Shown piece by piece: positions 1 to 64,000 of a DNA stretch of 64,000 bases. Location of the stretch: NCBI GenBank assembly GCA_964188305.1, contig OZ076893.1. One strand, written 5' to 3'. The notes beneath the pieces are model-generated. The model was not told the DNA's origin. It did no database searches and saw only the letters and a program-made list of their open reading frames with translations. This DNA is from Podarcis bocagei (lineage: Eukaryota). The position numbers were made by a program, and so were the translations under genes. How positions within the stretch are numbered: position 1 is the stretch's first letter; each line of letters begins with the position of its first letter.

Positions 1-413
1 TGCAGATGGCAACTTCCAAGTCGTGCTTTCCCCAAGCAATGCATGGGGTGATCCCCATAATTATCCCCACAATTGTGCTATTTTCTTACCATATCTAGTC
101 TGGCACACAGTTGCAAGAGGAGGAAATACTTTAAATTGTAATAAGCTGTAATAGAGATCTGTAACTGAAAGAACCAGAAATATGAAGAGCACCACAAAGT
201 AAGTCAACATGTAAGTGTATATTTGCCACAGTTGTAAGACTATAATTTAGGGTTGTGATTATTTAGCAGTGTTTTGCACAAAGCACTTTAGTTTCAAGTT
301 GCAGTTATACATCTTTAATAAAAGTATTCTTCCTGTTGTCGTGGTAGAATACCTTGCTGTATGTGTTGGAGCATTAACCAGTAACTGTTTTATATTTCCT
401 GAACAGAAAACCA

Positions 414-471
414 GAGATGAGATGAAATGAGATGAGTTGAAATGAGATGAGATGAGATGAGATGAGATGAT
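414..471 (+). repeat. (GAGAT)n pentanucleotide microsatellite, imperfect
   Basis: gagatgagatgaaatgagatgagttgaaatgagatgagat... Confidence 0.95.
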
Positions 472-1478
472 AACTCTGATTGACAATTAAAATACAAGGC
501 AGGAAATATAGCTGCATAATGCAAACAGATCTCAATCTAATAAAAATCACTGACTAGGAATGAGAGATAAATATGGAAAAGTTCTGTGTGCAAATTGAAT
601 GTCAATGGCATTTTGATTAAGTCAATACATTGATATCCAGAAGAATCAGGAATGTTGCAGTAAATGTGATTGGAGGTGTTGATGATATAATGGCTGGCTT
701 CTATGAAGGCAAACTACCATGTGTATAAAAATTTGGCACAGCTTAATAATGCAGAGATCTGTTTCTTTGTGCTAAGCATGTAGCTTTGTGAAGCTGAAAT
801 AGCAATTATGCACTCTTAAAAATAGGTGAATGTTCATTATGTATAGAGAATATGACATCTAAAATACTATTACCCATTCAGCTTCTTTTGCTTAAAGGAA
901 AGGAGTAGCAAGTTGGTGTATTTTCTTTTATCAAAATCTGGCATTTCATCCCACTCATCCACCAACCAGTCACCATGATGGCCTTCTGTTTTCTGACTGA
1001 ACATATTGAAAATTACTCTCCCTTTCCTTTCCACCTTTGCAATGATGTAGGTACTTCTTTGTGATGTGATAATATATGGAGCAATGCAAACCCTTTGCCC
1101 TGATCAGCAGCCTTAACAAAAAGTTTGGGAGGCATCTTTATAAGGAACCATTTGATTTGAGAATTAGCTTTTAGGGATAACTTTTATCTTTCCCAAAATA
1201 GTGTTCCGTACTTTCAATTTCCACATTTGTTTCTAGGCAAAGGCAAACACTGAGCTATCTGGCCAACATCCCCAGTAATAGCACAGACAGCTGTTTCACA
1301 AGAGAGGATATATATTGAACTAGTCACCAAGGAAACCAACTGTCGTATAGCTTCCTAAGAAAATGATAAGCTTTGAGTGCATGATTTTTTTCACTCATGT
1401 AATTTCTGCTGGAATTAGCCCTACCTAGTCCTCAGACAGCTTCCTTCCCCAGACAGTTTCCACAAATTACGTAGAATG

Positions 1479-1608
1479 GGGTAACCAACTTGGTGCCACC
1501 AAGATGTTGTTGACTATAACTCATATCTATCCCAGCCACCATAGCCAATGATCAGAGATGTTGGGAGTTGTAGTCCAACAACATCTGGATAACATTTAGG
1601 GTATGGGC
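1479..1608. mobile_element. Degenerate palindromic hAT-type MITE (family of 57840-57975)
   Basis: agatgttgttgactataactc...gggagttgtagtccaacaacatct inverted arms. Confidence 0.75.
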
Positions 1609-1654
1609 TGTAGCCCCACATTTGATTTCTAGGTGTCTCTTGGGTAAAGTGACT

Positions 1655-2082
1655 GCCAGGACCATATAACACCAGTCTTAAAGAATTTACATTGGCTCCA
1701 AATACGTTTCTGAGCACAATTCAAAGTGTTGGTGCTGACCTTTAAATGACTTTGGCCCTGTATACCTGAAGGAACATCTCCACCCCCATCATTCAGCCCG
1801 GACACTGAGATCTAGCTCCAAGGGCTCTCTGGCAGTTTCTACAAGAAGAGAAGTGAAGTTACAGGGAACCAGGCAAACAGCTTTTGCAGTAGTCGTGCCC
1901 ACCCTGTGAAACACCCTCCCACCAGATGTCAAGAAAATAAACAACTATCTGGCCTTTAGAAGACATCTGAAGGCAGAACTGTTGGATGTCATATTGTGTT
2001 TTAATTTGTTGGAAGCCACCCAGAGTGGCTGGGGGAACCCAGTCAGATGCGTGGCATATATTAATTATTAATTAATTAATTA
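1655..2082 (+). mobile_element. L2-type LINE 3' fragment
   Basis: Decayed ORF2 end PVLKNLHWL...AQFKVLVLTFK; 3' end ggaagccacccagagtggctggg...cagtcagatg followed by a TAAT-rich tail. Confidence 0.85.
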
Positions 2083-2094
2083 AAGCTAAGAACG

Positions 2095-2200
2095 ACACCT
2101 GCCTGAAATGCTGGGAAGCCATTGCTAGTCAGTGTCATCTATACCAAGCTACATGGACCAATGGTCTTTCTTGGTATAAGGCATCTTCTTATGTTCCTGT
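2095..2200 (+). mobile_element. 3' part of tRNA-derived SINE with CR1-like tail
   Basis: Similar to 13240-13430 and 34142-34330 (ggaccaatggtct...ggtataaggca...cttatgttcct). Confidence 0.7.
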
Positions 2201-2391
2201 GGAAAACACCATGTTGGCTGTATCAAACCTAGCACAACTTTTTCAGTGAAAAAAAATGCATTAAGCACCTGAGATACATTCATGCTTAGGAAAATGAACC
2301 ACCATCAGAGACTTAAAAATGCCATACAGAGCATGCAGAGAGGTCAAGAAATAAGAACTGAAGTAAAAAATCCAAACTATGAGGTATACAA

Positions 2392-2766
2392 GCTGTGTTT
2401 AGACTAAACTATGAATGAGTTTTGGGTCTGTGGTCTTTTCTTTTCTGTCTCCTGCATGCTTGCAAGTAGAAGATACAAGCTTTTGCTTCCCATTTCAGCT
2501 AACTAAGGTTTACTGTAAGATCCAAATGTGGACAAACTGCGTTTAGTCTTAACTAACAGGTAAACAAATCAGTTTCAAGGTGTGGATTCTGATCCTGATG
2601 TTTCCCTAAATCACAGTTTGGGTGTACACATGACAACCGACTGGCTTGTTGAAAATGGAAGCAAAAACTTTCAATCTGCTGTTTGTGGTAACACTAGAGG
2701 AGGCCAAGGGGTGTCAAACGTTCACACATGCAACACTAAAACATGGCTTTATGTCTAAAGCCAGCC
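2392..2766. mobile_element. Old ~370 bp palindromic non-autonomous DNA element
   Basis: Ends gctgtgtttagac / gtctaaagccagc; internal arms gcttttgcttcccatttca / tgaaaatggaagcaaaaact. Confidence 0.6.
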
Positions 2767-3788
2767 CACAAAGTTGCTTTTTTGTTTTGCATTTTCTGCA
2801 ACCAACTTGGACTGTCTCCACCTGAGTGGAAGGGTAATGGTGGAAGTGCTGCTTAGCTCTTTTTCCTCCAGCTGTCTTTCATCTCAAATTGTCTTCTCAC
2901 AAGTTACTTTTTCACCCACAGTGGAAAAGATGCAGGGGCCCACAATCTCATTTTAGTCTTCTTTAATTGTTCATAGTATGTTTGATCCAATGTGCTTTGA
3001 TGTCTGATTTCAGGTGGATGACCATGATAGAAATGATTTTATAAATAAACAAAATCATGTCCTCTGCTGGTGAAAAGGAGCTTGAGAAGAGTGGTTTTGA
3101 GCAGAATGGATCAGAGGGAAATGTGTAAGCAGCTTTCTTTCACCCAGACTCATAGTCCGCTCACACTGTTTTGCATTTACAAAAAACAAACAAACATGGG
3201 AGATCACAGAATTCTATGAAATGTTTAGTGTGAGCCTAAATTACTATTTTTCTTTATTCATCTTTCTCCATTCTGGAGAATTAGTGGGACATATCCAACT
3301 CTCCTCACAGTTTCAGTGGAAGAGGCATTGTTCACTGTATCCAAGTATGATTGCCCTTTATTAACTCCAGTTAAACATCCCTTTTGGCAACTTGCCTGGC
3401 TCCTCTTGTGCATACGTTCATGCAAACAGATTTCAGGCTATGCTACACCTAGGACTTTGCCTCCTGGTACAGCTTCCTCCTAGACATACCTTTAGCACTA
3501 GCAAGGGTAGCAGGGCTGACCCTACCTTGGTGCAGAGTGTGCCCACCATCTCAATTTGCAGATTCTGGGATACTGGGGCAGGGGTCCAGCAGCAGCAAGA
3601 CATCATGGCTCTTCCTCCTGAGACCCGCTCCCCTCCAAGCCACCCCCTTTCAGTTGAAAGGCAGAGCTAGCCTGCTGACCTAAGATGTGGTGAAGTGTGT
3701 TGTTCCAACACCAATGTTGCCTTAAGATTCAATTGTGGAATTTCCTTGCTACAGAGATTGGTTAGTTGCTTGGTTGATTGATTGGATA

Positions 3789-4099
3789 TATATCCCACCT
3801 TTTTCTCCAAGGACCTCAAGGTGGCATCCATAGTTCTTTCCCTCCTTGTTTAATCCACACAACAATCCTGTGAGGTACGTTAAGTTGAGAAGAAGAAGAA
3901 GAAGAAGAAGAAGAAGAAGAAGAAGAAGAAGAAGAAGAAGAGTTTGGATTTGATATTCCACTTTATCACTACCCTAAGGAGTCTCAAAGCAGCTAACAAT
4001 CTGGCCCAAAGTTATTCAGTGCACTTCATGGCTAAGCTGGGATTGGAACCCTGGTCTCCCAGGTCCTAATCCCACATTCTAACCACTACACCACTCTGA
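3789..4099 (-). mobile_element. MIR/Squam3-like tRNA SINE with a nested SINE 3' end
   Basis: Reverse complement matches + copies at 42081, 47698 and 49670 (gtggtgtagtggttaga...gggagaccagggttc...); interrupted at 3888-4001. Confidence 0.8.
3888..3941 (+). repeat. (GAA)n microsatellite; (CTT)n tail of a minus-strand SINE end
   Basis: Pure GAA run directly followed by gagtttggatttgatattccactttatcactacc. Confidence 0.95.
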
Positions 4100-4121
4100 C
4101 ACCTTCAGTGTATAACTTTCA

Positions 4122-4732
4122 TTTAAAAAAAATTTTTTTTATTACATTTTACATAACAAGTTTCAGTTTAAACATATCAATCACCTTTACATTTAGGATT
4201 CTCAGAATCATTACATTTAGGATTCTCAGACTTCCCCCCACCCTTCTCTGCTTTCCATTGTCCATCTCTTTTTAGTCAACTTATTCCTTTCCCCCCAATT
4301 TATTATATGTTAGAAACATTTCCATTATATTTTGCCGTTTACAACTATTACTCTAATCCTGCCAAAGTTTTTAACTGTTTACAATGTTCTCTTAAATAAA
4401 CTATAAAGTTTTCCCATTTTTTCCTAAACTTCTTCTCGTCCTGGTCTCTGATTCTCTCAGTCAATTTCACCACTTCGGCGTAGTCCATCATCTTCATCAG
4501 TCATTCTTCTCTGATTGGAACTTTATCTTCTTTCCATTTCTCGGCCAGCAGTATTCTTGCTGCTGTCACCACATACATAAATAGTTTTTTTCTGCTCTTT
4601 CAGAATCTCTGTACCTAAAATGCCTAGCAAAAAAGCCTCCTTTTTTTTTCACAAATGTTGTTTTAAACATTTTTTCCAACTCATTATATATCATTTCCCA
4701 TAATGCTTTTGTTTCCTTGCACGTCCACCACA
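4122..4732 (-). mobile_element. 5'-truncated L1-type LINE with 16-bp TSD
   Basis: Minus strand reads WWTCKETKALWEMIYNEL...AFLLGI...TAARILLAEKWKE (ORF2 C-terminus). CAGTGTATAACTTTCA flanks it at 4106-4121 and 4733-4748. Confidence 0.88.
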
Positions 4733-5054
4733 CAGTGTATAACTTTCAGCATATGCTGAAGATGCACCTTTATACTCTGCCCTCTGACACCAGAGATGTA
4801 TGTTTTTAGGGCTTAGCCAATTCTTTGGATTGTAAATTGTTTTGACCAATTTTAATATTGTATTTTACATTGTGGTAGCTAGCCCTAACACCTTATGGTG
4901 AAGAGTGGGTAAGAAATATAAATAGCAGCAGCAGCAGCTACAATAACCGACGGCCTATTCAGCTGGCACTATCTTGGGTTGGCACTTATGTAGCCATTTT
5001 TGTTTCCATCATAGTCTTTCCTGTCCTTAGTAATGCTAGGTGATGAGAATAGTA

Positions 5055-5275
5055 CAGTGGTACCTCAGGTTAAGTACTTAATTCGTTCCGGAGGTCCGTT
5101 CTTAACCTGAAACTGTTCTTAACCTGAAGCACCACTTTAAATAATGGGGCCTCCTGCTGCCGCCGCACCGCCGGAGCACGATTTCTGTTCTCATCCTGAA
5201 GCAAAGTTTTTAACCCGAGGTACTATTTCTGGGTTAGCGGAGTCTGTAACCTGAAGCGTATGTAACCCGAGGTAC
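5055..5275 (+). mobile_element. Tc1/mariner (Tigger/pogo-like) MITE, right TIR clipped
   Basis: TA|CAGTGGTACCTC start; reverse complement of 39342-39567; ends gaggtac without cactg. Confidence 0.88.
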
Positions 5276-6029
5276 ATATGAATCTGACTAGCTGGGCCAG
5301 TGCTGTTAGGAAAGGCCGTCACATGGAGGAATAAGGGCTGAATTATTATTGTTTAACTGGACACAAACACTGCATAGTTTTTATATAAGAGATGTTGCAT
5401 ACTTCCTCATCACTCTACCCCACAAGGATGCTGTAACCTCAAGCCTGAAAGTAGCCTTGGTTGTACACATTCTGTCCCATCCCGTCTCCCTGAACTCTTC
5501 ATATCTCTCTTTTTTCTACAGCTATCTGTAATTTCACATGATGACTGTTGCCAAGATTCTAAAAGAGATTTACAGAGACAGTTCAGAACTGCATTCCAAG
5601 GTTGAAAAACAATTATTTTTGTAACAAAGTATCTGAAAGCAGCTTCTCGAAAGGGCTAATGGACACAGAGAGGACGAGAAGCTGACAATAATCTCAGTTC
5701 TATTTACAGGAATGTATTTTTCCACTTAACTCTTGGGGAATGTTGTCATAGGTTATTTATACAGATTGGCAAGTTGTCAGAAAGATGGGCTTTGGGGTTT
5801 TTTGGTCAATACAGAGTAGAATTGCTATACTGCCAAGCTTACAGAAAAGACAGAACTTAGGCTGATATTGGGATGGGTGGAGCATTTAAAAATGAGGGTA
5901 ATTCATGGCCTGTTCAGTCCAATTAAACTTTGGTTATGACCCTCGGTTTGCCATGGTTTACTGCTGTTTGTTAAACCAATGTGACATGGTGAAGACACAA
6001 GAAGGTGGTTTGCGGCTCTGGAGACATGT

Positions 6030-6385
6030 TCATAGAATCATGCAGTTGGCAGGGATCCAAGGGTCATCTAGTCCAACCCCCTGAATTGCAGGAAGCTCAG
6101 CTAAAGCATCCATGACAGATGGCCATCCAACCTCTGCTTAAAAACCTCCAAGGAAGGAGAGTCCACCACCTCCCAAGAGAGACTGTTCCACTGTTGAACA
6201 GCTCTTACCGTCAGAAAGTAGGTTTAGTCGGAATCTCCTTTCTTGTAATTTGAAGCCCTTGGTTCGAATCCTACCCTCCCGAACAGCAGAAAATAAGCTT
6301 CTTCCCTCTTCAATGTAACAGCCCTTAAGATATTTGTAAGTAACTATCATATCTCCTCTCAGTCTCCTGTTTTCCAGGATTGACT
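6030..6385 (-). mobile_element. CR1 LINE 3' fragment
   Basis: ORF 6138-6404 LENRRLRGDMIVTYKYLKGC...KLQERRFRLN is CR1 ORF2 C-terminus; ends in a (GATTCTAT)-type tail. Confidence 0.92.
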
Positions 6386-8682
6386 GAACTTTGTGACATG
6401 CCATAAATACATTCTCTCATCAAAGTTAACGGCAGTCATTTTCAAGTGTTCTTCTCATGTGTAAATGCCACACACAAGCAAGTTGAGGGGGGATGAGTAT
6501 GCTATGCTCCACCTTGACCTCTGTGTCACCATCCCTGTCACCTTCCAGCTCACAGAGAGTGGCCACAGCCACAACATACATTTAAAGCACTGTCATGCCA
6601 CTTTAAACAGCCCTGGCTCACTCCTCCTTTCTCACATGTAGAGTTTGCATTTGAGGGGAATGACTGTGGAGGGTTTGTGTCTTGGAAAATCTGGATTCAG
6701 CCAGGAGATTGTAAGTTTATGATCTTCCCCAGTATCTGTGATTTCTTTCTCAGATTGGTCATCACACCAGTCTGTGGCTTCATGGATCTGTTCATCACAC
6801 ACAAAGCCCCTTTATCGCATAAACTACCATTTCAGCTGTGCATGTGGATTCATCCTCTACCTGGTTTCATTGCAAACAGAGTGTGATATACCATATGCAA
6901 GAATCTGGCTCATCAAAAGACAGTATCTCTTACACACTCCCTTCTTTATTTTGCAATTTATAAGCAGTTTCACACCCAAAAGTCACCAAAGAAGCATACA
7001 ATGAGATAAAAAATAAAATGCTAACTTGCTTCTTTAGCTAGCAAATTCTGGTCACAAAGGGTGAGGGAGCAAGGTACCTAGACAAATGGGAGTTTTGAGT
7101 AGGAGATCCCACAGATGAGGAGGTGACCTTGACTAAACATTTACCTTTATTTCCTTGCTGAGCCAAGAAGCAATTGTAAAGCAATATGCACAGTGAATAT
7201 ATTATATAGATCTGTAAACCACAGGGCTCAAGCAGCATCACTTCAGAACTGAACTGAATTGAATTTTATTGCCCTTGCCGTCTGTGAGCAGAGCAAGGTT
7301 TTTTTTACTTACAATTAATACATTTGACATCTTTCAATAGTAGGGAATTGTGTTCTGATTGTCCATACAAAGTTTCATTCTGATGTTGTTCGATAGATAT
7401 GCTACATTACAGATAGGCACACTGAAAATGCCACACAAGGCTTGTTCACAGACTGTATTACAATGAACACAAGTATAAGCTGTCTCTACACATGTAAAAG
7501 TGTTGGTGGGAAATATTGTTCATTTTTTATATGCACAGCTCAACGCTTTGTACTTGTTGCATGTAACACTTGAACACTTCTGTGGGCACCAGAGGTGACT
7601 TTTCTGTTTTCTTGATCTCCCTCTGCATTTTATGGATAACGTAGTAATATGAGTATAACACGTAGCATTTGTTTGGAGCCATCTGGGGGTTTAAAATTTT
7701 CTAAAATATTAATCCCTGTATGTTAGGATGGCATTTTATAATCCATATTGTAGACATTGTAGAGAAGCTAGGGAGCTCAAGTTGCCTAGGTTTGTCTGCT
7801 GAATGGCTACCACAAGATAGAACTAGGGATTCCCTGCCCACATGCTTAGCTACTACACTGTTCCAGAATGTTATAAATTTTCATCAATGCAATAAACAGA
7901 ATAGGTCCAAAACAATAAAAAGAAAAAGAAATAGGATTGCATTTTGAAACAAAATGCCTGTCACTGACTGATTTCTGCCCACCTTCAATACTAATGTAAA
8001 TAAGTTCATGAAATAACAGCATATATTTAATCATGATGGAAATGCACACATTAACACAATTGGCTCCAATTGAAGTAGGTTTGCCCTGAGGGGAAGCAGT
8101 TCCATTTAGACAGGCTTTTTGTTTTCCTGTCCTTGACATTTCATATTGCTGGACTGGGTGTTTCTGGAGACCTCGTAATGAATAACAAGCAGCTGGTATT
8201 CCATTGCCATTGTTGTTTACCACCTATTTTGAAGAATTTTCCGGTAGAGAGTTAGTAACATTTCTGCATTCGTAATGTGAGTTAATCATATTGTTGATCT
8301 CAGTGGTGGAGAGCCTCTGGGCCAGAAGCCTAATTCAGTCTGCCGGGCCTTTCTGTTTGAGCCATGGTGTGGTTTGGTCCAAAATGCACCTACCAGTCCA
8401 TTGCTGGACATCATATGAAGTCTGGTGCAGGACAGGCAAACACATGGGGTTAATCTGAAAAAGAAGGATCAAGAGCACACTTTAAGTATGTTCCAGTTTT
8501 TCCTTTCCAGCTTATAATAAGAAACCAGTGCTTTTTTATCCTTTTGTGCCTTTTTCTGTCACTCTGTGTGCCAAATGACAAGCATGTTCCAAATTATACT
8601 TGGACTCTGCTCCCTGTTCTTCTTTTCCACTATAGCTGCAGCTTGGATTCAAGCTGTGGCAGCAAAGGAAGAAAGGAAGAAT

Positions 8683-8847
8683 CAGAAGCACACTTAGAGT
8701 TTTAGGGCAGTTCGGCCACACTAGGCACCGCACTGCAGGGGGTGCCACAACAATGCTGTAGAACAGAGCACAAGAGGCAAGTGGGTGGGTGAGTTTTAGC
8801 ATTGCACAGGGCGCTGCTGAAAATTGAGAGCCCAAAGTCCGCCAGTG
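8683..8847 (-). mobile_element. GC-rich MITE, same family as 61639-61801
   Basis: ttttagcattgcacagggcgctgctgaaaattgagagcccaaagtccgcca is the reverse complement of the start of the 61639 copy. Confidence 0.75.
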
Positions 8848-9102
8848 TTGAAGTGAGATTCCACTGCCTATACAGGAGGTTTCGCTACATAAAATAGGAA
8901 TGGTGCTGCCTTGTTCTTCACCTCGTGCAGCCTTCACCTTGGGCCAGCCCTGATTATATGGCTTAAAAAAAAAAAAAATCACAGATCATCATAGCCTTGT
9001 AGCATCAGGAAAAGAAAGATGCTGACTCTGTTACAAAAATAAGTTTCAAGAACTTTGGTAAAGATGGATAGGATGGGTGTACTCTGGTTTTGAATCAATA
9101 AA

Positions 9103-9290
9103 GAGTTCTGTGTCACCTTGAAGACAAAAGGAAAGGTATTGCGAGATAAACTCTTGTGGATGAGAACTCTGTTTCTGCCCTAAGTGGGCTCTCACCCATG
9201 AAAGTTTATTCTACAATAAGTTCATTACTCTTTATGGTTGCTCACAACTCTGTCAGGGATTTTTTCACAACAGCAGCATGACTAACCTTC
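9103..9290. mobile_element. Old Penelope-like element ends in inverted arrangement
   Basis: 9103-9170 is a diverged reverse complement of ~9186-9250; aagtgggctctcacccatgaaagtt resembles hammerhead stem II + GAAA. Confidence 0.55.
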
Positions 9291-12200
9291 CGGAACTGAG
9301 TTTAAATGAAGTGAGTTTGATGGTCATGCTTAATAATTTCAGGAAAATACATAAATTAATTTTGCACATTGACAAACATCACAAAAACGTATATTTCAGA
9401 ACATGTGAATTCACCGACCGCAGAGTAATGTTATCATGTGGTGGGTGGTTCATTAAGAGTTGACCAGTGTGATTAGCAGAGTCGTGTGATATATCTAGAA
9501 AGAACCATTTCAAACTTGGTAAAGATTAAATATCTGACCCAATGTAAAGAACAACACCTCTGTGCATATACAAAACTAACATGTTAGAGAGAATGCTAAC
9601 CTAGAACTGTGACAGGCTAGTTTCGTATGTACATTAATGCATTTGGGGGGTATTTTTATATTGCGGTGTGTTCAGACATTTGATTCCCCACCTGAAGCAT
9701 AAATCCCAGTAAGAGATAAATAAAGTGATGTAATGTAGCACAACTCTTAAGTTTGCTACCCCCCCCCAAAAAAAAATAATAATCAAATTCTTAAAGAATT
9801 CAAAAGTCGGGTCTTTCTGGGACTACAAATGCAGGATGTGTCTTTTTTTATTGTGGATCAGTTGCACAGCTGAACTGCACAGCACCTCTGCTCAGCTTGC
9901 CTTGATCTCTGGCAGCCAGCCCAGAGGAATTGTGAAGGATTTGAAGGGTCAGTACAGGTGGCACAGTTAATTTACACAGAGGAATGATGCAGACAACCCT
10001 GTGTAGCTTGGTGAGCTCTTTTATTCAAGTATTCCACATCCTCTTTTCACCACTCACACCCCCGCTATAAGTGACAAACTGGAATCAAGGGATTGATTTA
10101 GCTTTATAGTAGATATTCAAAGGGCTTCTTCATAAAAGAAATCACAGAAGCTTATTTCTACGAAAAACAATCTTCCAAGACGGTGAATTGGAGTCAGAAT
10201 TCCAAAAGTGGGAGTCTGCTCATGCACTGGAGATGTCCCACCCCGTTATTGTAACCCTCCTCACTCCCTGTAAAACCTCTTGTGTGGGGCATGAGAGTCC
10301 CCTCGGGAAAGGCTTGGGAGGGGAGGGGGTGTGCATTGAGCAGCTGCATTAGGAGGGCTGGATGATAAGCAGACTAGAGCATCTTGCCAAAGTAGAATGG
10401 CTGAGGGGCATCTTACAGTGGTCATACAAAAGCTGAGAATGGAAGGCTGAAATCCTATGCGCATTTATCTGGGGGCAGTGTCTGATTTATGTACAAACTT
10501 AGTAATCTACATTTCAGGGCCTCAGATTTTGAGGGCACTATAAATACTTTTTTAAAAAACTGAATTTCACGTTTTATATAATTGATTAAAAAAAATAAAG
10601 AAAACAGATACTAAAGCAGAAAAAATCATTCTGATAATGACAAAAGCATTCTATAAAACTGTATAATTATATGTCATATTGTGTTTATAAATCTGTGTGG
10701 AAATAACAATACCAAAATTTTATTAGGTCTGGTGTGCATCAGCTGTCAAACAGCATCAGTGGCCAGCTTCAGACTATGGGTTCTGAAACTTGACACCATT
10801 TAGGGCCACATGTCTTCATCAGGCACTGCCAAGGAATAAGCCCCACTGAGTACATGTGTGGGACTGGGCTGCACATGTGTGGGGAAATGGCAGGATCGCC
10901 AGGTGGTGGGGGCTGAGGGTCCCCAAAATTTTTCAAGGAGGGGGATGGCCTCACCCCAAATCCTGTGGCCCCGCTCCACCTCCTCCCTGCTGACGTCATG
11001 CGGGGAAGAGAAGGCCGAGCATGGAGCCCTGCTCTGCTTTCTCATTCTTCACCCAGCATGTGAGTGCCGACATCACAGCAGCAGGACACCCGCATCTGTC
11101 CCAGCCTGACACCTGAGCACTCTCGCACTATGTGGGGGTGGCACACTTGGAAAATGGGATATATTAGGTGTTTTCTCACTAAATCCTGATAACAAACAAC
11201 AGATTACCTGGTTGCCATATTTCTTTTAGTGTTTTACATCACTGAAATTCAGTTTACATTTTACATGGGCTGTGTCTTTTAGGTGTTGAGGGATGACTGA
11301 AGCAGGGAACCTACTCTGCTAGTGATCGCCCCAGTTCTGATTTAAATCCTGGAGGGTAAGGAATCAGTATTTTTTTTTTACAAAAAAAAACTAAAATCCC
11401 AAAGGTATCCAATGTTAGAGATAGAGAACCAAGCTACTGCTTCCTAAGGTATTAGGATATTTTCTTTTTCTTGCCAGTTGGGAAAATAGGCAGGGTTTAA
11501 AACAAAAAAGCATCCACATGGAGAGAAAGGAACCTAGAAATATTCTCTACAATCAGCAATATCCAGAAAAGCTTTTATTTCATGAGATGACCCTCAGATT
11601 AATTTTAAAACCCTGCTTTAAAAAAAACACCACTCTTCATTCTGAAGGATAAAATGATGGTGGTGGTGATGAAGAAAAACTGGGCAAGGGTTTCCTGATC
11701 TTTCCATCCTTAGCTTTCTAAATACAATATAAATACCGAAAAAGATAACTAAATCCCTTGGGAATCAATGGAAGCTAAATACCTAGTGAAAAAAAATTCT
11801 TCATGTACTCCTCCTGAGTATGTGTGGGAAATACTTGTGCCATTTCTGATTCTTATGTTATGCTTCTACTCTGTAGATCTCCCAGACTTGCCTGCTACTT
11901 GGCTTACCACTGGCTGCCTCGTCCTCACTACTTCAAGCTGAGCTGTAATGTTGTAAATTACATTTCTAGGAAGCAGTAAGAGTGGAAGTTATGTGTCTAG
12001 TTCAATCATGTAAGCCAGATAAGATGTGACAACTTTGGGAAAGGTTACATTTGGATCCGCAAAGCAAGAAACAAAAGATCTGCCTCAGTGCTGGTAATTG
12101 TCAAAACCTTGGCTTGCCTTAAAGCCTTCCCGAAATAGCCCAGGGAGTGGGCTGTTCATTTAATACCAGTATTTGGTGGTGGTGGGGATGTGTTGGTCTT

Positions 12201-12562
12201 CTTTTACAAAAAAAGAAGAAACACAAAACAATATATTGCATGCTGTGCTATTTAAACAACAACCTTTAAGCTGTTTAAAGGAGGAGAGTGCAAAGCGCTG
12301 GATTAATCTGCTTACAGCCCATATGGCCAGATGTTCCAAGGACGGTGGAGGAGTCACAGTTAACTTGAGTTCAAATGGCTCTCTCAACAAGAGGTCTTTG
12401 TTTCTTCTGATGAATCAAGCCGGATGGCACTTTTATCTGTTAAAGTTGGGCTCCCATTTGTCAGAGATAAATTGCAATGCAGCACGATCGCTTTATGAAG
12501 TGAACCACAGCAGCCATGAGGAGATAGCCACTATATATCTGACAGGTATAAAAGTTAGTGGC

Positions 12563-12760
12563 TGTCATGGGCCCTGTGGTGTCAGGCAGGATGGGGCAGG
12601 GGCACTGGCAGGATCTGTCAGAGGCAAAAGAAGAAGAGGATCTTGAGATGTGGGCGGACGGTGGATGTGGCTTAAGCAGTGACTGGGATGGGGGCTCTGT
12701 CTCAGGATTGCTGGACATCCAAGATGGGGAGAGGGAACCATCCTAGCTATTCCCTGCCTC
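12563..12760 (+). mobile_element. Possible decayed solo-LTR-like fragment
   Basis: Starts TGTCA, purine/GC-rich, compositionally like 33570-33870 and 57340-57640; no TSD confirmed. Confidence 0.3.
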
Positions 12761-13089
12761 ACCTTCTAAGAGCTATAGGCCAGCCCTTCCTATAGCTCAT
12801 CACCCTAATTTTTGTACTTCTACTATATTTACTTTGTTCTCCTCACCCTCTACTTTGTGTCACATCTTGCCTGAGAACTGGAGAACTTGAAAGCTTGCAA
12901 CATTTTCATGAATTTTGGTTGGTCCCAATAAAGGTGTTTCCCAATCGTGCATTTTGGAGTTTTTATACATTCTTTGTGAATCATCACTATTAATCATGCA
13001 AATTGTCACTATCTGTACTTCCTTTCATTTAAGTTCCCTCTGAGCTTGCAATCCACCCCCAACCACATGTCCTTATCACTCAGGAAAAG

Positions 13090-13175
13090 ACTTCATGCAT
13101 TTGATAAAGTGGGTACTAGTCCTTGGAAGTTCATGCCATAATAAATTTGTGTTGAAGCAGACTAGCATGGGAACT
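13090..13175 (+). mobile_element. Degenerate Penelope-like end (dead hammerhead)
   Basis: gcatttgataaagtgggtactagtccttggaagttcatgc...gcagactagcatgg; both CUGANGA and GAAA are mutated. Confidence 0.5.
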
Positions 13176-13239
13176 GTTTAAGAGAGGTTAGAAGAAGAAA
13201 TATGCAAACATGCAGGATGTTCTTGGTATTCCCTTCTTA

Positions 13240-13430
13240 AAGGACTGTAACTGAGTGGCAGATCATCTCCTTTGCATGTGGAAGGCCCCAGATTTAGTCT
13301 CCAGCATCTCCAAGTTGGACTTCAAATGTCCCCTGCCTGAAACCCTGAAGAGCCACTTCCATTTAGTGTAGACAATTCTGAGTTTAGAGGGACCAATGAC
13401 CTATCTCAGTAGCTTCCTGTGTTCCTATGC
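13240..13430 (+). mobile_element. tRNA(Ala)-derived SINE with CR1-like tail
   Basis: ggactgtaactgagtggcaga...tttgcatg...catctcca head; cctgaaaccctg...gtgtagacaattctgag...ggaccaatg...gcttcctgtgttcct. Confidence 0.75.
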
Positions 13431-14127
13431 TCTGTGTTCTGGCAGCATCACATTAGCAAAAGGCTTGTGTGTTGCTTTGCATGCTATTATAGAAGCACAC
13501 TCTTTTTTCTGTTGAACGTAAGAGCCAAATTATTACATTCATGTACAGAAGCTATATTATCCATTCTAACTCTTTTTATCAGCTGTAGCAACAATTGCTA
13601 GTTAAAGGAAAAGTCTTTGTGGGAACTGAGCTGTTCTACATTTCAGGCATTACAACTTAATCTCAAAAGTTCTGAAACTTGAAATATGATCACCTGGTCC
13701 TAGAAAATGCAAACAAACATCACAATTCCCACAAGTAAAGAGATTAAACCTGAGCACTTGATGTAATCGTGGATGTCTCAGTGAACTTCCAAAGGAACAC
13801 AAGTTAAGCCTCTGATTAAAAGGCAAAGGAAAGAAGAAAACTTCCAGAACTCTGATGCAGTTACACTGCCCTTTGATGCTTTTCCAGGTTCCTTTGGTTT
13901 AGCAACAGAGTAAGTGTTCTTTATTTGGATAACCCAGCATATAGCTTCTTACTCTGTGGGCATGCCTACTGTACAAACATAACATGGTTTTAAAATAATT
14001 GAACTATTGTGAATTTCTTATTTAGTCAATTACATTTAAAATGCCTAAGCTGCTCTTCACCCTATACAATGCAGTGCAAATCAATGCAATGCAACATGTT
14101 GCTGGATTGCAGCTTTCTTCATTGTTA

Positions 14128-14335
14128 GAACATTAAAAGATCCATGCTGGATCAGGTCAAAGTCCAATCTAGTCCAGCTTCCTGTTCTCACAGTGGGAGA
14201 ACATTGTTCTTTTCTATGGGAAGCCCACAAGCAAGATTTGAGCGCAGCAGCACTTTTCCCTCCTGTGGTTTCCAGGAAATATAATATTATTTATGGCAGT
14301 GGAGGTGGAACATAGCCACCATTCCTAACCATTTA
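14128..14335 (-). mobile_element. CR1-like 3' fragment
   Basis: Reverse complement resembles 37540-37830 (tgctggatcagg...tctagtccagc...ctgttctcacagtgg). Confidence 0.65.
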
Positions 14336-15295
14336 CCATGCTATCTGGGGATAACAAGAGTTGGAGTCCAGCAACATCTGGAGGGTCACAGGTTCTCCAT
14401 CCTACACTAAACTGTATGGTCTTCAGACAAGGGAGCTTTACGGGCCAGAACTTAGTCTATAATCTGATAAAACAGCCAGAATTCCACTGAATTTTACGAA
14501 ATTCTTTCAGAAGTTCAGGGTGGTTCCACGGTGCTTTACCTGCCAAAATGCATTTTAAAGATAACATGGGAAGCATTTTCAACTTACGTTATTAAACATA
14601 CGTTGGGAAGTCAGCAGTGAGAAGGATATTAGAGCTCTGCATTCCATGCAGTCATAAAATCAATTTATTTTCCCATCTAATGCAGGCAAAGTGCCACGGA
14701 CCAGACTATAATTCTGGTCTCTGGTAGTATAATACTACTATAATTCAGTGGTATTAGCTAACTATCCTGCATGAGTCAAAAATATGATTTAATTAATTCT
14801 AATCAAAACCTTATGAGGTGATCACAATTAAATTGACACTAGTTTTTGTGTCTGCAAACATACGCTTTTGAACTATTTGCTGATGTACCCCTGTGAGATT
14901 TCTTCTGATCAGAATTTATTTTGGCCCTTCCCCAGTGTCCACCTGACTCTAGCCTTCTGACTTCCATAAAGTCCATCATTCCAATTCACATGAATAATAG
15001 CCTGATAGCAGGCAGCTAACTATTTATGCAACATCAATATACTAAATCAGTGGTGACAATATCCTTGGGACTGAACCCTTGCAAAATTGAATTGTATATA
15101 ATTATATATAATTAAAGGTTATGGTTGGTTAACAAGGCTCTGATCATCAAGTGCCTTGGCTTAAAATACCTGCTGCCATAGACTTTTAGCTCATAATGGT
15201 TATTTCATAGAAAGCATAAGCCAGTACATTTATTTAGTGGACTTTATAAAAGCACTCCTTTCTGCTGTGCTTCCTGCATCTGACAGTTTTCAATA

Positions 15296-16131
15296 CAGTG
15301 GTGCCCCGCAAGATGAATGCCTCGCAAGACGGAAAACTCGCTAGACGAAAGGGTTTTCCGTTTTTGAGCTGCTTCGCAAGACGAATTTCCCTATGGGCTT
15401 GCTTCGCAAGACGAAAACGTCTTGCAAGTTTGTTTCCTTTTTCTTAACACCTTTAATACAGTTGCGACTTGACTTCGAGGAGCAACTCATAGAACGCAGT
15501 GTACATAGTAGCCTTTTTTGAGGTTTTTAAAGACTTTGGTGATTTTTGAAGCTTTTCCAAAACTTCTTTTGCAGCCATTTGGTAAGTTAAGCTTTTAAAA
15601 CTTTTTTGGGGGGTTTTGGATTTTGAGCTGGGGTGTTTGGAATTCAAGGACTTGATGTTGGGAAGGGGTTTGCAAGAATCTGGAAGCTTGTGTGTGTGTT
15701 TTTCTGCATTTTTATGATTTTCTGTGACCATTGGGCCACTCTGCTGTTTTTTTTAAAAAATCTGGATTTGAATTTCTGTGTGCTGGGTGGCTGGGGGAAC
15801 AGTTGGGGAGGGGTTTGCAAGAATCTGGAAGCTTGTCGTTTTTTTCTGCATTTTTATGATTTTCTGTGACCATTGGGCCACTCTGCTGTTTTTTTAAAAA
15901 AATTCTGGGTTTGAATTTTGAAATGCTCTTTACAGTATGTGTAACTTTAAAGAGCACTTAATAAACTCTTGTTGTACCAAATTTGGCTTTGTTTGGACTT
16001 TTTTTGACCATAGGAACACATTAATTGATTTTCAATGCATTCCTATGGGAAACCGTGCTTCGCAAGATGAAAAATTCGCTAGATGAAAAAATTCACGGAA
16101 CAAATTAATTTCGTCTTGCGAGGCACCACTG
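15296..16131 (+). mobile_element. Tigger/pogo-like non-autonomous element, 836 bp
   Basis: TA|CAGTGGTGCCCCGCAAGA ... TCTTGCGAGGCACCACTG|TA; repeated cgcaagacg subterminal motifs; internal ~145 bp duplication (about 15660-15920). Confidence 0.92.
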
Positions 16132-16143
16132 TATAGAAGTGCA

Positions 16144-16211
16144 GTGGCTATCCATCAGTCAATGTGTTATATCTGAGGTGGCTATCCATCAGTCAATGTG
16201 TTATATCTGAG
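16144..16211 (+). repeat. Perfect 34-bp tandem duplication
   Basis: GTGGCTATCCATCAGTCAATGTGTTATATCTGAG x2. Confidence 0.95.
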
Positions 16212-16493
16212 GACACAGCCCCAGCATTTCTCTGTCTCACACTCCCCTCCCCCATAACCACTCCCCCAAATTGACCTTTTATGCAATGCCCTTACTATTC
16301 CTTGCTAGCTTCTTTGGGGCATTTCTTGGCATCCAGAACACCTTCAGTCCTCGGATCAGGTGCTTCTTCTTACGTATAAAAAGGGCCTCATCTACCTTTG
16401 GGGGTGCTGCTATTACATGACGGTCTAGCAGTGAGGGCTCTTTCCTGCTTTCTAAGACATCCTTGTAATGATGGTTCCCTAGAGGGAGAAGGG

Positions 16494-16754
16494 CAGGGGT
16501 CAGCAAACTTTTTCAGCAAGGGGCAGGTCCGCTGTCCCTCAGACCTTGTGCGGAGCCGGACTATATATATATATATATTTTTGGGGGGGGATGAACGAAT
16601 TCCTATGCCCCACAAATAACCCCGAGATGCATTTTAAATAAAAGGACATATTCTACTCATGTGAAAACACGCTGATTCCCGGACCATCCACGGGCCAGAT
16701 TAAGAAGGCGATTGGGCCAGATCCAGTCCCTGGGCCTTAGTTTGCCTATCCATG
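16494..16754 (+). mobile_element. hAT-type MITE with perfect 8-bp TSD
   Basis: CAGGGGTCAGCAAACT ... AGTTTGCCTATCCATG, flanked by GAGAAGGG at 16486-16493 and 16755-16762. Confidence 0.92.
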
Positions 16755-16889
16755 GAGAAGGGGCTCCTTTGATAGAGAAGTGGTAGGCTTCCCTCCACCT
16801 GTTTCCCCATTCCATCATAGTCTTGCATTGGGGGGAAAATCCCATCCTCTGCTGATTGGCAGAGCAGCCAAGGGGACTGTCTGAATATG

Positions 16890-17038
16890 CATATGTGTGC
16901 GTGTGTTTCTGTTTGCTTGAATATGTACAGTATGTATATGCCTGCTGGCCTTCCTGTGTTTGTGTGTGTGTGTGCCTGCCTGCCTGCCTGCCTGAAGTGT
17001 ATGTGTGTGTTTTATGTATGGTGAGTGTGTGTGTGTGA
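16890..17038 (+). repeat. Degenerate TG / TGCC low-complexity tract
   Basis: Mixed (TG)n and (TGCC)n units. Confidence 0.85.
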
Positions 17039-17625
17039 GCACACTTGCAACCCTTGGATAGTTGCCCAAGCCTCAGTGTGAATAACTTGACATTTGGAAC
17101 CTAGTGAATAACTTGACATTTGGACCAGTTTTGAGTTTCATTGTCATTCTCTAATGAATGGATTCTGTTTTTCAACTGAGGACAATCCAAATGACAGATT
17201 TAAATTAGTCTGGTTATTTCAGTCATTTGATTAACATTTTGTTTTGCTTATTATGGGGAAATTTGCAACACATTTGTGTGTCATGACAGATGGTCAGGGT
17301 TGTTAATTCCATGTTATTTTTCTGTGAAAATTTATGACTGCAGAGAATAAGAAACATTTTTGTTCCAACAATGTACATGTATTCAAACACCTTTGACGCA
17401 TCAGCAGAAAATCAGTTGCATAATGAATGTGATACATATTGCAAAGTCACCAGCTTCAAAGCGATCTTACCGGCTCAGTATACTTTGTCTCACAATCCTC
17501 TTGGGAAGGTCAAGACGGCCTCTACAGGGCAAATTTCCTCTGAAGGGGATATGTAGATTGATGGTGTATTTGTAATGATCTATTTACAAATGTGCAGGTT
17601 AATTACAGGAGTACAAAAGCAAGTA

Positions 17626-17985
17626 CAGTGGTACCTCGCAAGACGAATACCTCGCAAGACGAAAAACTCGCTAGACGAAAGAGTTTTTTTGTTTTTTGAG
17701 CTGCTTCGCAAGACAATTTTCCCTATGGGCTCGCTTCGCAAGACGGAAACGTCTTGCAAGTTTGTTTTCTTTTTCTTAACACCGTTAATACAGTTGCGAC
17801 TTGACTTCGAGGAGCAACTCATAGAACGCAGTGTACATAGTAGCCTTTTTTGAGGTTTTTAAAGACTTTGGTGATTTTGGAAGCTTTTCCAAAACTTTCC
17901 CAACACCGTGCTTCGCAAGACGAAAAAAATCACAAGACGACAAAACTCGCGGAATGAATTAATTTCGTCTTGCGAGGCACCATTG
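17626..17985 (+). mobile_element. Tigger/pogo-like MITE, 360 bp short form of 15296-16131
   Basis: TA|CAGTGGTACCTCGCAAGACG ... CGTCTTGCGAGGCACCATTG|TA; shares the first ~270 bp and last ~80 bp with the long copy. Confidence 0.92.
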
Positions 17986-19005
17986 TACATGGTGAATGTT
18001 GGTGCCAAAGCAACTTCAATCTAGCACCTCCAAATCCTAAAACAGATACCCAGCCAAGTCCAAAAGTGCTACTTTGCAAGTTCTTTAGATGTACACTCTC
18101 CAGTACTCAGACTAGGCAAACCAGTTTTAGTTCCCCTCTTACTCTGCAGATTATTGGAACCAAGGTGCATTGACAATAAGTGAATTTGTATCCAGTTACA
18201 TAGCTACCCTGATCGACAACGTTGACTAGGGCTGATGCGAGTTGGAGTCCAACCGCATTGGAAGGCACCGCATTGGCTAATCCCACCATAGTTCCTTAGC
18301 AGTGGGCTGCATTGTTCCTGAGATAGGATTGTCATAGTTCCTTACCAGCATTTAAAGACACTAAAGCATAGCAAAGGCTAAAGGGCCCCCATTGCGCTTA
18401 TTAAGACAGCAGGACAAGTCACACTAATATTTTTCCTCACTATGTGAACTGAATTAGGAAATGTTTTGGATATATGCCTGCCCCTCTGATTTTTGTATCG
18501 TTTAAAAAGCTCAAATTACCCTCCTTATTTATTTGCTTTTGTTTGTTTTGTGTTTGGTTTTGGTGCCTTGTTTGTGGTTCTTTGAAAGGCTGACTTTTTA
18601 CAAGCAGAGCAAAGGAGCCAGTTGAAGAAAATTGTCTGCAAAAAGTAATTTGAGCACTGCAGGCAGCAAAGATACCGGAAGCCAAAGAGCTGTGGGAACC
18701 TTATTTTGGAAATCAATTTAATGAACACCTTTTAAAGGATTTTCAATAGGCTCATAACTAATTGGCTGGGGGGTTGGGGGAACTAAGGAGATGGGTAATC
18801 ACTGCAGAGAGGGAACAACATAAATGCAGGTAGCCTAAAATATTTAAAGTGATTTAAATGTATTACATATTTATAAAGTAAGATGAAAAACATTTTAAAA
18901 CTTAAAAGGGGGCCTAATTTGCTTTTCATTTATTCCAGTGCTTTTGTCAGGTAGAATACTGGAAGGCAGGAGCAAAATTGCTTCTTAGTGAACAACTGAG
19001 TAGAA

Positions 19006-19250
19006 CAGGGGTCAGCAAACTTTTTCAGCAGAGGGCCAGTCCACTGTCCCTCAGACCTTGTGGGGGTCAGACTATATTGGGGGGGGATGAACGAATTCCT
19101 ATGCCCCACAAATAAGCCAGAGCTGCATTTTAAATAAAAGCACACATTCTGCTCATGTAAAAACACACTGATTCCCAGACCGTCTGTGGGCCGGATTTAG
19201 AAGGCGATTGGGCCGGATCTGGCCCCCAGGCCTTAGTTTGCCTACCCATG
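19006..19250 (+). mobile_element. hAT-type MITE, second copy of the 16494 family
   Basis: Same termini; TSD GAGTAGAA / GGGTAGAA (7/8). Confidence 0.92.
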
Positions 19251-19691
19251 GGGTAGAATATACCTGGTTTGTTTTTTTCTTATGTTTCAGAGGTGGAGAA
19301 CCTATAGGTAGGGATGTAAGAAGGAATTGTTTTCTGTTCCGCCCTGTCTTTGTTGCATGTAGCACTTCTTCCCTTCCACTGCAGTTTGTCTGGTGCCAAA
19401 AAACTGAATTACTCATCTTGCTGTCCGCTGTGGCAAAATTGTGGGATAACTAGCCTCCCATAATCAACATACTTCAGTCTAATTAATGCTTGAAGGGGTT
19501 AATATAATAGAATAAGCTGTCATGCTAGACTTAGCTATGTCCACTTCCCCTCCTCTTGGGAGGAACTAGGTGATCAAGCCTTTGTTTACTTCAGTCTACA
19601 TGTGAACCTCAGGATATGAAGAGGTTTGAGCTGGTTGTTGATTTTTTGAAATTAAATGAGTGCCATTCAAAACCTTCTTAATGGGAACTCT

Positions 19692-19815
19692 CAGGGCTTT
19701 TTTTCAGCCATAACTTTCCAAAAGTCAGTTCCGGCACTTCTCAGGTAGATGCCATTGTCATTATAAAAGAACAGGGGAGGCATTTATGGTGAGTTCCAGC
19801 ACCTATTTTTCTAAG
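19692..19815 (+). mobile_element. Probable hAT-type MITE fragment
   Basis: Begins CAGGGCTTTTTTTCAGCC; repeated agttccggcac/agttccagcac motif. Confidence 0.5.
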
Positions 19816-22800
19816 GAGAATAAGGAATATTTGTGCACTGTGTCTAGGTTAGGAGCACAGGTTTTTCTGTAAGATTCATATAAATTCTGAGAAGTTTCAT
19901 AAATGCTATGCGGCTCAGCTGGACTACTTTCTCCACTTTAAATCAGAGAAAAGTAGGAAAGATCAGCCTTCACAAGTTTAGCTGCATTTAAAGGAGAATT
20001 TACTAGAAATCTATAGTGCATTATAACATCTTATTTGCTAATGTGAAGATAAACCAACTATGCTAGGATGCAGTAGCAAGTAAGTAGGAATGCTTTTTTT
20101 CATTGAATTGATATTGTCATAAACCGCCTTGGGGGGCTCTTTTTTATAGAGCCAAAAGGCAGTAATAGCAATGCTGTTAAAATACATAAGCTAACATGCA
20201 CTGCCTGTACATCCCAAGTGACATATAATCAATGCAGGTTAAAAAGCTACTGGTGGGACAGAAGTGGCCTTTTACCCTCAATATGCATTGCCATTAATCA
20301 TAGAGTAACTGGGACTTGAAGGAAAAGTCACTGAGTTATTCTCCTGGCTGTTAAAAAAAGAAAAAAAAGTTGTGGGATCCTACAAACATGCTAATGAGAA
20401 AAGGCCTTGTCCAAAGCACTGATTTCTGGAAAGTTTATTCAACTGTCATTTACCAGCTTAAAGGCTGCAGCCTTTATTAGTAGTTACTTCCAAGAGGTTT
20501 CTGTTTGCTGAAAGTAAAGGAAGTCCCTGAGCCACTTTTATCTATAATTATTATTTTTATATCTGTTGTGAAGGCAGCTGCAGTGACTGTATGCAATGTA
20601 CTCTAGTAATGACTCCACTCTACTAATTCATAGTTACAATGCTCTTCGGAATATAGAATGCCTATTATTAACAACATTTCAGAATGTTTAAATGTATATT
20701 TAGGAAACTGCATCCAAAGGAATAGTCAGCTGAGTGGCCTTGGGTCCTACTTGACCTAGGAATTTCTCTATTTAAAGGGCTATCATAAAGGGCTTTATCT
20801 GTAAGGCTGTTTTTTAAATCAGCAGTGGCTATTTGATGTCTGGGTTTTTGCATACCCATCTGTGCAGTTACAGAAAGGCTGGCAATGCTGCAATGTAAAC
20901 AGTGAATTTGTATTTGCAGAAATGTGTTTCTCAGTTTGGCAATGTATTTTGTGGAGAGTGTAAGAATGCTTCCATAAAAATGTTTTGTGGAATATTTCAG
21001 GAACATTCAGAAAACACGTTGTTCAAGCTCATTATAGACTGTCCGCTCCCGACTGTTCTACTATCACTGAAACTTCTCAATGGGATTTCAGTAATCATTT
21101 TAGTCATTCAGAAGCAGGTTAAAGTTCACCTTTGTAGGCTTATGGGTAATTCATTCATCTTTCACGTGTCTCGGCAGTGTGCATTGTCCTGGGCGCTGCT
21201 TTTCCAGCATTGGAATTTGATTTGTGCATCTCTCCTAATCTCACTGGATTTTATGAGAGAAAGGAGAGATTTAAGGCTGGCGGGTTTGGGTATTTATCTA
21301 ATTTAAGTAATGCTGGACATATTACAAAACAGCACATTGACTTCCATCTGTCTGCCCTTTTTAATGATCTGTTTTCTAAAAGGAACTGAGAGATTTATTA
21401 CACTGGAATTTCTGAAGTATAGAGTAGATCCAGTGTCAAGCCAGGATAAATCTCTTTAAATAACAAGTGACAAAACACAAATTTGAGCTCAGAAAGAATC
21501 ATTTATATTCATCTAGAAAGATTACAGCACTGAAAAAGTCAAAATAATGGGGGGGGTAGCGTCTTGTCTAGATTAAATTGTCTAGAAGTGCTTTTTTCAG
21601 TCACGAAATAGGGCTGTTTTAGCCTTTCACTAACACACATACAACTCCCTGCTCTTTCTAAAGCAAATGCCAAATGTTTTAAGAACTACTTACTGGCCTG
21701 GTAACCTTGGCTTAGCAAGATTTCATGAATCACTGTGGTTCGCAGTTGCTTTGTTCCTCCCTAGACCTTTTTGCTCCCACTCTGCACTTAGCTAAGCCAA
21801 ACTTTGGCTGAGCATGGCATGCAAAGCAACTCACCATTTGTAAAAAGTCCTAACATGTTTTAGGACTTTAGATGTGCTAAGACGTACCAAGAATTCACTA
21901 CTGCAGCATCCGTTTTTATGCCAATATTGTAGGTAGAAATGCCAATCAAGATCTGTAATTGTTTCACTCCTGCTTTAGGGGTGATAGTCATGGCTGCAGT
22001 AGGTTTATGCCTTGTTTGATGACTTCTTCCATCCCTTTGGCATTCCCTCCATATTGGAACCCAAGGCTTATATAAGCAAACATAATGAAAATATAATGAA
22101 AAGGTCATTATCCTTGAACAGTTTGTCTTTTAATCTATCACAGTTGTCTGCCACCATTCTTCTAAAGAGCTCAGAGCAGTGTGTTTGGAGTTTTTCATCT
22201 CCAAAACTGTGTAAGACAAGCTCAGTTGAGAGATGGTGAAAGGAACAATGTAATTCAGTGAGCTGTAAGTCAGAAATTTCAGTTTTGGTGTTTCTGTGTC
22301 AGGCTGAGCCCTCTGTCTGTTACATCAAAATTGTGGCGTTTGGATCTTTTTGGTTTACTTAAAATTCAAGATCCCCCATTCAAAGCCAGATGTGAAATGT
22401 TGATTGCCCCACCCACCAACTATTTGAAGACACAAAAAAGTCACATCATATGTTACTATGTGAAAAAGTCACATCTAGTTTGACCCTAAGCTTCAGATCA
22501 GAGAATTTAACAGAAACCTAGATATTCAGAAAAGACCTGGTCAAAAGCAATCAAATATTACTTAATATTTTACATGTTGTGAATACTGGGGCTGAGAGAT
22601 AATGTGATTAGCACAAGGCCAGCTATGGTAGAGAAATTCTCTTGATTTGCAGCTTCATTTGTTGTGGTTGTTTTGGAATTGGGGTCAGAACCCATTGCTA
22701 ATTTGTTGCATATCGCCCAGAGTATCTTCCAGGAGTAGATACTGATCTGCTTTCTGCCCACCCTTACACTACACTTCACTGGCTTTCAAATACCGGTAGG

Positions 22801-25051
22801 TTCATAAGATCATGAGAATAAGCTCAGGCCTTGCCATTCTCTCCCTCTTCTCCAACTGCTTTCCATTATCTGTATTATATATCATTTTCCATTATCAGAA
22901 TTATATATCCATCTTTCTTTATGGCCTTTTGTTTGTTTGAGTCTTATCCTCTTAATTCATCAATATTGCTGTGCTTGAAAGACCCAGTATGTAAATCTTT
23001 CAGAAGACTTCCTGGGGCTTTTTTTTAGCTTTATTACTTTGGGCATAAAGTTGTCTTCTTATTCACAGTTTTATAATTTATAAAGTGTGCCTACTCCCAT
23101 TTTCATGTTCTCTTAGATGAGTTTAGATTAGTTCTATCAATCCTCTTTGTAATGTTAACGACTTAAATTAGATTACTGCAAAAACTGTCTCTGTTAGTGA
23201 ATATAAACCATTTCCCTTAATCTGGTGGTTAAAAGTTAAATGTTTAATGCTAGTTACCATCTGGTCACATATTAATAAATCCCTTTGAGACATATAACAT
23301 AGTATTTTTGTTGATAATCAGCTCTTTCCTGAGGGTTGCTGTGTGGCAGTTCTTTATAAACATGGGAAATGCTTTTCTGATGAGCTAGAATGAGACAGCT
23401 TCAAAGAGAGTGAGCAGCTTTGGAAGATGAAGTTTTCACTTATTAAGCTGAGGTATGCAGAGTGTTTTGCTCTCACATGGAATCCATTCACCCAAATCAC
23501 AATTAAACCAGGAAACTTCCAACAATAGCTACACCATAGTTTGAAGCTAGTTTAATATCCTGGATTGTTATGGAGCTGCTTACCATAATTTCCAAATTCA
23601 GATGAAACAGAAAACTTGTTAGTGGTTAATTAAAATCTTGATCCAGCTGAGGTTTATGACAAAGGAGCTGCATGCATGAACAAAAAGCTCATGTATATCT
23701 CAGCTAAATTAACTAAGGTATGAAAATCCAAACACATTGTTAAAGTTCACTTTCCAGATTTTTAATACAGGCATAACCTTCTTAAATGTTTAATTATCAA
23801 TTAATGATAAAAAGGAATGAAAAAGCAACTAATAAAAATAAAACATAATAATACATAATTAACTGGTATGCCTATCACTTCATTTAGCCTCATCCCATGG
23901 CTGAAGTTCATCTCTGTGTATCTTCTGCTTGCATCCTATCTTTATAAGAAAAGTCAAGCTCCATTGGAAAGTTATTCACATGCTTAACTTTTTACCCATT
24001 GAAATCTGAGTTGGTTACTTGGTTGCTCAGGTCATTCTCTCTGCTTTTAACCAGGAGCAAAATACTTCTGCTGTCCAAAGGAGCTAACATTTATAAGAGG
24101 ATAAATGATTAGATCCAAAAATGGTAGAAACAAAGGTGAAAGGTTTACATGCTGAGTGTCTTTTATTCAAATGTGTGTATGAAAGAATGTACACCTATGT
24201 AAGAGAGAGATGGATATTTTATACCACTTAAATGGTTAACACATTTATGCCAACAGTTTTATCCCAATGGAAAGAACATTGTCCCATTAATTTCAGTTCT
24301 GATATTTTCTTTAGGAATTCAACCATTCATAATTCAGAAAGTGAGCATAGCACACACCTTTGTGAAACTGCATAATTAGAGCGAAGGAAATAAGTCCACT
24401 ACTTTTAGCACCTGTTTTGTTACAAAGTAATGATTGGTATTTAAACATGCTACCTGCCTTTGCCAAGGTATGCTAATTAACTCAGCCTGTTTGCATCCAT
24501 TTAATGATGGCATATTTGTTTTGATTATTTTTATTCTTATGTTGTCAAAGCTGTGGCCCTCTGCACACTTATATAGAAGTAAGTCCCACACAAGAGCCGC
24601 CACAGCACCTGTGTGGTATTTTCCTATTTAGTGAGCAGATATTGCAGGCAAATATACCATGTGATGCTGCCAATTACCAAAAATAGCACATCATATATAT
24701 ATACTTTCATCATCAGTAGTATGAATTCTTTTGTAGGAAAAATTTACCCACTAGCAGTATACTACTATAGATTTCCACTAGCAGTATACTACTGCCGGTA
24801 CGATTTCCCCCCTTATTGAGATGTGTGCCAGAGGTTAGTGTAACGGTAGTGCCTTAGGGTTGTATCCCTTTGCCACTGCTACTGTAGTCTACAATCTGGA
24901 TCTGGAATACATAGTAAAATATCACTCTGAGAATTCTTTGGCCTTTTGCTTCAATGGACACTTCAATTAGCACTGAACAGTTTAGTCTGTGGGACATTCC
25001 AGGATTCTGTCCCCAGGGCTGTTTTATTATCTAAATGTAACCCTTGATGGA

Positions 25052-25363
25052 AGGGATGCGGGTGGCGCTGTGGGTTAAACCACAGAGCCTAGGGTTTGCC
25101 AATCAGAAGGTCGGCGGTTCGAATCCCTGCAACGGGGTGAGCTCCCATTGCTCGGTCGCTGCTCCTGCCAACCTAGCAGTTCGAAAGCACGAAGTGCAAG
25201 TAGATAAATAGGTACCACTCCGGCGCTGCTCCAGAAGCGGCTAGTCATGCTGGCCACATGACCCAGAAGCTGTACGCTGGCTCTCTTGGCCAGTAAAGCA
25301 AGATGAGTGCTGCAACCCCAAAGTTGTCTGTGACTGGACCTAATGGTCAGGGGTCCCTTTACC
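25052..25363 (+). mobile_element. Sauria SINE with 14-bp TSD
   Basis: gggatgcgggtggcgctgtgg A-box head, ggttcgaatccc B-box, ...ggggtccctttacc tail; TAACCCTTGATGGA at 25038-25051 and 25364-25377. Confidence 0.93.
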
Positions 25364-28300
25364 TAACCCTTGATGGACTGTTTTGAGTGTCTACGATGCT
25401 GTTGATTGTTGGGAGTAAACTTGCACAACGTTGTCTGAACCAATGAAAGCAATAGACAGAAAGATAACCTATTCTTCCTCGCTGACTCCTCCTTAAGTAA
25501 TTACTTGTTGATAGAGTAGATCACTTCCTTTTAGACTTTATGTCCTCTTCTCTAAGTTTAGTTAGTTCAAGCCAGTTAGAGTATCAGTTAGCATGTGAAA
25601 TTGCTAACTTCTTGACTCCACTTTGGCCACATCTTAAATTTATGCTTAGAATGGGTTTGTTTGCTATGGGTAATAAATCTTAAGTTTTCTTTATCCTTTT
25701 AACCAGCAGTCTTATCAGACTCTTCCTTTTTGCACACCAGTGCAGTATATTTACTAAACACTGATAGTGCCTGCTTTTGAGAAGGATTAAAGAGAGCAAT
25801 TATGAACGTGGCTGTTGTGCTTTTGCTGGTGTGTAGAAAAGGACTCAAAAGAAAGCAAATTCCCAAGAACATGCTGGTTGTGACAATTACAGTAGGCAAA
25901 TACAAATGCGGGGGGGGGGTAAATTGCAGAGAGAAAAGATAGTTGAGATAAGAGTTGATGGCTTTTCCTATTTTTTACCCTCTCTGTGTGTAAATACAAC
26001 CAAAACTTTTGGCCAGGAAAGGTTGTTGGCTCCAGGGAAGAAGAGTAGTAACTTTGGTAAGTTTACAGGTTGTCCAGGAGACCACAGATACACTAGAAAC
26101 TGTGCTTCCTAAATAACATATGCTGTTATTATTTAATGGTCTTTACCAGTGTGGTTTTTTGAAAAAATGTGTTAGGATTTTACTGCTGCTTGTCTTGCAG
26201 TCCCCTGAAAGAAAGATCTAGACTGCATCTAGCATAGATCCACAAGTGTATAGAGTTAAGACTAAGCTACACATTATGTTGAAAGCATTGTGAACTAATG
26301 TGCTCAGTTACAACCCTTCTCCCAGTCCCATTTTGCCACCAGAAATTATGCCCAAAGGTACTTCGGTGCAAATATTAACTGGAGGTAATTCTTGACACAC
26401 AAAAAGTTAAGGGAAAGGGTGAACCTCATTTCCCCACACCATGGACCCAATCCTGTGTCTTCTTTTCTAAGAAAAGTGGTGTGGCCACTACTAAGCACAT
26501 TACTTAAAGATGCTTTTAACAGAGTGTGTAGTTTAGGCCTTAGATGCCAATTTCCAAGCATGTCAATAAGCCAAGTGAGAAAGTTCAATATTATAAAATA
26601 TAATTGGTACCAGACAATCCATTTCCACTAAAGGCATATGTCTAGACTAGGGAGAAAATGCCAGCATTTTGAATGAATGAATAATGCAGCAGTTATTTTA
26701 TTGTAATGAAACTTATCAAAATGTGTACTGTAATGGCCATGACTTTTAAAGAGGGGGGGAGAAGAACCTTGCTAGCAATAAAGTTGTTGTAGGGGAAAGT
26801 ACTTTTGACAACAATGAAGGTACAGTATATAAATAACTGTTCGAATGTGAGCTTCACTGCTCAACTAGTTATTACAGGTTGGCAGTCTATAGAATGTATA
26901 ATCATTCAATCATTATTTTTTATACCTTTTAGCACCCCTCAAATATTATTTTATAGATTTGCTTTCAGTAAATGTTAATTATGCCTGGACATTTATTTTA
27001 AACTTGGTATACCACACAGTTTGACACATCAATAGCTCAACAAAGGATAAAATATATTTGGCTTATTATTAAATAACACATTTAGGACTTACTAAGACAT
27101 GGGGTTGTAAAATACAACTTGGGGTTCTGTTCTGAGCAATAGGGGAGGTCTTTGCTCTGCTCTGTTTACATAAAAATGTTCGCATTATATTTACCAACAG
27201 AGGGAGATAACGGAGGACACCGTGGGGGCGGGGGTGGGGGAAGCTGCTGTATAGGAAGGCAGAGGACAGTTAAGGGTAATTGTAATAGGATTTCTATATA
27301 TAGCAAGGCTGTGCATCCACTCTTAGCACTTTATTCTTTCCTTGAGCGGGTTGACAAGCCGTCTGATGTACCTTCAAGTGCATTTTAGAACAGAATCAAT
27401 TTTTATGGCTGTATTAGATTATCACATAATCAAATGGCATGCATCAGATCATAGACCACCAGAGTCAACATCAATATGAATGTGAATAAAGTCCAAGCAT
27501 TCCTAGTGTGCAAGATATTCAGTGATTACTATACAGCCGTTTTCAATTTCACAAACATGATTTACATATTAGCCTTTCTTTCCAGCATAAACAAGTCACA
27601 CACAATTGAATGAAAGCAACCATTTTGATTACTGCTATTAATTTAGATCGGAGAGGAGGTTGTGATTTAAGCTTGTGACATTTTTCCTGTGCTATTCTCA
27701 GCACAGAGGTGACTGCTGCTTATGATTTTGTTGTATACATTTTACAATATAGAAGCACCAAGTTCCTGTCCTTGGTGGACTACATTGCTGATTAAAGGCA
27801 ACGCATCAGATACAAATATTTGAGAAAGGAAGTAAGAGTAGAGAGAGGGTAGGACAAAAGATGTACGTACCTCTGAACATAGTGTCAGCTTTTCCCTACA
27901 TGCTCATCTTACAAATCAGTTATTATTAAAGCGTAGATGTTTCAAAATACTTGTTTTACATTTTTCCAAGAATTTTTACTGTGAATTTCATATACCCCAA
28001 AAAAAGGCATAGGCTTAAACAAAACATATATCAGAGAGCCTAAATAATATAATTTTTGTAATAGTGGTCAAATAGCCATAATACAATAATGTATGTTCCA
28101 AATTACTGGTGGACTGGGCATGTTTGCTTTTGAATCCCATTTTGGGATTTTAAATGTCTCTCCATCAGCTAGTGAGATGTACCCAGTATTTTAGTTTATT
28201 AAACTGCAAGTTGACTTGCTCTTAAAAGAAAAAGTTCCTTTCAAAATTTCCCAAAAGTGTGTTCAGTCTGTGTAAGTAATAACTGTGTTCACTTCTGGAT

Positions 28301-28718
28301 TTTGAATAAGTCTTGTTGAAACAATGGCCACAGTTCTTGTGGGAATTTAAAAACAAATTGTGTGGATGCATACTGGAATAGAGTGTGTTTTCTAGATTAA
28401 TTGGGCAAGCTACCTTCCATTCATTATCCCAGTAGCAGAACACCCAGCAATAAGCAAATAAGCTCCAAAGCTCACTTGGGATTTGCTAAAGTATGGATCA
28501 TATCGCAATCAAAAATACCGTTCAATTGTTACTGGAGTCAATGGAAAAAAATCCAGGAAAAGTAAATTATTGTACAAAACTGGAAAGCAAAAAAATGTGG
28601 CTGTGTGTGCCATGTATAAAATCCTTAAATCATATCAACTCTGAAAGTTCAGAAAGGACAGCTAATTTATAACTACTTTTGGATTGCAAAGCACAGGGTG
28701 AATAAACTACTTGCCTGT

Positions 28719-28821
28719 ATGTGAAGAAGTGTGCATGCACACGAAAGCTCATACCAGTAACAAACTTAGTTGGTCTCTAAGGTGCTACTGGAAGGAATTT
28801 TTTTATTTTTTATTTTGTTTC
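28719..28821 (+). mobile_element. Penelope-like element end with 14-bp direct-repeat flanks
   Basis: Near-identical to 29258-29350; AACTACTTGCCTGT at 28705-28718 and 28822-28835. Confidence 0.8.
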
Positions 28822-29167
28822 AACTACTTGCCTGTGTTACTTTGTGTAGGTATATTTTGGCTTTCAGTGCAGATCTTCCTTAAAACATGTTTTCCTTGCA
28901 TGTTTCAATGCATAAAGCCTACAACACAAGGCAGATACATTCAATATGCTTGGAAGTCACAACAAAATGTGCTCTGTCAACCTCAATATAGCAAGTATAT
29001 CAAACAAGATGCTGCTTCTGGAAAGGGTGCTAATATGCTACTACAGATTTTCATCTCCTGTCCTAAAATGTTAGGGAACAGCTATATTGAGTTTACACAA
29101 GCTCACAGATAAGAAAAAACAACAACATTAAATCAACCTCTGTATGGCTAATCACAGAAATAGTGGT

Positions 29168-29385
29168 CAAAATAAAAAAATTCCTTCCAGTAGCACCTTA
29201 AAGACCAACTAAGTTAGTTCTTGGTATGAGCTTTTGTGTGCATACAATACATGGTGTATCTGAAGAAGTGTGCATGCACACGAAAGCTCATACCAAGAAC
29301 TAACTTAGTTGGTCTTTAAGGTGCTACTGGAAGGAATTTTTTTATTTTGACTATGGCAGACCAACACGGCTACCTATCTGTAACT
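29168..29385 (+). mobile_element. Penelope-like element end with inverted partial terminal repeat and 12-bp TSD
   Basis: Arms 29168-29243 and 29274-29349 are reverse complements (1 mismatch); AGAAATAGTGGT at 29156-29167 and 29386-29397. Confidence 0.85.
29256..29293 (+). ncRNA. Minimal type I hammerhead ribozyme motif (PLE-associated)
   Basis: GTAT (stem I) CTGAAGA A GTGTGC-AT-GCACAC (stem II) GAAA GC TC ATAC (stem I'); palindromic AGCT in place of a stable stem III. Confidence 0.75.
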
Positions 29386-29712
29386 AGAAATAGTGGTGTT
29401 GGGCTGAGCGGAAATGAAACTCCCAGTTTTCCTACCCCATTCCTGGGCAATGAAGCGGGGTGGATAGCAGTGCTTCTGGGGTAATGAAATGCAGGCAAAA
29501 TATTTAAGACTGCAATGCCAAGGTGAGCTCTTTCTATCAGATGTAAGCTTGCAGCAATATTATTCTTTGTTGTTGTTGTTCAGAATCCATCTAGGAATGG
29601 CATCACATAATGACATAGTGTTGCTCACAGAACAGTTCTAGAATGAAATGGCAGGCAAAGGGTTTTTTTGTTACAGAAGTCCCATGGGAATTATGTTGTG
29701 TCACCACATATA

Positions 29713-30019
29713 AAAGGTACTCCTGACCTAGGTCCAGTCGCGGACGACTCTGGGTTTGCGTGCTCATCTCGCTCTATAGACCAAGGGAGCTGGCGTTTGT
29801 CTGCAGACAGCTTCTGGGTCATGTGGCCAGCATGACTAAGCCACATCTGGTGAACCAGAGCAGTGCACAGAAATGCCGTTTACCTTCCCTCCGGAGCGGT
29901 ACCTATTTATCTTACTTGCACTTGACGTGCTTTCGAACTGCTAGGTGGGCAAGAGCTGGGACTGAACAACGGAACTGCCGACCTTCCAATCAGCAAGACC
30001 ACAGCGCCACCCGTGTCCC
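29713..30019 (-). mobile_element. Sauria SINE with internal deletions, 12-bp TSD
   Basis: Reverse complement of the 25052 family; TCACCACATATA at 29701-29712 and 30023-30034. Confidence 0.9.
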
Positions 30020-30861
30020 ATTTCACCACATATACTCCTAGATAAATTTCTCAGTCCTAGTTAAATTTGCCAGTATTGGAATAAGAATAACAGGTTGCTA
30101 TTTTTTATGGGGTTAATTAAATATAGATTTTAATTTAATAGATTTTTCCAGAATTCCACAACACAAAACAGCAACAAAGGAAAACAGTACTTGGTCCAGT
30201 TAAGGCATTGTCGTTAGATCATACAAATAAAACATGGCCCAGAATAGAAAGTCAAACAGTACATTCTTTTACCATATTTAAGCAAAGGACCAAAATTGGT
30301 TAGGAATCAAATCTGGCGATATGGGTCATTCTGAAAGTGAAGGGAGGATAGAGAGTTTCTGGGACTAGTATTCACTTCATCAGCTAATTTGGCAAGTATC
30401 TTATCTACATGGTTTTGGAGGAGAAGGTAGTATTTATTACTTTTGTATCCACCCTTTGCCATGAGGCCCCAAGGCCAGTTACAATAATTTTAAGATACAA
30501 TATTAAAATCAGGTAAAACAAATTAAAGCCAATGTAATAGGAGGTTCCTAAAAATATATCTCACTTGTCAAATACAGGAATCCTGAGCAGTGGAGGGAAA
30601 GGGAATGCAAAAATATCAGACCATGATGACCATATTAATCCTTCAAAGTGTATAAAATCATTACAGCAACCATTCGGAGAGCATTGTTGATGACAATGCA
30701 GACATCCTGACACTGGCAATCTAACAAACATCCTGGGATAAAAACCTGTTTTCTTTTCCAAACAGCACTCACTTTCAGCACCTGTTTTCTTTATTCAGTC
30801 CATATGTGATGGAACTGAACTACTTGACAAGTGATAATTCATATACAGTACATATATAGAG

Positions 30862-31207
30862 AGATAGTTTTTAACAGGAGTAACAAAAATAGAAAATAAT
30901 CAATAACAAATACAACAACAACAAAATAAGAAAATATACACAAAAATACATTATCAAATCCATAAAATTAGATTCTCCTAATCCTGTGACTCCCCCCGCC
31001 CCCTGGTCCTCAAAAGTTTTCCCCCCGACTGCTTTTCATATCTACTCCAACTTATTTATAACCTCAAATTTCCTATACTATCTCTAAAATTGCAAGTGTT
31101 CTTAAAATCCTGCCAATGTATTAACTTGATTACAATACTTTTGCAAATACATAATAAACATTTCCCATTCCAGTTAATTTTGCCATTTCAGCATAGTCCA
31201 TTAACTT
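30862..31207 (-). mobile_element. Old L1-type 3' fragment
   Basis: Similar to 4122-4500 (aatcctgccaa...ttcccatt...aattttgccatttcagcatagtccat; minus strand MDYAEMAKL). Confidence 0.7.
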
Positions 31208-32432
31208 GACAAGTTGTAATTCAATGGCTTTATGCTGAAGACTGGTTTTGAAATTTATTTGCTCCAGGGTAGCCGCTTGATTGTCAGTAATAGAGTGCCT
31301 TCAGAGGTTGACATGTTCTTCCACTGATTTCTGTGTTGTGCTTTCTGATGTCAGATTGCTGTTACATTGTGTTGAATCTGGACTGTTTGTCACTGCTGAG
31401 AGGCCGCTGCTGACCCACCGGATGAACGGCTCCTGTTTCCAATGTGAGATAGTGCTTGTATATCCACTGTAGACATATGTTAGTAGCGTGACTTATCAGT
31501 AGAAGTTAGCCCAGGCAAAACACTGAATATGAAGTGGAGCATGTCAGCTTAAGCCCAGGCATTTTCTGCCCTTATCATTCCAATTTTCCAAACGGAACAA
31601 GATCCAGTGTCGGTGTAAATCTTGAGCGCGGAAATTTACTCCAGCGATTGATTGGCATAATATAAAGTCAAGCATATATTTCTTCTTCATGCTGGCTTTT
31701 TGATATACCGGAGGCCTGTTTTGTGGTGGTTGTTTTTTTAAAAAAATGTCAAGTACCTCATTTCCAAACAGCACTCACTGACAACACCTGGAATTGCATT
31801 CATTTTTGGAAATTGTGCAAGAAGCAGATCTGTAATGATTTTTGCTCCACAGCTGAATGAGTTCCATAGCCTAGGTTTGTCCTCATGAGCCCTCCAGTTG
31901 GTAGGCAATCCTGGGGGCTGCAGAATGACAAGCAGCGGCTGTGTTGTGTGGAAGGAGGGCTCTATACGGAGCCCTTAACCACCCAGTAGAATCAGCATAA
32001 TGAAGGAAAAGCAAAAGTTACAATTACCACCCTTTAGACATCATGTTTTTCTGGTGATTCCAGTCACAGGAGTGACGTGATCCCCTCACCTTCCTTGCCT
32101 GCAAGATGACATCAGAATGTTTTGGGGCCCTCCTTGAAATTCCAAGGTCCCTGTGGTTCATATGATTGAAGTTATATTGAAGGTCCTAGCAATACACAGT
32201 CAGGACTGAACCCATTGTTCATACTGAGCAGAGGTTACCCCATATATGGGTCTGCTGTCAGGCATGTGATGAGGGCAAGTTCAGCAGTACATATGATTTC
32301 AGCACTTGCCTTCAGCTGCTATGGTGATTTGTGTTCCTTCCCTTATAGCTATAGTATTTATTATTCTTTGTTCTAGCCATATCCTATTTTCCTTATACTA
32401 CACACAGCATTGGAAAAGCCTGTTGTACTCAT

Positions 32433-32539
32433 TGGGTTGTGGCCAGTTAATTCTTACACAGAGTAGACCCATTGAAATCAATTGATTTGAATTGGCCCTT
32501 AGTGGGTCTACTCTTTGTACACATTAATTGGCTACAACA
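32433..32539. mobile_element. Palindromic MITE (GGTTGTATCC-type ends); related copies near 39117-39219, 46338-46445, 55454-55571
   Basis: gttgtggccagttaat...agagtagaccca / tgggtctactct...attaattggctacaac inverted arms. Confidence 0.75.
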
Positions 32540-34141
32540 TTGTCATTCTATAGTCCTATTGCTCTCATTAGTACATTGCAATAAATAGACATTGTGTTAA
32601 GCAAAACTTTACCCATTTTAAAAAATATATGTGACCCAAATGTTGGTTTCCATGCAGCATAATAGGGACAGACTATTTCATAGTAGCAAAGCATGAGATT
32701 TGTCCCATGTTTAGTTCCCACTCTCTCCAGGAAGTGGGAGTTGTGTCAGGAAAAAAGCAACACCACACTGATTGCTTTATTTTCTGTATTTTTCAAAAAG
32801 AGGAGGTAAAGATATTTACATACATTGTTGATAACTAGTTTAGATGCAAAGGTAAGAATGTGTAGTAATTTATCTTGCGGTAGGGTTCTGTTTCAGTGAT
32901 TTCACTTCTAAGACACCAAATGATTAATTCCCTTGGTGCTGCCACTTGGCCTAATTGGTCTCTGTATACAATGCAAACAGAAGGTCTGCTTCCTTATTGG
33001 CTCAATAAAGACTTTATTATATAATGCCATAGATACTGACCAATCTCATTTATCATTATGTGCAAAACTCATTTTTTATTTTCTTTTAAGGTAATCTAGT
33101 GCCATTTCACACATTGCATTTTAAGGCATCAAGCTAAAATAATGCAAAGAGGAATACAGCCAACCAGGAATTTGCAGATGAGTGTATCATATAGGTGGCC
33201 TCATCAGGGAGCCAGGATTGGCTGCGAATCCCTGTCAATTACAATCCCTGTGAACCCAGTTACAAACTAAGATCTGCTGCCATGAAATGTATGAAACAAC
33301 CTAGCTGGCAATGATTTCTTTTCCCACCTAAAATGTTGTTGCTGAGAATATCTGTTATAATAAAATGAAGCATGACCCAGGCATGGAAACCATCTGAACT
33401 AATTCCGGACAGTTTCCTTAGCTGTGGTTTCTAATGATAACACCAAACAGAGCATACACCTAAATGCCTCCTTGCTGCTACGTGGTTGCTCTCGGAGTTC
33501 TATTTCAGGATTTATATTTCTCCCCAAAGGGAGTTCTGAAACTCAGGACACTGTGTGGTTCTGTGCAAGATCAGCACCTGTTTTTAAAGTTCAGGCCGAA
33601 AGTGATCTGGCAACGCAGCAAGAGGATTAACTGCCGGGACTAATTACAGACACAGTTGCAGGTACAGGCCAAGAGGTCAGGTGAAATGTCATGTTGGCAG
33701 GATAAACCAGCCAGCCCACGCAGAAAGCCTGAGGAAGAGAAGCAGCTTGTGAGGACAAGGAAAGAGGGTGGGTTGAGAGGTACAGGGTATCTTGCAGAAG
33801 GGGATTGGATTGCTGCAACAGGGAGTACAGGTAAACCATGGCTTATTGTTTGGCAAGGATAGCTTGATACAGGGTCATACTGTAGGTTCTGTAGCTGTAG
33901 CTGTAATACGTCTAGGGAGTCCATACAGGGTAAATGTCCACATTGTCTGCAGTAATATGGAGAAAATAGCATTGCGCTACATGGCAAGGCTGGGGGCCAC
34001 TTTTCAGCACCACCCCATATGCAATATGAAGTTGAGTACCGTGGACAACCTTGCAGGGGGGTTATAAATCCTCCCTGTTTTTCAGGCCTCTCCCCCCTCA
34101 CATCTGCATTGAGAGCAATTGCTTTCTTGATAAGTAAAGGT

Positions 34142-34330
34142 GAGACTGTAGCCCAGTGGCAAAGCATTTAGTTTGCATGCAGAAGGTATGAATTGAGGTC
34201 TCTGGCATCTCCAGGTAAGGTTTGGGGGAAGTTCTCTGAAACCCTGGATAACTGCTGCCAGTCTGTGTAGATAATTCTGAGCTAGATAGACCAATGATCT
34301 GACTCAGTATAATGCAGCTTCCTATTTTCC
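34142..34330 (+). mobile_element. tRNA(Ala)-derived SINE with CR1-like tail
   Basis: Head with tttgcatgc anticodon-like loop; tail gagctagatagaccaatgatctgactcagtataatgcagcttcctat. Confidence 0.78.
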
Positions 34331-35094
34331 AAAATGAATATTTGTTTATTCAAAAAAGGAGCAACTACTATGGGGGTTTTCCCATATGAAACACCCCCCG
34401 AAATCAGTTTTGGCTCATATCCAGTTCAGATACCTCATCAGCCTCTCTGTCGTATCACATGACATAGAATATTTTTTTTGAGATAAATGTTTAGTTTTAA
34501 TTTATTTTGTGGGTGGTGGTTTTCTGAAAGAACCTTTTGCTTCCTGTGCTGAAATCAATTCCTGCCACTCCAGGATGTGTGACACACAGTGTTTTATGGT
34601 TACAAAATGTGGCTTGTGTTTGTATCGATCATAAAGTGCTATTAAATTCTGCAGCTCTGTAATAAGATTATAAAAATCAGGGCAACAGCTCATTTTTGGT
34701 TTGTCTGACACATTAGGCATTCTTGCTCATTATGAATTGAACGGCTACTGTGAGCTTCCCTTAAATGATCAGCTTGGGCAATTTCCTGTTTAGTGTCCCA
34801 AAAGTGCAAATCTGAATGATTTTCTCATGTGCAACTTTGCAAGCATGCCTACTCTGTTTGGAATTTGAAATTTATACTCTGCTCTGGATGTATCTAGGCA
34901 TAACCCAACAACAGGAATAAAACTGTGCATATATTGTCTTACGATCACATGTTGCCCTTGTGGATCATGCCAAAGTATTTGATCTGGTAATCTGAACACT
35001 TACTTCCCACAGATTTCAAAGAGCACTGAGTAGACAATGAACTAACCAAATGTTCAGAAACGTATGTTCTTGTCTGTCATATACATCTAGTCTA

Positions 35095-35168
35095 TTATTA
35101 ATAATATGAATAGTTTTATTCTTTGTACCCCACCCATCTGACTGGGTTGCCCCAGCCACTCTGAGCAG
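35095..35168 (-). mobile_element. L2-type extreme 3' end
   Basis: cccatctgactgggttgccccagccactctgagc is the reverse complement of the end of the 1655-2082 element. Confidence 0.75.
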
Positions 35169-37539
35169 TTCATTCATACATGGTTAATCTGCAATCTTGA
35201 GCCCATTTTCTAGTGAGAATGCCCCATTGAACATAGTGGAACATACTTTTGAGCAAACATTCATACAACTTTATTCGTCATCACTTGACTGTTCAGTACT
35301 TGATAACTGGCAGCAGCCAAATGTTGAAAGCATGGTATTCTTTGCTAGAGATGTCATGATGTGCATATATTTACATGTCAAAGCCCCATGACATTCTCCA
35401 GGTATTAAAAAACAAGACAATACGCAGCATTTTGGTTTTATGGGATTAAATAAGGCCACAGTTTTATTGGTTACAGATGTGAAGGTTTTGGCCATGGGCA
35501 TTGGGATAAGCCACCCGAATACCACTCCAGCCCCTCTGCTGGCAGTGTCTCTAAGGGTAAAGCCAACTGAAAGGGATGCTCTATGACCTATATCAAATTG
35601 GGGCATCCCCCAAATGGTCCCTGTTGGAGGAGTGGTATGGCCTAGCCCCCGTCTCAGCGTCGGACAGTAGCCACTCCTCCCAGATCCTTTTAACAGGATA
35701 CCCTTACTCGTGGAGTCAGGCAGAGGCTACAACCTCCCCTCCATCCAAGATCTAAGCTTACCCAATGCCTGTCTGCCTTACAAAGCTGTGACAATTGCTA
35801 TGAGGTTGGCAAAAACCAGTTGGCTGGTGCCAATTTGCAAAATGGGAAGATTCCCACCAGTGAGGAAAATAGAGGCCAATTGGCCTGGTAGGCCCACAAT
35901 ATATCCTGGCCACAGGCAATCTGGCCTGCCATTTGCCGGTTCATTAAAACAGCCCAGGATCTGCCCACAAAACTGCTTGTGCTAGAAGGCAAACAGACTT
36001 CCCAGGGCTCACATGACTGATCCAGGACCTGGGGTGTTCATGGACATCTTAAATCACATTTTACCAAAAGCTTGGGGGGGGGGGAGTGGGAAAGGCTAAC
36101 CATAAACTTCCTCTTCCTTATTTCACAAATAAATGATCAATATCAATGGGAGCTGCTTTTTCTCTGAGGTCAGTTCTGAATCAGTTCTATGAAGCCATGT
36201 TAAAGAGCAAAAAATGTGTTCAGTGAAACATAAGAGCTCACAGTGCTCTTGTATGGTATCCCGGTGTGGTGTGGTATGTATGGCATGTGTGTTCTCTATC
36301 TTGAGAATTCCACCATATTCAAAGCCTTGTCTTTTCTAAGGGTATCCCATTCTGCCAGTACAACCGTTCCACAGCCCATCCCCATACAAGTGGGTGGCAG
36401 TGATGCCAATATCAGGAGGACAGCTATGTGACTCTCCGCAGCCAGCCAGCCATGCTGCTTCTGCATATGCTGATACCAGAAATCACTGCTTAGCTCACAA
36501 TTAACCTTTGTGTCATATGAATGGAAAAGGGAGCAGAGCGGGTTGAATCCTTCACACAGCTGGACTGTCCAGCACAGCTGTGTATCAGGTGTCCATCTAA
36601 ATCCCTTCTGAGGAGCACATTATATGTTGTAGCTTTCACATATTTATAGTAATGAATATGCAATCCTTTTAATTACATTCTCACATTAAAGAATTGCACT
36701 CCTATACTTGTTAACTTTTCTCACTGATTCCTTTTCTTGTTAAAAAAAATATATTGCAAGAAAATCCAACACAGACTTTCTATTTTCGAGACAGCATCTC
36801 AACTTCACACCTAACTATGCAGATTTAAATAGAGACCTATTGATGTTCAGAAACAGCTGGTATAGCCAGACAACTCTGTGTTGTAGCCATTAAAGGACAG
36901 TCAACTGTAGGGTGACAGGACTGTGAGAGCCAAGGTGAGTCACCTTATCAACATTTGACTTGCCTCCATAAATATAATCCGTTATTCCAAAAATCATATT
37001 CCATCCCACAACACAGGGGGGGACCTCTTTTTGTTGTTGTTTCATATCCTGTTCTAATTTACTAATTTAAGTCTGACTGAGTACTGCTGCGATGTGAGGG
37101 GTTATATTGCTTTGGCTAATAGGTCATCTTCATTTTATGTATGTTTTATGTGTGTTAAACAACTTTATATATGGAAGGATTTTATATCTACAATCTATAG
37201 CATACAAAGATACAAAGATGATCCTCTGGGAACAGCCAAATGGGTTCCATTTCTTATTTCAGTTTACTCAGAGAAAGCTGATGTACCCATCCTATTATTA
37301 CAATGAGTATCAATAAAAATGTGAAAACAAAACATAAGAGGCTACTGTCCATTTAGAAGAAGCTTTATCAGCATCTACTCTGCTACCTTCAGGGGAAAAA
37401 GTAGTTCTTCACAAGACCCTGTGGTGCTAGTTGGGAGAATGATTTTGATTTTACAGCACTGTTTCTATTGCAGTAAACGTCTGCCTTCGTGAGTAGATGT
37501 AACTCCAGTACCCATTTCTTTTTAGTCAGACTGGATAAT

Positions 37540-37830
37540 GATATAGTTATGGCCACCAGCTTGGATAGCTTTAAAAGAAGATTAAACAAATCTATGGAGG
37601 ATATGGCTTTCAGCGGCTACTAGGCACAATGGCTATGTTGTACCTCCATTGCCAGAGGTTGTATATGCCTCTGAATACCAGTTACTGAAAATCACAAGTA
37701 TGGAGATTACTGTTGCACTCAGGTCCTCCTTGCATGTTTCCTATAGGCTTCTGGTTGGCTACTGTGAGAACGGGATTCTGAACTAAAGGGGTCTTTGGCA
37801 TGATCCAGCAGGGCTGTTATTATTTTCTTA
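37540..37830 (+). mobile_element. CR1-like 3' fragment
   Basis: ggccaccagcttggatagctttaaaagaagattaaacaaatctatggagga...tgatccagcagggctg. Confidence 0.75.
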
Positions 37831-39341
37831 ATGCATCACAGTTTGATAGCCAGGAGTGTGTGCATCCATTTCTAAAAGAAAAATACAAATTATCTGCAAA
37901 TGAGATGGGAATCATAATGAAGGATGAAAACCGTATCAGTTTGTATTTGTATTTCCAACCCCTGATGGCTTGATGATCAACCTGGCACCTCCTTACAGCT
38001 TCTAAGATGTCATCAAACCTCAGCCTTAATTTTCAAGTTGTTCTTTGTAACTATGAAGTCCAGAAACTCAGGGATAGCTAGAGCAAAGTATCAGAGATAT
38101 CAGTGTTGCTTGTTTTCCCGGTTACCCATTTCAATGTGAATCTGTTTTTATTTCATATTTCCAGGCTTCTAAGCATGGGGGAAATCCCAAAACATGCTCT
38201 TATATTAGTCTCCTTGGCTTATTGGGCAAAAAGAAGAGCAGGGTGCAAGGAGCTAGTACAGACCAGATACTAACTGACCTAGCCCCCCAAATGCAAAGAG
38301 AATGCCTGCCCTTTGTTCTGGGAGCTAATTTAGAAAAATACTATATGTAACTTTTTTAGGACAAACATGAATTACACTTCCTTTTATTTCAGGGTGGTGT
38401 GAGGACCCTAGGCATCAAAAAGTATGGGAAACACTGTTTTGGGACTGAGAATGTTGAGAGCTGAAGAGCAGTAGCCCAGACTCTGTAGGCATACAGTCCG
38501 CAAGCTGCTGCATATGTTTGTAAACATGTGCAGCCAATGCTTTCACACAAACTGGGTAACAAATGTGCTACGGTTTAATCCCAAGGGTCTGAGGGACTGA
38601 AGCTCACAGCGCTTAAATACTAATATGCTAATCCCAACCTCTGGTTCCAAGAGGTTAATATGTTGTTTCGGTTTTAGTGATTCATTCTGGATAAGGCGGA
38701 ATCATACATTAGTCCAAAATTGATTTATTCATTTAAGCTTTGGTAGAGGAGGAGACGTGAAAAATGCACCTCATTTTTAAAACTCAGGCTGATAAGCAAA
38801 TAATTTAAGTAATTTATCAAGTTCCAAAATATAGAAATGAAATGCAGGAGAAAAATAAATAGAAGTAAATGTGTGTGTCCTGACTCATGCATGGAAAATG
38901 AATGGGATGGAAGAAAAGCAGCAATATATTTGCATAAAAGGAGATTTTTGCATGCTCATTCTGAGGTTGAATTCATCAGGATATTCTGCTTCATTTAAAT
39001 AAAGAAGGTACACAGGTTCCCATTTAGTCCTGTGCCATATTAGAAATTAGACCTTTTCTGCTGCGTAACTTTGGCCAATAAGGTTGTGTTCACTTCTGCT
39101 TCACACTAATGACATGGGGTTGGGGCCAGTCTATGCTTAGTCATAGATGCATTAAAACATAAATCTTCTTGATTTCAATGGGCCTACTCTAAGTATGTGT
39201 GGTAGACCTGAATCCAGTCCGTCATATTTTGATAACCAAGTGTGAATGGAAGAAATCCAACACTGAAATTGTATCACATATTCAGCTTCTCAGTGCTACG
39301 CACAGCTTATTCTGTGGAATAAAACTCATTCGTGAGGACTA

Positions 39342-39567
39342 CAGTGGTACCTTGGGTTACAGACACTTCAGGTTACAGACTCCGCTAACCTAGAAATATT
39401 ACCTCAGGTTAAGAACTTTGCTTCAGGATGAGAACAGAAATCGTGCTCTGGCGGCGCGGCAGCAGCAGTAGGCCCCATTAGCTAAAGTGGTGCTTCAGGT
39501 TAAGAACAGTTTCAGGTTAAGTATGGACCTCCAGAACGAATTATGTACTTAACCTGAAGTACCACTG
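39342..39567 (-). mobile_element. Tc1/mariner (Tigger/pogo-like) MITE, complete
   Basis: TA|CAGTGGTAC ... GTACCACTG|TA. Confidence 0.92.
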
Positions 39568-40664
39568 TATTTGGAAACTGTATTTTCGCCTGCTATGTGG
39601 TTTTATGGATGTGAAAGTTTCTTATCCAAATCAAGCTGCTTTGAAACTGAATATCCGCAGAAGTTGCTTTATGTCTTGTTGAATTATATATCGTTCCCCC
39701 CGCCGCTGCCCAAATCTTTCATAAAAAGCACTATTCAGAATCTTACACACTCCACGTGCTTTTCTTTGACACAATTTTGTTTGTTTGTTTGTTTCATTCA
39801 TTTCTATACCACGCTTTGGCTCATACTATAAAATGAATACAAACCATTAAAAGAAAAAACAAGGCAAACAAAACTGAAAGAAGAAATAAAGCTAGCAAAT
39901 GTTCTGTTTGTGCTATTAACTTTACTCCTCATTTGCATTTAAGTAATTAGTAATATAAAATTCCTTTCACACATAGTACACATTTTCACAGCTCACCATG
40001 GGAGGAACATCCTTAGCATTCACATTTTGCAGATGGGCAGCTGATGAGACTTGCCCAGAGCCATCCAAGAAAGGCAGAAAGGAGCTAGGACATGAGCATC
40101 CTTCTTCCCATGGGTCTACCTTGGGCTCCGCTTCCTTCCATAAATGGAAGGAGCCCTTCCACTTGTGGAGGGGCAAGTCTTCACCCAGTCAAGAGAAAAT
40201 AAAATAGCTATCCCAGTGGACCCCATACCAAGAATTATTAGAGTATGACAACTGTGCCTTTTCAAGAAACTACCCTTTTTGCCGCACAAAAAATGAACCT
40301 CTTTTCAGGTAGAATCTAAATGTCATTGTTCACAGCATTCATAGCTATTGGTCTGCATGAGAATATCCAACAACCTTCACCTGGAATATCTATAGGAATA
40401 TTTGAATTAATGGCCACATCAGTTTAGGAGTATGGCTGTTTCTAGTTACTAATTGGTGCTGAGCTTAGAAACCTTTCATCAAAGAAGCTACAAAGACATG
40501 CCCTTGGTAACATCATTAGAAGTTCTTAGGACTTAAAACCTAAATGAGGCATGCAGTAAGATGCCAATTAGTAAAACAGTTTCACAAACCCGGCAATATG
40601 GAGAAAATGCAAGGTAAGCCACCCTAAGCTTTTCAGTAACCTCTGGCAACCTTCCAAATGCAAA

Positions 40665-40822
40665 AGAAAGCCCCAAGTCCATTGGCTCATCTAGCTCAGT
40701 GTTGTTGACACTGGCAGGCAGCAGCTCTGCACAGGTAGTCCCCAAGCCTTACGAAGAATGCTGGGGATGAACCTAGAAGCTTTTCATGCAAAGCCTATGC
40801 TCTCCCACTGAACCACGACCAT
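40665..40822 (-). mobile_element. tRNA(Ala)-derived SINE, degenerate
   Basis: Reverse complement of the 34142 family (catctagctcagtgttgttgacactggcaggcagcagctct...catgcaaagc). Confidence 0.65.
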
Positions 40823-41271
40823 TCCAGAGATGGAGCCACATATGATAAGGGTGAGAAGAATATAGCCTGGAATGTACTGATGGATTTCTGGGTGATTTGC
40901 AGCAGATCACCAAAGATATCTGGCTCCCAGTCGTTTGACAGTAGCAACAACAAAATGACACACCGACACCAAATTAAGCTGCTGAAATGAAGAAAACTTG
41001 GGGTAACCAGAAATAAATTTTGCTTATGGGCTGTACTCAGAACTGTGCTAAACGGAATATTCCATTAGTGGCAGAATTTCTCCTTGCACAGCAGAAGGTT
41101 CAGCCTCTTTCCTCCCACTGCTCACCCCTTAAATCTGTTCTGGGGATTTCCCCAATCCTCTCAAGCAGAGCACAGGAGGAGGAGAGGAAAGGAAATCCCA
41201 TTGGGCAAGTGGAACTTGCAGTTATTTAGTTGAATACCACACTTAGTACTTTTAATTCAAAGTTTGACCAA

Positions 41272-41367
41272 ATTGCGGGAGGCAGTGGAAGTCAGGAGTG
41301 CCTGGCGTGCTCTGGTCCATGGGGTCACGAAGAGTCAGTCACGACTAAACGACTAAACAACAACAAT
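41272..41367 (+). mobile_element. RTE/BovB LINE extreme 3' end
   Basis: gcctggcgtgctctggtccatggggtcacgaagagtc...acgactaaacgactaaacaacaacaa. Confidence 0.88.
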
Positions 41368-41589
41368 ATGTCATTTGTCTCTGACTCCAATCAGTGGCTA
41401 TCTGGGTCTAGTAAAACATAAAGTAGATGCCTCAAGCCCTCTCCTGACTTGTGGTTTACAGTCACATACACACCTGAAAGAAGACTGTGGCGCGTTCACA
41501 CTCCCTAGTCAGATGAATGCTCTCCAACATAATCATTCCAGGAAACAAATACTAGTTCGGTTCAGATATCAAAAGGGTGCAGAGAAGGG

Positions 41590-42078
41590 CAGCCCAAATG
41601 ATCAGGGGCTTGGAAGAAGAGGATGAAATATTTGTGGCTTTTACAGTTTAGAACAAAATGAGGCGGGGGTCAGCCTGGGAAAAGTGGATACAGAGAAGTT
41701 TTCCCACCCTTCTCATACGTCTGGAGCTTTGGGGTCATCCCATGAGACTCACAGGCAGTAGTTTGAGGACATAGAAAAAGGAGATACCATTTTATACAAT
41801 GCATGATTTGTTGAATTCCTGCTTCCAGAAGTAGTGGTGGCCACTAGCCTAGATGCCTTTAAAAGCAGATCAGACAGCTTCATGGAGGATGAAGCAATCA
41901 ATGGCTTTTAGTTATGGTGGCAACATGGAACGTTCGTGTTCAGAGGCAATATACCTCTGAATAGCATTTGCTGAATCGCATTTGCTGAACAACACTGAGG
42001 GAGGGCTCTTGCCTTTGTGCCCTTGCTGTGAGCTTCCAAGAAGCATCTGGTTGGTGTCCATAGCAAACAGAATGATGC
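41590..42078 (+). mobile_element. Degenerate CR1 3' region
   Basis: ggggtcatcccatgagactc...gtggtggccactagcctagatgcctttaaaagcagatcagacagcttcatggagga; similar to 37540-37830. Confidence 0.7.
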
Positions 42079-42080
42079 AT

Positions 42081-42300
42081 AGTGTGGTGTAGTGGTTAGA
42101 ATGCTTGACTGGGACCTGGGAGATCAGGGTTCAAATCCCCACTTACTTAGCCAAGAAGCTCACTTTGTCGACTTAGGCCAGTCACCATCGCTCAACCTAA
42201 CCTACATTGTAGGGTTGTTGTGAGGATAAATCATGGAGAATCTTGTGTGCTGCCTTGAGCTCCTTAGAGGAAAGGTGGGATATAAATATAATAAATAAAA
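42081..42300 (+). mobile_element. MIR/Squam3-like tRNA SINE
   Basis: gtgtggtgtagtggttaga A box, gggttcaaatccc B box, agggttgttgtgaggataaa core, A-rich tail. Confidence 0.85.
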
Positions 42301-43132
42301 CTAGCTCAGGATTAGCAAACATGGTGCTGATGTTGAATTGCAACTCACATCATCTCTGACCCTTGGCCATGCTGGCTGGGGCTAATGGGAGTTGGAATCC
42401 AACAGCATTTGAATGACACCATGTTGGCTGCCTCTTCACAAAATAGACCTTTGGTCAAAAACAATAAGACCCCTCGTATATATATGTCTTTTATTCTAAA
42501 CCCTCCTACAACTTATTAGGCCCCTTCAAAGACAAAAAGAAAAGAAAAGAAATCAGAAGTCCTGCATGTTAATCATCTTTTCTGCTGCATACATGCTTAT
42601 TTTCATAAAGTTTTCTTCATCCTGTAATTACAGTTCTTCAGAATGACTGGTCAAAAACTGAAAAATAAAAAAATGAATGCTTTTATGAGCTTTCCTGACC
42701 AGTGCTTTATCTTCTTGCCATTATGCTTCCAGATATCTTAAGTTGCATTTAATGATAAGTCACAACATTTTCATAAAGGAGCATTTCATATAGAGCAGCT
42801 AGTCTTGCATAACCACTGGGTCAAAAATGCAACAAACATCTTCCCAAGGTCCCTGTCTGAATGAAGGACTAGGAACTTTTGTCATTGTCGATAGGCGCTG
42901 GCAGTCAAAATAAATAAATGTATTATAAACTCATCCTCAACAGACTTGGCTGTCTGAAAATGTAAGTATAACAAAAGGGTTGTTTCTAAAGACTAATAGT
43001 GTTTATTGTGACTATTGGAATATTTATTAAGTCTGTTTTTATCCGATGACCTTGTCCTGCACTGATTTAGCCACTACTGCTACTGTTTCACACTCTAAGT
43101 GCCAGCAATGTTTTAGGTACTGTATGGTAGAT

Positions 43133-43285
43133 AAAGGTAAAAGACCTTTGGGCAGTTAAGTCCAGTCAAAAGCGACTATGGCATGCAGTGCTCATCTCGC
43201 TTTTCAGACAGAGGGAGCCAGTGTTTGTCCATAGACAGCTTTCCAGGTCATGTGGCCAGCATGTCTAAACTGCTTCTGGTGTAAT
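43133..43285 (-). mobile_element. Sauria SINE 3' fragment
   Basis: gtgctcatctcgc...gggagccagtgtttgtccatagacagctttccaggtcatgtggccagcatg matches 29760-29835. Confidence 0.8.
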
Positions 43286-43308
43286 GGAATACCTTTGGGT
43301 GGACCTAA

Positions 43309-43309
<1 letters not shown>

Positions 43310-43356
<47 letters not shown>
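43310..43356 (+). repeat. (CA)n microsatellite
   Basis: Pure CA run, about 23 units. Confidence 0.97.
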
Positions 43357-43358
<2 letters not shown>

Positions 43359-46300
43359 CTTTAGAGCCACTGCAGACATTACTCTGTAGAAAATGCATCT
43401 CTGCCACAGGATCAATGCACAGCATGGAATCATTGCCTCCTTATTGCATGCACACATTGTCAAGCATGTAATTGTGAAGTGCAAATAGGCACTGCATTTT
43501 CGTGTTTGCACACAGAATGGTTTCCTGTGTGTGTGTTTAAAAGTAAGCAATGGCTCTCAAATGAATTGTGCTGAAATGACTGGAGAGGGGAAAGATGGCA
43601 CTGGAGGAGACTACCATAAAGTAGTCTGGAAAAGGCAGATGCTGAAAAGGAAGAAGTATTAGGAGAATTTATTATCTCCATGGACACCTCCAAAATGTCA
43701 AAGGAGCCAAGAAATAAAGTGAGGATCTTCAGCTTGCACGTACTCTCTCTGGTTGCAGCTAGGAGGCCTGTGGCACAGAAGAGTATGCTACAGTTAGTTT
43801 TATTCAACAAGGAATACTGCTGTTGCTGAATATATGTTAGATATCTACATATTCATGATTGCAATTACAGTGCTAAAAAGAGGCCATAGTGGTCTCCAGG
43901 ATGAGAGGACAGGATGGTATAATAGAGACATCTACTGGTAAAAATAGGGAAACTTTCTTGGAAGCCACCATAGGATTTACTTGTGAGATCACCTTTACTA
44001 TGGTAATGACACTCCTGTTAGTGACAAGCTCAGTGTAACACCAGTACATTTAGATGCAATGTACAAATCCTCATACTTGCTCTTCTGAAACAATGAAATC
44101 TCTTTTTTCTTCAAGGTGAGCATCACCAGGCCATGAAAAATGCAGTGTGTGTAACCATAAACATGTAGAAGGATATAGATATAGCAATGCATAAACATTT
44201 CACAAAGTGTCTAAGTTCAGATAGTATGCATTGTTTCATTTAGTCATTGACTAAAATGACTTTAGAAATATTTGCAAAATGCTTTAGGTCAGAAAATAGC
44301 TTGTGACAGCTGAACTGATAGGCTAAAATATTAGGTTTATGGTCCAGTGACATTAGGATAATGTGTTGAATATAGTGTTTCATATGAATACTAAACATAA
44401 AATAGATATGATCTCAACAAAAGGCAAGGCAATAAGAACTAAACTGCACAGTCAACAGGATCACGGGGTACGTTACATTGAGTAGTACCATTTCAGACTG
44501 CAGATGTGGAATAGTATCTTTGGCTACTCCTCCATATAAAGGCTATTCAGTTTTAGCCTAATGTTCCCCTTAATAGGAAAGGATAACCACCCTAAAGCAT
44601 CTTCCTAACTACATCTGCATGTTCCATAGCCACTGGCCTTAAAAGGTACCGTCCTAGTCAGAAACTACTTGCCAATTGCTGTATATCTTTTCAAATATAC
44701 TAACCAGGAATGACTGGTAGAGTGGGGCAGTGCCATAGAGGCATCCTGCCTTTCTGTACAAAACTATGCATATGTACTCAGAAGTAATTTATATTGTGTT
44801 TATTGGAGCATACTCTTGCTAAGTGTGCTTAGAATTACAGTCTTTTAATATGGACTGGGAGCTTGAAATTAACTTTAAGTATTGTCAGCCAGGCAGAAGC
44901 ATCAGCCAAGTGTAGATCAGGAAAATAATGGTGGAGTTTTGTAGCTATCATACTTTTAAAATGTAGTTGAACAAGGAAACCTGTCTGACAGATAATGACA
45001 CATATTCATTTAGGACAGGTTCAAGCGTAGTGTGCCTATTACATTATTATGCATCTGTCAGGGCTAACAATAGACAGAGATGACAAAAATGAATGTTGAT
45101 TTATGAAACCTTGAACTAAATATAAAATAAGAATAAAGAGAAAATTCAAAGCCCAAGATTCAAATGATAAACTAAAGCTGTACTAATATATAGCAGACTA
45201 AGTATAGTAGAGCTGGTGTGATACAGTGGATTGAAAGTTCTCATGTCAGATGTGGGAATTTGGATAGATAAAAGTATTTATGGTCCAGTAGTGTCTATGT
45301 CATATTGCACCATACTCTGTATGTGCTAGGAGCAATTGTCTCCTTAAGGTCCCATTCAGTCCATACATAAAATTTATAATACCCATAAGTCATAAGAAAG
45401 TCTTAACAATAAATATGCAGAAAATTAATACCAGTAACAGCAAAAAATTAAGCACCACTCTTAGCTTCTTGGGGGGAGAGCTGGTATAATAATATAGTTG
45501 ATATTTGCTCACCAATACAGTATTCTAGTTTAGCACCATTTTATGCAAGGGTTACTTATAGCTACTTACTTTTCTATGTAAAAGGGGGGGGGGGACAATT
45601 CTATATTGTCTAGGCATCAACTCTTGTTATAATTTAAAAAGAAACAAACTGCCTTTGATTGGAGCTGTTTTGCTTATTTGCCTGTTTCCACCAATTCGAC
45701 AAGTATACACCTCATTTTCCAGCCTCATTTTCTTGTTTTTGATTTTTTTTCTGTAAAAAAAGAGTTGGGCTAGATTTTGGACCAAATTATATAGATGCAC
45801 ACACTCAAAATGTCATGTAACAGAAGACTAATTCATCCATGTGTGTAGTACACATTGTAGTAAGGTATTCAGCACCATGTTTGTGGACAAGCTCACAGTT
45901 TTTGCATTTAGTTATAAAAATATAGACTGAACTTTGGCATCTTTCTAAACTCCACAAAAGCCAATAAGCATTCTGGGTGTATTAAGTCCAGTGATGCAGA
46001 ATATTCATGCATCTATCATATTTAGGTGTGGCCCCTAAACTTCCCTATGCAGCACAAAATAATAGTGAACTGGTATGGGGAAACAGTTCTGTGGGTTTTT
46101 TTGGGGGGGTACAAAAATATCATGTACTTCTGCAGCATTATCAACATTTCCTCATATTTGGGAGCAGTTTACAGCTGTACAGATTCTAGAATGGATCTAA
46201 ACAAACAAACAAGACCTCGTCACACATAATCAAAATCACACTACTGCACAAAGTTTTCCTCAGAGCTTCACAATCATACTTCACTCCCTTGGAAATCAGT

Positions 46301-46590
46301 TATGCACAACAAACTTCCAGTGGATTGGGACCATTAGGTTGTCTCCAGTGTTGGTCCTACTTAGAGTAGACCCATTGAACTGAGGGGCCTAATTTAGTCA
46401 TGCACTTTAATTACACTGGGCCAAGGATTAACATTCACTACAACCGAATGGTTTGAGACAACTTTTTCTTTAGGCAACAACCTATCAACCAAAAGTTAAG
46501 AATGCACATTATTTTATCACCAATCTGTAGCTGGCAATGGTTGCCTGTCACAAAGCTTATAACACTACAGCTTTTTTATTTTTTAAAAAA

Positions 46591-46658
46591 ACAGCAAATA
46601 TTATATTAAAAATGGAGGGGGTGACAGCAAATATTATATTAAAAATGGGGGGGGTGAC
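46591..46658 (+). repeat. ~33-bp tandem duplication
   Basis: acagcaaatattatattaaaaatgg(a/g)ggggg(g)tg x2. Confidence 0.9.
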
Positions 46659-47697
46659 TGCTCATAATAATTTATTTCATATATTCTGCCCAGTGCTCTT
46701 TTTAAATTATTTATGTGATGTTTCTAAGCTTGCATTTTACTAATTTCCTGTTGCCAGTGTGGTATTTAGCATCTAATTTTCAATTGCTGCTATGGCATTT
46801 GGCATCAAGTTCTAATAAAGCTACTGGAGAAGCACACATTTAACTTAATAGGCTTTAGCATGGTTCCCAAGTTGTTCAAATGAGATGACTTATCTTGCAC
46901 ATTAAGTACCTCCTGTTCATTTATCATAATGCCATTGATTTTATGTCTAGACAGCCTCCCATTCTTCAACAAAATAAAAATTACCTCATCTGACTTAATA
47001 TTTCACCGTAATATTGATGATGCATACTTCCAGTGTTCATAATCCTGCTGCCACAAGTTGACAAAATAGCAAGGGAAAACTACAATATATAGTGTATTGC
47101 TTACTTACAAATATGCCATTAGATTTATGAAACTAACCAAAAGCAGTATCAAAACTTTTTTAAAAAGTCAGTGGATATATCTGCATTCTATTTTTATTTT
47201 CTAACTTTTATAGCCCACATTTCTTCTGTCACAGAACCCAAGGCAGCATACATGCGTTCCTAGGTGGTCTCCTATCCAGGTAGTGGCCAGCACCAAGCCT
47301 TCATACCTTCAGCAAGGTGGTAGACAACATGGCATCCTTCACATGTTGTGGACTACACCTCTCATCACCCATGATCACTGGTCAATGGTTGAGGATGATG
47401 GGAGTTGTAGTCATGGACATAGCCAGGATTTGGGGGATCCACCAAAGTTGTTGAGCTTTCTTTGATGTGACAGTCAATGAGTGGTACATTTTCATCGGCC
47501 AAGATATACTATTTTAGATAATTGTTGGTGTACATCAGTCGGTATACCCCCATGTGCACGTACCAAGGAAGAGAACACTATTGTGACATGGGATGATCCC
47601 TTTTTGTGTACGCAGCTGTGTTTATACTAGGAGAGTACAGCTTTTGATATGATACAGAAACCCATTTTTGTTGTTCTGTAAAGGAGCTTGTACAGTG

Positions 47698-47891
47698 ATG
47701 TGTGATGTGATGGTTAGGGTGTTGAACTAGGACCGGAGAGACCAGGGATCACATCCTTACTCAGCAATGAAACTCACCAAATGGCCTTGACCAGCCTAAC
47801 CTACCTCATAGGGTTGTTGTGAGCAAAATATGGAGAAGAGGAGAGTCATGTATTCCACCTTGAGCTCCTCTGAGGAAAGGCAGGATATAAA
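47698..47891 (+). mobile_element. MIR/Squam3-like tRNA SINE
   Basis: Matches 42081-42300 throughout. Confidence 0.8.
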
Positions 47892-49669
47892 CAATGAAAA
47901 AACAAAACATATAGGTTAGTTGATCAGGAAGAATTCTGTTCTTTTGGGGGCAGGGGAACAGTAGCTTGATTTGTACCATACTTGCTATATTTGAGTTTGA
48001 ACTTCATTTTCCCAGCTCATTACATTGACTGTGTTTTAATCATAGTGACTTAAATTTGATTATATCTTGCATAGGTGAAAGAGATGGAGGAATTCCTGTT
48101 GTACTACATCTTTTATATTTCCATTCTTCCTGTTCCCGTTCTATATAATGATGTTCAAATTGTTCTGTTATAGTGATGGATGTGATGAAGAAGCAAATTA
48201 GGTGCACAGGAACAAAGCCAGCTTTTAATGCCAGTTAAAAATTGGAGATGTACCAACAGAGATTACTGAGATGTACTAAATATTTAACACTATGGAGAAA
48301 GAAAGGGGTTTTATTCATTCACAAATTACTTCACAAAGACAGAGTTGTATCTGGAAATATTCCTAACACTGTCCATACTTTGCTGTCTTGTAAGGGGAAT
48401 GAAACGTAACTCACAACAGAAGAGATGTCTCATCTGCATGCAGAATCTTCTAGTAAAACAAAAAAGTAAAATTAACCAATATTTCTCCTGCCATTAAATA
48501 ATCCAAGGGAAATACTGGAAACATATTTTGTTGCCTTCTTTAAATGGGAAAGATAGATTGCAAGCCACTAAAACAGTAGAAAATAAGAAGAATCATATTT
48601 TGAAAGAGAGCTGCCTTGCATTGTAACATTAATACAGTGAAGCTGTTGTGTGAGACATCAACAATACTGTACTCAGAGCTCCCCCAACCCTGATAGCTGT
48701 GGGGCTTTTCCAACTTTTTTTTTCACAAGGAGGGAACACTTCTGGCTCTTGCTACAGGAATGCTTATTAAATTGGATCCCTGCTGGATGAGAGCAAAAAC
48801 CAGTCTAGTCCAGCATCCTTTTCTTACAGTGGCCAACCAGATGCGTATGGAAAGCCTGCAAGCCTGTTTGACTGCAATTTCCCACAAGTTGAACTAAGGT
48901 CCCTTTGAAATCAATGAGACAAATTAGTCATGACTTAAGACCCGTTTATTGCGATGGGTATTAAGTTCAACTAACCTATAGCACAATCCTGTCTACTCAG
49001 AGATAAACTCCACTGAGCTCTATTGGACTTACTCCCAGATGAGTATGCCTGAGACCGCAGCCAATGTAGGTAGGTACGTGGGTATTTGCTTGCACCTATG
49101 TGTCGTTGGAAACAAGATAGCTTAAAATGACCAATTTTCCAAAAATATGTATAAAAGGATATGTATTTTTGGTACTTCATGAGTCCAAACTGAAATTCAA
49201 GGCAGAACACAGTTTGCTTTAGTACTTTTCAGGGAAAACAGAAAATTACTGTTTTCTCTGAAGGGGAGAAATTGCATTTCCAAATGCTGCACTTCGGTAA
49301 ATTCATTGAGCGTAACATTTTCTCACGTAACCTTAAGGTTGTCCATTTTCTTTCAGCTTTCAAATAATTGAACTAAGTGATAAAAAGTGAAATGCTAAAG
49401 GATGTTGAGCTTCTTTCTCTTCCCCTACCTCTATACTTCTTATGCTGTAACTGAAAATGATTTAAAGACTGTGGAATATGTCAGCTGAGAGAACATTTCT
49501 CAGAACATCTGTCTTACTGTCTATTGTACACAATAGCTAGCATCTGAAATGTTAAAACTTTGTGGAATGGAACATTGCGGTTAGGCTATTGGCCTCACTG
49601 TAATGTCCATTCCTGGGGCACTATATCCAAGTGTTCTGTCTCACCAGGTCAGCTGCAATGCCCCAGTGG

Positions 49670-49850
49670 AGCTGTATGGTGGTTAAAGTGTTGAACTACA
49701 GCCTGAGAGACCAGGATTCAAATCCCCACTCAGCTATGAAACTCATTGGGCACCATTGGGCTGGTCACTGCCTCTCAGCTTAACCTACCTCACAGGGTTA
49801 TTGTGATGATAAAATGAAGAAGGGGGAAATCATGTACACTCCTTGAATGA
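49670..49850 (+). mobile_element. MIR/Squam3-like tRNA SINE
   Basis: ggtggttaaagtgttgaactac...gagagaccaggattcaaatcccc...taacctacctcacagggtt. Confidence 0.8.
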
Positions 49851-50562
49851 GAGATAATTGTGTATATGTGTGTGCACGTGTATGTGTGTGTGTACACACC
49901 CACAAAATATCTACCAAAACTATGCCATCACATATATTTCTCTAATTTGACAAATGTTAATGATTGTTCATCTTAAGAATATGCTCTGATTTATATATAT
50001 ATTCGTGGATTTTTGCCAAAGTCAGTATGACTTGAACCCAAGCTTCACTCCCACTGGTGGGAGCATCCTCTGAGCAGACAGAAGTTGGATTCTTTTGCTG
50101 ATTTCCCCTCCTAGACCACAAGGTCCTATGAAAATATTATGTGACAGGTTGGAGGACCCTTCAGAACAGTGTGAAAGGTGACACTGGGAGCTGCATGGGA
50201 AAAGGGAAATTGGTGTGAGTTGCCTTGGTCACCCACTTCCACCAGTGAGATCTCTCCACTAGATCAAAAGTCCAGTGTGGGCAGAAGGAGCTCTTCTGTT
50301 TGCAGAGGGTGAAGTTTTGATCCAACCTCAGTTGTTGTTCTCCAACTCCCATCAGCACTAGCCATCATGGCCAGTAGTCAGGGATTATGGGAACTGTAGT
50401 CCAGAGGAAGTCCCAGAGATTCCTCATCCCGGATCTTGCATGAACTAATCAGGCTGACTGGGTATAGCAGATCTTGTCTAATTGCAGTGAGATGAATATG
50501 ATGACCTGCAAACCTATTAGTGCACTATTTCTGAGGATGAACTTCAAATATCCATTATGATT

Positions 50563-50600
50563 TGCTAACCACATTTTTTTTGCTTATTTTTGTTTTACAG
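50563..50600 (+). promoter_or_regulatory. KCNB2: Branch point, polypyrimidine tract and 3' splice acceptor of the terminal KCNB2 exon
   Basis: TGCTAAC (branch A 50568), T-rich tract, TTTTACAG ending at 50600, followed in frame by ATT TTG GCC (ILA). Confidence 0.93.
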
Positions 50601-52772
50601 ATTTTGGCCATTGTATCTATTTTGTTCATTGTGCTGTCCACCATTGCTTTGTCACTCAACACTCTACCTGAGCTTCAAGTAATTGATGAATTTGGACAAC
50701 TAAATGACAACCCCCAGCTAGCACATGTAGAAGCTGTGTGTATAGCTTGGTTCACTATGGAGTACCTTTTGCGTTTCCTGTCATCTCCAAACAAGTGGAA
50801 GTTCTTCAAAGGTCCATTAAATGTGATTGACTTGCTGGCCATTTTACCCTACTATGTCACCATTTTCCTCACAGAATCCAACAAAAGTGTGCTGCAGTTC
50901 CAAAATGTCCGCCGTGTTGTTCAGATATTCCGTATTATGAGGATACTCAGGATCCTTAAACTTGCCAGACACTCGACAGGCCTTCAGTCTTTAGGATTCA
51001 CACTCAGGAGGAGTTACAATGAATTGGGTTTATTGATATTATTTTTAGCAATGGGCATCATGATATTTTCCAGTCTTGTATTTTTTGCTGAGAAAGACGA
51101 AGATGCTACAAAGTTTACTAGTATCCCTGCATCATTTTGGTGGGCCACCATCACTATGACTACAGTAGGCTATGGTGATATATATCCTAAGACTTTACTA
51201 GGTAAAATTGTTGGAGGATTGTGTTGCATTGCTGGAGTGCTGGTAATTGCTCTACCTATTCCCATCATAGTAAACAATTTCTCTGAGTTTTATAAGGAGC
51301 AAAAACGGCAGGAGAAAGCCATTAAACGAAGGGAGGCACTTGAGCGAGCAAAAAGAAATGGAAGCATTGTCTCAATGAATCTAAAAGATGCCTTTGCCCG
51401 CAGCATGGAACTGATTGATGTAGCCGTGGATTCCGGTAAGACTGAGGAAGCAGCCAACTCCAAGGAAACCCCTGACGATAACCACTTATCTCCAAGCCGG
51501 TGGAAATGGGCCAGAAGGACAATGTCTGAAACAAGTTCTAACAAGTCCTTGGAGAATAAATATCAGGAAGTGAGCCAGCAAGATACCAACGAAAAGCTCA
51601 ACAATATTGTTACAGCCTCCAGCCCCCAACACTTGAGTGCTCAGAAACTCGAAATGTTATACAATGAAATTACTAAAACTCAGTCTCAGCCTAATCTCAA
51701 TGCCAACTACCAAGGCCCGTCAGCGAAACCTCCCTTATATGAGGAGGAAATTGAAATGGAAGAGGTTGTTGGGCAAGGAGAACCATCCATGTCAGGGAAA
51801 AGAGACATAGTGACGGACATGAGAAGCATTTCCAGCATTGATAGCTTTGCCAGCTGTGCAACCGATTTCACTGAGACAGATCGGTCTCCCTTGCCCCCAT
51901 ACTCTGGTTCTCACCTGCAGCTAAGGTTCCCACCTGACTCTGTCCATTTGGAAGACCAAAGAGCAAAGAGTTCTCAGTTTTTATCACACACCAAGGATAA
52001 AACGTTTGCCCCCAGAGACGTCACCTTTGAGTACTCCCCAGTTGATACAGCCATGAACATGGATAACGCTGGCTCCCAGTCTCTTCTTCATGGCCCTTTG
52101 CACTTTGACAGCTCCATGTTAAGTCCCAAAAGTTCTCTCAAAGGAAGCAATCCATTAAAAGCAAGGTCCCTTAAGGTTAATTTTAAGGAAAACAGAGGTG
52201 GCGCTCCACAAACGCCACCGAGTACTGCAAGGCCACTTCCAGTAACAACGGAGGCAGATTTCATGCAATCCACCCCTCCTCAGCATATCAGCACCATTCT
52301 CTTAGAAGAGAATTCACCACATGGCGACAGGCCCTTGCTGGGTGCTGATGCCTCCATGGTTTGCCAGAGCATTCCTAAGAAATCATCCCCTTCTCTGTTT
52401 CCAAAACAAAAGCTTTTTACTTTCCCTTCCAAAGAGAGGAGAAGCTTCACCGAAATGGACACTGGAGAAGAAGACGACTTCATGGAGATTCCTGGAATAA
52501 CAAGACATGACAAAGAGCAGGATATCAAGACAAACTGCTATGGGGAAAAACACAAAGATGGGAACCATTTAACAGAAGAGCCTCGAGTCAGCTCTTCTTC
52601 CCCCAAAATTTTGGGGCAAAACTGTACACAAGACATTTACTGTGTCGGGGGGGATGTAAAAGGCGACAATAGCCAAGAAGGTCACAAAATGGAAAACCAC
52701 TTGTTTCCCCCAGAAATCCATACAAATCCTGGAGAAACTGGCTACTGTCCCACACGGGAAACCAGCATGTGA
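50601..52772 (+). CDS. KCNB2: Terminal coding exon of Kv2.2 (Shab-related voltage-gated potassium channel); 723 codons + stop, phase 0
   Basis: Translation [26 protein letters not shown]...; S4 [21 protein letters not shown]; pore TVGYGD (51162-51179); S6 PIPIIVNNF (Kv2-type PIP); PRC motif [12 protein letters not shown]; C-terminus [10 protein letters not shown] is KCNB2-type rather than KCNB1. The N-terminal T1 exon is outside the window. Confidence 0.97.
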
Positions 52773-55370
52773 CTAGTCAGGAGAGCAATAATGACAAAAA
52801 CTGATTTCTTAAAACCACAATTAGTAATGCCTATGAACTAAAACATGGGAAGCCTCAGAAGTAAAAAAAAATATATATGTTATTTTTGCATGGCATGAAG
52901 AGTTGATTAGTTTAAGTACTGTTTAATTTAAAAGTGGAAAATCTGCTTTTTTTGTAACAAAAAAGGAGAAAAAAATCAGTTAAAAAAATGATGCAAGAAC
53001 AGTGAGTAAAATAAAGAGCTCTTTTAGGAGCCCATATTCTGCAATGTCTGACATTTTTGGTCCTTTCACTAATGATTGTAGATAAGTTTTTTTAAAAAAA
53101 TATTTTAACTTTTTTTGCTCTTGGTTATAATGAATTTTGGGAATTTGCACATGAAAGGATGAAATGCCGATGCATGTTTTCATAATGGTGTGAAACAAGG
53201 TGCTTTGAACCTGCAAAATGCATACATTTGTAAATAGTTTGGGTTTGCGGGGAGATCTACAGTTATCAAGGATATGTGGAAAATACGTTTCCCGGGACAC
53301 AGGTACTTCCTTCACAGTTTGCTGCCTGGAGGATTTGTACAGACTTATGTTGCAAAATTGCAACTTCTTCTTAAAGCATCTCACCTATCTTGCTTTCTGT
53401 TTAAAAGCTCATAAAGTATAAGCTGTTTGTTTAAGTAAATGACAGTGTTTTCTCATCTATCTGTGAAGTAAATCATAGCTCAAATTATTTTTATTTGCAT
53501 AGATTTCACGGATATATTTGCAAGTTTTGAGTAAAATTCTATTTAGACTGTGCAAGATTTAATGACCAGAAATTGAAAACTTGATATAAGAACTGCCAAA
53601 ATCAAAACAAAGACAAGGACACCATTACGTTATATAATAAAATTATTTCTATGGCAATAAAATGTGCCAAATGGCCATGAAAAAATGATTATTTTATATT
53701 TAAAAGTTCAAAAGTTTGTATTACAGTTACAATTGCTGTATGCACTATTGTTAATATCTTATTTTTTTAAATGAAGTTTTTGTGGTTGTAAGTTTGCTTC
53801 TAAAATCTCTTTAGGAGTGCTGTGGCTTTTGTCCACCACTTCTTTACCACTAGGCGCCCCAATTTTAGATAACTTATTAATTTCAGAATACCAACATGAT
53901 TACTCTTTCTTGAATCACCAGACAAGGATTGCTGCTTTATGAGCAAAGTTGGAAAACTCAGAGTAGACAATCTTTTCATTGTGCCCAGCCTCTATTTCAA
54001 TTTTGCAAAAGTGGTGTTTTATACAGACTTTGCTGTGGGCAGTTTTGCGCTATCGGGTTTTTCATATCTAATTATTGCAATTAATTAACAAATTAACAAA
54101 ATCATTTGAAACTTCTGTGGATTTCTTCTTCTTCATGCTCTTCCATCACATGCATTCTATGTTAATCAATAGGATAAAAGCTCTCCTGCAATAAGATAAA
54201 ACAGCATGTGAACGGAACTTTCCAAATTGTGTACCTTTTACCCAAATTCCAATAATTTCAGTAGAATAATTATTTCTGTAAATTTAAAGAAGCTGTTCAA
54301 TGCATTAAAAATATTTTCAAATCACAAAACAATATTGGACCTAATAAGCTTAATAATTTTAATTTTCTAATAAAAACAATATTCTAATTTGGGGGGGAGA
54401 GTTCTTCAACATAAAACCTTACCCACTTACACTGATTTTACTCAGTGCAGACCACTTAAAATTCATGTTAGCTTCAACAGAATAATTTCTAATATAGCTG
54501 AGCAGAATTCAAAATTTCTCATATGCTTTCTTAAAGGAAATTTTCCTTTAATTTCCTTTCCTTTTTTCCTTTTTCCTTTTCCATTCTTTTTTCTATTTGG
54601 CTGCAAACAGCTTTCAAAGAGAAAACTGGGCCTTATCCTGTCGCCCTCAGGTTTTACTTTTATAAGGAAATGTCACCATCATGTATTTAATATGTGTCTT
54701 TTGGACCAAATACCAAGCACAGCAAAAGTCATCTTTATTTTTTTCCAATTCTTAGACCCTTTTTAATACTTGCCTTTGTTTTTAAATACAGTATCTCCAG
54801 ATATTTCTCTTAAGAATTAATAATGCAGTTAAATGTCATTTCTTAAAAAACAAAAAACAATGTCTGGTCATTAGGTCTCAAAATATGCATTTGTTCCTCA
54901 TGGCTGTCCAGGTAATTATATTTCTGCATATGATTTAAGTTAATTATGTGGCATTCTGCTTAATCCTTTTCAATGACCTCCATTTTATTTTATGAACTTC
55001 CTTTGTTTATGTCTCTTGTTTTATTGATAGATATTCCCATTGACTGAGACTAAATGCTAACTAGCTTTTAAAAGACATTGCTCTGTAATTTCTGTACTTT
55101 TTAAACACCATGCTGCCCTATTTGATCTGTCTTCATAATGACGACCATATAAAGAACAAAACCAAAGGCTAAATGAAACCTTGGGCTTCGGTTGAAAATG
55201 GGAAGTTGGTCACTGATTTCAATGAAATCCTAGTTTCATTCATAATCCTTACCCAGGGAAAACACTTGTTGGCTACCATGACTGTTCTATCATGAGCTAT
55301 AGGTGGAAGGATCCAAAGCTAAAATATGCTCTTTTCATATGTAATAAACTATTCCTATCTTCAGAGCCCT
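52773..55370 (+). other. KCNB2: Proximal KCNB2 3' UTR (AT-rich, essentially free of recognisable transposons); true end uncertain
   Basis: Follows the stop; AATAAA at 53010, 53636, 53656 and 55343; TGCATG at 52887 and 53171; TGTAAATA at 53229. Confidence 0.65.
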
Positions 55371-55840
55371 GCTGATGTACCATATGAGATACATGTTGAT
55401 GTTCCTTCCCCTTGGCTAGTACTGGCTTCGGTCTACATATGTGTCAAGACTTTGGATTGTATCCGGTGTTAGTGATACTCAGAATAGACATTGAAATTAA
55501 TGAACATGACTTAGCTTAGGTCCATTTATTTTATTGGGTCTATCCTGAATAAAACTTAGTTGGATACAACTTTTTGTCTCCCAAGCTACGTCCATTAAGC
55601 AATAATTTGGAAGCCCTTTGCTACTGGATACAAAAATGTTCTAAGCTTATCTGAATCTGACCTCACATATGTTGTTAGGAGTAATTCCATTTGTGCCACA
55701 CACAAAAATGATCATTAACACATATAAAGGGTAAGAAACATTGTGTCCTCTTCCTAAAATGGGTTTAAGAACCGAAGCTTTACTAAAGATAGCATACCAT
55801 CCAGATAGCCTGTAAGCAACTATATGTTCTACACTTAGTC

Positions 55841-55976
55841 TAGGGTAGCGAATGTGGTGCTCAAGTGATGTTGTTGGACTCCAACTCCCATCCACCCCTG
55901 TCGGCATTGTCAGTAGTAAGAGATTATGGGAACTCTAGTCCAGCAACATGCGGAGGGCACCATGTTGGCTACCCTG
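55841..55976. mobile_element. Palindromic hAT-type MITE
   Basis: agggtagcgaatgtggtgc ... gcaccatgttggctaccctg inverted ends. Confidence 0.78.
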
Positions 55977-56109
55977 AGATAGAGTGTTCCTTTCTATCTT
56001 ATGGAACAACAACATCTGACATCACATTACCACTCCATGTTCATTATGGTTCTACAACATCACATAAGTCATTGTTTGTACTTCAAAAGCAAACTCAAAT
56101 TACAGGTAA

Positions 56110-56172
56110 AAAAAACAGTGGCACCTTAAAGACTAACAGAATTTTATTATGGCATCAACTTTGTGTCCTGAC
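56110..56172 (-). mobile_element. Penelope-like end fragment
   Basis: cagtggcaccttaaagactaac...tattatggcat resembles 29187-29230. Confidence 0.55.
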
Positions 56173-56956
56173 TAATGCATAGTTTTGGTAACAGCATTTC
56201 CAGTATTTGGTCACAGTAAACTTGGAAAGGAAAGGAAAGGAAAGGAAATGGAAAACAACCCTCACACTACCGGAAGAAACACAGCAACAAGAGGGAGAAG
56301 GAAAGGCAGAGTACCTGTGAGTACCTAAGGCATGTTTAAAAACATACTACTGCTATGTTTAATTACCTTTTACTTGTATAATAAGGTAACTATTGTCACA
56401 AAAGTCAATGTTAAGACTTTTGTTCCAACCCTATATTGCTTGCCCATCCACCACTATTCTTGAAACCAACATAAAAAATCCCATTCATTGCTGTTTGGGG
56501 ATTGCCTGCTAAGACTGCCATCCTCTGGCTAGCTTCACCAACTGACTCCAAGTGTGATGTAGCCAGAAATGGTTGCATACTAAGAATTTAGCAAGGATGC
56601 TCTTCTAGCTATATGACATTATAAGATAACAGTATATATTTTAGCAGTGCTAGTCTAGGGTTCTCTTCTGCCCCATTTTCCTAAAGGGGAGACAAATGTA
56701 TTCAAATATGCTAAGGGATATATTTAATAACCTGTGACTCTTTGCCACAAGTTTTCCAAAGCAACTCATTTCTCTCTACTCAGCTGATCACTGATTTGAC
56801 ACTTGATCACTGATTTGGCTTTGTTCTGTGATAACTGGGAGGTGGTGTTGCTGGCAACTCACCAAGCCGAGTTCGGCTGTGTACAATTGATAAATAGCTT
56901 GTCAGAGACTTGGAAGCGTTATTGTTCAGCAAACATTGCCAGTGGTGGACACATTC

Positions 56957-57032
56957 ACTTTTTGTGCCCCACTTTGATGTTCAAACCAAGTTTACTTTTT
57001 GTGTCCCACTTTGATGTTCAAACCAAGTTTAC
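56957..57032 (+). repeat. ~37-bp tandem duplication
   Basis: ctttttgtg(c/t)cccactttgatgttcaaaccaagttta x2. Confidence 0.92.
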
Positions 57033-57839
57033 ACCTTTCTGTAGTGATATGTGATGTGCTTAATGCAGTTTAATACAAAGACTTTCTCAGGGACAAAAAG
57101 AATTTGCACTGAATTATTCCAGTGAAGCAGCTGCAGAAGCTTGCTTACATTACAGCGGTCTGCCTAAGCTTCATTGGGTTCAAGTTCAATTGCAGCCTTA
57201 CAAAACAATCCAGCCCCTCAAACCTGGCCTGCTGTGATGGAGAGAGTATGGATGTGGCAGAAGTGTCCCTCTGCTTAGCTCTGCTGGCAGCATCCTTCAC
57301 CTGTTCCCCTGGGACCTGCTGAAAGCACAGACAGGTAGACGCTACCACCTCTGGTATCCCTGCCAGTGGTAACTAGTAGAAGCTCCTGAAATGGGACATT
57401 TCTGGGGAAGGGAGGGGTGAGAAAGGAATGGAGCTGGGTCAGCCAAGGATTTTCTGGATCCAAAACCAGTCCAGGTACCAGCAGTGACTTTAATTTGGGC
57501 CTCTCTGCTATACCAGAGCAGGGGGAGGGATTGCCCTCACTTATCACCCCGGACAGCATGAGAGGCAGGTGCTTTGAATGTGGCGGCTCCTCTCCTCCCA
57601 GGAGGGAGTTAGGATGGTTCCCTTAGTGGGTTTCATGCTCTTAATTTGTTTTTGGAACAAGGCAGTGCAAATTTATTTATTTATTTTAGCCCAGAAAGAC
57701 TATACTTTGCAATTGTCTTGAGCACAGCGCATATAAAAAAAATTCCTCCCCAAATCAGCACCCATTTGGCTTCCTTCCTTTTCCAGCTTTTTCATGTTGG
57801 GATGCTGCCCGCCCCCATTTCCTGCAGGTTTCTGTAGCA

Positions 57840-57975
57840 CAGGCTTCCTCAAACTCGGCCCTCCCAATGTTTTTGGCCTACAACTCCCACAATCCCTAGC
57901 TAGCAGGACCAGAGGTCAGGGATGATGGGAACTATAGTCTCAAACCATCTGGAGGGCTGAGTTTGAGGAAGCCTG
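57840..57975. mobile_element. Young palindromic hAT-type MITE, 136 bp
   Basis: TIR CAGGCTTCCTCAAACTC perfect for 17 bp (24/25 extended); TSD CTGTAGCA / CTGTGGCA. Confidence 0.93.
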
Positions 57976-58654
57976 CTGTGGCACATCAAGCTGCAAAAGC
58001 CAAAGCAAGAGCACAGAAGTATGCCTAGCATTTTGTAATAGCTGGGGGTTTGTTTCAATGTGCTGACGCCTAAAGGCCACTTTCTTGTATCCCCCCCTGT
58101 GCCTGAGCACTTTGGGGACTTTTGTTTAGGGACTTGACTCTTCTCATTCCTCTTTTACATATGCATAAGTATCAAGCTATTAATCTTTGGTCGAGCCCAA
58201 TGTCATAGCAGCAGCGAAACGGAAGTTCTTCCAGATAAACAAATATGTGCATGCCACCTTGGCAGCTCACTTACTATGAGAAATATCAGAAGAACTGCAC
58301 ACACCCTTTCCCACCTTTGCTTCTTAAAGCACAGCACAAACACACAGAGAGAAAGGTGCCCTTAGGATCAACAAATCCCTGGAATGTAATGCAAATCACA
58401 TAACACACACACGTGTGACGTTCTTTCTGTTCATGCATGAATCTGTTTGGATCCTGGCCAACGCAGCCTCTCACCTTTATTATAACGAGTGAGCAATCTT
58501 CAAAGAGGACACAGTGGCTGGTCTAAGTGATTGCTCCGAGTGACACAGTGTAGCACTCAAAATACTGTTCATTAAGTGTCAAACTCTACTGAGACAGCAA
58601 GCAGTATTAGTTTGGAGGCAAGCACTTCTGTACACTCACATTATGTAACAAGGT

Positions 58655-58775
58655 GATCAGCCTTCCACAGTCTGGGGCCCTCCAGATACTGTTGGACTCC
58701 CATCAGCCTTAGCCAGCATGGCCAGTGGACAGGGATTATGGGAGTTGTAGTCCAAAAATATAGGCATAGGGCTGA
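58655..58775. mobile_element. Degenerate copy of the palindromic hAT-type MITE; further copies near 18195-18290, 42308-42436, 47320-47415, 50330-50432
   Basis: ggactcccatcagccttagccagcatggcc...gggattatgggagttgtagtcc. Confidence 0.7.
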
Positions 58776-60495
58776 TCAAAATCCAACTCCACAGAAGCCA
58801 CAGCTGGTCATAAAAGCAAATGGGCTGCTGCTCTCTTGGAGCTGCTTCTGATTTATAATAAACAAGACCACAACCTGCCTGCAGAGTGTTTTCTGCCCAT
58901 GTCTTAAATGTAAATGGCTACTACATAAGTGGACAATGATGGAGAATCAGCTTCTCAACCATGTATATTTATGTCCTGAAAAAAAGTGTGGATAGGCTTT
59001 TCTCCATATTGGGTGTTACATGAAATTATTATTTAGTTAATTTTTCCATTGTCTCCCTGTATGTTCACTTCATCATGCTGCTTACACAGGGTGTTTCAGA
59101 TTCGTTCTCACAAGGGATGGAGCCTTGGGTCCAGAGATTCCCACGTGAGGGCAGAAAGCACTTCTGTTCACCTTAAGGGTGCTGTTTTGCTTTTGAGAGC
59201 CCCCCCCCTGGAGTGGCTTCTACAGAGCAAGCTACAGCCAGATGAAAAATCAGCACAGCCGTATGTCAGTGGAAACACTTTCTGCTTGCACACAGGGACC
59301 TCTGAGTAAGCCAGCCCTCAAAAAGTAATATCCAAAACCAAACTGAAACTAAACGATCGGTTCATTTACTGTGGGTGCAGGCAAAGTGGTTTCCTGTCTG
59401 TCTAGGTCAGAGTATTGGAGAGAGAAAGAATTGCATCCCCACATCCCTGGGCGGAGGGCAGAGTTTTAGTGTTATTCCTCTATATATTCTCAGAGCTTTA
59501 GCCACGTTCATCATATGCAAGTCAGTGCCAGCCATGCAGATAAAAAACTAAACATTTAGAGATCAGTTTTCAGTAACAAACAGCACTCAGCACTTAGCCT
59601 GTTGCATTGAGATAACTGTAAATAACCACTCAATATGTACTGTTTCATGTTTATCAGTTAGATGTTATCTCCCATATTTGTTTCATATCTACAGTAGCAT
59701 GGACTGAGTTTACTTAACAATGTTTTCTTCTATGGATGCTACAAATACTGTGGTGGGGGAGGGAAGCACAACAGTATTTTTTTAAATTGTACTGGCACAA
59801 TAGCTGTGTCTTTACTATTGCTCAGTTTTCAACGGATGGCAGCATTTCACTGTAAACTGCTATATTAACAACTTATTCTCCTTTTTAAAAAACAAAGCAT
59901 CCTTTTGGGATAGGAGATATGTGCATATATGATAAGTCTCATCTAATCTCATTCATCTGCCTTTACAAAATGCCCCATCCAAAATGGGAGAGTCTGCTGC
60001 TTTTGTTGTATATATTACTTCTATTTTAGGGATGGAGCAGGACTGAAAATTACAGTGTTCTTGTAAGGGCATTTTGCAATGGTAACAGCATCATGCATGC
60101 TTTGTTGCATCTTTGTATTTACTAGAAATGTCTTGTTTTCACCTTTTATTTTTCTGTAGAGAGCATACCACTTTAACTCCCCACCCCCACCCCTCCGCTG
60201 TCCATCTTGCACCATTAATAGAACTTCACATATAATGGTATTCGTATCAGTGTTTCCATATCAGCTGCATTTTAACATCATGAAAAGGAAATGTGATTAT
60301 TTTTATTTTTTTGGTTATACTAGTTTTTTGCTGATCAGCTAAATATTTCTGCACCAATCAGCATTTAAATATGCATGTGGTAGTCTGTATTGTACAGTTG
60401 TTCAACATCAAAATACTTGTTTATTTTCTGTCAAATGTCTGTAAAATGAATGGCATTGTTCTCCATTTCAGTCTGCCAGAATAAGCAGAATAGTC

Positions 60496-60501
60496 AATAA
60501 A
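60496..60501 (+). terminator. Candidate distal polyadenylation signal
   Basis: AATAAA ending a ~0.95 kb AT-rich block with several TGTA motifs; TGTGTCT/T-rich sequence lies ~20 nt downstream. Confidence 0.45.
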
Positions 60502-61638
60502 TGTGTAAATGAATCATCTGTGTCTCATTTCAGTTCTCTGCATGAAGCCACTTTACATTAAACATTACATACATACCAAAATGTCAATCCATAAGTGACT
60601 TTGGGTTTCATTTTGGGGGGAAATAAACTTAAAACTTATTGGAAGAAATATACAGGATGATGATAGGATAAGAAAGGGTGTTTTGCATTGCTCATACTTT
60701 GCTTCAATAGCTAATTCATTCTCTTACAAGGCATCTCAGCCCAATTCTCCTAGGTTATGTCTGCATGAGTAGCCCCCTTTTTTACTTCTCCGTTCCACTA
60801 TAGATTGTCCCTTGTTGTATCTTGATTTTTTTCTATCGGTAGTTCCTGTCCTATACTGTTAGGTCTCACAAGTCTTAAATCAGTAACTTCAGGACGGCAT
60901 AATTTCCCTTGCTTGCTGCTTCCACAGCAAACACTTGGCTAGGAAGATAACCCACTGAGTGTCACTTCCACACCATATGTGTAAAGCACAAGGCTTCCCC
61001 CAAAGAATCCTGAGAACTGTAGCTTGTTAAGGGTGCTGGGAAATGCAGTTCTGTGCTGGTTAAACTTATGCACCGATTGGTTTAAAAGTAAAAAGACAGT
61101 CAGGTGCACTACTGGCAGCCTCTCTACATTCTTGTGGATACAAGAAAGCCCATCTGTTGATATTATGGGATTTTCTGCAAATGCAGGCACTCAGGAAGGC
61201 TGCAGAGTGCAGACCACTGGAGGGGTGATTTGCAGAATAAAATGAAGGATGCCCTCAAAGACTCCTTGTCAACTTTGAAAATAAGATAGGCACCCATCAC
61301 CTGTGAGAATTTCACCAACATTTTCAATCTCATCTTTGATTATTTTTTGAACACAATTTCTTTTTTCATTAATTACTAAAGATTTTTTTTTAAAAAAAGA
61401 GAGTAAAAAAGCAAAGTCAGCACAGCACATTTTGTAGCTGTTCCCCGAGTAGCATTGATGTGATTTTCAGTTTCTGTGGTGTCTTCCTGCTGCTACACCC
61501 TTCCTTTCCCATTTGCCTGTTCCTTCCTGCATGGCTAGCTGCATTCTTCTGCTTGGTCTGACTCTTTAGAACACAAATATTTTTGCTTTACCTGGGAACA
61601 CCGCTGACTTCCATCACTCCTAGGACTGCCTATGCAAG

Positions 61639-61801
61639 CAGTGGCAGACTTTGGGCTCTCAAATTTCAGCAGCGCCCTGTGCGATGCTAAAATTCAGTGC
61701 CCTCCTCCTTGCACTCTGTTCTACATCACTGCGGTGGCACCCCCTGCAGCATCGGCACACAGTGCAGCTGTACTGGTCGCGCTATCCTAAAACCACTTCT
61801 G
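61639..61801 (+). mobile_element. GC-rich MITE, same family as 8683-8847
   Basis: cagtggcagactttgggctctcaaatttcagcagcgccctgtgcgatgctaaaa...ccacttctg. Confidence 0.75.
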
Positions 61802-64000
61802 GGATCTCACGTGCCATGTTTATCTGATTCATTCTCAAGAGTCTATAAGTGTGTACCTTATAGAAGGCTTCTGGTTGCCAGTACAAGAGCTCCTAAATCC
61901 TTCAGGGAAAGAGACACAGAATCTCCAAGTGTGGGGTAACAGGTTCAAGAGAAAGAGGCTTTCTAACCAGAGGGCAGCACATTCCAGTACAGAAGTGCAA
62001 GCAATGCATTTTCAGGATGACATAATATACACCCAACAGTAGAGAGCTGGATCATTTGGCATCATGGTATGACAGTGAAGGAGCTGTGGGGGAAATCAGT
62101 TTTTTTACAACAACAACAACAACAGTTTTTAATGGCTCAAGTCCCTTTTTGGCATCATAGTGGTTGACATCATAGCAGTCAAAATGAAAATGTTCAAACA
62201 TCTTTTAAATATTTTTTTTTAAAAAAATACAAATCACAGGGTCACTGCCCCTGTTATAGCACGTGCCCTATTATGTATTACAACTGCATTCTTTATAAGT
62301 AACTAATATAGTTGTCAGCTATGCAGATCACTAATATTCTTTCAATTTGTTTTATATTCTGGGACATTTTTCTCTTGAGAACACTGCACAGGGCAAATGC
62401 CCCCTCCTCCATGGTGCAGTCCAAATCAAGATTTGGGGTGGGGGGGCATAGCTATTTAAAAAAAATAAAGATACGAAAATAATTATTGTAACACTAATTT
62501 GTCCCTGACTCCCATTTCCATAGGCAATAGTTTCTTCATTGTGTACAGCTGTATATACAAATAATTGAAACAGTTAAGTTCTTTATCTTAGTAAAAAGTT
62601 CATAAAAAGTTAACAATTTGATTCCTGAAAACAGCCCAGAGTTGTCTTATCAGCAATAGCCAATTTTGCTGATTTGTTTCCTGCCTAGACAATCTTGGCT
62701 CACAGCAAACAGCACTGCATCATGCCGACCTTGCTGTCACCTCCCTCTCTACCTCCTGGAAGTCAGTTGGGTGGCAGTGCCCCACCGTGCCATCTGCTAC
62801 TGGTTCTGGTGGCTTTTCTCTCTCTACACCACCCCTACTAATCACCAAAATATCCCTCCCCTCCCACACAGATACTTGTGAACAGAAGAATGGACTGCAA
62901 GGGGCAATTTCAGATCAGTGCTAAGAAGGAAAGTTTCACCACCTGCTTTTTCTCTACACACCATGTATAATTTTATTAAATCATTTCCTTCCATTTATCT
63001 ACTGTCATCAGCCAGAGGTGCACAAAGACACCAGGCAGTATTTATTTACAAATAAGATTTGCACACTGAGACATTCCCCCCACCTCCATTGACATAAAAG
63101 ACCTTCACTTTGGCTGAACCATGCCCTTTCTCTTAAATTCCAATGCTGTGACATCCTCTGATGTTAGCATTTGCTCCAGTATCTCAATATTTTCAAAATC
63201 AATCCCCGGTACCTGCAAATGTCTTCTCTAACAGTCTGTATCTAGTCTTTGGCTCTTATAACTACCAAAAGGCCACCATTCCTTCCTTCATATCCTGTCA
63301 GTTGCATTCAAAGTGTCTTCAGGGGAGTTTGAATGTGCTTAGGAGTGGATGCAGCTTTCTTACAAACAGCCTTGTATTAACCGATATTTATTGTACTCCA
63401 TTTAAAATATTTGACACACACACACAAAAGAAAATGATTTTTGTAAGCATTAAAAGACCATTGAGCAATAGGAATGAGAACAATTGATCTGTAAATAAAA
63501 CGTGAAGTGAGGCAGAATTTGAGACAGGAAGGAAACGTGACAAAATGAAGGCATCAGACAAAAGGAGCTTGGGGTGATTCTGACAGGGAAAATGGTAAGT
63601 GTGGAGGGATCAGCCACCATTGCCCTCTTCCCTGTTTTAAAGAGCTGATCAATGTTCAAAATATGCAGTAAGAGGGTCAAAACTAATTATATTTTCAGAA
63701 TTTAGACAGTGTGATTTATTTCCATGACAGTGCAGAATTATTTGCTTATTAAATATCTACAGGACCCTTCCTTCTGAAAGAGCCCAGCGTGGCAAACATA
63801 ACAAGATACAAATCAATTAAAACTGCTTAAAAGTATCTAAGTGCAATTCCAATAAAGATGAGGAAAGAGATCGTCTTAAAAGACTTGTTGAAAGAGCAGG
63901 TGCCAAAAAGGCAGCAGAGATGACACCTCTCTAATATTTAACAAGAAGGAATTTCAATGGTTAGTGCTAAAGGCCTCATTCCTATATTGTGCCGAACAGA

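Follow-up and report, generated by a model that had tools for sequence, protein, structure and literature searches.

The closest described counterpart of the locus reported here is its own human orthologue. Human KCNB2 is one of the 23 human UGA_CUAG genes, and its 21-nt cassette (AGC ATG TGA CTA GTT ACA AAA) is tabulated with 8 readthrough codons (Loughran et al. 2018, J Biol Chem, PMC5868278, Table S1). In that report, all 17 newly tested 21-nt cassettes, that of KCNB2 included, directed 1.3–6.7% readthrough in HEK293T cells, and UGA_C alone directed 0.7%. The human KCNB2 value may sit toward the low end of this range, because the text of the report does not name KCNB2 in the group at ~5%; readthrough in the HEK293T reporter may also differ from that in neurons. 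UGA_CUAG is depleted genome-wide in human (23 observed vs. 39 expected), and a positive PhyloCSF score was obtained for only 4 of the 23 genes, KCNB2 not being one of them (PMC5868278). KCNB2 was not found in the supplements of Loughran 2014 or Smoljanow 2025, nor is it named in the text of a 2026 deep-mutational-scanning preprint. As a UGA_CUAG readthrough candidate, KCNB2 is already published and reporter-tested (2018), and it is not presented here as a discovery.

UGA-CUA by itself yields ~1.5% readthrough, and deletion of CUAG abolishes readthrough. The effects of CU at +1/+2 and of CUAG hold across genes, and the motif acts locally, via the ribosome and eRF1; efficiency is modulated by positions up to +12 and beyond. 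The literature thus documents an established high-readthrough context, as a first-pass annotation of the lizard DNA had supposed in calling UGA-CUAG a known strong vertebrate readthrough context. That annotation had also suggested that human KCNB2 ends in UGA-CUAG, which Table S1 of PMC5868278 bears out.

Two further groups of genes serve as comparators. In AQP4, OPRK1, OPRL1 and MAPK10 (Loughran et al. 2014, PMC4132726), all brain-expressed, UGA_CUAG is conserved across vertebrates as in KCNB2; there, ~12 nt past the stop are enough, and no 3' RNA structure is needed. The extensions of these four genes have positive coding scores and conserved lengths and C-terminal residues. LDHB and MDH1 are precedents for UGA_CUAG readthrough that is functional although the PhyloCSF score is negative, the function being a short peroxisomal targeting tripeptide gained at the new C-terminus.

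Sequences analyzed

The window is a 64,000-nt stretch of Podarcis bocagei DNA (contig OZ076893.1, assembly GCA_964188305.1). KCNB2 stop sites were compared in 11 vertebrates: a sturgeon, a frog (L023), a turtle, an alligator, two birds, three squamates (among them a snake, L022) and two placentals. The placental pair consisted of the panda and L011, a primate-like sequence that was used for stop context only. The set thus held 10 tetrapods and the sturgeon; teleosts, marsupials, monotremes and geckos lay outside it. The statements below on the motif, its conservation and the absent coding signature derive from this analysis, and those on readthrough of the human cassette derive from the literature.

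Results

The features of the site, all on the + strand, are as follows.

50601..52769, + strand: last coding exon of KCNB2 (Kv2.2), 723 codons, from S1 to the pore and S6, with the long cytoplasmic C-terminal tail
52758..52769, + strand: ETSM, the normal C-terminus (final four codons GAA ACC AGC ATG; ATG at 52767–52769)
52770..52772, + strand: TGA, the annotated KCNB2 stop (read from the sequence)
52773..52776, + strand: CTAG, the core readthrough-promoting motif, abutting the stop on its 3' side (read from the sequence)
52773..52838, + strand: candidate readthrough extension of 22 sense codons, LVRRAIMTKTDFLKPQLVMPMN (translation)
52839..52841, + strand: TAA, the second in-frame stop (read from the sequence)

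The reading frame at 50601–52769 forms the final coding exon of KCNB2/Kv2.2. An AG splice acceptor lies directly 5' of it (50599–50600), Pfam matches on the frame were Kv2channel (7e-147), Ion_trans (2e-53) and Ion_trans_2 (5e-13), and the top protein match was Zootoca vivipara KCNB2, with 97% identity over the tail. In Hemicordylus, KCNB2 has two exons spanning >100 kb. The arrangement described in the first-pass annotation, ATG TGA CTAG at 52767–52776 with the frame open to the TAA at 52839–52841, is present as described; its figure of 23 extra residues holds when the recoded stop is counted with the 22 sense codons.

Taken alone, the open frame past the stop is unremarkable, because 22 or more codons without a stop are met at 27–29% of positions when the window's own 3'UTR and intron are scanned, and in 14% of composition-matched random sequences. 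In the window, the TGACTAG heptamer itself is found four times on the + strand and six times on the - strand. What goes beyond chance is its position at the stop codon combined with its conservation.

A TGA stop followed by CTA was found at all 11 vertebrate KCNB2 sites. The full CTAG was present in 9 of the 10 tetrapods; the snake has CTAA, and the sturgeon has CTAT. The earlier suggestion that the signal would be amniote-wide if the human gene matched was thereby extended to tetrapods, the frog included, and the conservation of CTAG among orthologues that had been proposed as a check was observed. The lizard stop is UGA directly followed by CUAG, the stop context of the UGA_CUAG readthrough genes, and the 11 sites together with the human entry in Table S1 display the motif conservation described for those genes (Loughran 2014/2018). 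The lizard cassette is identical to the tested human cassette from -6 to +8 and differs from it from +9 on (GTC AGG AGA vs. GTT ACA AAA); the full human 21-nt cassette is identical in the alligator, a neognath bird and the panda. Over the 10 codons that precede the KCNB2 stop, third positions vary at 7 of 10 sites. Given that TGA-CTA stayed unchanged across the frog–amniote and sturgeon splits, selection could be acting on readthrough itself, in which case “incidental” would be too weak a word for it. As a signal, however, this invariance is only moderately specific, because 12 of the remaining 194 6-mer windows within the first 200 nt of the KCNB2 3'UTR were equally invariant.

The extension was broken in 5 of the 10 tetrapods (snake, turtle, panda, L011 and frog). 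The homologous second stop was out of frame in the snake, turtle, panda and frog; L011 has it in frame 0, but its extension is already ended by an in-frame TGA after 7 codons. Only in the lacertid, the second squamate, the two birds and the alligator was the homologous T(A/G)A both in frame and reached by an open extension. Tail lengths were 22 codons in this lizard, 19–20 in archosaurs, 7–16 in the sampled placentals, 12 in the snake, 34 in the turtle and 56 in the frog. Invariant columns were distributed over the three codon positions of the extension as 9/9/8, i.e. with no codon periodicity, and frame 0 had a synonymous fraction of 0.31, against 0.28 for the control frame 2. Values of omega were 0.17–0.53 in the extension vs. 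0.10–0.19 over the final 300 codons of the coding sequence (the bird pair was undefined, with dS = 0), and dS was smaller in the extension than in the coding sequence. Identity was 0.75 in the extension, with 34% invariant columns, and 0.76 in the following 68 nt of UTR, with 40% invariant. Broken frames, absent codon periodicity and the similarity of frame 0 to the control frame argue against coding constraint, and the KCNB2 extension appears to be under no protein-level selection and to evolve like untranslated sequence. A coding extension was rejected by the same evidence. The hallmarks of functional extensions of the AQP4/OPRK1/OPRL1/MAPK10 type were absent across the 10 tetrapods, and the lack of a coding signature agrees with the small number of PhyloCSF-positive genes in PMC5868278. 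As to the proposed readthrough isoform, the leaky stop is conserved and reporter-tested in human, but the 22-residue tail is not a conserved isoform; of the further features that were to be sought among orthologues, the second stop was in frame and reached in five sauropsids only, and a coding signal was absent.

We also considered that the extension might be a functional peptide in some sauropsids (non-snake lepidosaurs and archosaurs), ending in L-V/A-M-P-M/V-N/S. Five sauropsids share the second stop in frame, after 22, 22, 20, 20 and 19 codons; their lengths differ by multiples of three (+6 nt and -3 nt), and a C-terminal LVMPMN is common to lizards and birds. These length differences, however, represent just two in-frame indel events, for which the chance is ~1 in 9, and single-base indels break the frame in the snake and the turtle, which are nested among these lineages. 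In the alligator, frame 2 is fully open as well, and in the lizard it holds one stop; codon periodicity is lacking, the bird pair differs by 5 non-synonymous and 0 synonymous changes, and the nucleotides encoding LVMPMN are equally kept in mammals, turtle and frog, where they are out of frame or past a stop. We regard such a peptide as highly improbable.

Two conserved blocks were located in and beyond the extension.

52784..52791, + strand: AGCAATAA, a block within the extension, whose AGCAATA part is invariant in 10 of 10 tetrapods
52880..52898, + strand: TTATTTTTGCATGGCATGA, an ultraconserved 3'UTR block past the second stop with two GCATG motifs (alignment)

The invariance of the AGCAATA block points to constraint at the nucleotide level, as 3'UTR, rather than to coding constraint. 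The AGCAATAA block presumably matches an 8-mer seed site for miR-137. The full 19-mer TTATTTTTGCATGGCATGA was identical in 9 amniote sequences, and it is invariant only from TTTTGCATGGCATGA onward; the exceptions are the snake, which lacks the leading T, and the frog, which has TTAATTTTGC. Its core, TTTTTGCATGGCATG, is kept in the sturgeon. When metagenomes were searched with the 19-mer UTR probe, an unbiased one, 15 loci were returned, 3 of them KCNB2. Across the 10 tetrapods, 70 of 200 columns of the proximal 3'UTR were invariant, and the sequence encoding the tail is, on this comparative evidence, apparently conserved as a stop-proximal 3'UTR element.

No stable conserved RNA structure was found 3' of the stop: the minimum free energy of 52761–52862 was -13.2 kcal/mol (z = 0.40), and the consensus fold of 8 orthologues reached -6.6 kcal/mol with 0 compensatory (covarying) pairs. 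In that fold, the first stop contributes CAUGU and UAGUU, which pair with AACUA and ACAUG from the second. Readthrough stimulated by a 3' stem-loop or pseudoknot was rejected on these values. Selenocysteine recoding of the UGA was also rejected, as an Rfam scan of the whole window at the gathering threshold revealed no SECIS element, the sole match being K_chan_RES.

The density of invariant columns bears on the proposal that readthrough in vivo is negligible, with TGACTAG kept only as part of a stop-proximal 3'UTR element (a site for an RNA-binding protein or microRNA) while neuronal termination is efficient. The ultraconserved proximal 3'UTR is in keeping with this, as is a mouse brain ribosome-footprinting study that saw no CUAG enrichment among the readthrough events it called. 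All tested human UGA_CUAG cassettes, with KCNB2's among them, nevertheless exceeded the UGA_C background (PMC5868278); the motif works locally and generally across genes, and the absence of conserved structure at the site also counts against an element of this kind. We consider this proposal very unlikely.

All 120 KCNB2 orthologues listed, a set that runs from shark and sturgeon through to mammals, end in ETSM. Inspection shows that this terminus, with T at -2 and M at 0, conforms to X-[S/T]-X-hydrophobic, the pattern of class I PDZ ligands, as the first-pass annotation had remarked. Class I PDZ ligands are found at the C-termini of channels and pumps, such as Kv1.4 (ETDV) and PMCA (ETSL/ETSV), and KCNB2 resembles these in having E-T-S-hydrophobic at its extreme C-terminus. 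It differs from them in ending in Met, an atypical residue at the end of a class I ligand, and not in Val, Leu or Ile. No report of PDZ-domain binding by the Kv2.2 ETSM was found in the literature searched (Kv2.2, KCNB2 and ETSM with PDZ). It is plausible that a tail would hide this putative PDZ-type ligand. The remark that tetramers multiply the number of marked channels is upheld by simple arithmetic: for p = 1.3–6.7%, 1-(1-p)^4 gives 5–24% of channels.

These considerations bear on whether readthrough itself is selected and the sequence of the extension irrelevant, with the ETSM end lost, a PDZ-type partner escaped, and the effect amplified by tetramer assembly. UGA-CUA is invariant, with no change from TGA to TAA or TAG in 11 lineages, while most of the preceding third positions vary; the extension is non-conserved and variable in length, and ETSM is invariant. 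The human depletion of UGA_CUAG (PMC5868278) implies that its long retention is not the default. The invariant block is, on the other hand, non-specific in view of the equally invariant 6-mers, and the AGCAATA and GCATGGCATG blocks beside the stop are under strong non-coding constraint. The G of CTAG is lost in the snake and sturgeon, the terminal Met is atypical, and the searched literature holds no PDZ partner of Kv2.2. Selection for readthrough as such strikes us as unlikely. The specific version, in which KCNB2 readthrough would be kept across tetrapods as a sequence-independent masking of the C-terminus that lets a fixed minority of Kv2.2 subunits, and through tetramerization 5–24% of channels, escape a putative PDZ-type scaffold, is one we hold to be quite unlikely. 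If it were true, KCNB2 would have a functional readthrough of a kind that PhyloCSF and similar coding-potential screens miss by design.

Discussion

The stop of lizard KCNB2 is probably the orthologue of a cataloged leaky stop, with a few percent of channels carrying a lineage-variable, unselected tail. Under this interpretation, UGA followed by CUAG would let a near-cognate tRNA decode the UGA at ~1–7% of terminations in vertebrate ribosomes, presumably also in lizard neurons. The majority of Kv2.2 subunits would end in ETSM, and a few percent would gain a recoded residue and the tail, blocking the free ETSM carboxyl end. The predicted products are a junction of ETSM, Trp/Arg/Cys and LVR, and the extension peptide TDFLKPQLVMPMN.

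The human and lizard sites share AGC ATG, UGA and CUAGU; they differ in the extension (8 codons including the stop vs. 23 in the lizard), and readthrough has been measured in human only. Unlike the extensions of AQP4, OPRK1, OPRL1 and MAPK10, that of KCNB2 ranges from 6 to 56 codons and shifts frame between lineages. Unlike LDHB and MDH1, KCNB2 has no recognizable motif at its new end (PMN, PVS and others), and its proposed function would be the masking of the old C-terminus.

The lizard window adds to the human record that conservation of the signal reaches at least from frog to mammal, and that of UGA-CUA out to sturgeon, that ETSM is invariant across jawed vertebrates, and that the extension appears to evolve as untranslated sequence. 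For annotation, the KCNB2 extension should stay non-coding. The comparison also helps to prioritize KCNB2 within the UGA_CUAG genes with negative PhyloCSF scores. Should KCNB2 readthrough prove to matter, the gene would exemplify a recoding that serves to remove a C-terminal ligand instead of to add a motif, a class that is invisible to comparative coding-potential screens.

Identification of the KCNB2 stop context

The last coding exon was delimited as listed here, and the remaining features were read from the sequence:

50601-52769, + strand: last coding exon of KCNB2, preceded by an AG splice acceptor and encoding 723 residues
52758-52769, + strand: codons GAA ACC AGC ATG (E-T-S-M), the end of the frame
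52770-52772, + strand: stop TGA
52773-52776, + strand: CTAG adjoining the TGA
52839-52841, + strand: TAA that closes an open extension of 22 codons, LVRRAIMTKTDFLKPQLVMPMN

The exon's residues matched Pfam Kv2channel (7e-147) as well as Ion_trans and Ion_trans_2, and the C-terminal tail shared 97% identity with its KCNB2 counterpart in the lacertid Zootoca vivipara; the window thus holds a lacertid KCNB2 (Kv2.2) last exon and 3'UTR. The coordinates and translation of the stop and extension in the first-pass annotation were reproduced exactly on re-reading. Within the pore/S6 coding region, a full-length match to K_chan_RES (Rfam RF00485, potassium channel RNA editing signal) was located at 51165-51278 (+ strand; 92.3 bits, gathering threshold 51, E = 6e-18); the match may mark an A-to-I editing hairpin in Kv2.2 or may only reflect the conserved sequence of the pore.

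A stop-free run of at least 22 codons was found at 27–29% of real 3'UTR and intron positions in the AT-rich window; 14% of composition-matched random sequences had one. The 22-codon open frame is by itself not beyond chance. Summed over both strands, the window holds ten copies of the heptamer TGACTAG. The evidence must rest on placement at the stop codon and on conservation.

Published readthrough

UGA_CUAG supports 7–31% readthrough in OPRL1, OPRK1, MAPK10, and AQP4; deletion of CUAG abolishes it, and UGA-CUA alone gives ~1.5% (Loughran 2014, PMC4132726). In a search of all human transcripts, 23 genes ended in UGA_CUAG (39 expected), and the 17 not yet tested were assayed as 21-nt cassettes in HEK293T cells (Loughran 2018, PMC5868278). 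All 17 exceeded the UGA_C control (0.7%), with a range of 1.3–6.7%; human KCNB2 is entered in Table S1 as AGC ATG TGA CTA GTT ACA AAA, with 8 readthrough codons, its oligonucleotides are given in Table S2, and the ~5% group in the text does not name KCNB2 (PMC5868278). PhyloCSF was positive for only four of the 23 genes, KCNB2 not among them (PMC4132726, PMC5868278). The human KCNB2 ending given in the first-pass annotation was therefore correct, and its core idea, readthrough at the KCNB2 UGA_CUAG, is already published and reporter-tested (Loughran 2018). Compared to the human cassette, the alligator, neognath bird, and panda sequences are identical, and this lizard matches from -6 to +8 around the stop.

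Conservation of the stop context

Orthologues of this two-exon gene were drawn from single-exon gene models, short-read assemblies, and one unbiased metagenome scan, for which the probe was a 19-nt 3'UTR block downstream of the second stop. Stop regions of ten more vertebrates were obtained, giving 11 sequences with the lizard.

Orthologous loci compared with the lizard
L002: second squamate
L022: snake-like squamate
L001: tinamou
L015 (L019 identical): neognath bird
L004: Alligator mississippiensis
L021: Chelonia mydas (turtle)
L003: giant panda
L011: placental mammal
L023: frog, Ascaphus truei
L005: sturgeon, Acipenser sinensis

The stop was TGA followed by CTA in all 11 vertebrates. The alignment of stop contexts that the first-pass annotation had proposed bore out conservation of CTAG in 9/10 tetrapods; the snake instead reads CTAA, and the sturgeon reads CTAT. 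TGACTA was constant throughout, and third codon positions varied at seven of the last ten codons. This invariance is only moderately specific: UTR columns 1–200 include 70 that are invariant across the ten tetrapods, and 12 of the 194 6-mer windows there besides TGACTA are fully invariant.

Invariant UTR blocks include AGCAATA (10/10 tetrapods), 12 nt past the stop, and TTTTGCATGGCATGA. The former lies in AGCAATAA (52784-52791, + strand), a putative 8-mer seed site for miR-137, a brain microRNA; since it falls within the would-be extension, the silencing complex would have to compete with ribosomes translating it. The proximal KCNB2 3'UTR has several ultraconserved blocks, and a second of these, TTATTTTTGCATGGCATGA (52880-52898, + strand), is identical in the nine amniotes carrying the full 19-mer. 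The T that opens it is missing in the snake (L022), and the frog (L023) departs from it internally; invariance across the ten tetrapods thus holds for TTTTGCATGGCATGA alone, and the sturgeon keeps the core, TTTTTGCATGGCATG. The 19-mer's two GCATG motifs resemble Rbfox binding sites.

Analysis of the extension

Five species keep the homologous second stop in frame: the lacertid (22 codons), second squamate (22), birds (20 and 20), and alligator (19); four other tetrapods have it out of frame. The extension is 12 codons in the snake, owing to a 1-nt deletion, and 34 in the turtle, owing to a 1-nt insertion; the frog uses a different frame, with 56 codons, and the sturgeon extension stops after 6. 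In both placentals a microsatellite directly follows GCAATAA ((ATA)n in panda, L003 3682-3702; (AAAAC)n in L011), altering how long the potential extension is and in which frame it runs (16 and 7 codons). Frame 0 does contain the homologous stop in L011, but there a TGA reached sooner in that frame terminates the extension.

Invariant columns by codon position (1/2/3) numbered 9/9/8 in the extension versus 18/25/8 in the final 30 real codons. Across the five species with the second stop in frame, the synonymous share of codon differences was 0.31 in frame 0 versus 0.28 in control frame 2, which is fully open in the alligator. Omega was 0.17–0.53 (undefined between the two birds, where dS = 0, with five non-synonymous and zero synonymous differences), compared to 0.10–0.19 in the last 300 KCNB2 codons, where dS was 0.5–1.3; dS was lower in the extension. 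In the extension, mean identity was 0.75 and 34% of columns were invariant; for the 68 nt past the second stop, the figures were 0.76 and 40%. Mammals, turtle, and frog, in which the nucleotides encoding 'LVMPMN' lie out of frame or past a stop, conserve them equally well. On frame, periodicity, frame control, and substitution rates, a conserved protein segment was rejected, and with it a readthrough isoform bearing a conserved 22-codon extension. The extension behaves like untranslated sequence under constraint.

Other recoding mechanisms

When the whole window was scanned against Rfam at the gathering threshold, neither a SECIS element nor any other family was found in the UTR, which rules out selenocysteine-type recoding; the same scan gave no hammerhead family at 29256-29293 (KCNB2 intron). 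Folding of the 102 nt around the stop was no more stable than that of shuffled controls (z = 0.40). In a consensus fold of eight orthologues, the first-stop context paired with the second-stop context at -6.6 kcal/mol with no compensatory changes. Stimulatory RNA structure was ruled out on these grounds. The complementarity (CAUGU..UAGUC, 52765-52779, with AACUA..ACAUG, 52833-52848) occurs in most amniotes, the ACAUG arm being absent in the frog, and probably reflects two conserved blocks that happen to match.

Possible masking of the C-terminus and proposed mechanism

Readthrough might function to remove the free ETSM end, a candidate PDZ ligand. As the first-pass annotation had noted, ETSM fits X-[S/T]-X-hydrophobic; it ends all 120 orthologous proteins listed, from shark and sturgeons to mammals. 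The tetramer amplification it had described is arithmetically correct: at p = 1.3%, 2%, 5%, and 6.7%, the share of homotetramers with one or more extended subunits would be 5%, 8%, 19%, and 24%. However, a literature search on Kv2.2 gave no reported PDZ partner, a terminal Met is atypical, and TGACTAG conservation cannot be told apart from that of this UTR as a whole. Masking needs no conserved extension sequence, and the negative coding signature therefore does not refute it; we nevertheless consider such a function unlikely.

With UGA in the A site, CUAG downstream may weaken recognition by eRF1, and a near-cognate tRNA would occasionally outcompete it. Readthrough places Trp, Arg, or Cys at the UGA. 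The result would be a lineage-varying tail on a few percent of Kv2.2 subunits. The signal, its conservation, and the absent coding constraint were observed directly here, and reporter readthrough of the orthologous human cassette comes from the literature (Loughran 2018, PMC5868278); such readthrough in lizard neurons, and its effect on the ETSM end, are inferred. The original observation is confirmed and its interpretation partly supported. To the published work, this analysis adds evidence against a conserved extension peptide, and tetrapod-wide conservation of both the stop signal and ETSM.
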